Source: an uncultured Gammaproteobacteria bacterium (GTDB lineage: Bacteria > Pseudomonadota > Gammaproteobacteria > UBA9214). From it: a DNA stretch of 64,000 nucleotides. Below are positions 1-64,000 of this stretch, piece by piece (within the stretch, counting starts at the first letter, position 1; the number at the start of each line of letters is the position of its first letter). The notes under the pieces are model-generated. The model was not told the origin of the DNA and made no database searches. It saw only the letters and a program-made list of their open reading frames with translations. A program made the position numbers and the translations under genes. The stretch is taken from positions 219,699 to 283,698 of the forward strand of contig CAVVHS010000002.1 of the NCBI GenBank assembly GCA_963748215.1. The letters run 5' to 3'.

Positions 1-419
1 AATGCCTTGTCCACCAGTTCTCCCAGCAGTTCGGCGGTGGGCCGGCCGGTTTCGGTTGTGTTCCAGACCAGCCAGGCGCCCTTGTCGGTTTCCAGCTGCT
101 CCAGCGCACTGACCTCGACACCACAGGAGCGCGCGAAGCCCTCGGCCGGTTTGGTCGGCTTGCCGTCGGCATCGAATGCGGCCTTCAGCGCCGGCCCGCG
201 CCGGGTGATGGCGCGATCCGGTTGCTGGACGTGGACATCATTCACCAGTACGGCGAGCCGGCGTGGCGTGGCGAAGGCCTGGCTGGCGCCGTGCGGCAGG
301 TGGTATTCATCGAGCAGGCTGACGACAGCGGCACGCAGCGCATCGCGCATGCTGCGCAGTGATTTCGGCGGCAGTTCCTCGGTACCGATCTCCAGCAGCA
401 GGTCGCGGGACGCCGTCAT
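1..419 (-). CDS. glyS: Glycine--tRNA ligase beta subunit, 5' part (runs off window)
   Basis: Manual translation from ATG at 419 gives [19 protein letters not shown]...FATPRRLAV...GP; ATGA overlap with the glyQ stop. Confidence 0.95.
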
Positions 420-1321
420 GCCGTTGTCTCCGCGGCCATCGGGAAGCCGAGCGCTTCGCGGCGTGCGTAATAGGCCTCCGCCACCTGGCGCGACAGCGTG
501 CGCACCCGCAGGATGAAGCGTTGTCGCTCGGTGACCGAGATGGCGCCGCGTGCGTCGAGCAGGTTGAAGGTGTGCGACGCCTTCAGTACCTGTTCGTAGG
601 CCGGCAGCGGCAGGCCGGCCTCGATGAGCCGGTTGCTTTCGCGTTCACAGACATCGAACCACTGCAGCAGCGACTCGACGTCGGCCTGCTCGAAATTATA
701 GGCCGACATCTCGACCTCGTTCTGGTGATAGACGTCGCGGTAGGTGATCGGGCCGTCCGGCCCCTGCGTCCATACCAGGTCGAACACACTTTCCACTTCC
801 TGCAGGTACATCGCGATACGTTCCAGGCCGTAGGTGATCTCGCCTGTCACCGGCCGGCACTCCAGACCACCGACCTGCTGGAAGTAGGTGAACTGGGTGA
901 CCTCCATGCCGTTCAGCCAGACCTCCCAGCCCAGTCCCCAGGCACCCAGCGTGGGCGACTCCCAGTTGTCCTCGACGAAGCGCACGTCATGCACCAGGGT
1001 ATCGATGCCGAGTTCGCGCAGCGAGTCGAGGTACAGTTCCTGTATGTCCAGAGGCGATGGCTTCAGCACCACCTGGAACTGGTAGTAGTGCTGCAGGCGA
1101 TTGGGGTTCTCGCCGTAGCGGCCGTCGGTCGGGCGCCGCGAGGGTTGGACATAGGCAGCACGCCATGTCTCCGGCCCGATCGCACGCAGGAACGTGGCGG
1201 GGTGAAATGTGCCGGCACCGACCTCCATGTCATACGGCTGCAGCAGGGCGCAGCCCTGGCGGCCCCAGTACTGCTGCAAAGACAGGATCAGGTCCTGGAA
1301 TGTACTCGGTGTATCGGACAC
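416..1321 (-). CDS. glyQ: Glycine--tRNA ligase alpha subunit
   Basis: [34 protein letters not shown] motifs; GTG start at 1321 inferred. Confidence 0.97.
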
Positions 1322-1779
1322 GGTTCGATTCGCTGCGTTCAAGGCACGGCAGTATAGCCCGATGCGCCGGAATTTTTCACCAAGTCGTTCAGCCCGCCTG
1401 TTGCACGAGTCGGCCGGAGGCCGGCCTTTAACTGTTTGAGTCGTGTCTTGCCCGTAACCCGGCAAATTTCCAGGTGCCGTATATCACCGGCCCGCGGTCT
1501 GTGCGGCTGTGCGGGCCCTGGCCTGTCCACGAACGGCGGGACTTGCCCTATTCAGGAAAGTGAGACCGTGCCGCGGTCGTGAGGCGGGGCCGGGCCATAG
1601 CGGGAGCGGCCGGCGTCCCGGATAGCGGTGCACCCTGCGGCTGGTGGCCGGCAAAATTGCCGGTGTTGCCGTGACTTGATCGAGGCTTCTGTGCTATGAG
1701 GAAACTACAGGGGCCGATCGATCTAAAGCCAGGACGGTCGATGGTCGACCTGCTATATGTATAGCGGTGGAGAAGTCAT

Positions 1780-2346
1780 ATGGCGCAGCTGATTCTGGAG
1801 CCCACATCCGTTGCACAATGGCAGGCGCTGGTGCAGGAGGCGCAATCCGCGTGCGACCGTACTATCGACGAGACGCTGGAAAGCTATCTCGTGTTCCTGC
1901 TCATGCGCTTCACCGACCGGCCGCATTGCACCGCGCGTGTCATGGCGCAGGATTTTCTCGAATCGCAGCACCTCTCCGGCACGCACCGTCTTGATCGCCT
2001 GCGCGAGGTCGGTGACCATTGCCTGCTGTTCTCGGGCCTGTTCCCGCAACTGGCCGAGCGTCGCCTGGTGCGCGTCAGCTACTTCGTGAACATCGGGCGC
2101 AACTCCTACCAGCAGCTGTCCGCGGTGCTGGATCGCGGCGTGTCGAGTGTCTACGGGCACCTGTCCGATGCCTTCATAGTCCTGATGGACATACTGCAGG
2201 CAATGCGTGAGCTGGGCGGCGATACGCTGCTGACGCCGATCCAGGCCATGGAACTCTGGCAGGAGACCGGCAGCCGCCGCTGCTACCGGCAGGTCTGCAG
2301 GGACGGCCATGCCGTACCGGTTCCCGGCCAGCGCGATACCCACTGA
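1780..2346 (+). CDS. Conserved hypothetical protein
   Basis: 188-aa ORF with GGAG RBS, gene-like codon use and a LREVGDHCLLFSGLFP segment; function not recognised. Confidence 0.75.
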   Translation: MAQLILEPTSVAQWQALVQEAQSACDRTIDETLESYLVFLLMRFTDRPHCTARVMAQDFLESQHLSGTHRLDRLREVGDHCLLFSGLFPQLAERRLVRVSYFVNIGRNSYQQLSAVLDRGVSSVYGHLSDAFIVLMDILQAMRELGGDTLLTPIQAMELWQETGSRRCYRQVCRDGHAVPVPGQRDTH

Positions 2347-2504
2347 ATCCCTGTCTTAATTACATATCCGCACCACGCATGGGTTAGAATGCCTGTTGCG
2401 TGACAGATTGACGGCACGCGGCATTGAACGTGATATTGCCGGCCGGAATGCCGCACGCGCAGCGACTTGTCCCTGAAATATTTTATCCATCAGTGTTTGC
2501 AATC

Positions 2505-3548
2505 ATGACTAATCCGCGTAAAGCCGTTGCGCTGATATCCGGCGGGCTCGACTCGATGCTGGCCGCGCGCGTCGTCATGGACCAGGGCGTGCACGTGGAG
2601 GGCATCAACTTCTTCACCGGTTTCTGTGTCGAGGGGCATACGCATGCCATCCGCAAGCAGAACCGCGAGCGCCCCAAGCGCAACAACGCGCTGTGGAGCG
2701 CCGAACAGCTCGGCATCAAGCTGCACATCATCGATATCATCGACGAGTACAAGGACGTCGTTATCAACCCGAAACACGGTTACGGCGCGAACCTCAATCC
2801 CTGCCTGGACTGCAAGATTTTCATGGTCAACAAGGCGCGTGAATGGATGGATGCGCACGGTTTTGACTTCATCATCACCGGCGAGGTCGTCGGGCAGCGT
2901 CCCATGTCGCAGCGCAAGAACACCATGCCGATGGTGGCGCGCAATTCCGGTGCGCAGGACCGGCTGCTGCGTCCCTTGTGCGCGAAAAACCTGCCACCTA
3001 CGCTGCCCGAGCTTGAAGGCTGGCTCGACCGCGAGCGGTTGCACGGTTTCGGCGGTCGCTCGCGCAAGCCGCAGATCGCGCTCGCGGCACGCTATGGTAT
3101 CGAGGATTTCGCGCAACCGGCCGGTGGCTGCTGTTTCCTCACCGACCGGCAGTATGCCGTCAAGCTGGAGGACCTCTGGAAAACGCGGGGCCGGCGTGAT
3201 TACGAACTCGATGACATCATGCTGCTCAAGGTCGGTCGTCACCTGCGGCCGCGCCCGCATTTCAAGATTATCGTCGGGCGCGAGGAAGGCGAGAACCACT
3301 TCCTGGAAGGCTATCGCAAGCGCTTCGTGCACATGTTTCCGGTCAGCCACGTTGGCCCGATGGTATTGCTCGATGGCGAGGTCGGCGCGGAGGATATCGA
3401 ACTTGCCGCACGCCTGACCGCGCGCTTCAGCAAGGGCCGCGATGCGGGGTGGGTCAGCGTCGAAGTGAATGACTTGACCGGGTCGACGCGTACCATCGAC
3501 GTCGTACCCATGCCGACCGGCCAGATTCCGCAGGAGTGGTACCTGTGA
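2505..3548 (+). CDS. PP-loop tRNA thiolase-like protein (ThiI/MnmA-related, no THUMP domain)
   Basis: ISGGLDS PP-loop, CLDCK, TGEVVGQRPMSQ, GGCCFLTD, GRHLR motifs. Confidence 0.8.
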   Translation: MTNPRKAVALISGGLDSMLAARVVMDQGVHVEGINFFTGFCVEGHTHAIRKQNRERPKRNNALWSAEQLGIKLHIIDIIDEYKDVVINPKHGYGANLNPCLDCKIFMVNKAREWMDAHGFDFIITGEVVGQRPMSQRKNTMPMVARNSGAQDRLLRPLCAKNLPPTLPELEGWLDRERLHGFGGRSRKPQIALAARYGIEDFAQPAGGCCFLTDRQYAVKLEDLWKTRGRRDYELDDIMLLKVGRHLRPRPHFKIIVGREEGENHFLEGYRKRFVHMFPVSHVGPMVLLDGEVGAEDIELAARLTARFSKGRDAGWVSVEVNDLTGSTRTIDVVPMPTGQIPQEWYL

Positions 3549-3775
3549 GTGCGCGTGTCATCGATGCACGCAACCTGCTGTGTCCGCTGCCGGTGATAAG
3601 GACCCAGGATGCTGTGGCGGAATGCATGCCGGGGGACGCGCTGCAGGTGCGCTGCACTGACCCCGGTGTTGTGCACGACATCCCGGCCTGGTGTCGTGTG
3701 CATGGCCACACGGTGCACGGGATCACGCACGAGGATCGCGAAATCATCATCGATATCACCGTCGGGAAAGACTGA
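3545..3775 (+). CDS. TusA-family sulfur carrier
   Basis: IDARNLLCPLP, TDPG and DIPAWC motifs; GTG start overlaps the upstream stop. Confidence 0.9.
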   Translation: MSARVIDARNLLCPLPVIRTQDAVAECMPGDALQVRCTDPGVVHDIPAWCRVHGHTVHGITHEDREIIIDITVGKD

Positions 3776-3784
3776 CCGGACATC

Positions 3785-4951
3785 ATGGGCCACACGCATC
3801 TGCCGGATCCGCGCCACGTGCGCTATAGCGAAATCCGCAAGGTCACGCTGATCGGATCGGTAGTCGACCTTGTGCTGGGCGTCGTCAAGATCGCGGTTGG
3901 TCTGTTCGCCAGCTCGCAGGCGCTGGTCGCCGATGGTGTGCATTCGCTGTCGGACCTGGCAACCGACTTCCTGGTTATTTTTGCGGCCAAGCATGCCCAC
4001 CGCGAGGCCGACGAGGAGCATCCCTACGGTCACGGGCGCATCGAAACGGTTGCCACCGTAGTGCTCGGCAGCGTGCTCACAATCGTTGCAGTCGGCATCA
4101 GCATCGATGCCTTGCGGCGCCTGGCGTCCGAGGAGGCCATGCTGGTGCATGGCATGTGGGCACTGGCTGTTGCGCTGCTCTCGGTTGCCTCGAAGGAATA
4201 TATCTACCACTACACGGTGCGTGTGGCGCGCCGCCTGCGTTCCAACATGCTGCATGCGAATGCCTGGCACAGCCGCAGCGATGCGATTTCGTCGATCATC
4301 GTGGTCATCGGTGTGGGCGGTGCCATGGCAGGATTTCACTACCTGGACGAGGTGGCCGCGATTGCGGTGGCGCTGATGATCGCCAAGATCGGCTGGGACC
4401 TGCTGTGGACGAGCCTGCAGGAACTGATCGACAGGGCGCTGGAGCCGGAACTGGTAGAGGACATTCGCCAGCGGATCCTGGAGGTGAACGGCGTGCGCGC
4501 CTGTCATATGCTGCGCACGCGCAGCAGCGGCAGTGATTCGCTGGTCGATGTGCATATCCAGGTAGATCCCATGCTGAGCGTTTCGGAAGGTCACCAGATC
4601 GGCGAGCGGGTACGCAAGCAGCTGATCAGCGAAGTCGAGCATGTCGCGGATGTCACCGTGCACATCGATCCCGAGGATGACGAGCTGGCCTCGCCCTGTG
4701 ACCAGTTGCCGTTGCGTGATGTCGTGCTGGCGCGTCTCGCGGAGCAGTGGCAGGGGCTGGACCAGGATCAATGGCTGGAACGGGTCGTCTTGCATTACCT
4801 CGACGGCAAGGTGCACGTGGACGTGTTCGTGCGCAGGCTTGACCTGGCGCCGGAAGCACGTGCCAGGCTGTCCGCGACAATCCGTGAACGTGCGGGACAG
4901 GCGAATGAGGTCGGTGAAGTGCTGGTTTATTTCGGCGAGCGAGCGCCCTGA
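3785..4951 (+). CDS. Cation diffusion facilitator transporter (FieF-like)
   Basis: SQALVADGVHSLSD, HPYGHGRIE, AWHSRSDA, VHIDPE motifs. Confidence 0.92.
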   Translation: MGHTHLPDPRHVRYSEIRKVTLIGSVVDLVLGVVKIAVGLFASSQALVADGVHSLSDLATDFLVIFAAKHAHREADEEHPYGHGRIETVATVVLGSVLTIVAVGISIDALRRLASEEAMLVHGMWALAVALLSVASKEYIYHYTVRVARRLRSNMLHANAWHSRSDAISSIIVVIGVGGAMAGFHYLDEVAAIAVALMIAKIGWDLLWTSLQELIDRALEPELVEDIRQRILEVNGVRACHMLRTRSSGSDSLVDVHIQVDPMLSVSEGHQIGERVRKQLISEVEHVADVTVHIDPEDDELASPCDQLPLRDVVLARLAEQWQGLDQDQWLERVVLHYLDGKVHVDVFVRRLDLAPEARARLSATIRERAGQANEVGEVLVYFGERAP

Positions 4952-4991
4952 AATGGTGCGCCTGGGCGAAGAAACGCACTGAAATGGTGCG
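4944..4991. promoter_or_regulatory. Tandem NtrC binding sites (glnA enhancer)
   Basis: CGCCCTGAAATGGTGCG (4944-4960) and CGCACTGAAATGGTGCG (4975-4991) fit TGCAC-N7-GTGCA and are 31 bp apart. Confidence 0.8.
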
Positions 4992-5054
4992 CCTCCAGTA
5001 GCGCAAGGACACGTAACCCCGTGAAATATTTACGTATACCGGTGAAATGGCCCA

Positions 5055-5070
5055 TGGCATAATTCCTGCT
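5055..5070 (+). promoter_or_regulatory. Sigma54 promoter of glnA
   Basis: TGGCATAATTCCTGCT has GG-N10-GC spacing and lies downstream of the NtrC sites. Confidence 0.85.
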
Positions 5071-5176
5071 TTGTAACAGAACAAGAATCGCAAGATTTTT
5101 CAGGCTGCCACGCCCGCCGGTTGGCAAGGCGTCGCAGGTGACTTTATTCTCAGTGCCTTTATCTGGAGGGGTAGTA

Positions 5177-6586
5177 ATGTCTGCAACCAAAGTTTTAAAG
5201 ACCATCAAGGACAACAAGGTCAAGTACCTCGATATGCGTTTCACCGATACCATCGGCAAGGAACAGCACGTGACCCTGCCGGCCGGCATCATTGGCGCGG
5301 ATTTTTTCAAGGACGGCAAGATGTTCGACGGCTCCAGTATTGCCGGCTGGAAGGGCATCAACGAGTCCGACATGGTCCTGATGCCTGACACCGACACCGC
5401 CGTGATGGATCTGTTCAGCGATGAGCCGACCCTGATTGTCCGTTGCGACATTCTCGAACCGAATACCATGCAGGGCTATGATCGTGACCCGCGTTCGATC
5501 GGACGCCGCGCCGAAGAGTACCTGAAGTCCACCAAGGTTGCCGATACCGCCTACTTCGGTCCGGAACCGGAGTTTTTCGTACTGGACGATGTGCGCTGGG
5601 GTTCCGACATGAGCGGTTCCTTCTGCAAGGTCGATTCCGAAGAGGCCTCCTGGAATGCCGAACGCGTCTACGAGGATGGCAATATCGGCCACCGGCCGAC
5701 CGTCAAGGGCGGTTACTTCCCGGTGCCGCCGGTCGATTCGCTGCACGATCTGCGTGGCGCGATGTGTCTGGCACTGGAAGAGATGGGTGTGGCGGTAGAA
5801 GTTCACCATCATGAAGTGGCCACCGCCGGCCAGTGCGAGATCGGCACCCGCTTCGATACGCTGGTGCGCCGTGCCGACATGAACCAGATCCTGAAATACG
5901 TGGTGCAGAATGTTGCACACGGTTACGGCAAGACCGCCACGTTCATGCCCAAACCGATTGTGGGTGACAACGGCAGCGGCATGCACGTGCACCAGTCACT
6001 GGCCAAGGCCGGCAAGAACCTGTTTACCGGTAACAAGTACGGTGGCCTGTCCCAGCAGGCGCTGTACTACATCGGCGGAATCTTCAAGCACGCTCGCGCG
6101 ATCAATGCCTTCACCAATCCGAGTACCAACAGCTACAAGCGCCTGGTGCCGGGCTTCGAGGCACCGGTCATGCTGGCCTACTCGGCGAGCAACCGTTCCG
6201 CTTCGATCCGTATTCCGTTCGATTCCAATCCGAAGGGGCGTCGTATCGAGGTGCGGTTCCCGGACCCGATGTGCAATCCCTACCTCGGTTTCTCGGCCAT
6301 GATGATGGCCGGCCTGGACGGCATTCTGAACAAGATCGATCCGGGCGACGCCCTGGACAAGGACCTGTACGACCTGCCGCGCGAAGAGGCGAAGAAGATC
6401 CCGACGGTGTGCAATTCACTCGACCAGGCGCTGGATTATCTTCACAAGGACCGCAAGTTCCTCACCGCCGGTGGTGTATTCAGCGACAACATGATCGATG
6501 CCTACATCGACCTGAAGATGAAAGACGTCACGCGCCTGCGCATGACCACCCATCCGGTTGAATTCGACATGTACTACAGCCTCTGA
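5177..6586 (+). CDS. glnA: Glutamine synthetase type I
   Basis: [37 protein letters not shown] motifs; GGAGG RBS. Confidence 0.98.
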
Positions 6587-6609
6587 ACCGGGCAACAGCA
6601 CGATAGACT

Positions 6610-6635
6610 AAAGCGCCCTTCGGGGCGCTTTTTTT
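6610..6635 (+). terminator. Rho-independent terminator of glnA
   Basis: AAAGCGCCC-TTCG-GGGCGCTTT followed by a T-run. Confidence 0.9.
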
Positions 6636-6817
6636 GTCCATGGCTGCCGGCAACCCCCATGCGGCACCCTGCGTGTCGACCGAATTTCTCTTAATTACCA
6701 GCCGTAAAAGGCATTTTCCGGAACTTTCGCCCAATCCTGGCGTCGCTTACTTGACCCATACCCGGAAAAGCCTGATAACCTAACTATTACGTAACAAGCG
6801 GAAGCAGGGCGCTAACC

Positions 6818-7504
6818 ATGAAATATATTGCATGCATGCTGGTAATGCTGGCGGCCACGGCACAGGCCGAGGTCTATAAATCCATCAATGCCAACGGCGA
6901 GGTGATCTACAGCGATATACCGACGCAGGGTGCAAAACAGGTAGAAATGCCTGAGCTGCCAACCTACACGCCGACACCGCTGCCGGTTGCTCCGCCTCCG
7001 GTGCCCGCCGCAACACAGTCGGTCGTTGACGCATACAACAGCATTGCGCTGACCAGGCCAGGCGCCGACGAAACTATCCGCAGCAACGCCGGTATCATCA
7101 ATGTGTCGGCAACGCTGGAACCGGCGTTGCAGGTCGAAGCCGGGCACCGCATCCAGTTCTTCCTGGATGGCAAGCCGGAGGGCAAGCCGGTTGCGCGGTT
7201 GTCCGCAAGCTTCAGGAACGTCAATCGGGGCACACACGCCATTGCCGCCGCCGTGTTAGATGAAAATGGTGAATCCCTCATCAATGCCGCGCCCGTTACG
7301 GTCCATATCCTGCGTGCGTCCATCCAGCAGCCGAACAATCCGCTCAATCCTGCCAACAAGCCCGATACCGATGACAGCAGCAGTAACAGCAGCGGTGGTT
7401 CAGGTGCCAGCAGCGGCGGCAGCACATCCGGCAGCACGTCCAGCAGCACGTCCAGCAGCAGTACTGGCAGCACCGGCAGTGTGTCACGGCCGAAAGGTTT
7501 CTGA
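6818..7504 (+). CDS. Exported DUF4124-type protein with Ig-like region and Ser/Gly-rich tail
   Basis: Signal peptide, VYKSINANGEVIYSDIP motif; usual position between glnA and ntrB. Confidence 0.8.
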   Translation: MKYIACMLVMLAATAQAEVYKSINANGEVIYSDIPTQGAKQVEMPELPTYTPTPLPVAPPPVPAATQSVVDAYNSIALTRPGADETIRSNAGIINVSATLEPALQVEAGHRIQFFLDGKPEGKPVARLSASFRNVNRGTHAIAAAVLDENGESLINAAPVTVHILRASIQQPNNPLNPANKPDTDDSSSNSSGGSGASSGGSTSGSTSSSTSSSSTGSTGSVSRPKGF

Positions 7505-7567
7505 CCGCCGTCCTGTCAGCCGTTCCCGCTGCAATTCCCGAACGGCGGTCTGATCACAAATCGCTGG

Positions 7568-7596
7568 CCAGTATGCACCATTATGGTGCATACTGG
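7568..7596. promoter_or_regulatory. NtrC site upstream of ntrB
   Basis: Exact TGCACCA-TTA-TGGTGCA inside a perfect 13-bp inverted repeat. Confidence 0.85.
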
Positions 7597-7734
7597 GGTG
7601 CATCTGGCGTCATCCCTGCCGGCGATGGTATTCGGCGAATTTTTCATCATATTGTTTTACAAGTTAATTTTTGTTGACCTATCGCGCCGCGGGTGATTGC
7701 CCGATTCTGGTTTGTTTTTTGCAGTGGTCACTGT

Positions 7735-8817
7735 ATGCCAATGGATATACCAGCCCCCAGCATCGCGGCCGAACGGATACTCGACAATCTGAGCACGGCA
7801 GTGCTGGTGTTCGACAGCCAGCTGCGACTCGTGTACCTCAACCAGGCGGGCGAAATCATGCTGGCGCACAGCGCGCGCTATGCCTGTGGCCGCTCCGTGC
7901 ATGAACTGGTAACCAATGCCGGGATGCTGGTCGATCAGCTGGCAGGTGCGATAACCCGGCAGCAGGTGATTTCGAAGCGCGGTTGCCTGCTGGAGTTACC
8001 GGACACACCTCACCTGCGCGTCAACTGCACCTTCACGCCCCTTATCGAGGCGGGCATCGGAACACTCGTGCAACTCGAGTTGCGCCAGGTCGACCATCAG
8101 TTGCGCGTTGAACAGGACGAGTTGCTGATAAACCAGCAGCAGGCAGCCCATGCGCTGGTGCGCGGACTGGCGCACGAGATCAAGAACCCGCTCGGTGGCC
8201 TGCGCGGTGCGGCGCAGTTGCTGGAGCGCGAAATCACCGACACATCGCTGAAAGAATACACACATATCATCATCGGTGAAGCCGATCGCCTCCAGGCATT
8301 GATGGACCGTATGCTGGGACCGAACAGCCTGCCGAATCCGCAGCTGGTCAATATTCACCAGGTACTGGAGCGGGTGCGCGACCTGGTACAGGTCGAGGCC
8401 GGTGAAGACCTCGTGATTCACCAGGATTACGACCCCAGTCTGCCCGACCTCAATGCCGATGCCGATCAGCTGATCCAGGCCATACTGAACATCATGCGCA
8501 ATGCCAACCAGGCACTCGATGGCAAGGGTGTAATCACCCTGCGCACGCGTGTTTCGCGTAATTTCAATATCGGTACGCGCAAGCACCGGCTGGTCGCGCG
8601 CATCGAAATAACCGACAACGGCCCGGGGATCGACGAAGAATTGCGCAAGAAGATTTTCTATCCCATGGTCACCAACCGCAGCAACGGTTCCGGGCTGGGT
8701 CTGTCCATTGCACAGGCCCTGGTCAGCCGGCATCACGGCTTGATCGAGTGCACCAGCCAGCCCGGAGAAACCACGTTCACTATTCTGTTACCACTGGATG
8801 ATTCGCATGGAACATAG
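7735..8817 (+). CDS. glnL: Nitrogen regulation sensor kinase NtrB
   Basis: PAS region, GLAHEIKNPLGGLRGAAQLL H-box, DNGPGI and GSGLGL motifs. Confidence 0.96.
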   Translation: MPMDIPAPSIAAERILDNLSTAVLVFDSQLRLVYLNQAGEIMLAHSARYACGRSVHELVTNAGMLVDQLAGAITRQQVISKRGCLLELPDTPHLRVNCTFTPLIEAGIGTLVQLELRQVDHQLRVEQDELLINQQQAAHALVRGLAHEIKNPLGGLRGAAQLLEREITDTSLKEYTHIIIGEADRLQALMDRMLGPNSLPNPQLVNIHQVLERVRDLVQVEAGEDLVIHQDYDPSLPDLNADADQLIQAILNIMRNANQALDGKGVITLRTRVSRNFNIGTRKHRLVARIEITDNGPGIDEELRKKIFYPMVTNRSNGSGLGLSIAQALVSRHHGLIECTSQPGETTFTILLPLDDSHGT

Positions 8818-10210
8818 CGACAAGGTTTTCGTAATCGATGATGACAGGTCTATACGCTGGGTGCTTGAGAAAGCGCTCGCGGCGGCGGATCTGCAGGTCG
8901 AGAGTTTTGATTCCGGCGATACGGCGCTGGTTGCTATCGATCGCAAGGAACCGGCCGCGATCGTGACGGACATACGCATGCCGGGCATCGACGGTCTGGA
9001 ACTGCTCGAACGCATCCGGGTAGCGCACCCCGAGTTGCCGGTAATCATCATGACCGCGCACTCCGACCTCGACAGCGCCGTAGCCGCCTTCAAGGGCGGG
9101 GCATTCGAGTACCTGCCCAAGCCATTCGATATCGACGATGCCGTCGCGCTCGTATGCCGCGCCCTCGAGGCGCGCGTTCAGCAGCCGGCGCCGGCTGCTG
9201 CAACAGATGCGCGGCGGGTGCCCGAGATAATCGGCAAGGCACCGGCTATGCAGGAAGTGTTTCGGGCCATCGGCCGGCTGGCCAACTCCAACGCGACCGT
9301 TCTGATCAACGGTGAATCGGGCACCGGCAAGGAACTGGTGGCGCTGGCGCTGCATCGACACAGCCAGCGTGCCGACAAACCCTTCGTGGCGCTCAACATG
9401 GCCGCGATTCCGCGTGACCTGCTCGAGTCGGAACTGTTCGGGCATGAACGCGGCGCCTTTACCGGTGCGCAGAGCCGGCGTACCGGACGCTTTGAACAGG
9501 CCGATGGCGGCACGCTGATGCTGGATGAGATCGGTGACATGCCGGCGGAACTGCAAACCCGTTTGTTGCGGGTGCTCGCAGACGGGGAGTTCTACCCGGT
9601 CGGTGCGCATACGCCGAAGAAGGTCGATGTGCGCATCATCGCCGCTACCCACCAGGACCTGGAGACGCTGGTCAAACAGGGCGGGTTCCGCGAGGATCTG
9701 TTCCATCGGCTCAATGTCATACGGCTGCAACTGCCGCCATTACGCGAACGTCGCGAAGACATTCCCGGGCTGCTCGAGCATTTCCTGGCCCAGGCGGCCA
9801 TCGAACTCGCCGTGGAGGCAAAGACACTATCGCGTGATGCGATGGCTTATCTGGTAAAGCTGGGCTGGCCGGGCAATGTACGGCAGCTGGAGAACCTGTG
9901 CCGCTGGCTGACGGTCATGGCGCCGGGCCAGGAGATCCATCTCGAGGACCTACCTGACGATCTTGCCGGGGCGGCACGCGATGCACTGCCGGCTGGCAGC
10001 CACTGGGAATCAACACTGCGGCTGTGGGCCCAGCAGCGGCTCGGCAGTGGTTCCAAACGCTTGCTGGACGATGCACTGCCGGCATTCGAGCGCACCCTGA
10101 TCGAAGTTGCCTTGCAGCATACCGGTGGACGGCGTCAGGATGCGGCACGCCTGCTTGGCTGGGGGCGCAATACGCTTACGCGCAAGCTCAGGGAACTCGA
10201 AATGAAATAG
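8807..10210 (+). CDS. glnG: Nitrogen regulation response regulator NtrC
   Basis: REC domain, GESGTGKE, GAFTGA, C-terminal LGWGRNTLTRK HTH. Confidence 0.97.
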   Translation: MEHSDKVFVIDDDRSIRWVLEKALAAADLQVESFDSGDTALVAIDRKEPAAIVTDIRMPGIDGLELLERIRVAHPELPVIIMTAHSDLDSAVAAFKGGAFEYLPKPFDIDDAVALVCRALEARVQQPAPAAATDARRVPEIIGKAPAMQEVFRAIGRLANSNATVLINGESGTGKELVALALHRHSQRADKPFVALNMAAIPRDLLESELFGHERGAFTGAQSRRTGRFEQADGGTLMLDEIGDMPAELQTRLLRVLADGEFYPVGAHTPKKVDVRIIAATHQDLETLVKQGGFREDLFHRLNVIRLQLPPLRERREDIPGLLEHFLAQAAIELAVEAKTLSRDAMAYLVKLGWPGNVRQLENLCRWLTVMAPGQEIHLEDLPDDLAGAARDALPAGSHWESTLRLWAQQRLGSGSKRLLDDALPAFERTLIEVALQHTGGRRQDAARLLGWGRNTLTRKLRELEMK

Positions 10211-10466
10211 ACGTTGTCCTGCTTCGCGCCAGCATGACCAATACGCATTCAAATGAATGCGCCCTGCAACGCGAACTCAACGAACAACTGCCGGGCCAGA
10301 AGCCCGGCTGCATCATTTTCGCGAAGACCGTGAGGGCAGGGCGCAAGCTGCGAAAACGGCGTGCAGCTCAACTGGTGCCGTAAAAACCTGCAACGACGGC
10401 AGCCTCGAGGCAGCGGCGGCACCGCTGCCGGTACTGCGAGTAATATAAACAGCCGCTCAGTTTCCC

Positions 10467-11432
10467 TTACTGGCCGCAGGCGGCGGCGGAGCCGTGCAGG
10501 GCCAGGCTGCCGGTGAGTGCGGCGATGCTGTCCAGCCCGTGGCGGGCGAGGTAGTCGAGGATGCCGGCATTGATGCGGGCGCAGATCAGCGGATCGTAGA
10601 ACAGCGCGGTACCGATGCCGACGGCGCTGGCGCCCGCAATGATGAACTCGATTGCGTCGGCAGCACCGGTGATGCCGCCCTGGCCGATGATCGGGATACC
10701 GTGATTCCTGCACACCTGGTAGACCTGGTGGACCTTGAGCAGCGCGACCGGCTTGATGGCGGGTCCGGACAGGCCGCCCTGATTATTGCCGATCACCGGC
10801 GTGCGGGTTTCGATGTCAATCGCCATGCCCATCAGGGTGTTGATTACGGCGAAGGCGTCGGTGCCGGACTCGATGCAGCGCCGGGCGTTGGCGGCGATAT
10901 CGGTCTGGTTGGGCGAGAGCTTGGTGATGAGCGGCTTGGCGGTGACCGCGCGGCAGGCGGCAACGACGCGCGCCGACATGTCCGGATCGTTGCCGAATGC
11001 CACGCCGCCCTCTTTCACGTTCGGGCAGGAAATGTTGATCTCGATGGCGTCGATCGGTGAGTCGTCGAAGCGACGGGTGACCTCGGCGTATTCTTCCACG
11101 GTGGACCCGGAAACATTGGCGATGAAGCGCGTTTCACTGAAGTCCAGCCCGGGGAGGGTCGTGCGAATGACGTGATCCACGCCCGGATTCTGCAGGCCGA
11201 TGGCATTGAGCATGCCGGCCGGGGTCTCCGCAATCCGGTGCGGTCGGTTGCCGAGACGCGGCTGCAGGGTAGTGCCCTTGAGGCAGACGGCGCCGACGTC
11301 ACGGTTGGAAAAGCCCGTGACGCGTGTGTATTCTTCGCCGAAGCCGACACAGCCGGACAGCAATACCAGCGGCGTCGCAAACGGCATTCCGCAGAAATCG
11401 ACCTTGAGTTTTTGTTTGTCAGCAGCGCTCAT
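10467..11432 (-). CDS. pyrD: Dihydroorotate dehydrogenase, class 1 (cytosolic type)
   Basis: NAIGLQNPG, EINISCPN (catalytic Cys), GGLSGPAIKP motifs. Confidence 0.92.
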   Translation of the reverse strand: MSAADKQKLKVDFCGMPFATPLVLLSGCVGFGEEYTRVTGFSNRDVGAVCLKGTTLQPRLGNRPHRIAETPAGMLNAIGLQNPGVDHVIRTTLPGLDFSETRFIANVSGSTVEEYAEVTRRFDDSPIDAIEINISCPNVKEGGVAFGNDPDMSARVVAACRAVTAKPLITKLSPNQTDIAANARRCIESGTDAFAVINTLMGMAIDIETRTPVIGNNQGGLSGPAIKPVALLKVHQVYQVCRNHGIPIIGQGGITGAADAIEFIIAGASAVGIGTALFYDPLICARINAGILDYLARHGLDSIAALTGSLALHGSAAACGQ

Positions 11433-11460
11433 TTGCTTCAGGGTCTGGCCAGGGTGACTG

Positions 11461-11934
11461 ATGTTTCACGTCGTACTTTACCAGCCGGAGATTCCGCCGA
11501 ATACGGGCAACATCATACGCCTTTGCGCCAACACGGGCAGTACCCTGCACCTGATTCACCCGCTTGGCTTCGAGCTCGACGATCGCAGGCTGCGGCGTGC
11601 CGGGCTGGATTATCGCGAGTTCGCGAGGGTAGCGGAACATGCCACGTTGCAGGACTTTTCCCGGGTCGTGCAGCCGGCCAGTCTGCGCGGCGTCTCGACA
11701 CGCGGGGTGCGCATGTATACGGAGGTCGCCTATCGTCCCGGTGATGCGTTCCTGTTCGGCCCGGAAACGCGCGGCCTGCCGCCCGAAATCCTGGCTGAAC
11801 TCGGCGGGGATGCGGTGTTGCGGGTGCCCATGCTGCCCGGTAGCCGCAGTCTCAACCTGGCCAACACGGTAGCCGTGGTGGTATACGAGGCATGGCGCCA
11901 GCAGGCTTTCAACGGGTCAACGGATTCACTCTGA
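11461..11934 (+). CDS. trmL: tRNA (cytidine/uridine-34) 2'-O-methyltransferase
   Basis: PEIPPNTGNIIRLC, RRAGLDY, FGPETRGLP, RSLNLAN motifs. Confidence 0.96.
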   Translation: MFHVVLYQPEIPPNTGNIIRLCANTGSTLHLIHPLGFELDDRRLRRAGLDYREFARVAEHATLQDFSRVVQPASLRGVSTRGVRMYTEVAYRPGDAFLFGPETRGLPPEILAELGGDAVLRVPMLPGSRSLNLANTVAVVVYEAWRQQAFNGSTDSL

Positions 11935-12927
11935 GCGGATATCTTCGCGTGACAGCAGGTTGTGCAGGGCCTCGCGCGGCGCGAGCCCCTCGTGCAGTAC
12001 CCTGAACACCTGTTCCGAGATCGGCATTTCGACGCGCCAGTTCCGGGCCAGCTGCACGACTTCGCGCGCGGTATTGAAACCCTCGACCACCTGACCGATT
12101 TCACGCACGGCACGATCCAGCGCCTTGCCTTGCCCGAGTGCCAGTCCGAGACGGCGGTTGCGCGACAGGTCATCGGTGCAGGTAAGGATGAGATCGCCCA
12201 GCCCCGAGAGCCCCATCAGTGTTTCGCGCCGCACCCCCATGGCATCGCCGAGCCGGATGATTTCCGCCAGTCCGCGTGTGATCAGGGCGGCGCGGCTGTT
12301 GGCGCCGAGCTGCATGCCGTCGGTGATGCCGGAGGCGATGGCAAGCACGTTCTTGACCGTGCCGCCGAGCTGCACACCCAGCATGTCATCGCTGGTGTAT
12401 ACGCGCATGACATCGCCATGCAGGCGAGCGGCCATGTCATTGGCAAACACCGGGTTGGTGGATGCGACCGTCAGTGCGGTCGGCAATCCCCTGGCAACCT
12501 CGAGGGCAAAGGTCGGTCCTGACAGCACGGCGGCCGGGTATTTCGTTCCCGCCACTTCCTCGAGCACGTCGCTCATGAACTTGCCGCTGCCGTATTCCAG
12601 GCCCTTGGTCGCCCAGGCGATGCGCCGGCGGGCATCGAGCAGCGGCAGCATTCGCTGGAGCACCTCGCGAAAGGCATGACTCGGTACGACGATCAGCAGG
12701 TCGCGCGAGTCACCGATGGCGGCGGCGAGATCGGATTCGATGGACAGCCTGTCAGGGAACTGAATGTCCGGCAGAAATGCGTTGTTCTGGCGCGTCCTGG
12801 CAAGCGTGCGCATGAATTCCGCTTCATGGCCCCACAGGCAGGTCGGGTTGTCGTTGGCTGCCAGTCGAATCGCAAGCGCCGTGCCCCAGGAACCGGCACC
12901 CAGTACGGTTATCGATTCGCGGTTCAT
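11926..12927 (-). CDS. gpsA: NAD(P)H-dependent glycerol-3-phosphate dehydrogenase
   Basis: GAGSWGTALA, SGPTFA, GLSGLGDLILTC, SRN motifs; true start MNRES at 12927. Confidence 0.96.
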   Translation of the reverse strand: MNRESITVLGAGSWGTALAIRLAANDNPTCLWGHEAEFMRTLARTRQNNAFLPDIQFPDRLSIESDLAAAIGDSRDLLIVVPSHAFREVLQRMLPLLDARRRIAWATKGLEYGSGKFMSDVLEEVAGTKYPAAVLSGPTFALEVARGLPTALTVASTNPVFANDMAARLHGDVMRVYTSDDMLGVQLGGTVKNVLAIASGITDGMQLGANSRAALITRGLAEIIRLGDAMGVRRETLMGLSGLGDLILTCTDDLSRNRRLGLALGQGKALDRAVREIGQVVEGFNTAREVVQLARNWRVEMPISEQVFRVLHEGLAPREALHNLLSREDIRSE

Positions 12928-12982
12928 GGTGTCAGTGCCGGTTTGCCGGTACGTCAAAGGTACTATCGTACCGTGCAGTGAA

Positions 12983-13465
12983 TCAGTTGCCGGCCGGTTG
13001 CTGTGCTGCGGCTGCTTCTGCCAGCCGTTCTTGTACAGGGCATCAAAATTCACCGGGGCAAGCAGTAACTGCGGGAAACCGCCCGGGTGACGAGATCGGA
13101 AATAACGAAGGAGGCATAGGGATAAAGATGCGCGGGCAATGAACGTTGAGGATCTCTGTGCATCTGCTCGGCATTCAAACCCGTGTAGAAAATAGATACC
13201 GGCCTGCTGCACCTCGGCGAGATAGGCGTTGGCATCATCGACTTTCATGGTGGCCGTCAGCGACAGTACCACTTCGTAACTGACTGTCCTGCAACTCGGT
13301 GATTTTCTGGCCAAGATCCAGATTGAGATTCGGTTTCCATTCACGGGTGAAAATTTCCGGCGAGTTCGGTGTCTCGAAGGAGATGTCCTTGATGTACACC
13401 TTCTGGGTGTGAATGACAGGATTGTTTTCCTGGTTCCCGGCGGTGTCCTGTGCGTTCTCGGCCAT
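12983..13465 (-). pseudogene. secB: Protein-export chaperone SecB with several frameshifts (probably sequence errors)
   Basis: SecB motifs KVYIKDISFE, YEVVL, EVQQAGI, CPRI, YPYA and GGFPQLLLAPVNFDALY are spread over different frames. Confidence 0.85.
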
Positions 13466-13528
13466 GGCAAGTTTCCTGGTGGGCAGATGGTTGTTTTATT
13501 AACGCCCCGCGACGATCAAGAGGGCTGC

Positions 13529-13954
13529 CTAGTTGCTTTTCGAGAGCGGCAGCTCGGCCTTTTGCCAGCCAAGGATGCCGCCTCTCAGGTTGTATACGGA
13601 CGAGAAGCCCTGCTTGCGCAGCCTGCTGCAGTATCCGTTTGATTGGTTGCCGCTGTTGCAGTAAACAATCACCGGCTTGTCCCGGTATTTATCGAGCGAG
13701 GCCAGGTTGTCCTGTGACGGTATGTGCAGCGCATTGATCACGTGCCCCTCGCGGTACTCCTTGTCGCTGCGCATGTCGACCATGACGGCATTGTCGTGAT
13801 TGAGCATGCGGGTCGCCTCTCCCGGACCGATTTCGCTGACACCGCTCAGTCGCGCCCGCAGCTCACCACCGGCCAGCATGGCGAGAATCGCGAACAGTGC
13901 CATCACCAGAAGCGGGTGGTTGCTGCCGAACTCGATAAGCTGGTTGATATCCAT
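13529..13954 (-). CDS. Membrane-anchored rhodanese-like protein (YibN-like)
   Basis: N-terminal TM segment, VDMR..EY..GH, YCNSGNQS, LRGGILGW motifs. Confidence 0.9.
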   Translation of the reverse strand: MDINQLIEFGSNHPLLVMALFAILAMLAGGELRARLSGVSEIGPGEATRMLNHDNAVMVDMRSDKEYREGHVINALHIPSQDNLASLDKYRDKPVIVYCNSGNQSNGYCSRLRKQGFSSVYNLRGGILGWQKAELPLSKSN

Positions 13955-14041
13955 TGTTTCTCCGTGAACAGGCTTTCACACAGCAGTCCTGGCTGTTGTT
14001 ACTCAGTTGGTTTGCGAGACTGCCGGATCGGCAGTCTCGCT

Positions 14042-14356
14042 TCAGGGGCTGGTGCAAAAAACTTCGCGCATCATGCTGATCAGCCTGAGCGTGCGTGAGT
14101 CCCCCACGCGGTAAAATACGCGGTTGGCATCCTTGCGCGACGCCAGAATGCCCTTGTCGCGGAGGATGGCAAGATGTTGCGAGATGTTGCTCTGCGATGT
14201 GCCAACCCGTTCCACGATATCCTGAACGCTGATCTCCTGATCACCCAGGGTACAGAGTATTTTCAGTCGTAGCGGGTGCGACATCGCCTTGAGCGAACGC
14301 GAAGCCCGGTCTATATCTTCGGCGCGGGTAATCAGTGTTTCATTGCTTGCTGTCAT
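14042..14356 (-). CDS. ArsR-family regulator, SqrR/BigR type
   Basis: LKAMSHPLRLKILC, SQHLAILR motifs; Cys35 and Cys101. Confidence 0.88.
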   Translation of the reverse strand: MTASNETLITRAEDIDRASRSLKAMSHPLRLKILCTLGDQEISVQDIVERVGTSQSNISQHLAILRDKGILASRKDANRVFYRVGDSRTLRLISMMREVFCTSP

Positions 14357-14557
14357 CCAGCAGCCCCTCTGTGTGTGATGCTGTTACTATAGGTTACTGC
14401 ATTCATTACTAAAACATTATACAATAATAAGCCATTCGGGCCATAAGCGGGAAATAAAAATACGCCCGGTACGCCAGGGTTCGCCCGTCCACCCCTGCAC
14501 CCCGGCCGGCAGTGTTGGCCATACAGTGCATGATAATTTAGACTTCCCCCCGACCTT

Positions 14558-16177
14558 ATGAGTGGACAGCAATCACAACACCGGAATCGCCCTGCAAGGC
14601 CCATGGTTTTATTGATCCTGGATGGCTGGGGCTACAGCGAAATCCCGCAGCACAATGCCATCGCCGCCGCCCGCAAGCCGGTCTGGGATGCGCTCTGGAA
14701 GGAATATCCGCACATGCTGATCCGCACCTCGGGTGCCGCGGTCGGCCTGCCAGCCGACCAGATGGGCAACTCCGAGGTCGGCCACCTGAACCTCGGTGCC
14801 GGGCGCGTCGTGTACCAGGAATTCACCCGCGTCAGCCGTGCCATCAAGACCGGTTCGTTCTTCACCAACCTGACCCTGACCGATGCCGTCGACAAGGCCG
14901 TCGAGAGCGACCGGGCGGTGCATATACTCGGCCTGCTGTCCCCGGGCGGTGTACACAGTCACGAAGAACACATCCATGCCATGGTCGAACTCGCCGTACA
15001 GCGCGGCGCGAAAAAGGTCTTCCTGCATGCATTCCTCGACGGTCGCGATACCCCGCCGAACAGCGCCGAGCCGTCCATCCGCGCCATGGAAGACCAGTTC
15101 AGCAAGCTGCAGGGCGGCCGCTTCGCCTCGGTCATCGGCCGCTACTACGCCATGGATCGCGATCATCACTGGCCGCGCATTCAGGCCGCCTACGACCTGA
15201 TTACGCAAGGCAAGGCGGAATTTGTCGCCCCCGATGCGCTGACGGCGCTCGAGCTGGCCTACGCGCGCGGCGAGGGTGACGAGTTCGTCAAGGCCACCGC
15301 GATCGTGCCTGCGGGCACGCAGCCGGTGAGCATCGATGACGGCGATGTCATCGTTTTCATGAATTACCGTTCCGACCGTGCCCGCCAGATCACGCGTCCG
15401 TTCATTGAACCCGATTTCGAGGGTTTCGCGCGCGAGGCGCAACCCAGGCTCGGTGGTTTCGTCAGCCTGACCGAGTACAAGTCGGACTTCAACGTGCACG
15501 TGGCCTACCCGGCCGAACGCCTGAAGAACGTGTTTGGGGAATACATCTCCAGCCACGGCCTGCGCCAGTTGCGCCTGGCGGAAACTGAAAAATACGCCCA
15601 CGTCACGTTTTTCTTCAACGGCGGCGTCGAAGAGCCCTTCGAGGGCGAGGATCGCATCCTGGTAAAATCGCCGATGGTGGCGACCTACGACCTGCAGCCC
15701 GAAATGAATTCCGCCGAGGTCACCGATCACCTGGTGGAAGCGCTGCAAAGCGGTACCTACGACGTGATCATCTGTAATTACGCCAACCCGGACATGGTCG
15801 GCCATTCCGGCAAATTCGACGCGGCGGTCAAGGCCATCGAGGCGGTCGATCGCGCACTGGGGCGCGTGCAGGAGGCCTTGCTGGACAGCGGCGGCGAAAT
15901 GCTGATCACCGCGGATCATGGCAATGCCGAGCAGATGATGGACGAGGAAACCGGCCAGCCGCATACTGCACATACCAGCAACCTGGTGCCGCTGATCTAT
16001 GTCGGGCGGCAGGCCATGATGGCCGAACACGGTGCACTGTCGGATGTGGTACCCAGCATGATGTACCTGATGAACATGGAAATACCGCCGGAAATGACCG
16101 GTACTCCGCTGGTGACCCTGCTCCCGGAAAGCGGCGCGGACGAGGAACCGGCTTCACCCGCCGAAATGCATGGTTGA
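14558..16177 (+). CDS. gpmI: 2,3-bisphosphoglycerate-independent phosphoglycerate mutase
   Basis: [33 protein letters not shown] motifs. Confidence 0.97.
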
Positions 16178-17456
16178 ACGCCGGCCCGTCCCCGCGCCGG
16201 TAAATCGACCGTTTTCCTATGGCCTGCGCAAACAGGCAGGCATACCCGCGGTTACCGGCATCCTTCCGCTGCTGCTGGCCGTTGCCCTGCTGGCCGGTGG
16301 TTTGCCGGGCAGCGCTGCAGTCGCTGCGGATACCGGCCAGATCGCGCAGGAAAAGCAAAAACTGCAGCAGCTGCGCGAGCGCATTAACACCCTAAAGGGC
16401 GAACTGAAGTCGGTGCGCGGCCAGCACGATGCACAGCAGGCGGCGCTGGAAAAGACCGACAAGGCAATTGGCCGGATTACGGCGGAATTGCGCCGGCTGG
16501 ACAGGCAGGAAGCGACGGCGCGGCAAGAACTGATCCGGCTCGAGGGTGAGCGTGATACCGTCAGATCCAGGCTCGGCAGGATGCACGCGGCGCTGGCGAG
16601 GGAACTGCAGATGGCCTACAGGAATGGTCGCCAGGAACGCATCAAGCTGCTGCTGAACCAGGACGATCCTGCCCGGGTCGGACGCATGCTGACTTACCAG
16701 GGCTATTTCACGCGTGCGCGCGGCAGGCGCATGGATGAGTTCCGTGCCGTGCTTGACCAGCTGCATGGCGCCGAACAGGTGTTGCTCGAACAGCAGACGG
16801 CGCTGGCCGGGTTGCGTACAGAACAGGAACAGCAGGCGGCGCAACTTGGCACTGAAAAAGCGCGCCAGGCCGCCATTCTTGCGGAGCTGAAACAACGCCT
16901 TGCCAGCGGTTCGTCGGAGCTGGGCACGCTCCAGGCCGACGAGGAGCGTATCAACAAACTTCTGGTTTCCCTCCAACAGGCGTTGCGCGATATCCCGACG
17001 GATGCCGGCCGGCAGCCTCTGGCCAAACTCAAGGGCAAGCTGGAGTGGCCGGTGGCGGGCAAGATCAGCATGCGATTTGGCGCGCAGCAGGCCAGCGGCA
17101 AGATGCGCGCGCGGGGTGTTCACATCACCACCCGTTCCGGTGCCGATGTTCAGGCCATCGCGCGGGGGCGCGTGGTCTTTGCCGACTGGCTACGCGGGTT
17201 CGGCCTGCTGCTGATCCTCGACCATGGCGACGGCTACATGTCACTGTACGGGGAAAACAGTAGTCTTTACAAGGGAGTTGGCGAGTGGGTCGCGCGTGGC
17301 GAAGTCATAGCCGCGGCCGGCAACAGCGGTGGACAGCTACGTACCGGCCTGTATCTGGAATTGCGCAAGGACGGCCAGCCGGTCAATCCCGATGGCTGGT
17401 TCAAGGGGCAGCCACCCGCGCAGCGCGCCGCCCGCGCCGGCACGGGTGGCGGTTGA
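16170..17456 (+). CDS. envC: Murein hydrolase activator EnvC (coiled coil plus degenerate M23 domain)
   Basis: Long coiled coil, [21 protein letters not shown] motifs; start uncertain. Confidence 0.9.
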
Positions 17457-17643
17457 ATCAAGTCCGATATTACTTGTCATAACTGCGTCGGGCCATGCAT
17501 TGTCGCGCCGATCAAGGAGTTTCCTGTCAAGCCGATACCGCTTCTGGCAACGCTGTGATAATGTTGATAATTCGCGATAACAGCGCAACGGCTTGCAGCA
17601 TCCTGCGGGACACCGCCCGGTTGGCGCACTACGGACACTAGAG

Positions 17644-18984
17644 ATGAAATCCAAACTGAAACCGAATATTCAAAGTTATTTGCTCCTGCTGACCGGCCTG
17701 ATGATAGGTGTCCTGGTTTCGATTGGGCATGGTGTGCTGGCGGAGCGCGAGACCGCCCAGGCGACATTGCCGATCGAGGAGCTGCGCACCTTCAGTGACG
17801 TGTTCGGGCGCATCAAGAATGACTATGTCGTCGATGTCGATGACAAGGAGCTGATCGAGAATGCTATCCGCGGCATGCTGTCGGGCCTCGATCCGCATTC
17901 CTCCTATCTCGATTCGGAACAGTTCAACGAATTGCAGGTCGGCACTACCGGCCAGTTCGGCGGTCTCGGTATCGAGGTCGGCATGGAAGACGGTTTCGTC
18001 AAGGTGATCGCACCTATCGATGATACGCCGGCAGAGCGGGCCGGCATCCAGGCCGGCGACCTCGTTATCCGCCTCGACGACACGCCGGTCAAGGGTATGT
18101 CGCTTAACGATGCGGTAAAGATCATGCGCGGCGAACCGGGCAGCGATATCGTACTGACGATCGTGCGCGAAGGTGCCGACCAGCCGATCAAGATCACCAT
18201 TACGCGCGACATTATCAAGGTGAAAAGCGTCAAGTCACGCATGCTCGTAGACGGCTACGGCTACCTGCGAATTTCACAGTTCCAGTCGAAGAGCGCGAAC
18301 AACATGGTCGATGCGATTAATGCTATGAAGAAAGAGCGCGGTGGCAAGCTGGACGGCCTGGTGCTCGACCTGCGCAATAATCCGGGTGGCGTGCTCAACG
18401 GTGCCGTTGCCGTTTCCGATGCGTTCCTGACCAAGGGCATGATCGTCTACACCGAGGGTCGCATCGCCGACTCCAAGTTGCGCTTCAACGCTACGCCGGA
18501 CGACATACTGGACGGCGCGCCACTTGTGGTGCTGGTCAATCAGGGCTCCGCATCGGCTTCGGAAATCGTCGCGGGCGCATTGCAGGATCACAAGCGCGCC
18601 ATCATCATGGGCGCCAAGACCTTCGGCAAGGGTTCGGTGCAGACTATCCTGCCATTGACCAACGACTCCGCGCTCAAGCTGACCACGGCGCGCTACTACA
18701 CACCGTCGGGGCGCTCTATCCAGGCCGAGGGTATTACCCCGGACATCGTGCTCCAGACGGTACAGGTGTCCGCGGTGGACAAGGACATACAGCCGCTGAC
18801 AGAGGCCAACCTGTCCAAGCATCTCGAGAACGGCAAGTCCGGAAAGGACAAGTCCGACAAGGACAAGAACGGCGATGACAAGTCGAACGGCGATACCAGC
18901 ACCTTGCTGAAAGATGATTACATGCTGTACGAGGCACTCAACCTGCTCAAGGGTCTGGCGATCCTGCAGGCACGCATGAAGTAA
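17644..18984 (+). CDS. ctpA: S41 carboxy-terminal processing protease
   Basis: LDPHS, PDZ GGLGIEV, DLRNNPGG, SASASEI, TFGKGSVQ motifs. Confidence 0.95.
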   Translation: MKSKLKPNIQSYLLLLTGLMIGVLVSIGHGVLAERETAQATLPIEELRTFSDVFGRIKNDYVVDVDDKELIENAIRGMLSGLDPHSSYLDSEQFNELQVGTTGQFGGLGIEVGMEDGFVKVIAPIDDTPAERAGIQAGDLVIRLDDTPVKGMSLNDAVKIMRGEPGSDIVLTIVREGADQPIKITITRDIIKVKSVKSRMLVDGYGYLRISQFQSKSANNMVDAINAMKKERGGKLDGLVLDLRNNPGGVLNGAVAVSDAFLTKGMIVYTEGRIADSKLRFNATPDDILDGAPLVVLVNQGSASASEIVAGALQDHKRAIIMGAKTFGKGSVQTILPLTNDSALKLTTARYYTPSGRSIQAEGITPDIVLQTVQVSAVDKDIQPLTEANLSKHLENGKSGKDKSDKDKNGDDKSNGDTSTLLKDDYMLYEALNLLKGLAILQARMK

Positions 18985-18998
18985 TCCGGGCTGACCGG

Positions 18999-19814
18999 AT
19001 GCAATCCCGACGGTCAGGCTGGCGCATCGTTTGCGCATGCTGTCTGTCCTGCCTGTCCCTGGTTGTCGCGGCCGATTCGCTGGACGATGGCAGTGCGCGC
19101 ATGCTGCCCGCGATTGCACTGATTATCGATGACCTGGGCAACCAGCGTTCTCCCGGGCGGCTGGCGGTGACACTGCCCGGCCCGGTGGCCTGCGCGTTTC
19201 TTCCGAACGGTCCCTTTACCCGCGAGCTGGCAAGTCGTGCCCATGCCGGGCGCAAGGAAGTCATGCTGCACCTGCCCATGCAGGCGCTGGAGAACGAGGC
19301 GCGCAAGGCGGAACCGGGCGAGCTCACACTGGACATGACGCTAGGCCAGTTTCGTGCAACGATCGAACAGGATATCGCCGCGGTGCCGCATGTCAGCGGA
19401 CTCAACAATCACCAGGGCAGCCTGCTGACCCGGCATCCCGGCAACATGGCCTGGCTGATGCAGGCGATCAGCGAGCATGGCAAGCTGTTTTTTGTCGACA
19501 GCCGCACCACCAGCGCCACGGTGGCGCGCCGGCTGGCGCAGGAATACGGCATACCGAACAGCGAGCGCAATGTATTCCTCGATAATGAAGCGGAGCCGGA
19601 AGCGGTGCGCGCGAAGTTTCGTGAGCTGGTGAGACTGGCACGCCGTGACGGCACCGCGTTGGGTATCGGACATCCCTATCCGGCAACCCTCGGAGTGCTG
19701 GTCGAGGAATTGAACAATCTGGGTGACCACGGGGTGCAACTGATCCCGGTGGCGCGCTTGATCGAACTGCAGAACAACAGGCAACTGGTATGGCAAGCGT
19801 CCTCGTCCCGCTAG
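18999..19814 (+). CDS. Divergent polysaccharide deacetylase (YibQ family)
   Basis: IIDDLG, HLPMQ, NNHQGS, FVDSRT, IGHP motifs. Confidence 0.92.
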   Translation: MQSRRSGWRIVCACCLSCLSLVVAADSLDDGSARMLPAIALIIDDLGNQRSPGRLAVTLPGPVACAFLPNGPFTRELASRAHAGRKEVMLHLPMQALENEARKAEPGELTLDMTLGQFRATIEQDIAAVPHVSGLNNHQGSLLTRHPGNMAWLMQAISEHGKLFFVDSRTTSATVARRLAQEYGIPNSERNVFLDNEAEPEAVRAKFRELVRLARRDGTALGIGHPYPATLGVLVEELNNLGDHGVQLIPVARLIELQNNRQLVWQASSSR

Positions 19815-20344
19815 CACAGGGTTGTGAAGAACTGGAAGCCGTGACGGTGATCGATCTGCTGCGGCGTGCCGGCATCACGGTCGACAGCGCCGGCCTGGAC
19901 GGACAGCCGGTACACGCATCACGCGGCACGGTGCTGGTTCCCGATATCACGCTCGACGAGGCACTCTCGCGAGATTACGACATGATCGTGCTGCCGGGCG
20001 GCCTGCCGGGCGCCGACCACCTGAAGGACGATGCCAGGATCATCGAACTCGTCACGCGCATGGCAAGCCAGGACAAGTACACCGCCGCCATCTGTGCCGC
20101 GCCCCGGGTACTTGCAAAGGCTGGCCTGTTGCATGGCCGGCGTGCCACCAGCTTTCCGGGCGCGCTCGACGTCGCGGCCATTCCCGGTATCGACTACAGT
20201 GACCAGCCGGTGGTACGGGATGGCAAGGTCATCACCTCGCGCGGCCCGGGAACCGCCATGGATTTCGCACTCGAACTGATCGAGATCCTGGTCGGCCGGC
20301 AACAGCGTGAAACGGTGGAATCCGCGCTGCAGCGACCGGGCTGA
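19790..20344 (+). CDS. DJ-1/YajL family protein
   Basis: EELEAV, LPGGLPG, AICAAP, TSRGPGTA motifs. Confidence 0.93.
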   Translation: MASVLVPLAQGCEELEAVTVIDLLRRAGITVDSAGLDGQPVHASRGTVLVPDITLDEALSRDYDMIVLPGGLPGADHLKDDARIIELVTRMASQDKYTAAICAAPRVLAKAGLLHGRRATSFPGALDVAAIPGIDYSDQPVVRDGKVITSRGPGTAMDFALELIEILVGRQQRETVESALQRPG

Positions 20345-20493
20345 CAGCCGTACCCTGGTAACGGGAAATCATCGCGCCGGCATGCGCAGCCTCGAAATCA
20401 GCGCGCCGGCTTTCCCGGTGACACCGGGCGACAGCAAGCTGATGTGGCAATAAATCGAAATAATCTGTCCGCTGTGCTGTCACTGGTGACGGG

Positions 20494-22155
20494 CTAGTCC
20501 TCGTTGTTGTCGGGCCAGCTGACGACCAGCAGTACCAGGCCGGCGGCACCGGCCAGCCAGGTCAGCAGCGGTGCACCCAGCACCATGGCCGGCGCATAGC
20601 CATCCAGACCGTAGATCACAGCAGCGGACAGCAGCAGGCTGCTGCCGGTAATGGCGCCAATTGTACGCCGATTGGCGTGTCGTACCTCGCGGCGCAGGCG
20701 CCGGAGTTCCTCGGAACGCCATTCCAGCTGGAGCTTGCCCGTGCTGGCCTGTTCCAGCACGCGGTGCGCAAGCATCGGCAGTTCCGGCATGGCGTTGCTC
20801 CAGGCCGGCACGTTATCCCTGATATTGCGCAGCAGCGCGCGCGCACCGAGCTGTTCGCTCATGGTCCGCTCCAGGAACGGCTTGGCGGTCTTCCACAGGT
20901 CGAGTTCCGGATACAGCTGTCGACCGAGTCCCTCGATATTGAGCAGTGTCTTCTGCAGCAGCACCAGCTGCGGCTGTACTTCCATGTTGAAGCGGCGAGC
21001 CGTCTGGAACAGGCGCAACAGCACATTGCCGAAGGAGATTTCCTTGAGCGGCTTTTCGAAGATCGGTTCGCATACCGTGCGGATTGCCGACTCGAATTCG
21101 TCGACGCGCGTGCCGTCCGGCACCCACTCGGACTCGACATGCAATTCGGCAACGCGCCGGTAATCGCGGTTGAAAAAGGCGAGGAAGTTTTCCGCAAGGT
21201 AACGCTGGTCGACCGGGTTCAGGGTACCCATGATACCGAAGTCCACTGCCATGTAGCGCCCGTCGTGACCGACGAAGATGTTGCCGGGATGCATGTCGGC
21301 GTGAAAGAAATTATGCCGGAACACCTGTGTGAAGAATATCTCCACGCCGCGTTCCGAAAGTGTCTTCAGGTCGATGCCGCTGGCATGCAGTGCCTTGATG
21401 TCGCTGATCTGGATACCGCGGATGCGTTCCATGACCATGATCTCGGGCCGGCAGTAGTCCCAGTACACCTCGGGTACGTAAAGGAGGTTGCTGTCGGCGA
21501 AATTACGCCGCAGCTGCGAGGCGTTGGCTGCCTCGCGCAACAGGTCGAGTTCGTCGTACAGGGTCTTTTCGAATTCGGCAACCACCTCGCATGGCCGCAG
21601 GCGCTTGCCGATCGACCAGTAGCGTTCGGCCAGCCCCGCCAACGTGTACAGCAGGTTGACGTCGCGTTCGATGAAATACCTGACATTGGGACGCAGCACC
21701 TTGATGACGACTTCGGTGCCGTCCTTCAGGCGCGCTGTGTGCACCTGCGCAATCGACGCCGATGCGAGCGGTGTCTCCTCGAACTCCTCGAACACGCTTC
21801 CGACCGGCTGACCGAAAACCTTCTCGATCTGTGCCTTCGCCAGACTGCCGGGAAACGGCGGCACATCATCCTGCAGGTGCGCCAGCTCCAGTGCGATGTC
21901 GTCGGGCAGCAGGTCCTGGCGGGTGGACAGGATCTGGCCGAACTTGACGTAAATCGGCCCGAGCTCCTCCAGCGCGCGGCGGATGCGCACGCCGCGCGGA
22001 CCACGCTTGCGTGGAATCCAGTTCCACGGCGCCAGGTAGTACAGGAACCGGACCGGTCGGAACAGGTGCGTGGCGAGGATGATCTCGTCAAGTCCGTGCC
22101 GGGCGAGCACGAAATTGATATGGATCAGGCGAATGATCTGGGCGGGCCGGATCAT
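20494..22155 (-). CDS. ubiB: Ubiquinone biosynthesis kinase-like protein
   Basis: [32 protein letters not shown] motifs. Confidence 0.97.
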
Positions 22156-22778
22156 GCCGGTCTTGCGCCGTCGCCCGGGCGTTGCAGGCGCTTGATACGG
22201 GCGGCGAGGCGGTCGGCGTCCGTCCGGAGACGTGCGACATCCGCGGCAAAGTTATCGACCTCGATCCGTGCCGGCAGCAGGCGAAGTTCTTCCTTCAGAT
22301 AGTCACCGATGTCCTGCTCCAGGGTCAGGCGGCCGTGGCGCAGCGTCCTGCCCGCCCGGCGCGCAGCGTTGCCCAGCCGGTGTGCGACGGTGTCGCCGGC
22401 CAGCCTTGAGAGGTGCTCTTCCCAGTCGATGTCCATGTCATCGAGGATGGCCTTGAATTCCTGTCCGGTTTCGACGTCGCCGCTGATGGTGACCTCGCCC
22501 GAGAACAGCGGCTTGCCGGCAGTGCCGCCGATGCCGAGCCGTGCGAGCGCCAGCGGGCTGCCGTGCAACAGGGTATCGGCCGGTCCCTCGTGTTCGCCGC
22601 TGATGCGGATGCCGTGCTCGCCGGGGTAGAGATACAGCTGCAGACCGGTCCCGGTCAGATCGATGCCGATGCAGCGCCCTTCCAGCGCGGCCATGCGCGC
22701 CCGGTTGTCCGGGTCGAGCCCCATCCAGCCGTTGGCGGCGGACTCGAGCGCACGGATGAATCCCGCCGGCAGCGTCAT
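22152..22778 (-). CDS. ubiJ: Ubiquinone biosynthesis accessory factor (SCP2 domain)
   Basis: [14 protein letters not shown] motif; lies between ubiE and ubiB. Confidence 0.9.
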
Positions 22779-22809
22779 ACCGCGGCGCGTGCCCGTGCCG
22801 CCGCCCTGC

Positions 22810-23553
22810 TCAGAACTTGTAGCCACGGTGGATGGCGACGATGCCGCCGCTCAGGTTGTGATAGTCGCATTGCTCGAAACCGGCCTGCTCCAGCATGCCC
22901 TGCAGCGTCTGCTGGTCCGGGTGCATGCGGATGGATTCCGCGAGATAACGGTAGCTGTCGGCGTCGCGCGCGACCAGACGTCCGAGCCGGGGCAGGATGC
23001 TGAACGAATAGAAGTCATAGGCCGGCTTGAGCACGGGCGCGGGGCGGGAAAATTCCAGCACCAGCAGGCGGCCGCCCGGCCGCAGCACCCGCTGCATCGC
23101 GTGCAGTGCCTGTTGCTTGTCAGTGACGTTGCGCAGGCCGAATGCGATCGTGACCAGGTCGAAGCTGTTGTCGGGGAACGGCAGCTGCTCCGCGTTGGCC
23201 AGGGTAAAACTCACGTTGCCGCTGATGCCGTGGTCCAGCAGGGCGCTGCGGCCCTTGTTCAGCATGGCGGCATTGATATCCGACAGCACCACATGACCGG
23301 CGGGCCCGGTGAGCGGCGCCATCAGCCGCGTCAGGTCCCCGGTGCCGCCGGCCAGGTCCAGGATGCGCTGGCCGGGGCGTATGCCGGCCATATTGATCGC
23401 GTAGCGCTTCCAGAGCCGGTGGATGCCGAACGACATGAGGTCGTTCATCAGGTCGTAGTTGTCGGCGACCGAATCGAACACTGCCCGCACATGCCCTGCC
23501 TTTTCCTCGACCGGCACATCGCGAAAACCGAAATGGGTCGTTTTGTCTGGCAT
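22810..23553 (-). CDS. ubiE: Ubiquinone/menaquinone C-methyltransferase
   Basis: [32 protein letters not shown] motifs. Confidence 0.97.
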
Positions 23554-23642
23554 GGCGGCTCGTATCCCGATAATGATTGATTAATTTACCGTAAAGAGCG
23601 GCCGCGCGCAGGGAAAAATGCAGCTGCCGGCGGCCGGGACCG

Positions 23643-24017
23643 TCAGTCCGTGGCGTGTTCCCTGCGGCTGTGTCCGGCGGCGGCCAGCTTGTCCAGGTAT
23701 TCCTGCCAGTATCTGTCCCTGTTCTTGCCCAGGTCGTAGAGGGTTTCCCAGGAATAGATGCCGGTATCGTGCCCGTCGTCGAAGGTCGGCTGGATGGCAT
23801 AGCTGCCGATCGGATCCAGGCGGGTGATCACGACGTCTTCCTTGCCGATTTGCAGCGTGCCCTGGCCCGGCCCGTGGCCCTGCACTTCCGCCGAGGGCGA
23901 ATGCACGCGCAGGAATTCATAGCTCAGTGTGAAAGACTCGCCGGTGTCGAAGGCGATTTTCAGGACGCGGGATTTCTGGTGCAGGCTGATCTCAACGGGT
24001 TTCGGTTTGCTCGGCAT
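23643..24017 (-). CDS. DUF971-family protein
   Basis: EFLRVHSPSAEVQGH and FDDGHDTGIYSW motifs. Confidence 0.9.
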   Translation of the reverse strand: MPSKPKPVEISLHQKSRVLKIAFDTGESFTLSYEFLRVHSPSAEVQGHGPGQGTLQIGKEDVVITRLDPIGSYAIQPTFDDGHDTGIYSWETLYDLGKNRDRYWQEYLDKLAAAGHSRREHATD

Positions 24018-24116
24018 GGTTTTACCTTCGGTATGAGTTTGTTGTTGCTGGGCAATGCACGATTTGTGCAGGGACATGGCTTTGACTTGTGTCCGGCGCT
24101 GACCCGGGCACGCTCA

Positions 24117-25445
24117 TCAGAGTATATACCGGCTCAGGTCCTCGTCCTGCGCCAGCGCGGCGAGTTGCGTATCGACATAGGCCGCATCGATACGGGTCGT
24201 GCTGTCGGCGCGGTCGGTTGCCTCGAATGATATGGACTCCAGCAGGCGTTCCAGGACCGTGTGCAGGCGCCGCGCGCCGATGTTCTCGGTACGCGCGTTG
24301 ATGTTGCTGGCGATTTCGGCGATCCGCTCGATACCGTCGGCGCTGAACTCCAGGGTCACGGACTCCGTGGCCAGCAGTGCCGCATACTGCTCGGTGAGCG
24401 AGGCATCCGGTTCGGTGAGAATGCGCACGAAGTCGGCAGCGTTTAGGTCGTCCAGCTCGACCCGGATCGGCAGGCGGCCCTGCAGTTCCGGGATAAGGTC
24501 GGAGGGCTTGGACAGGTGGAATGCACCCGAGGCGATGAACAGGATGTGGTCGGTCTTGATCATGCCGTGCTTGGTGGTGACGGTGCAGCCTTCCACGAGC
24601 GGCAGCAGGTCGCGCTGCACGCCCTCGCGCGAGACGTCCGGGCCGCTGCTCTCGCCGCGCCGTGTGACCTTGTCGATCTCGTCGATGAACACGATGCCGT
24701 TCTGCTCGACGTTGTCCAGAGCCTGGTGCTTGAGCTCGTCCTCGTTGACCATGCGTGCAGCCTCTTCCTCGATCAGCAGCCGGCGCGCATCGCGAATGCG
24801 CAGCTTGCGGGTCTTGCTGCGCTTGCCGCCCATGTTCTGGAACATGTCCTGCAGCTGGCTGGTCATTTCCTCCATGCCGGGCGGAGCCATGATCTCCACG
24901 CCGACCGGCGTGACCGCCACGGTGATCTCGATTTCCGTGTCGTCCAGTGCGCCCTCGCGCAGCCGCTTGCGAAATTTCTGGCGGGTGTCGGATTCGCTAT
25001 GGCCGTCCGTGTCCGGCGCCATGCTCCTGGGTCCGGGCAGCAGGGCATCCAGGACGCGCTCCTCGGCGGCGTCTTCCGCCCGGTGGCGCACCTTCGCCAT
25101 GGCGGCTTCACGCGCCAATTTCATGGCCGCGTCGACCAGATCACGCACGATCGACTCCACATCACGACCGACATAGCCAACTTCGGTGAATTTCGTCGCT
25201 TCGACCTTGATAAAGGGTGCATTGGCCAGCCGCGCGAGACGACGCGCGATCTCGGTCTTGCCTACGCCGGTCGGACCGATCATGAGAATGTTTTTCGGTG
25301 TGATCTCGGCACGCAGCGATTCATCGACCTGCATGCGGCGCCAGCGATTGCGCAGGGCGATGGCCACGGCGCGCTTGGCGGCGTCCTGGCCGATAATGTG
25401 CTTGTCCAGTTCCTGGACAATCTCTCTGGGGGTCATATCAGACAT
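24117..25445 (-). CDS. hslU: HslUV protease ATPase subunit
   Basis: [26 protein letters not shown] motifs. Confidence 0.98.
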
Positions 25446-25521
25446 TTTCGTTACAAATAGTGAGATTAAGCGACTTTTGGCAACAAGTGGCGCGGATTCG
25501 GCGACAATGGCGCGACGGCGT

Positions 25522-26064
25522 TCATGTGGTCGCGAGCTCCTCGAGCGCCGTGTTGCCGTTGGTATAGATGCAGATGTCCGCGGCGATGCGCAATCCGGCC
25601 TCGGTGATGGCGCGGGCATCCATGTCGGTGTTTTCCAGCAACGCGCGCGCCGCGGCCTTGGCGTAGGCGCCGCCCGAGCCGATCGCCATGAGCGCATGTT
25701 CCGGCTCGATAACATCGCCGTTGCCACTGATGATCAGCGAGGCCTCGCGGTCGGCCACGGCCAGCAGCGCCTCGAGGTTGCGCAGCATCTTGTTGGTGCG
25801 CCAGTCCTTGGCCAGCTCGACGGCGGCCCGGGTCAGGTGGCCGCTGTGCTTTTCCAGCTTGCCTTCGAACAGCTCGAACAGGGTGAAGGCGTCGGCCGTG
25901 CCACCGGCGAAGCCGGCGATTACCCGGTCATGGTAGAGGCGGCGTACCTTGCGGGCGTTACCCTTCATCACCGTGTCACCCATGGTGACCTGGCCGTCGC
26001 CGCCAATCACGACGCAGTCACCGCGTCGCACGGAAAGTATGGTCGTCCCGCGAAACTGATCCAC
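25522..26064 (-). CDS. hslV: HslUV protease peptidase subunit
   Basis: TTILSV, GDGQVT, IGSGG, CIYTN motifs; GTG start inferred. Confidence 0.97.
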
Positions 26065-26363
26065 GAACAGGCTCCTGCCGGATAAAGGGCGCTCGATTGT
26101 ACACCATACAGTTGGGGCGATCGGTTCGATCCCAATGGCGCGTGCAGGATTTGTTACGCAAACCGGGCGGCCCGCTGCCGTCGCCCGCCATACCACAATT
26201 GGCCATAATTACGGCCGGCCACAAAACCGGGGTTTGCTGTATTTTTTACTCTCCGACGTCCTGGTCAGCCTGGAATCGGCCTCGCGGCACGCCCGGGTGA
26301 CGTGATTCCGCTCGCCGGGGCGGTTACGGGTCTGCCCCGGGAGGGCGTTCGCGGGGCCGGCCA

Positions 26364-26380
26364 TTGGTTTTTATCTTGCT
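26364..26380 (+). promoter_or_regulatory. Possible orphan sigma54 promoter
   Basis: TTGGTTTTTATCTTGCT has GG-N10-GC spacing and is followed by an A/T-rich tract. Confidence 0.4.
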
Positions 26381-26499
26381 GTTTTAGTAATAAAAATAAA
26401 AATATATAGGGTATAATTTATTATTCAATAATACCCCATTTGGCGCGCCCGGGCGGGCACGCGGCCACGGTTGGCACCGACGCGAGGAATTCCGGGCGG

Positions 26500-27402
26500 T
26501 CAGGAGTTCCGCGACTTGCGGGCCCTGGGATGGGCCTGGTCGTAGACCTGGGCGAGGTGCTGGAAATCGAGGTGGGTGTAGATCTGGGTGGTGCTGATGT
26601 CGGCATGCCCGAGCAGTTCCTGCACCGCGCGCAGATCGCCGCTGGATTCCAGCAGGTGGCTGGCGAAGGAATGGCGCAGGGTGTGCGGATGCAGCTTGCC
26701 GGGCACGTTGCGTTGCAGGGCGCGTTGCCGAATGCGTTGCTGCACGGCGCGGGCGCCGAGCCGGCGTCCGCCACGGCCGGTGAACAGGGCGGTCTCGCCA
26801 GGGGTTGCGGCACGCCGTGCCAGCCACGCCTGCAGCGCCGTGATCGCCTTGGCGCCGACCGGCACGACCCGGGTCTTGGCGCCCTTGCCGGTGACGCGCA
26901 CCACGCGTTCGTCAAAATCGATATCGGCGAGGTCGAGCGCGACCAGTTCGGCCAGCCGCAGGCCGGAGGAATAGAACAGCTCCAGGATGGCGATGTCGCG
27001 CACCACCAGCGGGTCCTCGCTGCGACCGCGCAACAGCCGGTCAAGATCGTCCACGTTCAGGGTATCGGGCAGGTGACGTGGCGCGCGTGGCGCCTGCACG
27101 TCCAGGCCGGGATTCAGTTGCACGGCACCTTCGCGCAGCAGGTAATTGTAGAAGGTACGCAGGGCCGACAGCCGGCGCTGGATGCTGCGGCCGCCCAGCC
27201 CGCGCCGGTGCGCCTGGGCGGCGTACTGCCGCACCTGGCGGGTGTCGAGCCGGCGCCAGCCGTCGATGCCGTTGTTGCGGCACCAGGCCTGCAATTCCTG
27301 CAGGTCGCGCTGATAGTGTTTCGAGGTGTTCGCCGACAGCCGGCGTTCTGTCTGCAGGTGATGCAGGAAGCGCGTGATCCAGTCGGCGGTGTCAGCGGTC
27401 AC
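26500..27402 (-). CDS. xerC: Tyrosine recombinase XerC
   Basis: SGLRLAEL, GKG, HTLRHSFASHLLESSGDLRAVQELLGH, TQIYTH motifs; dapF-DUF484-xerC context. Confidence 0.96.
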   Translation of the reverse strand: MTADTADWITRFLHHLQTERRLSANTSKHYQRDLQELQAWCRNNGIDGWRRLDTRQVRQYAAQAHRRGLGGRSIQRRLSALRTFYNYLLREGAVQLNPGLDVQAPRAPRHLPDTLNVDDLDRLLRGRSEDPLVVRDIAILELFYSSGLRLAELVALDLADIDFDERVVRVTGKGAKTRVVPVGAKAITALQAWLARRAATPGETALFTGRGGRRLGARAVQQRIRQRALQRNVPGKLHPHTLRHSFASHLLESSGDLRAVQELLGHADISTTQIYTHLDFQHLAQVYDQAHPRARKSRNS

Positions 27403-27432
27403 GTGCCGGTGTGCCGGTCGGTGATGCCTGGT

Positions 27433-28170
27433 TCAGGCACCGGGACCGTTGGAGGTCATGATGCCGATTTTCTTGGTATGCAGGGCGAGCAGGGTGCCGA
27501 GCAGTTCGCCCAGGTGGGTCAGGAACAGCGTGCCCATGCCGGGGTGGAAGTGACTGGCCTCCTGGCTGCCGATGGCCAGCAGGCCGAAACAGCACTTCTG
27601 GCCCAGCGGCACCAGCGCGGCGGATTCGATGGCCTCGGCCTGGTCGCCGAACAGGTACTGGAGCTGTTCCTTCTTGAAGCGGCCGCATTGCGGCCGCGCG
27701 GTCTTCAGGAAGGACTCGAAGTGTCCCAGCTCTGCGCTGTCCGGGTTGAAGATATCAACGTCGCATTCGCGCGCCTGCAGGTCGCTCAGTCCGATGATGC
27801 GCAGCGTGACGGTGTCGGCCTTGAACTCGCCGATCAGGTTTTCCCGCAGCGTATCGAGCAGGGCCTCCAGGGAATTCGCGCCGATCAGGTCCAGCGTCAG
27901 CTGGTGCATGCGCTCGTTGAGGCGGTTGTTGTCCCGCGCCACCTGGACCAGGTCCATCAGCTTGCGTTTCAACTGGCTGTTCTGGTCGCGCAGTACCTTC
28001 ACCTGGTGCTCGACCAGCGAGACCGCCGGGCCGCAGCTGTGCGGGATTTCCAGGCTCGCCAGCAGGCTGGTATTGTTCTGGAAGAATTCGGGGTTGTCGC
28101 GCAGGTAGTCGGCGACGGATTTTTCGTCCAGTGGCTCTGCCGCCGGCCGGCTCTGCTGTGATGTCGTCAT
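27433..28170 (-). CDS. DUF484 (YigA) family protein
   Basis: [26 protein letters not shown] motifs; conserved context. Confidence 0.92.
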
Positions 28171-28997
28171 AGCTCGATGCGCCCCTGATAGACGGTCGTG
28201 GCGGGTCCGGTCATCATGACCGGCTGACCCTCACCGGCCCAGCTTACCACAAGTTCACCGCCCTTCAGGACCACTTTTACCGTTTCATCCAGCTCGCCCC
28301 AGAGCCGGCCCGCCACCACCGCCGCGCAGGCGCCGCTGCCACAGGCCAGCGTTTCGCCGGCGCCGCGCTCATAGACGCGAACACGCACGGTTGCATCATC
28401 CATGATCTGCATGAAGCCGGCATTGACGCGTTCCGGGAAGCGGGGATGCCGCTCGATCAGCGGGCCGAGGGTGGCGACCGGTGCCGTGGCGATGTCAGCC
28501 ACGAGCAGCACGGCATGCGGGTTGCCCATGGACAGCGCACCGATTTCATACGACCGTCCATCCACCTCCAGCGTATAGCGGGCGGTCTGCGATGCCGCGG
28601 CGAACGGGATCTCCGCCGGTGCCAGGCGCGGCACGCCCATGTTCACGGTGACCAGACCGTCCGGGTCGCGCACCAGTTCCAGCACGCCATTCAGGGTTTC
28701 GACCCGGATCCGCTGCTTGTCGCTCAGTCCCTGCTCGCGCACGAACTGCATGAAGCAGCGCGCGCCGTTGCCGCATTGCGCTACTTCGCTGCCGTCGGCG
28801 TTGAAGATACGATAGCGGAAATCGGCCTCCGCCGAGCCGGCCGATTCGACCAGCAGCAGCTGGTCACAGCCGATACCGAAATGCCGGTCCGCCAGCCGGC
28901 GCACCTGTTCCGCGCTCAACGCGACCGGCTGGCGGATGGCATCGATGACGATGAAATCGTTGCCCAGCCCGTGCATCTTGGTGAATTCGAGGGTCAT
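28167..28997 (-). CDS. dapF: Diaminopimelate epimerase
   Basis: [29 protein letters not shown] motifs. Confidence 0.98.
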
Positions 28998-29071
28998 GTT
29001 TTAATCGTGCCATGCTTTTGAAAAAATATCTCGCGCAAAGCCGCCAAGGGGTTAAGAAAATTAAAAAACCG

Positions 29072-29104
29072 CCTCGCGCAGAGACGCAGAGTTCGCAGCG
29101 GAAA
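29072..29104 (+). repeat. CGCAGAG-type repeat arm without the 48-bp insert
   Basis: CCTCGCGCAGAGACGCAGAGTTCGCAGCGGAAA; its reverse complement matches 29200-29280 at 32/33 once the insert is removed. Confidence 0.9.
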
Positions 29105-29199
29105 TCTATTGCTGCCGGTGAAACGAGGAAGTAATTCAAGGCGGAATGTAACAAGCACGCATACCGGTACTGTATAACATCAATCCCGTTTGAATCGGT

Positions 29200-29280
29200 T
29201 TTCCTCTGCGAACTCTGCGTCTCTCGGCAACTGCTCCTTGCGTTGCCCTACCTCCTACATCCCTGTAGTCGTGCGCGAGG
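29200..29280 (-). repeat. Repeat arm copy A, with 48-bp insert at 29225-29272
   Basis: Near-identical to copies at 44756, 45337 and 49658. Confidence 0.95.
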
Positions 29281-29313
29281 AAATATCTTTACGTCTTTGC
29301 ACGTGACCGGATT

Positions 29314-30564
29314 TCACTCCGGCAGCAGGTGCTCGCCGCGATAGAGGTCGGCGACGTTTTCGCGTTCGCGCACCACGTGCACCTGCGTGCCATCGACCAT
29401 GACCTCCGCCGCACGCGGCCGTGTGTTGTAGTTCGAGCTCATGGTGAAGCCGTAGGCGCCAGACGAGCGGATCGCCAGCAGGTCGCCGGCGGCGAGATTG
29501 AACACGCGCTGTTTGCCCAGGAAGTCACCGGTCTCGCAGACGGGGCCGACGATGTCGTAGGCCATGGCCGTGCCGGTGCGCGGCTGCACCGGCACGATCT
29601 CGTGCCAGGCGTTGTACAGTGCGGGACGTGCCAGGTCGTTCATCGCGGCATCGATGATGGCGAAGTTGCGATGCGCGGTGTGCTTGAGGTATTCGACGCG
29701 CGTGAGCAGGATGCCGGCATTGCCGGCGATGGCACGGCCCGGTTCCAGCAGGATTTCCTGCGTGCGCCCGGCGAGCCGCGTCATGAGTGCCTCGACGTAG
29801 GCGGCCGGCGATGGCATGGCATCGGCCGGCCGGTAGGGTATGCCCAGTCCGCCGCCGAGGTCGATGTGCGCCAGCCGTATGCCTTCCCCGTGCAGACGGT
29901 CGACCAGTACGAGGACGCGATCCAGCGCATCGACGAACGGCGTCACGTCCTTCAGCTGCGACCCGATATGGCAATCGATGCCGGTGATCTTCAGGTGCGG
30001 CAGCTTGGCTGCCGCGCGGTAGGCATCCAGCGCCGCGTCCACCGCAATGCCGAACTTGTTATCGCGCAGGCCGGTAGAGATGTAGGGGTGCGTTTTCGCA
30101 TCGACATCGGGATTGACGCGCAGCGAGACCGGTGCGGTCCTGCCGCACCCGGCGGCGATCCCGTTGAGGCGTTCCAGCTCGGTTTCGGATTCGACATTGA
30201 AACAGCGGATGCCGGCCTCAAGTGCCAGGCGCATTTCGTCGGTGCGCTTGCCGACCCCGGAAAACACGACCCGTCCGGGATCGCCGCCGGCGGTGAGCAC
30301 GCGCTGCAGCTCGCCACCCGAGACGATATCGAAACCCGAGCCGAGCCGGGCGAGCGTCTGCAGCACGGCGAGGTTTGAATTTGCCTTGACGGCATAGCAG
30401 ACCAGGTGCGGGAGCGCGGCCAGCGCATCATCGAATACGTGCCAGTGTCGTTCCAGGGTGGCGCGCGAGTAGACGTAGCAGGGCGTACCACAGCGCACCG
30501 CGATATCGTCAAGGGCGACTTGCTCGGCGTACAGGCGGCCGCCGTGAAAACGGAAATGATCCAT
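29314..30564 (-). CDS. lysA: Diaminopimelate decarboxylase
   Basis: YAVKANSN, HIGSQ, EPGR, GPVCETGD, MSSNYN motifs. Confidence 0.98.
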   Translation of the reverse strand: MDHFRFHGGRLYAEQVALDDIAVRCGTPCYVYSRATLERHWHVFDDALAALPHLVCYAVKANSNLAVLQTLARLGSGFDIVSGGELQRVLTAGGDPGRVVFSGVGKRTDEMRLALEAGIRCFNVESETELERLNGIAAGCGRTAPVSLRVNPDVDAKTHPYISTGLRDNKFGIAVDAALDAYRAAAKLPHLKITGIDCHIGSQLKDVTPFVDALDRVLVLVDRLHGEGIRLAHIDLGGGLGIPYRPADAMPSPAAYVEALMTRLAGRTQEILLEPGRAIAGNAGILLTRVEYLKHTAHRNFAIIDAAMNDLARPALYNAWHEIVPVQPRTGTAMAYDIVGPVCETGDFLGKQRVFNLAAGDLLAIRSSGAYGFTMSSNYNTRPRAAEVMVDGTQVHVVRERENVADLYRGEHLLPE

Positions 30565-30565
30565 G

Positions 30566-30721
30566 CTATTCCCGTGGTTCCGGCGCCTGCTCGTCCTGTG
30601 GCGGTGGTATCGTATTCTTCACGGGCGGCGCTGTCTTATCCGGTAGATACAGCGAGCCGGTCTGGCCGCAAGCGGACAGGCACAGCAGCAGGGGCAGCAG
30701 CTTGAGGTATCGGAGGTACAT
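30566..30721 (-). CDS. lptM: Small lipoprotein of the LptM/LppL (YifL) family
   Basis: Lipobox LSAC followed by GQTGSLYLP; immediately upstream of lysA. Confidence 0.85.
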   Translation of the reverse strand: MYLRYLKLLPLLLCLSACGQTGSLYLPDKTAPPVKNTIPPPQDEQAPEPRE

Positions 30722-30846
30722 GGCACGGGTCCGGTTGAGTCTGGCGCCAGTATACGTGGACACCCTGTCAAACCCAATGTGCGAACGGCCCCGGTCACGC
30801 CCGCAGCGGGTGAATATTTCGCGCCTTCTGGTGCATACTGGCCGGC

Positions 30847-31536
30847 ATGACAACGCCCCTGCTCAACGCGGTCGAGATCGATCCGCCCGGCGCCCCGACC
30901 GGCTGCGTCATCTGGTTGCACGGGCTCGGCGCCGACGGCCATGATTTCGAAGCGCTGATCCCTCACCTCGGTATCGTCGAGCAGCTCGGCGTGCGCGTCG
31001 TGCTGCCGCATGCGCCGGAACGTCCGGTCACCATCAACGCCGGCATGCGCATGCCGGCCTGGTACGATATCGAGGCGCTCGGGATCGGAGCGCACGAGGA
31101 TGCCGCGGGCATCCGCCAGTCGCAGCAGCAGCTGCAGGCGCTGATCAAACGGGAGATCGATGCGGGCATCCCGTCACGACGGATCGTGCTGGCGGGCTTC
31201 TCGCAGGGCGGGGCGGTTGTGCTGCACACCGGGCTGCGCTACCCGCAGCCGCTGGCCGGCATCCTGGCCCTGTCGACCTACCTGCCGCTGCGCGATGCGC
31301 TGGCGACCGAGGCGGCGGTGGCGAACCGTGCCGTACCGATCATGATGATGCACGGCACCTCCGACCCGGTCGTGCCGGTGCAGCTGGCGCTGGCCTCGCG
31401 TGATTTTCTCGTGCAACAGGGTTACGCGGTCGGCTGGCATACCTGGCCGATGCAGCACGCGGTATGTGCCGAGGAGGTGGCGGTGATCAGCGCGTGGCTG
31501 TCACGCGTGCTGGCGCCGGTTTCACACCGCGATTGA
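30847..31536 (+). CDS. Alpha/beta-hydrolase carboxylesterase/phospholipase
   Basis: WLHGLGADG, AWYDI, GFSQGG, HGTSD motifs. Confidence 0.93.
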   Translation: MTTPLLNAVEIDPPGAPTGCVIWLHGLGADGHDFEALIPHLGIVEQLGVRVVLPHAPERPVTINAGMRMPAWYDIEALGIGAHEDAAGIRQSQQQLQALIKREIDAGIPSRRIVLAGFSQGGAVVLHTGLRYPQPLAGILALSTYLPLRDALATEAAVANRAVPIMMMHGTSDPVVPVQLALASRDFLVQQGYAVGWHTWPMQHAVCAEEVAVISAWLSRVLAPVSHRD

Positions 31537-32337
31537 TCGGCCGCTCTCGTTGCTGCGCGCTTCCGTCAGCGCCCCTTCGGCACGTTCCAGCATGGCTTCC
31601 GCGTCATCGTGCTTCTGGCACTGGGTGATACCGAAACAGGTATGCAGGCTGGCGCCGAGGGCATCGCTCAACCCGGCTACCTGGTCCGAGAGTTTTTCCA
31701 CCAGTAGCAGCGCTGCGTCCTGGCTGGTCTCCTGCAGCACCAGGATGAACTCATGGTCAGGATTGCAGCCGATCAGGTCAGCCCAGCGTGTCTGGTCCTT
31801 GAGCAGGTGCGCGACCTGCGCCAGCGCGCGTTCGCGAGCATCCGCCGGCCTGGTGACCAGGCCCATGGTGACTACAGTCAGCGGGTGGTTATAACGGCGG
31901 CAGCGTGACACCATCGGTTCCAGCGTTACCTGAAGACCGTAGTGACTCAGCAGGCCGGGCAGGGTTGCATCGCGCATGGACTGCCGTTCGAGCTGGCCGG
32001 CCAGCTCATCGCGTTCCTGCTTCAGGCGCAGACGTTCGGTGCGGTCCTGGTAGAAGTGCGCTACGAACCCCGGCCGGTCGCTGATGGCGACGCTTTCTAT
32101 CGCGAGCCAGCGTTCCCCGCCATCCGGCATGATCCAGTTGATCAGCGCGTTTTCCGCCAGCAGCGGTGCGATCAGCGCATCCGGTGCAGCGCCGCGGACC
32201 AGGCCGTCGGCGGCAGCGCCCAGCAGGTCGGCGAAGGCCCGGTTGAAATAGCCGATCCGTCCCTGTTCCTCGAGCAGCATCGCCAGGGGACAGTGATCCA
32301 GCAGTGCAAGGGCTTCAGTCAGCGGTAAGTCTTTCAT
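31522..32337 (-). CDS. PAS-like plus degenerate GGDEF-domain protein
   Basis: RWADLIGCNPDHEFILVL in place of RxxD-x5-GGDEF; typical GGDEF C-terminus. Confidence 0.75.
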   Translation of the reverse strand: MKDLPLTEALALLDHCPLAMLLEEQGRIGYFNRAFADLLGAAADGLVRGAAPDALIAPLLAENALINWIMPDGGERWLAIESVAISDRPGFVAHFYQDRTERLRLKQERDELAGQLERQSMRDATLPGLLSHYGLQVTLEPMVSRCRRYNHPLTVVTMGLVTRPADARERALAQVAHLLKDQTRWADLIGCNPDHEFILVLQETSQDAALLLVEKLSDQVAGLSDALGASLHTCFGITQCQKHDDAEAMLERAEGALTEARSNESGRSIAV

Positions 32338-32405
32338 AGGCGTTGTGTGCTGGATGCGTGATGATTGTGATGTATCGGCAGCGGGTGGGTCGATTCAGTC
32401 GCCAT

Positions 32406-33809
32406 TCAGTATTGCGCGAGACGCTGCCGTGCGGCCGCGATGGCGCTGCGTACCTGCTTTGGTGCGGTGCCGCCGTGGTGATTGCGTGCGGCCATGGACC
32501 CTTCCAGGGTCAGTACGGCGAACACGTCGTCCTCGATGACATGCGAAAAGCGCTGCAGTTCCTCCAGTGCCATTGCACCCAGGTCCTTGCCGGTATCGAT
32601 ACCGTGGCGCACGGCGCGGCCGACGATTTCATGCGCGTCGCGGAACGCGATGCCCTTGCGCACCAGGTAGTCCGCCAGGTCGGTGGCCGTGGCGAAGCCG
32701 CGGCGTGCGGCCGTGGCCATGTTGTCGCGCCTGACCACGAGGGCCGGCATCATGTCGCCGAACACACGCAGCGAGCCGGCCAGCGTGTCCACGGTATCGA
32801 ACAGCGGCTCCTTGTCTTCCTGGTTGTCCTTGTTGTAGGCGAGCGGCTGGCTCTTCATCAGCATCAGCAGGCTAACCAGGTGGCCGGTGACGCGCCCGCT
32901 CTTGCCGCGCACCAGTTCCGGCACATCGGGATTCTTCTTCTGCGGCATGATGCTGGAGCCGGTGCAGAAGCGGTCCGGCAGGTCGATGAAGTCGAACTGC
33001 GCCGACGACCACAGCACCAGTTCCTCGGAGAACCGCGACAGGTGCGTCATGACCAGTGCCGCCACCGCGCAGAACTCGATGACGAAGTCGCGGTCGCTGA
33101 CCGCGTCCAGCGAGTTGCGTGCCGGCGCGTCGAAACCCAGCAGTCGCGCGGTATAAACGCGATCGATGGGGAAGCTGGTACCGGCCAGCGCCGCCGCGCC
33201 CAGCGGCATGACATTGACCCGCTTGCGGCAGTCGAGCAGACGCTGGTGATCGCGCTCCAGCATCTCCTCCCATGCCAGCATATGATGACCAAAACTGACG
33301 GGCATGGCGACTTGCAGATGGGTGAAGCCCGGCATGATAGTGTCAGTCTCGCGCTCGGCGAGATCGACCAGCGCAGTCTGCAGGCGGGTGAGCTGTATGG
33401 CCAGGGCATCGATCTCGTCGCGCAGGTACAGGCGCAGGTCGGTGGCGACCTGGTCGTTGCGCGAGCGGCCGGTGTGCAGTTTCTTGCCGGTTTCGCCGAT
33501 GCGCTCGATCAGGCGTGCCTCGATGTTCATGTGAATGTCTTCGAGCGCCACCGACCAGTCGAATTCGCCGCGCTCGATCTCGGCCTGGATGCCGGAGAGG
33601 CCGTCGACGATCTGCCGTGCCTCGTCGTCACTGAGGATGCCGACGTGCGCCAGCATCCGGGCATGCGCCTGAGAGCCGGCGATGTCGTGGCGATAGAGCC
33701 GGTGATCGAAGCCGATCGATGCGGTAAAGGCCTCGACGAAGGCGTCGGTGGACTCGGTGAAGCGGCCACCCCAGGGTTTTGCGGCAGGTGTTTCGTCGGT
33801 CATGGTCAT
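32406..33809 (-). CDS. argH: Argininosuccinate lyase
   Basis: [26 protein letters not shown] motifs. Confidence 0.98.
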
Positions 33810-33945
33810 AACGGGCTGTCGGATTGCGCGCAGTATATCGAATCCACGCCGGGATTGCGTTCGCCCCGGCGTGGCAGGGAGGCGGGGCTTTGGTTATGGA
33901 TGACAGACAGCGGAACAGGGCCGTGGCGGGCAGGCCGGGACAGGG

Positions 33946-34467
33946 ATGAAGGCGCTGGTCATCGACAACGCCAGCCCGGAACATGCCCGCCTGCGCCGGC
34001 TGCTGGACGACGCGGGCCGGAACGGGGTGGCTGAAGGCGCAGCCGGGATACTCGAGCTGCTGGCATGCCGGCTTCCGGGCGAACTGGTGCTGGTGCAGAC
34101 GCAACCGCAGGCGGCCGCACGATCGCATCTCTGTGCCGGTTCGCGCGTCGGGTGTCAGCAGGTGCCGGTCGGCGAGGTGCGCTATTTCCTGGCCGAGCAC
34201 AAGTATGTCTGGGTTCGCAGCGCCCACGAACGCTTGCTGATCCGGGATTCACTGGTCTCGCTGGCGCAGGAATTCGCCGATCGATTCGTACGCATCCACC
34301 GCAATGCCCTGGTTGCCACGCGCTATCTCACCGGCCTCGGCGCCGCGGGCGGCGGGCGCTGTCACGTGAGCCTGGCCGGTATCGAGGAAACGCTGCCGGT
34401 CAGCCGCCGCCGTGCCACCGCCCTGCGCCGGCTGGTCAGGGCTGAACATTGTATCCGCTGCTACTAG
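33946..34467 (+). CDS. AlgR-like LytTR regulator with truncated receiver domain
   Basis: RSHL, YFLAEHKYV, FVRIHRNALV, VSRR motifs; argH-hemC context. Confidence 0.8.
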   Translation: MKALVIDNASPEHARLRRLLDDAGRNGVAEGAAGILELLACRLPGELVLVQTQPQAAARSHLCAGSRVGCQQVPVGEVRYFLAEHKYVWVRSAHERLLIRDSLVSLAQEFADRFVRIHRNALVATRYLTGLGAAGGGRCHVSLAGIEETLPVSRRRATALRRLVRAEHCIRCY

Positions 34468-34988
34468 CGCACGGCGTCACAGCCGGCGTAGCGAATCGGG
34501 CTGGCCGGCTCGCGAATCATCAGCAGCGCCGTATCGATGCAGGCATCGAGGTAGCCGCCGAACAGCTCCGGGGTGTTGATCCCCTTGATGCGTTCCGCCA
34601 CTTCCCGGCCGGTGCCGTCGAGGAACACGATGGTCGGCGTCAACCAGGCCCTGTAGCGGGTCGCGATCGCGCCGGCCTCCCGTTGCGAGCCGTCGAAATC
34701 GGTCGCGTGCTGCCCGATGTCCAGCAGGAGGCGGCGGATGATGACCTTGTCGGTGTACTCGCCGCTGATCAGCATGGGTTCGAGGAACTCGTCCTCCAGC
34801 TGCCGGCAGTATCCACAACTGACTGCGCTGAACACCAGCAGTATGGGCAACCGCCGTGCGGTCGCCTGGCGCCCGTCCTGCTGCAGGTCGGTGCCGTAGG
34901 GCACGTCGACCGCCGCTTGGGCAGGCATGACAAAAAGACATAATAAAACACCTGCGACGGCGAGGGGATTGTATAATTGCATTATCAT
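34464..34988 (-). CDS. Exported thioredoxin-fold protein (SoxW-like)
   Basis: Signal peptide, CGYC motif, TPTIVFLD cis-Pro loop. Confidence 0.8.
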
Positions 34989-35017
34989 GCATCCATTTAG
35001 AGGCTGGTTCGTTACCG

Positions 35018-35947
35018 ATGTCAACAGAACGCGTATGCATTGCGACCCGTAAGAGCCCACTGGCACTCTGGCAGGCAGAACACGTGCGCGCACGCCTGCA
35101 GGCGATCCATCCCGGACTGTCGATTGAGCTGCTGACCATGACCACCCAGGGGGACCGGGTGCTCGATAGCCCGCTGGCCAAGATCGGCGGTAAGGGATTG
35201 TTTGTAAAGGAACTCGAGCAGGGCATGCTGAAGGGTGCCGCGGACATCGCGGTGCATTCCATGAAGGACGTGCCGGCCGATCTGCCGGACGGCCTGGAGA
35301 TCCGTACCATCCTCGAGCGCGAGGATCCGCGTGATGCCTTTGTCTCCAACCGGTATGCGGACATCGCCGCGCTGCCGCAGGGTGCGCGCGTCGGCACCTC
35401 CAGCCTGCGCCGCCAGTGCCAGCTGCGCGCGTTGCGCCCGGACCTGGAAATCCTCGACCTGCGCGGCAACGTGGGCACGCGTCTCGGCAAACTCGATGCC
35501 GGTGACTACGACGCCATCGTGCTGGCCTGTGCCGGCCTCAGACGCCTCGGCATGCAGGAACGGATTACCCTGGCGTTGGCGGACGAGCTGATGCTGCCGG
35601 CGATCGCGCAGGGCGTCATCGGCATCGAATGCCGCAGCGGCGATACGCGCGTGCATGACCTGATCGATGCGCTGAACCACACCGCAACGGCAACCCGGAC
35701 GCGCGCCGAGCGTGCCATGAACGCACGCCTGGCCGGCGGCTGCCAGGCACCGGTGGCCGGCTATTCGGAAATCCTCGACGGCAATATGGAGCTGCGCGGG
35801 CTGGTGGGGCGTCCGGATGGCAGCGACATCATCCGCGGCGCGATCACCGGACCGCCCGAAGAGGCCGAGGCGCTGGGCCGTGAACTGGCCGAGGACCTGC
35901 TGGCACGCGGCGCCGATGTCATCCTGCAAGAACTCATGGCAGACTGA
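35018..35947 (+). CDS. hemC: Hydroxymethylbilane synthase
   Basis: [31 protein letters not shown] motifs. Confidence 0.98.
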
Positions 35948-36031
35948 CCGCCCGAAGTGATGTTTTCCATGGCCGCCACCTGCCGGTGTTGCACATGACC
36001 TGTTTCCCCGGCAATACCCCGCCCCGACATC

Positions 36032-36796
36032 ATGCAGGCTAAACCGCGCATCCTGGTGACGCGTCCGGCCGCACAGGCACGCGGTCTGTGCGACCGCATC
36101 GTGGCACTGGGTGGCCTGCCAGTCGAACTTCCCGCCATCGAGATTCGCGCGCCCGAAGATACCGCGCCGCTCGAGGCGCTGGTCGAACGTGTCGATACCT
36201 TCGACCTGGCCGTGTTCATCAGTGTCAATGCCGTGCAGCGCGGTCTGGACTTCATCCTGGCGCGGCGCGACTGGCCGGCCTCGGTGCAGGTCGCCGCGGT
36301 GGGGCTGGCATCGAACGCAGCTCTGGAACAGCACGGTCTGCGCGCATCGTTCGTGCCTGAACATGAATACAGCAGCGAAGGCCTGCTGGCGCTGGATGAA
36401 CTGCAGGACATGCGCGGGCAACGGGTAGTGATCCTGCGCGGTAACGGCGGCCGCGACACGCTGTTCGAGTTGCTGACCGCGCGCGGTGCAACGGTGGAAT
36501 ACGTCGAGGTCTACCGCCGCGCTCGCCCCGATGTCGATCCGGATGCGCTGCTGGCATTACTGCAGCCGGGCTATCTCGCCGCCATCACCGTCACCAGCAA
36601 CGAGATTCTGCAGAATCTCTACGACATGGCCGCTGAGCAGGGCCAGCCGGTGCTGCGCGATATCCCGCTGGTGGTCGCCAGTACACGCCAGGCAGCACTG
36701 GCCGCGCAACTGGGCTTCACACAGGGCGCGGTGATCGCCGGCCATGCCAGCGATGAGGCGATGATGGCCGGGGTCGAACAGCTGCTTGGTTTCTGA
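36032..36796 (+). CDS. hemD: Uroporphyrinogen-III synthase
   Basis: LVTRP, SVNAV, SEGLL, RGNGGR, VYRR motifs. Confidence 0.95.
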   Translation: MQAKPRILVTRPAAQARGLCDRIVALGGLPVELPAIEIRAPEDTAPLEALVERVDTFDLAVFISVNAVQRGLDFILARRDWPASVQVAAVGLASNAALEQHGLRASFVPEHEYSSEGLLALDELQDMRGQRVVILRGNGGRDTLFELLTARGATVEYVEVYRRARPDVDPDALLALLQPGYLAAITVTSNEILQNLYDMAAEQGQPVLRDIPLVVASTRQAALAAQLGFTQGAVIAGHASDEAMMAGVEQLLGF

Positions 36797-36836
36797 AAAA
36801 TATCCCGTGCCGGGCCGCAGGAAAATATCAACAGGT

Positions 36837-36875
36837 TTGCCACAGAGAACGCGCAGCACACAGAGGGCACAGAGA
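36837..36875 (+). repeat. 9-bp-period CACAGAG repeat arm
   Basis: Units CACAGAG, CGCGCAG, CACAGAG, CACAGAG start at 36841, 36850, 36859 and 36868. Confidence 0.6.
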
Positions 36876-37054
36876 TTTGCAGGGTGCGGTTAGCCTGCGA
36901 ATCGCATCAATCTTATCTATCGGGTGATGCTGGTGCTGATCCGACCTGCAGAAAGCTTCAGAAAACAGGTTCTCGCGAAGAGAACAACGTATCTGTCTCG
37001 TCGGACGTGATCCGTGAACGAATCAGCCGCTATTTATGAGATTTCCCGATAACG

Positions 37055-37079
37055 AAAAAAAGGCGGCCCGAAGGCCGCC
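37055..37079 (-). terminator. Rho-independent terminator of the phoX-like gene
   Basis: GGCGGCC-TTCG-GGCCGCC followed by T7 on the minus strand. Confidence 0.9.
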
Positions 37080-37112
37080 ATGAACAAAGAGCGATTGAAA
37101 TTTTGTTATCCG

Positions 37113-38435
37113 CTAGTCCCTGCGTCCACGCTTGCGGCTGATGGCCCACGTGCCGTCACCGTCCGGTGCCACGGAGTGCTGCACGTTGACGTAGAGGGTG
37201 TGGGGATCGAGCGGGCTGAAGTAGATGCCGGTGCCTTCGGCGTCCGGGTCGGTCAGCGAGGCGAACAGTTCCACCTGCTTGGAGGCGCCGAATTCGTCGG
37301 TGCGCTTGCTGGCAAACCAGATATCGGACGGCACGTTGTCCTCGATAATCACCAGGTCGCCGTTCGGTGCCTCGGCCAGGTTGTCGATGCTGTCGAAGCC
37401 GGTCTGGTAACCGGCATCTCCCGGGCGGCCGATCTCGACCGGCACATTCACGCCCGGTTTGACGAAATTGGTGACCGCCAGGGTATCGAGGTCGATGGCG
37501 ATCACGCGGCCTTCGTACAATTCGCCGGTGAAATCCAGCAGGCCTGAGCCGGCGTCGGTCTGCGCATCACGCGGTCCCTCGGTGATGGCCACGTACAGGG
37601 TGCTGCCGATCACTTCGACATCTTCCGGGCGCTGGTAGCTCTGGCCACCGGCGGCGGTGCCCGCCTCGCGGGCATTGGCGGGATCTATCGGACCAACCCA
37701 GGCGCCCTGCCCGACGCCATCGGCGCCTGTGACGGCCAGCGCGTACAGGCTGCCGGACGACAGGTCGCCGTAGGTATCCGGCACGAACCTGTAGATGCCG
37801 CCGCCACAGGGCACGACGCCATTGCAGCCCTGGCTGCGGCCGCGGTGCTCGTCCACCACATAGACATTGCCGTCACGGTCGAGATCGATGCCCTCGTGGG
37901 CGATGCGGCCGACCGCCGGACGGTCGACGACGCCACTCGCAGTCATCAGGTCAGCATCCAGGAAAATCTCGACCAGCCGTCCGCCGGCAACCTCCTCGGC
38001 AATCAGCAGCGTGCCCCACGGCGTCCAGCGGATGCCGTCGACCGCATCCCACGTGGCATCCTGTACCAGCAGCTTCGTCTCGCCGGTCTTCAGGTCAACC
38101 ACGGACACGGAACCGCCTTCCGGCTGGCCGCGTACCTCGTGCGTGGTGTACAGGTAACGGCCGGCCTGCTTGCCGGTCTCGTTGACCGTGTTCATGTCGT
38201 GCCAGTCGTCGCGGCCGCCGTCGTAGATGTTCAGGTCACTCTCGTCGGCCACCACGGACTGGTCAAAGCCGCGCGGCAGCTTCCAGGGTGCTGCCGGATC
38301 CCAGTTGGTGGACTCTGCTGACGAATCAATCGGTTTGAAGTTGAAACCGTGGTAGCCATCGGCCGCGGCCGTGCCGGAAAACAGGATGGCGGCCGTGATT
38401 GCCGTGGCCAGGAGTTTGCGCTTGGTCATGTGCAT
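37113..38435 (-). CDS. PhoX-family (DUF839) alkaline phosphatase-like beta-propeller protein
   Basis: Signal peptide; AEE, GRIAHEG, RPED, DNL, IIED, EGTG and VNVQH motifs. Confidence 0.8.
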   Translation of the reverse strand: MHMTKRKLLATAITAAILFSGTAAADGYHGFNFKPIDSSAESTNWDPAAPWKLPRGFDQSVVADESDLNIYDGGRDDWHDMNTVNETGKQAGRYLYTTHEVRGQPEGGSVSVVDLKTGETKLLVQDATWDAVDGIRWTPWGTLLIAEEVAGGRLVEIFLDADLMTASGVVDRPAVGRIAHEGIDLDRDGNVYVVDEHRGRSQGCNGVVPCGGGIYRFVPDTYGDLSSGSLYALAVTGADGVGQGAWVGPIDPANAREAGTAAGGQSYQRPEDVEVIGSTLYVAITEGPRDAQTDAGSGLLDFTGELYEGRVIAIDLDTLAVTNFVKPGVNVPVEIGRPGDAGYQTGFDSIDNLAEAPNGDLVIIEDNVPSDIWFASKRTDEFGASKQVELFASLTDPDAEGTGIYFSPLDPHTLYVNVQHSVAPDGDGTWAISRKRGRRD

Positions 38436-38528
38436 CAATCCTCGTGTTTGCGAAGTACTTTAATGGTGCGCGGTCCGTTGCAACATCGAGCTGCGTGCGG
38501 CCACACGTTCAGATATCGAGCAAGTGGC

Positions 38529-38584
38529 ACTCTAGCGGCGGGGTGTTATTCTTTTCTGACAGAGATGTGACAAATTCGTGAATC
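38529..38584 (-). promoter_or_regulatory. Pho-box array with -10 element
   Basis: Minus strand reads gattcacgaat/TTGTCACatct/CTGTCAGaaaa/GAATAAC (11-bp period), then 10 bp, then TAGAGT. Confidence 0.75.
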
Positions 38585-38906
38585 GGGAGATTTCGTGGTG
38601 CACGCGGATTTACCGGCAGGTCCAAAAGACTGACACGGAGGACACAGGCGAAACAGTGAATAAACGCGGGCTGTTCCGGTTATTCAGCAGCAGTATTAAC
38701 AGCGGCTGTTGCACAGGTTGTTATTATTCTTTGTCAGGTCCGCAGCATGCCGCGTTTTGATGATGGCCTGATGCTGCGCTTCAACGGCATGTGCAAGCGG
38801 CATGGTCTCATCCTGACCGATGCAGACATTCATCGACATGCCACATGTCGTTCTGGTACGGCTTCCGGGTAAAAGATGCAGCTCCGGTTGCCCGGGACCG
38901 GTCTGG

Positions 38907-39758
38907 CTACAACTCGGTCACCCATACCCCGACGTCGAGGCTCGCGCCAGGGAGGCCGACGAACGAACCGGCTATCGGCGGCACGGATTCGGGCAACCGG
39001 GCCACCGCAACCGCGATGTGATTGGTTCCCGCGACTTCCCCGATGGTGGGGTCGAAGCCCTTCCAGCCCGCACCCGGCAGGAAGACTTCGGCCCAGGCAT
39101 GGGTCGCACCGTAATTGGCTGATGAGGGTGGCGAGTTGAGGTAACCGCTGACAAAACGCGCTGCGAAACCCAGGCGCCGCGCGGCCTCGATGAACAGGTA
39201 GGCGGAGTCGCGGCAGGAGCCGCTGCCGCAAGACAGTGTTTCCAGTACGGATTGAACGCCCGGCTCCTCGCGCAGCTGATACGAAAGCGACCCTTGAATA
39301 TGGACGCCAAGACGCTGCAACAAGGCGTAAGTCTGGATCCGTTCACCTGGCTGCCAGAAGCCTGCAATCCATTCATTGAGCTGTTCATTGGCTTCCGGCT
39401 CGGTGATATTCATGTACGGCGAGAGTACAACCCATTCCTCCGGTTGATAGGCAAACGGGTAGTCAATCGCGTAATCGGCCACCAGAAAATCGAGCGGGGC
39501 CTGGTTGTATTGCCGAAGAATGACTTCACTCTCGATCAACAGCTGGCTGGCGGGCGAATCGAAGGTCGCTATCGCAACAGAATTATCCTCGGCATCACGG
39601 TGCCAGCGCAGGGTGGCCGTCGGCGTGATCTTGAGGGTTGAGGATTCGATGCGCAGCTCATGGCCTTCCTTCGGACGCAGGCGCAAGGTGTGCGGTTCGA
39701 GACTCACCGGGCCGGTGAAGTTGTAGTACGTGCGATGAAGAATTTTATAGCGCTGCAT
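38907..39758 (-). CDS. Transglutaminase-family protein (bacterial N-terminal domain plus core)
   Basis: HRTYYNF, LRLRP, GSCRD, ARFVSGY, HAWAEV, GWKGFDPT motifs. Confidence 0.92.
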   Translation of the reverse strand: MQRYKILHRTYYNFTGPVSLEPHTLRLRPKEGHELRIESSTLKITPTATLRWHRDAEDNSVAIATFDSPASQLLIESEVILRQYNQAPLDFLVADYAIDYPFAYQPEEWVVLSPYMNITEPEANEQLNEWIAGFWQPGERIQTYALLQRLGVHIQGSLSYQLREEPGVQSVLETLSCGSGSCRDSAYLFIEAARRLGFAARFVSGYLNSPPSSANYGATHAWAEVFLPGAGWKGFDPTIGEVAGTNHIAVAVARLPESVPPIAGSFVGLPGASLDVGVWVTEL

Positions 39759-40053
39759 GGTTCAACCTTCTCGCTGATTCAAGCGGCGTCTGGCATGTGA
39801 TTAGGGAAATCAGTCGTGCCCAAGAGCCGGCTCAGGCTGATGTTGGTCAAGACAGGGATCAGCCCCGGGAGTGTCTGATTGTACACGTATTGTAAGGAAC
39901 CCGGTGACGCAGTGATCTCCAGCTGATTGTTCATATATACCAAAGAATTGCTTCGCTGGTAAATCGCGGCATGGCCCGGGCCAGTCACCCGGCCGCTGCA
40001 CGGTCTCACCTTCTGCCTGTACACCGCGCATGCAAAAAGGGATTTCGACCGGG

Positions 40054-40608
40054 TCAGGGGACCCTGTCTTCCGTTACCGCCAGATACGCCAGCGTGTTCG
40101 GGTGTACATTATCCATCGGCGGATGCGACAGCCATGCCCATTCTGAATGCTGCACGGCCGGAAGATCATCCGTGTTGAAGGCCCGCCTCACGATAAAGGC
40201 CAGCACGACGTAATGCGTGGAAACGCCGTCGACCTCGGCGAAATTGGTAGCATAGAACTGCTCGAACACACCCGCAAACCGTACGTCGTCAGCATGCAGC
40301 GGGACACCGAGTTCCCATTCCGAGATGCGCGCCAGCGCACGGGCAAGTGCTTCGTCCTTGCGGATCCGGCCGCCCGGCACAAACCACGTCCCCTTCGCCG
40401 GCTCGTTCCTCCGCATGCCGACCAGCATGCGCCCTTCCCCGTCACGCACAATGAGGTCAATGGATACCAGCGGAGTGGCGCGAACCACTTCCAGGAAATC
40501 CCTGTCATCCGGTCGCAAGTTCTGTGCCCCGGAAGCGGTTCGGCAGGAAGTCGAAGGCCAATGCTGTGCTGAGGAACAAAACAGGAATCCGGCCGCTCCT
40601 GGCCTCAC
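40054..40608 (-). CDS. GDP-mannose mannosyl hydrolase-like Nudix protein
   Basis: TPLVSIDLIV, PAKGTWFVPGGRIRKDE, THYVVL, VHPNT motifs; start uncertain. Confidence 0.85.
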   Translation of the reverse strand: MRPGAAGFLFCSSAQHWPSTSCRTASGAQNLRPDDRDFLEVVRATPLVSIDLIVRDGEGRMLVGMRRNEPAKGTWFVPGGRIRKDEALARALARISEWELGVPLHADDVRFAGVFEQFYATNFAEVDGVSTHYVVLAFIVRRAFNTDDLPAVQHSEWAWLSHPPMDNVHPNTLAYLAVTEDRVP

Positions 40609-41873
40609 TCATCAAGCTCATCCTCTTCTTCCCGATCGAGCTCCAGTAAAGGAACTGCTTGTATCGCGCTCCCCGCAATTCCCCTGATTGAGTGATACAT
40701 GTGATTGGTATTCAATAATACTTTCTGTATCTGCTTTTCCCTTTTTTTCCAGATCCCCTGCATCGAACGCTTTTCCGACTCCAGATCCGTTTGCATCTGT
40801 GTGAACCCCTCAACGATTGCTTCTATTTGAAGCCGGAATTCATTGCTGGTCAGAAAATCATAGAGCATGCCCATTTTTTCGCCCTTGTTTTCCTGCGTGG
40901 TGATAGCCCTGCTCAGTTCAATAATCGATTCACGCAGAACGGTGCACAGCCCCTTGAATTCTTCAAAGGTGCAAATCCATATGCCATCCCTGAGGCCCAT
41001 GCGATCCATGTCGGAGGGCATGACTTCGCTTACAAGAACGCCGATATTCGCGTTTCTTTCCCGAATATCGGCTTTGAACTTTTCTATCCATGCGGGCTGG
41101 AAAGCCTTCGTTCTCTTGCTTTCGTAATATATCGAACCGCAGTTCTGGCGCGTTCTTGTGTTGACAATTTGCAGGCAATCCGCTCCCTGTGCACCTTTTT
41201 TGATTTCCTCGATCGTGTCGAGCGGAAACCGGCCTGACAGCCAATCCTCGATTACAAGCTCCTGTGCCTCACCCTGTATCTGCATCGAGCCCTGTTGTGC
41301 CTTGCGATGCGCCTCCTGAAGCTGGTCCTTGAGCTGTGTGATCATCAGCTCCTGCTCGGACAATTTCATTGTTGCCTTTGCCTCTTCGGCTTTTCTTATC
41401 TTTTCCCGTTCCTCGGCAAGCTGCAGGCTGAGTCTTTTCTGGCTCTCGAGTTCAATCGTATCGCGCAGCTCCTCTTTTTCGCGCTTGAGTCGTTCAATCT
41501 CCGACTTTGACTTGTTCAGTTCCTTTACTTTTTCGGATTTTTCGTTCAGCTCGGACTGCAGGGCCTTGATGCGGTCGGCCTGTTCATCCTCCACTTGCTG
41601 CTTGATCGATTTCTCCAGTACCTTTTTTTCGTCCCTGATCCCCAGCTGGATCATATGGGCGACCTTTTCCTCAATCCCGGATTTTTCCTTTTCCAGGTTT
41701 TCCCGCTCGGTTCTCAGTTGATCCTCCCGGGCATTGAAATTCCGCTTTTCCTTCGCCAGTTGATCGTTGTATTTCTTCTTCAGTTCTTCATCCAGTTGAT
41801 GGTAAAGAATCTCGTTTACATCAATATTGAATCCGCAATTGGGGCATTCAATTGTATTCTTGTCCTGGCTCAC
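40605..41873 (-). CDS. DUF2130-type coiled-coil protein
   Basis: N-terminal CPNC, long coiled coil, GSMQIQGE..E, YESKRTK motifs; visibly lower GC. Confidence 0.8.
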   Translation of the reverse strand: MSQDKNTIECPNCGFNIDVNEILYHQLDEELKKKYNDQLAKEKRNFNAREDQLRTERENLEKEKSGIEEKVAHMIQLGIRDEKKVLEKSIKQQVEDEQADRIKALQSELNEKSEKVKELNKSKSEIERLKREKEELRDTIELESQKRLSLQLAEEREKIRKAEEAKATMKLSEQELMITQLKDQLQEAHRKAQQGSMQIQGEAQELVIEDWLSGRFPLDTIEEIKKGAQGADCLQIVNTRTRQNCGSIYYESKRTKAFQPAWIEKFKADIRERNANIGVLVSEVMPSDMDRMGLRDGIWICTFEEFKGLCTVLRESIIELSRAITTQENKGEKMGMLYDFLTSNEFRLQIEAIVEGFTQMQTDLESEKRSMQGIWKKREKQIQKVLLNTNHMYHSIRGIAGSAIQAVPLLELDREEEDELDE

Positions 41874-42028
41874 GGTATCCCCCAATCATGTTGCGGCAAA
41901 TGTGGCTGTTCGTGCAGGGGCGCGGGTTTGTGCGAATCATGCGGAATAAACCGTTCGCAGACAACTTCAGCTGCTAAAGGCAACGCGGTTTTCTTCGCGT
42001 GTCCTCGTTCCTGCGCGAAAGTATATCG

Positions 42029-43072
42029 TCAGTCCTGCTTCAAACCCTTTATGCTTTCCGCGACGGCGGCGTATTCAAAGGCATCGGAGAAGAAGCGCGA
42101 TTCGTCCAGGCCGTGCTGCATGAACAGGTCATGGCCGGCATGTACCATCACCGGCGGGCCGCTCATGTAGACGTCGTGGCCGGACAGGTCGGGATAATGC
42201 TGCACGACGGCATCGGTGACGAAGCCGGTGGCACCGCCCCAGTCGTCGCCTTCCTGCGGTTCGGACAGCACCGGTGTGTAGCGGAAGGCGGGATGGTCCT
42301 TCAACCACTGCTGCGGCAGCGCATCCAGATACAGATCGCGTTTGGCGCGCACGCCCCAGAAAAGGTGCAGCGGCTTTTCGATGCCGATCCCGAAGGCGTG
42401 TTCCAGGATGCCCTTGACGGGCGCGAAGCCGGTGCCGCCGCCGATCAGGATGGATGGACGTCGGGAATCCTCGCGCAGGAAGAAGGTGCCTAGCGGGCCG
42501 CGGATGCGCCACATGGCCTTTGCCTTCATGCTGTGGAACACCTGGTCGGTGAACAGCCCGCCCTCGACATAGCGGATGTGCAGCTCGATGAACGTGTCGT
42601 CGTGCGGCGCGTTGGCGATGGAGAAGGCGCGCGGCTCGTGGTCCTTGATCAGCACGTCGATGTACTGGCCGGCAAGAAACTGCATGCGGTCATTGGCCGG
42701 CAGCTTCAGGTAGATGCGGATCACGTCGTGTGCCAGGTGTTCGAGCTTTTCCACGCGGCACGGCAGGGTCTTGACCTCGATGTCGCGCGCCGCGTCGACC
42801 TCGCGCACCACGATCAGCAGGTCGCTAGCGGCCCTCGCCTGGCAGAACAGCGCCTTGCCGGCCGCGGCGTCCTGCTCGTTCAGGGCCGGCGGCGTGCCGT
42901 CGGGATAGGCCACCGTGCCGCTGGCCAGTATGCCCATGCACGATCCGCAGGCGCCATTGCGGCAGCCGTATGGCAGAATAACACCCTGGCGCAGGGCGGC
43001 ATCCAGCACGCTCTCGGAGTCATCGACGGTGAATGAATGGCCGCTTGACTGGATGGTGACACGGTAGGTCAT
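42029..43072 (-). CDS. 2Fe-2S ferredoxin:NAD(P)H oxidoreductase (CDP-6-deoxy-delta-3,4-glucoseen reductase-like)
   Basis: CRNGACGSC, RAFSIAN, GGTGFAP, SGPP motifs. Confidence 0.92.
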   Translation of the reverse strand: MTYRVTIQSSGHSFTVDDSESVLDAALRQGVILPYGCRNGACGSCMGILASGTVAYPDGTPPALNEQDAAAGKALFCQARAASDLLIVVREVDAARDIEVKTLPCRVEKLEHLAHDVIRIYLKLPANDRMQFLAGQYIDVLIKDHEPRAFSIANAPHDDTFIELHIRYVEGGLFTDQVFHSMKAKAMWRIRGPLGTFFLREDSRRPSILIGGGTGFAPVKGILEHAFGIGIEKPLHLFWGVRAKRDLYLDALPQQWLKDHPAFRYTPVLSEPQEGDDWGGATGFVTDAVVQHYPDLSGHDVYMSGPPVMVHAGHDLFMQHGLDESRFFSDAFEYAAVAESIKGLKQD

Positions 43073-43119
43073 GCGCATTCTGGTTATTGCAAAGGGGCTG
43101 GCATTGTCGCTGATTTGAT

Positions 43120-43992
43120 ATGGAAGATAAACCGGACATTCCTGTGCTTATCGTGGGTTGCGGCTATATCGGCCGACGCGTGGCAACGCTGCTCGGGAAG
43201 CGTGGCCGGGCCGTGACCGGGCTGGTCTGCAGCGCGGCGAGTGCCGGCGATCTGGCCGGCATCGGCATCGAGACGCTGCGGAGCGATCTCGACCGGGACC
43301 CGGTTCCACCGCTTGCCGGCTTCCGGGATATCTTCTATTTCGCGCCGCCGCCAGGTGACGGCGACAGGGACACGCGCATGACGCACGTGCTGGCCGCGCT
43401 CGGGGCGCCGCGCCGCATCGTCTACATCAGCACCAGTGCAGTGTACGGTGACTGTGGTGGTGCCTGGATCGACGAGGATCAGCCGGTGAACCCGACCAAC
43501 GCGCGCGGCCGGCGCCGCCTGGATGCGGAACGGCAGCTGTCGACATGGGCGCAGGCACATGGCGTGCAGTGGATCATCCTGCGCGTGCCTGGCATCTACG
43601 GGCCGGGCAAGCTGCCGCTGGTGCGTCTGCGCCAGGGTCTGCCGGTGCTGCGCGAGGAGGAGGCGCCGTACACCAACCGTATCCACGGCGACGACCTCGC
43701 TGCCATCTGTGTTGCAGCCATGGATTCGGACAAGGCGGACACCGTCTACAACGTCAGCGACGGCCATCCGGGCAACATGACAGACTACTTCTTCCGCGTT
43801 GCCGATGCCGCCGGCCTGCCGCGTCCGCCGGTGGTGGCGCGTGATGAGGCCGACGCCGTGCTGAGCGCGGGCATGCTGTCGTTCATGAATGACTCGCGGC
43901 GCATGCGTAACGACCGCTTGCTGGGCGCACTCGGCATCGAGCTGCAATACCCCGACCTGGAGTCGGGGCTGAAGTCCTGTTTCAGAGGCTGA
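43120..43992 (+). CDS. Atypical SDR / NAD-dependent epimerase (YeeZ-like)
   Basis: GCGYIG, ISTSAVYGD, GIYGPG, NRIH motifs. Confidence 0.9.
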   Translation: MEDKPDIPVLIVGCGYIGRRVATLLGKRGRAVTGLVCSAASAGDLAGIGIETLRSDLDRDPVPPLAGFRDIFYFAPPPGDGDRDTRMTHVLAALGAPRRIVYISTSAVYGDCGGAWIDEDQPVNPTNARGRRRLDAERQLSTWAQAHGVQWIILRVPGIYGPGKLPLVRLRQGLPVLREEEAPYTNRIHGDDLAAICVAAMDSDKADTVYNVSDGHPGNMTDYFFRVADAAGLPRPPVVARDEADAVLSAGMLSFMNDSRRMRNDRLLGALGIELQYPDLESGLKSCFRG

Positions 43993-44749
43993 ACTCGGCC
44001 ACCACCGGCGCGTGGTCCGACGGCCGCTCCATTCGGCGCGGTTCCCTGTCGATACTGCAGGCCGTGCATTTCCCGGCCAGCGCCTGGCTGGCCAGAATCA
44101 AGTCGATGCGCAGGCCCATGTTGCGCCGGAACGCCGCGGCGCGATAATCCCACCAGCTGAAGCTGCCTTCTTCCTGCTCGAAGCGGCGGAACACGTCGCT
44201 TAAACCCAGCTCGATGATCTTCTGCAGCGCCTGCCGTTCCGGCGTGCTGCACAGGATGCGTTCGCGCCATGCCTCGGGATCGTGCACGTCGCGGTCTTCA
44301 GGTGCGATGTTGAAATCACCCAGCGTGACGAATTGCCGGTGCGACTTCAGCTGCTCGCGGATATAGTCCGCCACCTTGCCCAGCCAGTGCAGCTTGTAGT
44401 CATATTTCACGCTGCCGACTTCCTGGCCGTTGACCACGTACAGGTTGAGGACGCGGATACCATCGATGGTGGCACCGAGGATGCGTCGTTGCGGGTCATC
44501 GAGGCCGGGGATGTCGGTGATGACATCGCTGGCCTCGGTCTTGCTGATGATGGCGACGCCATTGTAGGTTTTCTGTCCCGAGTAGACGACGTGATACCCG
44601 GCCGCGCGGATAGCATCGGCCGGAAAGTTTTCGTCGGTGAGCTTGGTCTCCTGCAGGCACAGCACATCAGGTTCGGCGGCGTTGAGCCAGTCGAGTATAT
44701 GCGGCAGGCGGACCTTGAGGGAGTTGACGTTCCAGGTGGCGATTTTCAT
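43982..44749 (-). CDS. xth: Exodeoxyribonuclease III
   Basis: ATWNVNS, LQETK, GDFNIAP, WWDYR, SDHAP motifs. Confidence 0.96.
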   Translation of the reverse strand: MKIATWNVNSLKVRLPHILDWLNAAEPDVLCLQETKLTDENFPADAIRAAGYHVVYSGQKTYNGVAIISKTEASDVITDIPGLDDPQRRILGATIDGIRVLNLYVVNGQEVGSVKYDYKLHWLGKVADYIREQLKSHRQFVTLGDFNIAPEDRDVHDPEAWRERILCSTPERQALQKIIELGLSDVFRRFEQEEGSFSWWDYRAAAFRRNMGLRIDLILASQALAGKCTACSIDREPRRMERPSDHAPVVAEFSL

Positions 44750-44755
44750 TGTTTT

Positions 44756-44843
44756 CCTCGCGCACGACTACAGGGATGTTGGAGGTAGGGCAACGCAAGG
44801 AGCAGTTGCCGAGAGACGCAGAGGTACGCAGAGATACGCAGAA
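44756..44843 (+). repeat. Repeat arm copy B, with 48-bp insert at 44764-44811 (one substitution)
   Basis: CCTCGCGC[48 bp]AGAGACGCAGAGGTACGCAGAGATACGCAGA. Confidence 0.95.
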
Positions 44844-44859
44844 TAAATAAGGTCATTGC

Positions 44860-45240
44860 CTATAATCCGTTTACCATTCTGGTGATGCCGTTCTTGACCA
44901 GATCGGTGTTGAAGTTTATCAGAAGGCCCAGTTTGTAGCCCGAAAGCTTCAGGTATGTCAGTAGCTGCTTTTTGTGGACGTTCGTGATTGTGTCGACTGC
45001 TTTCAGCTCGACGATCACCCTGTTTCCTACCAGCAGGTCAACCCTGAACGCATCCGGTATCATGAGACCTTTGTAAGACACGGCCAGCGTGGCCTGCCTT
45101 GCTATGACAAGCTTTCGCTGTCTGGTCTCATAGACCAGCGCCTCTTCGTAAACAGACTCCAGCAATCCCGGTCCAAGCGCGGAATGTATTTCGTGTATGG
45201 CGTCGACGATTGCTCCGGACAGCTTGTTTTCAATCATCAT
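44860..45240 (-). CDS. GxxExxY protein (PD-(D/E)xK nuclease fold)
   Basis: LGPGLLESVYEEAL, FRVDLLV, IVELK, QLLTYLK, GLLINF motifs; about 126 aa. Confidence 0.93.
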   Translation of the reverse strand: MMIENKLSGAIVDAIHEIHSALGPGLLESVYEEALVYETRQRKLVIARQATLAVSYKGLMIPDAFRVDLLVGNRVIVELKAVDTITNVHKKQLLTYLKLSGYKLGLLINFNTDLVKNGITRMVNGL

Positions 45241-45336
45241 GGCAAGAAATTTGGATGACCAAAGGGGTGCATCCATACTTCCGCCTGATTGAAGAACTAT
45301 CTGTCAGAACATGCAGTTTCTACCAGTAATATATTT

Positions 45337-45424
45337 TCTCTGCGCCTCTTTGCGTACTCTGCGTCTCTCGGCAACTGCTCCTTGCGTTGCCCTACCTCCT
45401 ACATCCCTGTAGTCGTGCGCGAGG
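45337..45424 (-). repeat. Repeat arm copy C, with 48-bp insert at 45369-45416
   Basis: Insert identical to copies A and D; ends 8 bp from the prlC stop. Confidence 0.95.
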
Positions 45425-45432
45425 CCGCGAGG

Positions 45433-47469
45433 TCAGGCCGCCAGTCCGGAGTGTCGCAGCAAAGCGTCGATGGTCGGTTCGCGGCCGCGGAACTCGACGA
45501 ACAGTTCCATCGGTTCGCGCGAGCCACCCTGTTCGAGGATGCTGCGCAGGAACTTCTCGCCGGTTTCGCGGTTGAAGATGCCGCTTTCCTCGAAGGCGGA
45601 GAAGGCGTCCGCTGACAGTACCTCGGCCCACTTGTAGCTGTAGTAGCCCGCGGCATAGCCGCCGCCGAAGACGTGGGTAAAGCTGTTCTCGAAGCGGTTG
45701 AACTCGGGCGGCTGCATGACCGCGACGTTCCTGCGCACCTGTTCCAGGGTCTGGCGGATGCGCGCACCCTTCTTCGGGTCGTAGTCGCGGTGTATGTGAA
45801 AGTCGAACAGCGCGAACTCGAGCTGGCGCAGCATCTGCATGGCTGACTGGTAGTTCTTCGCGCGCTGCATGCGTTCGTAGAGGTCGGCAGGGATCTTCTC
45901 GCCGCTTTTATAGTGTCCCGAGATCAGGTCCAGCGCATCGCGCTCCCAGCACCAGTTTTCCATGAACTGGCTGGGCAGCTCTACCGCATCCCAGGCCACG
46001 CCGCTGATGCCGGAGACGCCGGGGTAGTCGATCTGCGTCAGCATGTGGTGCAGGCCGTGGCCGAACTCGTGGAACAGTGTGATGACTTCCTCGTGGGTGA
46101 ACAGCGCCGGTTCGTCGCCGATGGGGGGTGAGAAGTTGCAGGTCAGGTAGGCGACCGGTGTCTGTACGCCGCTGGCCGTACCGCGCCGGCTGATACATTC
46201 GTCCATCCAGGCGCCGCCGCGCTTGTTCGGGCGGGCATACAGGTCGAGGAAGAACTCGCCGCGTACCGTGCCATGTGCGTCCCTGATGCGGTAGAAGTCG
46301 ACTGACTCGTGCCAGGTGTCCACGCCGTCCACCGCCTCGATCTGCAGGCCGTACAGGTAGCCGACAATTGCGAACAGCCCTTCCACCACGCGTGGCTCGG
46401 GGAACCATGGCTTCAGTTCTTCCTGCGAGATGGCGTACTTCTGCTGGCGCAGTTTTTCGGAGTAGTACGGGATGTCCCAGGCCTGCACATCGTCGTGGCC
46501 ATGCTCATGGGCGTACTGGTGCACCGCTTCCAGCTCCTGTTCTGCCGCCGGCCTGGAGCGCTTTGCCAGGTCTTCGAGAAAGCCGATAACCTGGTCGGTG
46601 GAGTCCGCCATCTTGGTGGCCAGCGAGCGTTCCGCGTAATTGGTGTACCCGAGCAGGCGCGCAGCTTCGTGGCGCAGACCCATGATCTTTTCCATGGTCG
46701 CACCGTTGTCGTACAGGCCCGCGGTGGGACCGAGTTCGGAGGCGCGCGTGACATAGGCGGTGTAAAGCTCCTTGCGCAGCTCGCGGTCATCGGCGTAGGT
46801 CATCACCGGGTAGTAGGACGGGAACTCCAGGGTGAACACCCAGCCGTCCTGGTCGCGCTGCAGCGCGGTCTGCTGTGCCAGCGCACGTGCACTTTCCGGC
46901 AGGCCGGCGAGCTGTGCTTCGCTGGTGATGTGCTTGTGCCAGGCGTTGGTCGCGTCCAGCACGTTGTCGCTGTATTTCGAGGCCAGCCTGGAGAGTTCCT
47001 GCATGATTTCCTTGAAACGGTCGCGCTTGGCCGCGTCGAGCTCGATGCCTGACAGGCGGAAATCGCGCAGGGCGTTGTCGATGACCTTCTTCTGCGCGGT
47101 GTCGAAGCGCCGGTATTCGTCGCCGTCGGCAATCTGCCGAAAGGCCTGGTACAGGCCCTCGTGCTGGCCGAGTTCGGTACCGTATTCGCTCAGCAGCGGC
47201 AGGCACTCGTTGTACACGTTGCGCAGTGCCTCCGTGTTGACGACCGCGTTCATGTGGCTGACCGGCGACCAGGTGCGGTTGATGCGGTCGTCCATTTCAT
47301 CCAGCGGTTCCACCAGGTTGTCCCAGGTGTAGGTCGTGTTTGCGGCAAGCAGCTGCTCGACGAGTGCACGGCCCTCGGTGAGCAGCCCGGTGATGGCGGG
47401 TTTCACGTGTTCCGGCCTGATCTCGGAAAAGTGCGGCAGGCCGTCGGTGATCAACAGGGGGTTGGACAT
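45433..47469 (-). CDS. prlC: Oligopeptidase A (M3 family)
   Basis: HEFGHGLH, VELPSQFMENW, GYYSYKWAE motifs. Confidence 0.97.
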   Translation of the reverse strand: MSNPLLITDGLPHFSEIRPEHVKPAITGLLTEGRALVEQLLAANTTYTWDNLVEPLDEMDDRINRTWSPVSHMNAVVNTEALRNVYNECLPLLSEYGTELGQHEGLYQAFRQIADGDEYRRFDTAQKKVIDNALRDFRLSGIELDAAKRDRFKEIMQELSRLASKYSDNVLDATNAWHKHITSEAQLAGLPESARALAQQTALQRDQDGWVFTLEFPSYYPVMTYADDRELRKELYTAYVTRASELGPTAGLYDNGATMEKIMGLRHEAARLLGYTNYAERSLATKMADSTDQVIGFLEDLAKRSRPAAEQELEAVHQYAHEHGHDDVQAWDIPYYSEKLRQQKYAISQEELKPWFPEPRVVEGLFAIVGYLYGLQIEAVDGVDTWHESVDFYRIRDAHGTVRGEFFLDLYARPNKRGGAWMDECISRRGTASGVQTPVAYLTCNFSPPIGDEPALFTHEEVITLFHEFGHGLHHMLTQIDYPGVSGISGVAWDAVELPSQFMENWCWERDALDLISGHYKSGEKIPADLYERMQRAKNYQSAMQMLRQLEFALFDFHIHRDYDPKKGARIRQTLEQVRRNVAVMQPPEFNRFENSFTHVFGGGYAAGYYSYKWAEVLSADAFSAFEESGIFNRETGEKFLRSILEQGGSREPMELFVEFRGREPTIDALLRHSGLAA

Positions 47470-47606
47470 TCCGTGTGTTCCTCTCGGGTTCTGTACTGAA
47501 GATTACTCTAGCATGGGTGTCTTGCAACCGCATGTTGAATCCCTGTAACGTCTCCGTCAATACGGACCGGCCAGCCGGCCATTAACCCTGACAAGCGAGG
47601 TGATTT

Positions 47607-48143
47607 GTGACGGTTCGGAGTTTCGAGAATATTGCGCCGCGGATTGCGGCCAGCGCCTATGTCGACGAGTCTGCGCTGGTAATCGGTGATGTGACCCTGG
47701 GCGATGATGTCTCGCTCTGGCCAAACGTGGTGGCGCGCGGCGATGTCAATTCGATCCGGGTCGGGGCGCGCACCAACATCCAGGACGGCACCATCCTTCA
47801 CGTCAGTCACGACAGCGAGTTCGCTCCCGGCGGCTTTCCGCTGCAGATCGGCGCCGACATCACGGTCGGCCACCAGGCGATCCTGCACGGCTGCACTGTC
47901 GAGGACCGTTGCCTGATCGGCATGGCGGCGACCATCATGGACGGCGCCATTGTGCGTTCCGGTGCCATCGTCGGTGCCGGCAGCCTGGTACCGCCTGGCC
48001 ACGACCTGGAAGGTGGCTACCTGTGGATGGGCTCACCGGCACGCCGGGTGCGTGAACTGCGCGAGAGTGAAGTCGCCTTTCTCGACTACTCGGCCGGGCA
48101 TTATGTCGAGCTCAAGAACCGGTACATGTCTGCAACAAAATAA
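47607..48143 (+). CDS. Gamma carbonic anhydrase-like protein (YrdA family)
   Basis: Hexapeptide repeats, RGDVN, TNIQD, GHQAILHGC motifs. Confidence 0.93.
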   Translation: MTVRSFENIAPRIAASAYVDESALVIGDVTLGDDVSLWPNVVARGDVNSIRVGARTNIQDGTILHVSHDSEFAPGGFPLQIGADITVGHQAILHGCTVEDRCLIGMAATIMDGAIVRSGAIVGAGSLVPPGHDLEGGYLWMGSPARRVRELRESEVAFLDYSAGHYVELKNRYMSATK

Positions 48144-48475
48144 GAACGCCATAGAGGACATGGTGGACACAGAGTCAGTTATGCCTGAGGTGGCGTAAAG
48201 CATCTGATCGCGGCATGAGCGGATTCCAGGGCTCGTGAAAGACTATCCTGAAAAAGCACGTTTTATAGATGAGTGGTATAGACCGGAATCAGGATATGCC
48301 GCCGCTTAGAATATCCCGCTGGCGCAGGGATTCTGGACAGCTACTATCGGCCAGAATTTGTCGTTCCCGGACATCTAGCGAACGGCAGGAACGCACCGGA
48401 TTGTGCCGGTGTTCGCTAGATGTCTGTGCCGGGTTGACAGTGCGCGGAAAGCGTAGCTCGCATCAACTCACTCGA

Positions 48476-48658
48476 TCAGAATGGTTTCTTCCCTGGCCCC
48501 GCAAAGTACCAGACAATCAGGCCGATCAGTGGCAGGAGAAACACCACCAAAGACCAAATTAATTTTTCAATACTCTTTGCCGAACTTTGCAGAATCATCA
48601 CGATTGCATAAACGTCCGCAATCAGAATTATAAGACCGCCAATTCCAGTTAAATCCAT
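48476..48658 (-). CDS. Small membrane protein with PLDc N-terminal domain
   Basis: Two TM helices, KLIWSLVVFLLPLIGLIVWYFAGP; GGGGA RBS; low GC. Confidence 0.8.
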   Translation of the reverse strand: MDLTGIGGLIILIADVYAIVMILQSSAKSIEKLIWSLVVFLLPLIGLIVWYFAGPGKKPF

Positions 48659-48747
48659 AGCTTCCCCCAATTGCTGATTATTCAGAATCCCATTCTAACC
48701 TTAAATGATGCAACAATAGATTGTTGAATGCGCGGAATGGGTCGTAC

Positions 48748-48831
48748 TGATCCTCCCCGCGTTGCATGTAACACCTCTCTTAGAGCAAGTATTGCTCCTT
48801 TCGGTGCATCCATCAAACGTGGGGAGGATCA
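48748..48831. mobile_element. MITE-like remnant with IS3-family-like ends
   Basis: TGATCCTCCCC...GGGGAGGATCA terminal inverted repeats, 84 bp, no ORF. Confidence 0.5.
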
Positions 48832-49084
48832 GTTGTCGCCGTTAGCGGTTGTTTACATGAGAGGCGGCTAAACGTCCGATGAGGGTTGCCGTAGGTCCTT
48901 ATGGAAAATTATCTTGGAATCAGCCTGTACATCTGGCCTCGGCCTGCGTAGATGTTTGAAAAATGTCTGGTTGGGTTGCGATTCGCTGGTGCATGACAAA
49001 ATAAATGTTTCTTCCAGGAATTTTTACACTCTGGTGATCAGTTAATTTGAACCGTGCGTTGCGTAGCCTTCCGGATTTTATCCA

Positions 49085-49577
49085 TCAACCCGACGTGTGG
49101 TCGAATACCGGCGGTCTTTCATCCCCGTAGTACTGAATATAATTTCTCCCAGTCGTTCAGCTTGGCCAGGTCGCGTGCATCGCCCCGGCGTGCGAGCCTT
49201 TGTCTGCGGGTCACGGGGTCGCACTGCACGTAGTGCACTTCAATTGAAGCGCCAAGCGTCCGGGTGAGTTGCGACGGCCAGTCCGGATCCCTGATTTCCC
49301 GGGTAAAGGGGCCGACGATGACCACGTCCTGGCAAGACAGGTTTTCCCGGGCGATGTCGAACAGGGTTTCGTAGATGGGGTCGCGAAAGGTGCGCTTGAA
49401 GTAGTCGGAATCACGGTCGTCCGCACTGTGCCCGGACTGGTCAAGCGCGACACGCACCAGCCGTTCGGTTACCGTGTCGATGTCCAGCAGGGTCGCGTGC
49501 CTGGCGGCCGCAAGTTGCCTGGCGTAGGTTGTTTTACCCGCGCCCGGGCTGCCGCAAACGATGAAGGTTGTGTGCAT
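49085..49577 (-). CDS. P-loop kinase/AAA-like protein with a probable 3' frameshift
   Basis: GSPGAGKT motif; frame stops at 49119, shifted frame continues NYIQYYGDERPPVFDH. Confidence 0.75.
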
Positions 49578-49657
49578 GCCGGTGCTTTACCAATGAATAT
49601 TCAGTCTTGCATTACGGATACAAGCCACGGTCTGTGCCACGCGATTTGACAGTGTGT

Positions 49658-49734
49658 CTCTGCGAGCTCTGCGCCTCTCGGCAACTGCTCCTTGCGTTGC
49701 CCTACCTCCTACATCCCTGTAGTCGTGTGCGAGG
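49658..49734 (-). repeat. Repeat arm copy D, with 48-bp insert at 49679-49726
   Basis: CTCTGCGAGCTCTGCGCCTCT[48 bp]GTGCGAGG. Confidence 0.95.
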
Positions 49735-49778
49735 CAATCCATGCACTCTGTCCCCGCTGCCCCCGGTGGCAAGGATGA

Positions 49779-50597
49779 CTATCCGCTTCGCAATGCCGCA
49801 ATGACCGGCGCAGTGTCCGGCCTTACCTTGCGCCACAGGTAAAAGGATTCCGCGGCCTGTTCCACCAGCATGCCGAGGCCATCCATGACATGCTGTGCGC
49901 CGCGCTGCTGCCCCCAGTGCATGAACGCGGTCGGCTCAACGCCGTACATCATGTCGTAACACCACGTGGTGCTGCTGACCACGTCGTCGGGCAGTGCCGG
50001 GACGGCGCCGGCCAGGCTGGCGGCAGTGGCGTTGATGATGAGGTCGAAGGCCTGGCCCGCGATCGCATCCAGACCGCAACCCTCGATATGCCCCAGTGTG
50101 CAGAAGTGCCGCGCCAGCTCAACGGCCTTGTCCGCGGTACGGTTGGCAATCACCAGCAGGCGGGGTTTTTCATCGAGCAGCGGTTCGATGACGCCGCGGG
50201 CGGCGCCGCCGGCACCGACCAGCAGGATGCGCCGGCCCGCCAGGTCCGCGCCGTGGTTGTTGCGCAGGTCACGCACCAGTCCGAAGCCGTCGGTGTTGTC
50301 GCCGTGGTGTTTGCCGTCTGCATGCAACACCAGCGTGTTCACCGCGCCGGCGCGTTCCGCGCGTGGACTGCGGGTGGCGGCCAGTTGCCAGGCCTGTTCC
50401 TTGAACGGCACGGTGATGTTGAGTCCCCTGCCGCCAAATTCCATGAAGTCGGCTACCGCTTTGGGAAAGCCGTTCAGTGCAACCAGGATGGCTATATAGT
50501 CGAGCGCCTCACCGGTCTGTTGCGCGAACAGGCTGTGGATGCGCGGCGATTTGCTGTGGGCAACGGGGTTGCCCATGACGGCGTAGTGGTCGGTCAT
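49779..50597 (-). CDS. aroE: Shikimate dehydrogenase
   Basis: HSKSP, NITVPFK, GDNTDG, GAGGAARG, GMLVEQA motifs. Confidence 0.97.
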   Translation of the reverse strand: MTDHYAVMGNPVAHSKSPRIHSLFAQQTGEALDYIAILVALNGFPKAVADFMEFGGRGLNITVPFKEQAWQLAATRSPRAERAGAVNTLVLHADGKHHGDNTDGFGLVRDLRNNHGADLAGRRILLVGAGGAARGVIEPLLDEKPRLLVIANRTADKAVELARHFCTLGHIEGCGLDAIAGQAFDLIINATAASLAGAVPALPDDVVSSTTWCYDMMYGVEPTAFMHWGQQRGAQHVMDGLGMLVEQAAESFYLWRKVRPDTAPVIAALRSG

Positions 50598-50621
50598 GGT
50601 GACAGTTGCCCGCAGCGCCGC

Positions 50622-51653
<1,032 letters not shown>

Positions 51654-51749
51654 TCACCGGGAGAGTGTACAGCGCATCACGGTCGCGGTCAGTCCCCTGA
51701 CGTGAAATGCGGCTACCACGCCCAGGATACAGCGTGTAAGCTGGTTTTC

Positions 51750-52331
51750 ATGGGAACCGGTTCAGCAAATCAGCCTGTTACGGTCGTGTTGCCACAGGGG
51801 CCGCTGGCGGGTTTGCTGGCGGGCGCGGATTATGCGCTTACAGACTGGTATGCCACGCCACTGTCGGCAAGCGCTGCCGGCGTCCTGCTGTCGGCAACGC
51901 AGCGCGCAATCCCGTCGCGGCTGCGCAGTGGTGCATCGAGCGCGACGTTGCAGGTGCTGTTGCAGATCTGCCGATTCTGGCAGGAGGTGCCGCGCGGGTC
52001 GCCCGCGATGTTATGGCAGCAGCCGGTGCAGTCCGCGCGCGAAGCTGCCCTGCAGGAGCTCGTGCACGGGCAATTGCTGGCCAGCCGCAAGCTGCGCCCG
52101 GCGCTGGCGCACCTGGCGCGCGGCTTCCGGCATGCGGCCCCCTTGCTGGAGACAGCCGATTATTTCCGGCTGCTGCGCGAACACGAATTGCTCGCCGGTC
52201 TGCCGTTCTCCGATACCCCGGCCGCCGCTGCGGACCTGCCTGCCCTGCTGAACGAGGCCGCCGTCATCCGCCGCCTGCAACATGGTGGCCGGCGCCAGCC
52301 CGCCTGGCCGCATCTCGATACCCTCGGTTAG
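51750..52331 (+). CDS. Hypothetical protein
   Basis: ORF fills the gap between hemB and the symporter, ending 10 bp before it; no motif recognised. Confidence 0.6.
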   Translation: MGTGSANQPVTVVLPQGPLAGLLAGADYALTDWYATPLSASAAGVLLSATQRAIPSRLRSGASSATLQVLLQICRFWQEVPRGSPAMLWQQPVQSAREAALQELVHGQLLASRKLRPALAHLARGFRHAAPLLETADYFRLLREHELLAGLPFSDTPAAAADLPALLNEAAVIRRLQHGGRRQPAWPHLDTLG

Positions 52332-52341
52332 GCGCGCCGCC

Positions 52342-53289
52342 ATGTCCGTGCTGACCGCGATCTGCCGTTTCATCGCCAACCAGCTGGCGCCGATCACCCT
52401 GCTCGGCGCCGTGGCCGCCTACCTGTACCCGCCGCTGTTCCTGGTGTTCAGTACGAGTTTCCTCTGGTTCTTCGCTGCCACCATGTTCGCCATGGGTGTG
52501 GTGCTGGATATCGATGAGCTACGCGAGACCCTGCAGAAGCCCGGCCGCATCGTGCTCGGCGTACTGACCCAGTACAGTGTCATGCCGGCGCTGGGCTTCG
52601 CCGTGGCCTTGCTGGCCCCGCTGCCGGAGGCAGTGCGGCTGGGTATCATCATCGTCGCCTGCGCACCCGGCGCCATGGCCAGCAACGTGATGGTCTACCT
52701 GGCGGGGGGCGCAGTGGCGTTTTCCGTGGCCATGACCACGGTGGCGACGTTTCTTTCTCCGGTGCTGACGCCGCTGCTGGTGGAATGGCTGGGCGGGGCG
52801 TTCCTGGAGATCCCGTTCTGGCCAATGATGCGGACCATTATCCTGACCGTGGTTGTGCCGCTCGGGCTGGGCATGCTGTTGCGCGGTATCCTGGGGCGGC
52901 ACCTGGAGCTGGCGCGCACCTTGTCCCCTGCCGTCGCGGCGGTGGCGATCGTGGTCATCTGCAGCTATGCGGTGGCCGCCAACCAGGAGCGGCTCGCGGT
53001 GGTCGGGGGCTGGGTGATTGCCATGGTGATCCTGCTCAATGCACTCGGCTACCTGGCCGGCTGGGGGCTGGCGCGCCTGTATGGCTTTGATGCGGAACAC
53101 CGTTTGACGCTGGCCATCGAGATCGGCATGCAGAATGCCGGGCTGGGCGTGGCGCTGGCGCTGAAACACTTTTCGCCCGAGACCGCCCTGCCGGGTGCGC
53201 TGTTCGCCTTCTGGTGCATTCTGACCGCCGCCGGGGCCAGTTCCTGGGTGCGGCGGCGGCGCACCAATATGGTGGGGATAGAATATTAA
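52342..53289 (+). CDS. Bile acid:sodium symporter family transporter
   Basis: QYSVMP, CAPGAMASNV, EIGMQNAGL motifs. Confidence 0.93.
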   Translation: MSVLTAICRFIANQLAPITLLGAVAAYLYPPLFLVFSTSFLWFFAATMFAMGVVLDIDELRETLQKPGRIVLGVLTQYSVMPALGFAVALLAPLPEAVRLGIIIVACAPGAMASNVMVYLAGGAVAFSVAMTTVATFLSPVLTPLLVEWLGGAFLEIPFWPMMRTIILTVVVPLGLGMLLRGILGRHLELARTLSPAVAAVAIVVICSYAVAANQERLAVVGGWVIAMVILLNALGYLAGWGLARLYGFDAEHRLTLAIEIGMQNAGLGVALALKHFSPETALPGALFAFWCILTAAGASSWVRRRRTNMVGIEY

Positions 53290-53352
53290 AATATAATAAT
53301 TTCAGTAAGTTACTCACACGCATCGCCGGTCCGCAAATACCGGCATTGCCTC

Positions 53353-53379
53353 TAAAGAAACCTTCCCCAGCGTCGATAG
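53353..53379 (+). promoter_or_regulatory. Sigma28 (FliA)-like promoter
   Basis: TAAA-N15-GTCGATAG compared with consensus TAAA-N15-GCCGATAA. Confidence 0.6.
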
Positions 53380-53385
53380 CCTAAG

Positions 53386-53527
53386 CAAGAGCGCGCACAC
53401 AGCGTCTTGTGAAATGGCCCCGGAGGCCCGGATCCATCTCAGAAGTTGTTTGTCATAGCACTGTGCATTGAAAGGCTCCTCCGACGCTGAAAAGCGTTTT
53501 CAACCCGCCGCAAGGCGGGTTTTTTTT
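53386..53527 (+). ncRNA. Candidate small regulatory RNA of about 140 nt
   Basis: Lies between a sigma28-like promoter and a strong terminator; CTCCTCC anti-SD motif at 53476-53482; no credible ORF. Confidence 0.5.
53502..53527 (+). terminator. Rho-independent terminator
   Basis: AACCCGCC-GCAA-GGCGGGTT followed by a T-run. Confidence 0.9.
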
Positions 53528-53543
53528 GCCTGCAGGGACGCAG

Positions 53544-53783
53544 CTACGTCGCGGTCTTACGTTCTCCCGCCCTCCCGCGACAAGGGGGGCGCAGGTCACG
53601 GCTGCGCAGGGCGAGATAATCGGCCAGGTTGCGCGCAGCAGCGGAAAATCCCTGCGGATCGCGCGCGCGATCCGCTGCCAGCCGCGCAGCGGATTTGTGC
53701 TGGACGTCCTCGTTCAGCGCAGTAAGTTCATCGAGGCCTTCGACCAGGTGCCCGGTGCCGGCCGGTAGTGCGTGTATGGACAT
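53544..53783 (-). pseudogene. Probable N-terminal fragment of a long-form pyruvate kinase
   Basis: AARNLADYLALRSRDLRP resembles the SARNLxHYLALRxxDLR extension; ORF is truncated. Confidence 0.5.
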
Positions 53784-53925
53784 GGTTTGGATGCCGGTTA
53801 CGACGTGCTGGATATCACCGCAAGAGAACAGGGCCGCAGGTGTCGATCTGCAGACGTTACAGCAGTCGATTCGGCAAGGGTCGCAGTGGTGTGCCGTGAT
53901 GGTGCCGGTCGGTCGGTGGCGAGGA

Positions 53926-54871
<946 letters not shown>

Positions 54872-55429
54872 TCAGTGTCTCAGTACATTGCCGCTGAGAC
54901 CGTCACGCACGCTGCTCGGGATGTTACTGGCGGAATCGCTGCCATGCAGGATGTAATCCAGCTGTCCGTTGAAAGACTTGCGTACCGCCAGCGGGCTGGT
55001 GGCCGGCGCCCGGCCGTGCAGATTGGCGCTGCTTGAAACCAGCGGGCCACCCCAGTAATTGCATAATTCAGCTGCGACCGGGTGACTTGTTACGCGTACG
55101 GCCAGGGTGTCGTGGTCGCCGGTCAGCCAGGCGGGTGTATCCGGCAGGCACGGCAGCACCCAGGTCACCGGGGGTGTCGCCGGCCCGGCCACGCGTTTGT
55201 GCACGGCGGGTGCGAGCGGCGTCAGCAGGGGCTCGAGCTGATCGAAGCTGGCGGCAATCAGGATCACGCCATGCCGGATGCTGCGCTGTTTCAGCGTCAG
55301 CAGATGCAGCACGGCGGCGGCATTGAACGGGTCGCAACCCAGCCCGTACACGGTCTCGGTTGGATAGGCAATTACGCCGCCGGCTTCCAGGTTGCGCACC
55401 GCCTCGCGAATATGCCAGTTCATGGGCAT
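54872..55429 (-). CDS. tsaC: L-threonylcarbamoyladenylate synthase (YrdC/Sua5 family)
   Basis: AYPTETVYGLGC, KQR, SSSAN motifs. Confidence 0.93.
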   Translation of the reverse strand: MPMNWHIREAVRNLEAGGVIAYPTETVYGLGCDPFNAAAVLHLLTLKQRSIRHGVILIAASFDQLEPLLTPLAPAVHKRVAGPATPPVTWVLPCLPDTPAWLTGDHDTLAVRVTSHPVAAELCNYWGGPLVSSSANLHGRAPATSPLAVRKSFNGQLDYILHGSDSASNIPSSVRDGLSGNVLRH

Positions 55430-55437
55430 CGATATGC

Positions 55438-57741
55438 TCAGGATTGATCCGCGGCCTCGGTTGCCGGTTCATCCCATTCTTCGGCGAACTTGCAATCCTG
55501 CTGGGGGCAGACACGCTGGGTTCCCGAACGCTTGGTGGTCTTTATGGACGTGATCGGCCAGTTACATTCTGGGCACGGCATTGCCAGCGGTTCGTTCCAG
55601 ATAGCGTAGTCGCATTCGGGGTAGCGCGAGCAGGAGTAGAAGATCTTGCCACGCCTGGACTTGCGCTTGAGCAGGGTGCCCTGCTTGCACTGCGGACACT
55701 GTACACCGGTGTCGGCCGGCTTTTCCAGGGGCTCGATGTACTTGCATTCCGGGTAGCTGCTGCAGCCGATGAACTTGCCGTAACGCCCGCTGCGAATGAT
55801 GAGATCGGACTTGCACTCCGGGCAGCTGCGTCCTTCCACTTTTTCGGGTTCGCTGCTGCCGTGCTCGTCGTCGACGTTGCGTGTGTAATCGCATTCCGGG
55901 TAGCCGCTGCAACCGATGAACCGGCCGCGCCGTCCGAGCCGGATATTGAGCGGTTTGCCGCACTTCGGGCAGGCCTCGTCCGTGGCCTCGGTCGTCACAT
56001 CGCTGCGTGACACGCTGGTTTCCTTGTCGTCGACCAGCTGCTTGAAGGGTTTCCAGAAATCCTGCATCACCGGCACCCAGTCTTTTTCGCCGCGTGCAAC
56101 CGCATCCAGTTCGTCCTCAAGGCGTGCTGTAAAGTCATAGTCGACATATTGGGTGAAGTGTTCGGTCAGGAACTTGCTCACCACGCGGCCCACATCGGTC
56201 GGGTAGAAACGCTTGGTTTCCAGCGTCACATACTCACGTGCCTGCAGCGTCGAGATGATGGTAGCGTAGGTGGAGGGGCGCCCGATGCCGTGCTCTTCCA
56301 ATGACTTGACCAGGCTGGCTTCGGAGAAGCGCGGTGGCGGTTCGGTGAAATGCTGGTCGGCCCGGATGTCTTTCAGTTCGCAGCTGTCGCCCTTCTCCAT
56401 CGGCGGCAGCAGCTTTTCGTCGCCATCCGATTTCTTGTCATCCTCGCCTTCCTGGTAAACGGCCATAAAACCGGGGTCGACCACGACCGAGCCGGTAGCG
56501 CGGAAGCGGTTGCCTTCCCCGCAGCCGAAATCCACGCTGACCGTGTTGAAGGTGGCGTGGATCATCTGGCACGCGATGGTACGCTTCCAGATCAGGTCAT
56601 ACAGCTTGAGCTGTTCGGCGTTCAGGTATTTCTTTATCTCGTCCGGCGTGTTGCGGATGGAGGTCGGGCGTATCGCCTCGTGGGCTTCCTGGGCATTCTT
56701 GGCCTTGGTCTTGTAGGCGCGTGCCTGGTGCGGCAGCGCACCCTTGCCGTAGCGCTCGGGAATAAATTCACGCAATTCCTCAAGCGCCTCCTGGGCGAGA
56801 TTGACCGAATCGGTACGCATGTAGGTGATAAGGCCGACGGTGTCACCACCGATATCCATGCCCTCATAGAGTTGCTGCGCGACGCGCATGGTGCGGCTTG
56901 CGGTAAATCCGAGCTTGCGTGAGGCTTCCTGCTGCAGCGTCGAGGTGGTGAACGGCGCGGCGGGATTACGCTTACGCTGTTTCTTCTCGACTTCCTCGAC
57001 GACCAGCTTGCCGCCGGCGGCCTTGAGCAGTTCCGTGCGTGCCTGGCCGGCTGTCTTGTCGTTGTTGATGCTGAACTGCTTGAGTTTTTCGCCATGCAGG
57101 TATGTGAGACGCGCCACGAAATCCTGCTTGTCCCTGTTCAGGTCGCCTTCCAGCGTCCAGTACTCGCGCGGCTTGAAATTCTCGATTTCGATTTCGCGCT
57201 CGACGATCATGCGCAGGGCCGGGCTTTGTACCCGGCCTGCCGACAGGCCGCGGCGCACCTTCTTCCATAGCAACGGCGACAGGTTGAAACCGACCAGGTA
57301 GTCGAGCGCACGCCGCGCCTGTTGTGCATTGACCAGCTCGGTCGACAGGTCGCGTGCGTGTTCCAGCGCCTCGTTGACCGCACGCTTGGTGATTTCATTG
57401 AACACGACACGGTATACGGCCTTGTCCTTGAGCACCTTGCGCTGCTTGAGCAGCTCGCACAAGTGCCATGAGATGGCCTCGCCTTCGCGATCGGGGTCGG
57501 TCGCGAGGAACAGGGCGTCAGACTTTTTCATGGCCTTGACGATGTTGTCGACATGTTTCGAGTTGCGCTCGATCAGCTGGTACTTCATGGCGAAGTCATG
57601 TTCCGTGTCGACGGCGCCTTCCTTGGGTATCAGGTCGCGCACGTGACCATAGGACGCCATCACCTCGTAATCCTTGCCGAGGTACTTCTTGATCGTCTTG
57701 CACTTGGCAGGCGATTCGACGATGACGAGGTTCTTGCTCAT
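55438..57741 (-). CDS. topA: DNA topoisomerase I
   Basis: VESPAK, DPDREGE, SAGRVQS, ITYMRTD motifs; C-terminal Zn ribbons. Confidence 0.98.
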   Translation of the reverse strand: MSKNLVIVESPAKCKTIKKYLGKDYEVMASYGHVRDLIPKEGAVDTEHDFAMKYQLIERNSKHVDNIVKAMKKSDALFLATDPDREGEAISWHLCELLKQRKVLKDKAVYRVVFNEITKRAVNEALEHARDLSTELVNAQQARRALDYLVGFNLSPLLWKKVRRGLSAGRVQSPALRMIVEREIEIENFKPREYWTLEGDLNRDKQDFVARLTYLHGEKLKQFSINNDKTAGQARTELLKAAGGKLVVEEVEKKQRKRNPAAPFTTSTLQQEASRKLGFTASRTMRVAQQLYEGMDIGGDTVGLITYMRTDSVNLAQEALEELREFIPERYGKGALPHQARAYKTKAKNAQEAHEAIRPTSIRNTPDEIKKYLNAEQLKLYDLIWKRTIACQMIHATFNTVSVDFGCGEGNRFRATGSVVVDPGFMAVYQEGEDDKKSDGDEKLLPPMEKGDSCELKDIRADQHFTEPPPRFSEASLVKSLEEHGIGRPSTYATIISTLQAREYVTLETKRFYPTDVGRVVSKFLTEHFTQYVDYDFTARLEDELDAVARGEKDWVPVMQDFWKPFKQLVDDKETSVSRSDVTTEATDEACPKCGKPLNIRLGRRGRFIGCSGYPECDYTRNVDDEHGSSEPEKVEGRSCPECKSDLIIRSGRYGKFIGCSSYPECKYIEPLEKPADTGVQCPQCKQGTLLKRKSRRGKIFYSCSRYPECDYAIWNEPLAMPCPECNWPITSIKTTKRSGTQRVCPQQDCKFAEEWDEPATEAADQS

Positions 57742-57795
57742 TGCGATCGGTTGCGACTGGGCCGGTCAGCCGGCCGGTTGTGATGGTTCGGGCGG

Positions 57796-58269
57796 TTAGT
57801 GCAGGTTGCGGGCGGAGCTGTCGAACACGAGGTCTTCCACCCAGGCATAGGCAGCCTCTTCGCCGGGCTGGTTGAACAGCACCATCATGATCACCCATTT
57901 CATCTGGTCGAGATCGAGGTCCTCGCTTTCCAGCGCCATGGCGCGGTCGATGGCGAGTTCGCGGGCATCCGGACTCAGTACGCCCATTTGCTCCAGGAAC
58001 AGGATGAAGCCACGGCATTCCGTGTCGAGTCGTTCCATTTCCCTGGCCGAAAACAGACGGGTGGAGCGCTCAGCCTGCAGGGTGGCCGGTGCGCGGTCGC
58101 GGGTAAGACCCTCCATCCAGCTGAAAGCCTGGTCGATCTCCCGGGTCGGGAAACCGGCCTTGCTGAGTTCCAGCTCGACGACCTCGCGCTCCGGGGCGAG
58201 CGGACTCTCGTCATCCATATAATAGTTTTCGAACAGGTACATGAGCACGTCAAAGACGTCTTCTTTCAT
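57796..58269 (-). CDS. smg: Smg (DUF494) protein
   Basis: FDVLMYLFENY and KWVIMMVLFNQPG motifs. Confidence 0.93.
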   Translation of the reverse strand: MKEDVFDVLMYLFENYYMDDESPLAPEREVVELELSKAGFPTREIDQAFSWMEGLTRDRAPATLQAERSTRLFSAREMERLDTECRGFILFLEQMGVLSPDARELAIDRAMALESEDLDLDQMKWVIMMVLFNQPGEEAAYAWVEDLVFDSSARNLH

Positions 58270-58280
58270 TAAAAACCCTT

Positions 58281-59408
58281 CTATTTCAATCGGCTGTAAA
58301 TGCCGCCGGGGCTGGAGGCGATGTAGCCGTCCATTTCAAGTTGCAGGAGCATGGAGGAAACTTCAGCCGGCGTCAATCCGCTTGCTGTCACGAGCCGATC
58401 AATCGATGTGCTGTCAAAGCCAATAACTTCAATAAGTTGTAGATAATCATCGGTGAGTTCCCGCGGCTGGCCGGGCTCGGCCGGGTCAGCCGCTGTCACG
58501 GGCAGGCAGGCACCGGCGATGGGGCCGAGCTCGTCGATAATATCCTGCGCCGTTTCGACCAGCTTGGCGCCCTGGCGGATCAGGGCATGGCAACCGCGAG
58601 CCAGTGTGTTGTGGATCGAGCCCGGTATGGCGAATACCTCGCGCCCCTGTTCGTTGGCGTAGCGTGCGCTGATCAGCGAGCCCGAGCGCAACGCCGCTTC
58701 CACGACCAGCGTGCCAATGCTCAGGCCGCTGATAATGCGATTGCGACGCGGAAAATTTTCCGCCAGTGGCGGGGTTCCGATCGGGAATTCGGATACCAGG
58801 GCGCCATCCCGGGCGATGGCGCGGGCCAGATCGCGGTGCCGGGCGGGGTAGACACGGTCGAGGCCGGTGCCCATTACGGCGATGGTAGGCGCCGCGGCAT
58901 CCAGTGCACCCTGGTGGCTGGCAGCATCGATTCCCAGTGCCAGGCCGCTGGTAATGATCAGGCCGGTAGCAGCCAGGTGACACGCGAAATCACGGGCGGT
59001 CTGCTCGCCGGCCGGGGTCGGATTGCGGCTGCCGACCATGGCCAGCTGCGGTTCACCAAGCAGGTTCACGTTTCCGTGTACGTACAGCAGCGGCGGAGCG
59101 TCGGGCAGCTGTGACAGCAGCAAGGGCCAGCGGGGGTCGCGGCAGGTGATGATGTGGTTGCCCGTTTGTTGCGCCCACTCGAGATCACGCCCGACGGCAC
59201 ACAGGTCAGGTCGCCGGAAGGCGTCGATGGATTCCCGTGTCAGGCCCAGGCTGCCCAGTTCGCCGGCACTCGCGGCCAGGATTGCCGTCGGGTGTTCGAA
59301 ACGATCCAGCAACCGGTGAAACAGTACCGCACCCACGCGAGGGGCGTGGTATACGTTCAACCAGTCGGAAAGATGCCGGGTGTCGGGCGCCTGCGGGGTC
59401 GGGGCCAT
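58281..59408 (-). CDS. dprA: DNA-processing protein DprA
   Basis: VGSR, SGLALGID, FPRRNRIISGLS, SGSLISA motifs. Confidence 0.97.
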   Translation of the reverse strand: MAPTPQAPDTRHLSDWLNVYHAPRVGAVLFHRLLDRFEHPTAILAASAGELGSLGLTRESIDAFRRPDLCAVGRDLEWAQQTGNHIITCRDPRWPLLLSQLPDAPPLLYVHGNVNLLGEPQLAMVGSRNPTPAGEQTARDFACHLAATGLIITSGLALGIDAASHQGALDAAAPTIAVMGTGLDRVYPARHRDLARAIARDGALVSEFPIGTPPLAENFPRRNRIISGLSIGTLVVEAALRSGSLISARYANEQGREVFAIPGSIHNTLARGCHALIRQGAKLVETAQDIIDELGPIAGACLPVTAADPAEPGQPRELTDDYLQLIEVIGFDSTSIDRLVTASGLTPAEVSSMLLQLEMDGYIASSPGGIYSRLK

Positions 59409-59488
59409 GGGGCCCAGTATAACCGCTATGCTGCAGCCTTTATGTCATCCATGCGCATTCGCGCATGGATGACGAGGCCTACCGCGGA

Positions 59489-60523
59489 TCAGGGTGTGCG
59501 TACAAAATCGTTGACGTGGATGGCGCGGGTCGCCGCCATGATCAGGCCGAAGCTGACCTTGTCGAAGGTGCGGAACACCATGACGACACCGGCCTCTTCG
59601 TCAGGCAGCCTGACGGTCTTGCTGTACTTGCTGCTGACGGTGTCCTTGATGAGTCCGCCCTGCTGGTAAACGCGCATGACATGACCGATTTCCATGCCGT
59701 CACGCGCGCCCAGGTCGAGTGCAACGACATTGAACTGGCCAATTTCCGATACACCATCGACCACGGAAATGATGTGACCCTCGGTACCGGAGGGTACGGC
59801 ATGTGGCTGGAAATGAATGACCGGGTCGGCGCGGTCTGCCGGCCGCAGCCGGTCACCGACACGCACCTCGCGCGAGGTCTCGGTCAGCTTGACTGTGGCG
59901 GGATCGCCGAAACTCTGCACGGGGCCGGTACCGGCATATAACGCCTCGTAGCCAAGCACTTCGCCGGTGTCGGGATCGATATAGGGACCGCCCGGTTTAT
60001 AGACGTCGAACAGCGTAAAGTCGCGGTTTTCGATGCCGCGCACGTAGACGCGATCGCCGGCACCGGTGATGACATGCTCATCCGCTGCCTGGACCACATA
60101 CGGGCTGTTCTCCATTTCGCCTTCCTCGACCACGATCACCCGGGTCAGGAACTGCTTGATGGCGTCAAGCGGGATCGTCGGTATGGCATTTTCGAGGCTT
60201 TCCTCGCGAATGCTCGGTGACAGCTTGACGTCGGGGTGGCCGCGTGTCGCCTGAATCTGTGGCTTGCCGTCTACGTATACCAGGTTGAGGATGTCGCCCG
60301 GGTAGATAAGGTGCGGGTTGGCGACCTGGGGATTGACATACCAGACCTCCGGCCACATCCAGGGATCACGCAAAAACCTGCCTGAGATATCCCACAGCGT
60401 GTCATCCTTGACGACGACGTAGCGATCCGGGTGGTCTGGATTGAGCACCACGTCTGCTGCAATCAACGAGCCCGTCGTCAGCAGGGCGGCGAGTACCATT
60501 CCGAGCAGTTTCTTGGTTGACAT
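59489..60523 (-). CDS. LysM peptidoglycan-binding protein (TsaP-like)
   Basis: Signal peptide, YVVVKDDTLWDIS, NPHLIYPGD motifs; def/dprA context. Confidence 0.9.
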   Translation of the reverse strand: MSTKKLLGMVLAALLTTGSLIAADVVLNPDHPDRYVVVKDDTLWDISGRFLRDPWMWPEVWYVNPQVANPHLIYPGDILNLVYVDGKPQIQATRGHPDVKLSPSIREESLENAIPTIPLDAIKQFLTRVIVVEEGEMENSPYVVQAADEHVITGAGDRVYVRGIENRDFTLFDVYKPGGPYIDPDTGEVLGYEALYAGTGPVQSFGDPATVKLTETSREVRVGDRLRPADRADPVIHFQPHAVPSGTEGHIISVVDGVSEIGQFNVVALDLGARDGMEIGHVMRVYQQGGLIKDTVSSKYSKTVRLPDEEAGVVMVFRTFDKVSFGLIMAATRAIHVNDFVRTP

Positions 60524-60731
60524 ATGCATCCCTTTGCGTCGATTTACTTGGCGATTCGATTCCAGTATCCGGAAACTGGTTACACTATTGACGGATGGCG
60601 GCAGGACAGTCGCGAGTTTAGCGGAAATTCCACGCAGAACAAAACGTTTTGTCGATTGCCGGACACAGCAACATTGCCTTTTGTGATAAAGTATATTAGA
60701 TACAAATTTCCCGATTCGTGACGGCAATCAC

Positions 60732-61280
60732 ATGGCTATCCTCAATATTCTGCACTTCCCTGATCCGCGTTTGCGCACTGTCGCCAGGCCGGTCGAACAA
60801 GTCGATGACGCCGTTCGGCAGTTGCTCGATGACATGCTCGAGACTATGTACGCTGCCCCCGGGATCGGTCTTGCCGCCACGCAGGTCAATGTCGACAAGC
60901 GGATCGTCGTCATCGATATATCGGAAGAAAGGAACCAGCCTTTATATCTGATTAACCCCGAGATCCTGGAACTTGACGGAGTCGAGGAAATGGAGGAGGG
61001 CTGCCTGTCCGTACCGGGCGTCTACGAACTGGTCCAGCGCGCCGATCGTGTCAAAATCAGGGCACTCGGGCGGGATGGTGGTGGTTTCGAAATGGGCGCT
61101 GAGGGCTTGCTCGCGGTATGTATCCAGCATGAGATCGACCATCTCGATGGCAAGCTGTTCGTCGATTACCTGTCTCAGCTAAAGCGCACGCGGATCCGCA
61201 AGAAACTCGAAAAGGAGCAGCGCCAGGGTGGTCCGGAAACGATTTCCGGTGCTGCCACACGTGTTCGCCAGGAACTGTAA
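60732..61280 (+). CDS. def: Peptide deformylase
   Basis: [20 protein letters not shown] motifs. Confidence 0.98.
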
Positions 61281-61361
61281 AGACGCTTCTCCGGCTGTTT
61301 GTAACCCGCTCGTGACTGTATCCCCGTTGCGTCCCCTGACATTGGCAGACAACTACGCGCA

Positions 61362-62294
61362 ATGAGGATCGTCTTTGCCGGAACGCCGGAATTCTCCGTG
61401 CCCGCCCTGCAGGCGCTGCTGGACAGCCGTCACGAGGTTGTCGCGGTATATACCCAGCCCGACCGGCCAGCCGGCCGTGGCCGGCGGATTGCTGCTAGCC
61501 CTGTCAAACTATTGGCGATCGATCATGCCATACCCGTGTGCCAGCCTGACAGCCTGCGTGCGGTTGATGCCGGTCCTGGGCTTGCGGCCTGGCGGCCGGA
61601 TCTGATGGTCGTGGTTGCCTACGGGCTGCTGCTGCCGCCGGAAATCCTGGCTATCCCCGTGCTGGGGTGTGTCAATGTGCATGCCTCACTGCTGCCGCGC
61701 TGGCGCGGTGCCGCGCCGATCCAGCGCGCAATTCTTGCAGGTGATACCGAATCCGGGGTCTGCCTGATGCAGATGGAGGCGGGCCTGGATACCGGCCCGG
61801 TGCTTGCGTGCGCGACCTGCGCGATCCTTGCGGATGATACGGCCAGCCAGTTGCACGACCGCCTGGCGCGGCTGGGCGGTCGGTTGCTGTCCGGGAATCT
61901 CGACGCACTGGAACAGGGTAGCCTGGCACCGCGTGTCCAGGACGACGCGCAGGCTACCTATGCGCGAAAACTGGACAAGGCGGAGGCACGCCTCGACTGG
62001 GCGGAGAGTGCGGAGCTGCTGGCGCGCCAGGTGCGTGCATTCAATGCCTGGCCGGTTGCCGAGACGCGCTGTCTCGGCCGGCAATTGCGCATCTGGGAGG
62101 CGCGGCCAGTGGCGGATATGGCGATGGTGCCGCCGGGTACCGTGGTGGCGGCAACGCGGGAAGGCATCGACGTGGCATGTGGTACGGGCCAGCTGCGCCT
62201 GCTCAGGGTGCAGCTACCGGGTGCGCGGCCGGTGAGCGCTGCCGATTTCGTCAATGCGCATGATATAACCGGCATGTGCCTTGGGTCGGACTGA
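61362..62294 (+). CDS. fmt: Methionyl-tRNA formyltransferase
   Basis: [29 protein letters not shown] motifs. Confidence 0.98.
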
Positions 62295-62297
62295 ATC

Positions 62298-63602
62298 ATG
62301 AATCAGGATGTACGTGCCGCGGCCGCCCGCGTGCTGGTGCAGGTCATTGCGTCCGGCCGGTCGCTGTCCGATGCCCTGCCGCCAATCCAGTCCACTTTTG
62401 CGGACGGGCGGGATGCCGCGCTGCTGCAGGAACTGGTCTACGGTACGGCGCGCTGGTATTTCAGGCTGGACGCGTTGCTGGAGCTGCTGCTCAGGAAGCC
62501 GCTCAAGTCACGTGATCTCGACCTCCGGTGCCTGCTGCTGGCCGGGCTTTACCAGCTTGACCAGCTCGCGTTGCCGCAACGCGTGGCCGTGCACGAAACG
62601 GTACAGGCGGTGCGCACGCTGGACAAGGAATGGTCCAGTGGTCTGGTCAATGCCGTGCTGCGCAATTTCCAGCGCGATGGCGAGCGGCTTGCCGGCGCCA
62701 TTGCCGGTAATCCTGTTGCCTTGTATGCACACCCGGCCTGGCTGATCGAGCAGTTACAGGTCGACTGGCCGGAATCATGGCAGGAAATACTTTCGGCAAA
62801 CAATGCGCGACCGCCGTTCAGTGTGCGTGTCAACCGGCTGCGCATGACGCGCGATGAGTACATGGAGTTACTAGCGGAACAGGCAATTGAGGCCGAAGCG
62901 CTGGCCTGGTCGGATCAGGGCGTGCGCCTGTCCAGTCCGCGACCGGTTGACGCGCTGCCGGGGTTCGGGCGCGGTGATATATCGGTTCAGGACGGCGCGG
63001 CACAGCTGGCGGCCGGCCTGTTGCAAGCGGCGCCGGGACAGCGTGTGCTGGATGCCTGCGCCGCACCGGGCGGCAAGACGGCGCATATCCTCGAAATGGT
63101 GCCGTCGGCCCTCGTGACGGCCGTCGATATCGATGCCGGGCGCCTGGCTCGGGTAGGCGAGAACCTTGCGCGGCTGGGTTTGCGCGCGGAGCTTATTGCT
63201 GGCGATGCCGGCAATCCGGACGACTGGTGGGATGGCCGTCCGTTCGATCGGATCCTGCTGGATGTCCCCTGCTCAGCAACCGGTGTTATCCGGCGACATC
63301 CGGACATCAAGCTGCTGCGCAGGCAAGCCGATATTGCGCAGCTGGTCAGGCGCCAGGCCGACATCCTGCACGCCGTGTGGCCCTTGCTGGCAGCAGGCGG
63401 TATGCTTCTGTATTGCACCTGTTCGGTGCTGGTCGCGGAAAACGCCGGACAGGTGGGGCATTTTCTCGGGCAACACGGGGATGCTGTGGAGATCCCGATC
63501 GAGGCGGGCTGGGGACGCGGGTGTGAGCATGGCAGGCAGGTAATTCCGGGCGAAGACGAAATGGATGGATTTTATTTTGCATGTTTGCACAAGCGCAGCT
63601 GA
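62298..63602 (+). CDS. rsmB: 16S rRNA m5C967 methyltransferase
   Basis: NusB-like N-terminus, DACAAPGGKT, DVPCSATG, YCTCS motifs. Confidence 0.97.
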   Translation: MNQDVRAAAARVLVQVIASGRSLSDALPPIQSTFADGRDAALLQELVYGTARWYFRLDALLELLLRKPLKSRDLDLRCLLLAGLYQLDQLALPQRVAVHETVQAVRTLDKEWSSGLVNAVLRNFQRDGERLAGAIAGNPVALYAHPAWLIEQLQVDWPESWQEILSANNARPPFSVRVNRLRMTRDEYMELLAEQAIEAEALAWSDQGVRLSSPRPVDALPGFGRGDISVQDGAAQLAAGLLQAAPGQRVLDACAAPGGKTAHILEMVPSALVTAVDIDAGRLARVGENLARLGLRAELIAGDAGNPDDWWDGRPFDRILLDVPCSATGVIRRHPDIKLLRRQADIAQLVRRQADILHAVWPLLAAGGMLLYCTCSVLVAENAGQVGHFLGQHGDAVEIPIEAGWGRGCEHGRQVIPGEDEMDGFYFACLHKRS

Positions 63603-63619
63603 CAGGGCCGCCGGCTGAT

Positions 63620-64000
63620 ATGCCGCCGGACAAGGCGTCGCTCTGGTCCGTCCTCGGGCTGGTGCTGCTGGCGACGCTGGGCCTGTCGGCACCGCTGGCC
63701 GCGGACCAGGCGGGTGAATTTCGCATCGGCGATGCACATGCCTGGGTCAGCAACAATACCCGGCTGCTGGATGCACAGTTTTCCATACGACTCAGCAGCG
63801 GTGCACGTGAAGCACTGGAGAACGGCGTGCCATTGACCTTCGAACTGCAAGCGCAGCTGGTCAGAAAACACGACTGGTTGTGGGATTCGGTCGTGGTCGA
63901 GCATGTGGCGGTCAGGCGGCTCGAATACCATGCACTCAGCCGCAGTTTCCTGGTCAGGGATATGAACACCGGGAAGCAGGCCAATTACAGTCGACTCGTC
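63620..64000 (+). CDS. DUF4390-type exported protein, partial (runs off window)
   Basis: Manual translation shows a signal peptide then EALENGVPLTF; follows rsmB; start could be 63581. Confidence 0.75.
   Translation, partial: MPPDKASLWSVLGLVLLATLGLSAPLAADQAGEFRIGDAHAWVSNNTRLLDAQFSIRLSSGAREALENGVPLTFELQAQLVRKHDWLWDSVVVEHVAVRRLEYHALSRSFLVRDMNTGKQANYSRLV

Follow-up and report, generated by a model that had tools for sequence, protein, structure and literature searches.

A lone GxxExxY nuclease-fold gene between inverted arrays of a phased 7-nt word: a candidate selfish cassette at the prlC-xth junction

The window, a stretch of 64,000 nt, carries between prlC and xth a 669-bp insert in which a single GxxExxY gene is enclosed by inverted arrays of a short phased word. 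Comparison with congeners and with homologues from many phyla points to an explanation for which we see roughly even chances, namely that the insert belongs to a widespread kind of selfish cassette, mobile as a whole and prone to decay into hairpins, and that its protein probably binds and cuts its own word arrays. PF13366/TIGR04256, the family of this protein, is large and without known function (a published superfamily table gives the function as unknown), and short phased repeats fill the intergenic DNA of many bacteria without explanation. If the cassette explanation holds, both would acquire a role.

Results

Architecture of the insert

The spacer from the prlC stop codon to the xth start codon is filled by the insert (44756..45424, minus strand), which consists of an arm, the GxxExxY gene, a leader and a second arm. 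The upstream host ORF (45433..47469, minus strand; orthologues in congeners) and the downstream one (43982..44749, minus strand; orthologues in congeners with 74-96% identity) are presumably prlC (oligopeptidase A) and xth (exodeoxyribonuclease III), names that follow the initial annotation and the look of the proteins. The initial annotation had described a unit of about 670 bp with a lone GxxExxY gene between inverted arms, and this description was borne out, the gene being the only PF13366/TIGR04256 gene of the genome. The arms, put at about 85 bp in the same annotation, do exist, but they are composite, being made up of CCTCGCGC, a nested 48-nt module and then the words.

The sole inverted repeat within 44500-45700 is 44756-44823/45357-45424, with 68 nt at 99% complementarity and 533 nt between the halves. 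Reading of the sequence showed that the arms run on inward with poorer-matched phased words, the left one to about 44846 and the right one from 45337. The core of the arm is the 7-nt word CGCAGAG, phased with a period of 8-10. The xth-side arm (44756..44850, plus strand) begins with CCTCGCGC and has an A-rich inner end; its first word is split (CGC at 44761-44763, AGAG at 44812-44815) and is followed by CGCAGAG (44817-44823), CGCAGAG (44827-44833) and CGCAGAA (44837-44843). Its outer end reads GCGCGAGGAAAACAATG on the minus strand, so that a GAGG comes to lie 6 nt upstream of the ATG of xth. The prlC-side arm (45337..45424, plus strand) comprises the words CTCTGCG (45338-45344), CTTTGCG (45348-45354) and CTCTGCG (45357-45363), the mirrored 48-nt module (45369-45416) and a terminal GCGCGAGG (45417-45424). 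The inner words of the two arms differ in their spacing and in one word.

The nested module (44764..44811, plus strand) lies inside the first word and holds two small hairpins, CTACA..TGTAG and GGCAAC..GTTGCC. About 30 copies of it occur in this genome. It is absent from both arms in congener G002 and present only in the prlC-side arm in G037, and metagenome contigs from two runs join 44763 directly to 44812, i.e. without the 48 nt. The module is a separate, independent mini-element sitting in the first word of each arm. The outer 68 nt of the arms are nearly perfect in their match because the second mini-element makes up most of them.

The cassette has the orientation of prlC and xth. Its neighbours on both sides are protein ORFs, and it is not placed in a 23S rRNA helix. 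A consensus scan of 44600-45600 revealed neither a sigma-70-like promoter nor a terminator, and no Rfam family matched anywhere in the window. Four RNA runs gave small shares only and no usable cover; the 11 short contigs of one of them (X17) fell for the most part on prlC or the repeated module. Contigs of run X8 joined the xth start to prlC positions with unknown letters in between; as these might be alleles of other organisms, empty or with a different filling, they were left out of account.

The GxxExxY gene and its protein

The longest ORF of the PD-(D/E)XK gene (44860-45276, minus strand) matched PF13366 with an E value of 2.3e-39 (134.8 bits, cut-off 22) and TIGR04256 with 3.4e-41 (140.2 bits, cut-off 35), and was the single PF13366 match in the whole genome. 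The likely start is the ATG that is common to relatives, giving a gene at 44860..45237 and a predicted protein of 125 aa. The leader between the prlC-side arm and this start codon (45238..45336, minus strand), about 100 nt in length, is conserved with G002 and G037. The D...ELK and QxxxY residues pointed out at first reading are indeed kept, D67, E77-x-K79 and Q91..Y95 being invariant in 14/14 intact proteins of the genus, that of the window included; G22, G24, E27, Y30 and E31 were likewise invariant. The gene was also correctly noted to be lower in GC, with 0.505 compared to 0.617 for xth and 0.63 for prlC, and this difference from flanks of about 0.62 gives it a foreign look.

A PDB sequence search with the protein gave nothing meaningful (best E value 0.44). 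The ESM Atlas model was confident (pTM 0.89), and the structural neighbours listed for it were PF13366 proteins only. Weak profile matches over the D..ExK..QxxxY core were obtained with PADLOC and PHROGs (Cas4b, E values 5e-4 to 8e-3; phrog_1706, 7e-3). A role in defence or in phages was considered and rejected, as the two collections gave weak Cas4-like matches only.

States of the prlC-xth junction among congeners

Empty prlC-xth sites, which the initial annotation had proposed to look for in relatives, are present: the spacer measured -1 to 21 nt at 4 of the 15 junctions found blind, while 8 of these 15 had a spacer of 480-705 nt with a PF13366 cassette. Five further occupied junctions came from the gene search, so that occupancy is biased. 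Across the congeners the site was empty, contained a decayed copy, or was occupied by a cassette whose protein belonged to either of two clades, each with its own word. The empty sites of G003 and G014 contained no array whatever. A gene-less phased hairpin was seen at none of the 20 junctions, the alternatives to the cassette being an empty site or other repeats. Neither a target-site duplication nor a common target motif was seen when filled and empty sites were compared, the flanks being diverged.

In a tree of xth and prlC, a clade of 12 genomes (support 96/94) was always occupied, with protein clades A and B interleaved, and a parsimony count by hand on this tree gave at least four switches between clades A and B. 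G047 has a clade A cassette with CGCAAAG arms, and its sister G034 (support 100/99) has one of clade B with CACAGAG arms. The borders are sharp: the flanks of the two agree at 92-95% identity as far as 2 nt beyond the prlC stop codon and again from the second base of the start codon of xth, whereas their cassettes cannot be aligned. The ages likewise do not match, since cassette dS was 2.6 or saturated where flank dS was 0.75-0.98. Comparison of these congeners shows that arms and gene are gained and lost together at junctions of co-directional genes, and that a cassette can give way to one that differs in both protein clade and word. Recombination between alleles of the same species, or a tandem pair in an ancestor, could also account for the swaps.

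Of the eight clade A copies at this junction, five are damaged. The copy of G002 has lost D67 and carries K79Q, the copies of G037 and G047 are frameshifted, and those of G008 and G018 are broken, although some of the frameshifts may be errors of draft assemblies. Comparison of the copies thus shows frequent decay of the gene. Intact copies are constrained, with dN/dS of 0.06-0.19 in the four pairs with measurable dS.

The gmd-fcl junction

A second junction, between gmd and fcl, was empty and without any array in G018 and carried the gene in five genomes. In G042 the arms surround different small ORFs along with a remaining piece of the 3′ part of the gene (E value 2e-11), and in G046 and G007 gene-less hairpins were found with the same arms as the gene-bearing cassettes. 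This junction shows a full series of empty site, gene-bearing cassette, gene remnant and gene-less hairpin, and the G042 site shows a direction from gene to remnant. As far as orthologous sites were compared, decayed or emptied cassettes persist as gene-less hairpins with the same arms. The two genes are absent from the genome of the window, in which distant paralogues only were found.

Repeats in this genome and their relation to the gene

Arm copies without the gene had been reported at 29072/29200 and at 49658, and they were recovered as a hairpin and a solo arm, respectively. The hairpin (29072..29280, no strand assigned) has a left arm without the module (29072-29101), a right arm with it (29204-29280) and a unique core of about 100 nt. 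Among relatives, G037 has this hairpin (95% identity), G008 has a 49-nt spacer without it, and G002 has other content at this place. Capture of a host spacer between two arms was rejected here, in a single case, since the short spacer of G008 lacks the core. The solo arm (49654..49734, minus strand) consists of words and module and has no partner arm within 80 nt. All three copies of the window lie between co-directional genes of the minus strand.

A BLAST search of the whole genome with the arm, as proposed in the initial annotation, gave 33 matches on 8 of 9 contigs, and a pattern of two phased words gave 61 matches versus 6 with a reversed control. The genome contains 39 CRCARAG arrays and 11 inward pairs with a single PF13366 gene, and also 218 CACGGAA arrays with no gene of the matching clade. 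The 11 paired elements, ten of which are gene-less hairpins, had only their arms in common in an all-against-all BLAST, their cores being unrelated; tblastn and an HMM of the genus proteins detected no gene remnant in the ten gene-less cores.

PF13366 genes were found in 17 of 37 congeners, with one to three matches each. CRCARAG arrays were commoner in the 17 genomes with the gene (median 76) than in the 20 without it (median 4.5), but these are raw medians, and the association is weak because kin genomes are not independent and the 21-genome tree offers about three independent contrasts of gene presence. CACAGAG matches numbered 31-167 in four of five genomes with a clade B gene and at least 31 in 6 of 32 others. 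CACGGAA arrays, however, occur in 36 of 37 congeners, of which five have a clade C gene, and their number bears no relation to that gene (medians 77 and 46.5, p 0.36); G042 has 157 CACGGAA matches and no PF13366 gene. These abundant and well-kept arrays without a gene are, on the counts, poorly explained by simple decay of old cassettes. The congener with the most CRCARAG matches (G018, 328) has one broken copy of the gene and one in which the catalytic E is changed to A.

The layout proposed at the outset, a lone gene amid inverted repeats with gene-less copies elsewhere as in RAYT systems, is therefore present, with one PF13366 gene and 39 arrays. The further proposal that the enzyme spreads the repeats as a RAYT does is weakly favoured by CRCARAG arrays being commoner with the gene; against it, CACGGAA arrays abound without their gene, cores are not shared, the hairpins look like products of decay, and arms of this kind also surround unrelated PF05635 genes. 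Five PF01797 (Y1 HUH) matches occur in the genome, all away from the cassette, and the Y1/RAYT-like genes are flanked by other repeats.

Arms and words at homologues from other phyla

The flanks of GxxExxY homologues from many phyla, where the initial annotation had expected similar arms, carried inverted word arrays at 63 of 78 loci, compared to 5 of 150 neighbour genes; a homologue was counted as arm-positive if its score lay above the 95th percentile of the neighbour genes. The period was 8 nt in 77 of 105 word steps, and the word CGCARAG was kept across phyla. At 12 of the 63 loci with arms the topology was reversed, the gene lying outside the direction that runs from words to the A-rich end, and the arms are therefore a poor fit to a simple transposon with terminal repeats.

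Covariation of protein and repeat, likewise anticipated, was observed. The word type goes with the protein clade, the genus having four clades and four word types, and a tree of 92 proteins required 26 changes of word class, compared to 31-37 in 500 shuffles. This covariation is no proof of recognition, because linkage alone would give it if word and protein travel together. Within single elements the two arms differ in their spacers and in the number of words, and the arm mismatches comprised 59 of G.U type, 60 of A.C type and 117 transversions, so that no wobble bias was evident. On this pattern, the constraint is taken to fall on the words, not on pairing.

Arms of the same kind were present at 24 of 29 loci of unrelated PF05635 genes, which encode a four-helix bundle with no nuclease fold, and the layout therefore needs no nuclease. 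No rRNA was found at the 20 of these 29 loci that were scanned.

Discussion

The mechanism that we envisage for the cassette begins with binding of the protein to the two arrays that flank its gene, each word taking up one subunit. The protein would cut DNA at such arrays, and host repair would then copy or exchange the cassette at these junctions. Selection at the level of the cassette would keep the gene intact, and most gene-less hairpins and solo arrays with CGCAGAG or CACAGAG words would be remains of earlier insertions, not copies made in trans.

The last point separates this mechanism from one in which the host keeps a single-copy GxxExxY enzyme that copies gene-less arrays and hairpins in trans, as in REP/RAYT systems, the dispersed repeats then being the replicating population. 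The presence of one gene per clade per genome, the excess of gene-less arrays over the gene, the higher CRCARAG median in genomes with the gene, the abundance of CACAGAG in genomes of clade B, and the finding that the Y1 genes have repeats of their own all agree with such copying. We nevertheless regard it as unlikely, as the numbers of CACGGAA arrays do not follow the presence of the clade C gene, the genome richest in arrays (G018) has no copy with both an intact frame and the catalytic E, and inheritance of the gene is unstable, with swaps and decay. Furthermore, the genomes that supply the favourable medians are kin, with about three independent contrasts on the tree, and gene-less hairpins have arms but not cores in common, which is unlike REPINs. 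Alternatively, the word arrays might be an older, independent repeat family into whose hairpins or arrays the nuclease gene homes as a parasite, the arms being remains of the target. Such homing would account for arrays that are plentiful without the gene (CACGGAA, 36 of 37 genomes), for a gene that nearly always lies within arrays, for a word that follows the clade, as target specificity predicts, for a gmd-fcl place held by gene-less hairpins or by gene-bearing cassettes with the same arms, and for both arm topologies. Its probability seems low to us all the same: the 20 prlC-xth junctions include no gene-less phased hairpin, the genome of the window has one gene copy despite ten cognate gene-less hairpins, the direction seen in G042 is from gene to remnant, and arrays are wholly absent from the empty sites (gmd-fcl of G018, prlC-xth of G003 and G014).

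A further alternative places the function of the arms in RNA, as in 23S rRNA intervening sequences. The arms would pair in the operon transcript, RNase III would cut the stem and the insert would be tolerated, while the task of the protein would be unrelated to the arms. The co-orientation with prlC and xth, the lack of a promoter- or terminator-like site of its own in the scanned region, the GAGG that the arm end provides before the xth ATG, and the same layout around PF05635, a family named after these intervening sequences, are compatible with this. Arm mismatches, however, show no wobble bias (59 versus 60) and as many transversions as transitions, spacing and word number differ between the arms of one element, and CGCARAG is retained across phyla, although drift would be open to a sequence that served as a stem only; the insert lies outside rRNA, as do all 20 scanned PF05635 loci. 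An RNA-level cassette thus appears quite improbable.

Among known systems, REP/REPIN-RAYT (TnpA-REP, Y1 HUH) is similar in several respects. In the available text of the published descriptions (PMC5581495, PMC8266576, 10.1101/2021.07.10.451892), a lone enzyme gene is flanked by an inverted short intergenic repeat, and this repeat is far more numerous without the gene, lies between genes and is of a type specific to the enzyme lineage. The present case differs in that the enzyme has a PD-(D/E)XK fold (PF13366) and not an HUH fold (PF01797), an array of phased 7-nt words takes the place of a single palindrome, and only the arms are common to gene-less hairpins. Inheritance of the gene is not stable, given its swaps and decay; one of the word classes abounds in the absence of its gene, and separate Y1 genes have REPs of their own. 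The 23S rRNA intervening sequences with an S23p/PF05635 ORF, of which the Coxiella element is regarded as selfish in the available text of its description (PMC4990558), also have a small, promoterless ORF within an inverted repeat in a transcribed unit; the present cassette differs in that it lies between protein genes and contains another ORF family, and nothing in it indicates that RNA pairing is under selection.

In the literature searched, word strings such as CGCAAAGGCGCAAAG turned up in unrelated contexts only, a paper with the name GxxExxY refers just to a gene in the neighbourhood, and no description of a pairing of GxxExxY genes with phased repeats was found there, subscription journals and supplements lying outside the search. 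We offer, as a tentative proposal to which we give well under an even chance, that phased-word cassettes constitute an undescribed class of bacterial mobile DNA, in which a small nucleic-acid-binding protein (the GxxExxY nuclease or, independently, the four-helix bundle PF05635) is bracketed by inverted arrays of its cognate word of 7-8 nt. Reading of the word would drive site-specific insertion or exchange at operon junctions, and arrays left behind would be a major source of REP-like intergenic repeats in many phyla. The cassette explanation, if it holds, would add a nuclease-based counterpart to REP/RAYT and homing-endonuclease systems, explain the recurrent presence/absence variation at operon junctions and put sequence-specific pairs of word and protein on offer for bench tests. 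With the same architecture present in the unrelated PF05635, the question reaches beyond a single enzyme and becomes one of a design principle. The genus is a good test bed, as close relatives exhibit empty, clade A, clade B and decayed states at prlC-xth, and gmd-fcl offers a path from gene-bearing cassette to gene-less hairpin.

Free-standing homing endonuclease genes undergo a cycle of gain, decay and loss, and the PD-(D/E)XK fold is represented among them by I-Ssp6803I. They resemble the cassette in their presence or absence at an exact site, sharp borders, decay and re-occupation of the site by a different lineage, but they do not depend on word arrays at their flanks and are no source of dispersed repeats lacking the gene. 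Core matches to the Cas4/RecB-type PD-(D/E)XK nucleases are weak and far below family level, and a CRISPR context is lacking for the protein, which has a length of about 125 aa. PF13366, the family of the only gene in the cassette, is not among the known transposase families of the kind that marks IS and MITE elements, and the arms of the cassette are complementary across the gene, unlike the single attC of an integron cassette.

The prlC-xth cassette and its arms

A 669-bp insert (44756-45424) lies between prlC (45433-47469, minus strand), the stop of which forms one border, and xth (43982-44749, minus strand), the start of which forms the other. A repeat search of 44500-45700 revealed a sole inverted repeat, with arms of 68 nt (44756-44823 and 45357-45424) that are 99% complementary and 533 nt apart. 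It encloses a minus-strand GxxExxY ORF (44860-45276) matching PF13366 (2.3e-39) and TIGR04256 (3.4e-41); no second PF13366 match was found in the 3.52-Mb genome. The initial annotation, which had described a lone gene within inverted repeats and gene-less copies elsewhere, was correct in both respects; the copies lie at 29072-29280 and 49654-49734. The protein is likely 125 aa long (44860-45237), with a start chosen by alignment with relatives. GxGxLExxYE, D67, E77-x-K79 and Q91..Y95 were invariant in all 14 intact proteins of the genus, and weak Cas4-type matches are the closest characterised relatives. The GC content of the gene is 0.505, compared with 0.617 and 0.63 in the flanking genes. 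Neither a sigma-70-like promoter nor a terminator-like site was detected in 44600-45600, and no Rfam family matched within the window. At its outer end (44750-44763), read along the minus strand on which xth lies, the arm has the sequence GCGCGAGGAAAACAATG, and the insert thus provides xth with a GAGG 6 nt upstream of its start codon; the sequence is similar in the congeners G037 (GAGGAAAACAATG) and G002 (GAGGAGAAAAATG) and is not common to all others.

The arm of about 85 bp had been taken for one repeat. Its 68 nt do match at 99%, but it is not a unity, being composed of a word array and a separate 48-nt element. Towards the gene, the 68-nt match gives way to less perfect pairing between series of a 7-nt word, which is CGCAGAG in the left arm (44817, 44827 and 44837) and CTCTGCG or CTTTGCG in the right (45338, 45348 and 45357). 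When the whole genome was scanned for two such words 8-11 nt apart, 61 matches in 39 arrays were obtained. Of these arrays, 22 are arranged as 11 pairs that face inward across 70-550 nt; a gene was found inside only one of these pairs. Solo arrays were also observed in the window at 29030-29049 (CGCAAAG/CGCCAAG, just left of the hairpin at 29072-29280) and 36859-36874 (CACAGAGGGCACAGAG).

Arrays typically start with YCTCGCGCAGAGACGCAGAG; in the cassette arms 48 nt intrude into this start behind CCTCGCGC, at 44764-44811 and in mirror image at 45369-45416. The same module occurs at 29226-29273 and within 49654-49734, and the genome has about 30 copies, of which roughly half adjoin word arrays. 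It carries two small hairpins and in several arrays enters the first CGCAGAG word at one point, between CGC and AGAG. Among close strains it is variably present: both arms of the G002 cassette lack it, and in G037, the nearest relative, it is found in the prlC-side arm only. In the hairpin at 29072-29280 one arm alone contains it, and in metagenome contigs of two runs 44763 is joined straight to 44812. Judged by these comparisons, the 48-nt piece is a separate element, which resembles a very small, independent insertion element with site specificity, and the word array is the older signature of the cassette. The 99% identity of the outer arms is due to this young nested insertion.

Turnover at two operon junctions

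The prlC-xth junctions of 15 congeners, obtained by a DNA search of relatives, were each read individually. Four proved empty: their two genes lie -1 to 21 nt apart, and the stop and start codons of G003 overlap (TAATG). Three junctions held other short repeats of 113-150 nt, and eight held a PF13366 cassette; empty sites, which the initial annotation had proposed to look for, do exist in relatives. A gene search added five occupied junctions, a biased addition that brings the count to 13 of 20. Genes of protein clade A, with CGCAGAG or CGCAAAG arms, were found here in the window's own genome (G000), G002, G012, G037, G039 and G047, and broken in G008 and G018. Those of clade B, with CACAGAG arms and 38-46% identical to the window's protein, were found in G004, G006, G007, G016 and G034. 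A tree of xth and the prlC end places 12 genomes in one clade (support 96/94) in which every junction is occupied and cassettes of A and B are intermingled; parsimony, counted by hand, gave at least four switches. The clearest swap is between the sisters G047 (A) and G034 (B) (support 100/99), whose flanks are 92-95% identical in each 100-nt step (dS 0.24-0.34). On the prlC side this identity extends 2 nt beyond the stop, and on the xth side it begins at base 2 of the start codon; between these limits no alignment of the cassettes was possible. Among clade B genomes, pairwise dS was 0.75-0.98 in the flanks and 2.6 or too high to estimate in the cassette. Taken together, swaps and dS gap show that exchange of the intergenic cassette as a whole is faster than the divergence of the host genes.

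Only three of the eight clade A copies at this junction are intact (G000, G012 and G039). The G002 copy has lost D67 and reads ELQ instead of ELK, those of G037 and G047 are frameshifted, and those of G008 and G018 are broken; an additional G018 copy, at ribF-ileS, has the catalytic E changed to A. Some of the frameshifts may be draft-assembly errors. In the four pairs of intact copies with measurable dS, dN/dS was 0.06-0.19.

At gmd-fcl, a third clade (C, CACGGAA arms) was found in G003, G006, G008, G017 and G045. The junction is empty in G018 (32 nt) and holds 132 nt of unrelated sequence in G002. G046 and G007 carry gene-less hairpins with CACGGAA arms at the same position, and no trace of the gene was detected in their cores of 200-290 nt. 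In G042 (locus L153) such arms enclose about 1.5 kb with two pairs of other small ORFs (78-115 aa), an internal word array and, adjoining the right arm, the 3' part of a clade C gene (tblastn E 2e-11, HMM 1.5e-6); the arms can therefore enclose changed cargo. The series supports the view that a gene-bearing cassette may become a gene-less hairpin. Comparison of both junctions shows that arms and gene are an inserted unit, subject to turnover at a constant operon junction and to decay, and that gene-less hairpins with the same arms lie at orthologous places.

Inverted word arrays around other genes

A related-loci search with the genus alignment gave 80 loci from many phyla, 78 of which had sufficient flank. 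In each of these the two 200-nt flanks were searched for their best inverted match, which was compared with the 95th percentile obtained around neighbouring ORFs. Arms exceeded this threshold at 63 of the 78 PF13366 loci and at 5 of 150 controls, the enrichment that the initial annotation had proposed to look for. An 8-nt unit, in most cases RCGCARAG, is repeated along the arms, and the word step was 8 nt in 77 of 105 cases. Topology was as in the window at 49 loci, opposite at 12 and ambiguous at two; some of the genes stand between complete gene-less hairpins. These surveys show a general pairing of PF13366 gene and phased inverted arrays, of which no description was found in literature outside subscription journals and supplements. 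At locus L020 (G017, contig C10), the element is found in tandem: upstream of a clade A' gene, gene-less hairpins of about 105 nt follow one another head to tail in three nearly identical copies.

The suggested co-variation of protein and repeat was present, with 26 word-class changes on a 92-protein tree against 31-37 in 500 shuffles, and seven against at least 10 for the coarse CGC/CAC split. It is no proof of recognition, since arms and gene travel together and linkage alone predicts as much.

PF05635, a four-helix-bundle family named after 23S rRNA intervening sequences, had no match in the 3.52-Mb genome; among 201 genomes from the class, it was detected in 42. At 24 of the 29 loci read (L119-L148, leaving out L123, from an unpublished genome) its genes lay above the arm threshold, between inverted arrays of phased 7-8-nt units with words of their own (e.g. 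GGGAGTA, GGCAGTT and GAGTTCT). None of 20 loci scanned was located in rRNA. The arm layout is not tied to the nuclease.

Other repeats of the genome

Five PF01797 (Y1) matches were found in the genome, and neither word arrays nor the 48-nt module flank any of them. The short Y1 gene at C2:111830-112333 (outside the window) has arrays of the palindrome GTAGGAGCGGATCCCATCCGCGA on both sides and appears to form with them an ordinary REP/RAYT system beside the word arrays; the long Y1 genes (C9) are flanked by GGGGACAGACCACGTTTT. When 7-mers that recur at intervals of 8-11 nt were counted de novo, CACGGAA ranked first (365; frame-shifted versions CCACGGA 94 and ACACGGA 76). The next independent words were CGCAGAG (21) and, past several GC-rich 7-mers (14-20), CACAGAG (13). 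G000 contains 218 CACGGAA arrays, typically GGCCACGGAATCCACGGAAGAACACGGAAAAAT (e.g. C4:35102-35127 and C5:31123-31149, outside the window), mostly solo and in mosaics with other palindromic repeats and GACGTGA runs. Such arrays are the arms of clade C cassettes in other congeners; the clade C gene is absent from G000.

Possible mechanisms

The cassette might be selfish: the GxxExxY protein would read the words and cut at them, and word-directed cutting would drive cassette gain or exchange, a reading with an even chance of being right in our judgement. The initial annotation had instead proposed that gene-less copies spread in trans, as in RAYT systems, which we consider improbable. Across 37 congeners the median number of CRCARAG matches was 76 with a PF13366 gene (n=17) versus 4.5 without (n=20; p 4e-4, kinship ignored), but two gene-free genomes, both incomplete, are rich (G035, 170; G009, 146) and two gene-bearing ones poor (G007, 2; G045, 6). 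The gene-less hairpins are not copies of one another, as only the arms match among the 11 elements compared, and no gene remnant was detected in their cores.

Conversely, the gene might parasitise arrays already present, a possibility that we regard as just as doubtful. CACGGAA matches occur in 36 of the 37 genomes and their number does not follow the presence of a clade C gene (medians 77 and 46.5, p 0.36); G042 (95% complete, about 10 contigs) has 157 of them and no PF13366 match. Well-kept, abundant CACGGAA arrays lacking a cognate gene, like the opposite arm topology at 12 of 63 loci, are poorly explained by selfish cassettes, spread in trans and parasitism, and also by the fourth and least probable reading, in which the arms would act at the RNA level like those of intervening sequences. 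Mismatches between arms showed no wobble bias, comprising 59 G.U-compatible, 60 A.C-type and 117 transversions, and the number of words and their spacers differ between the two arms of an element, indicating that the constraint is on the word and not on the stem.
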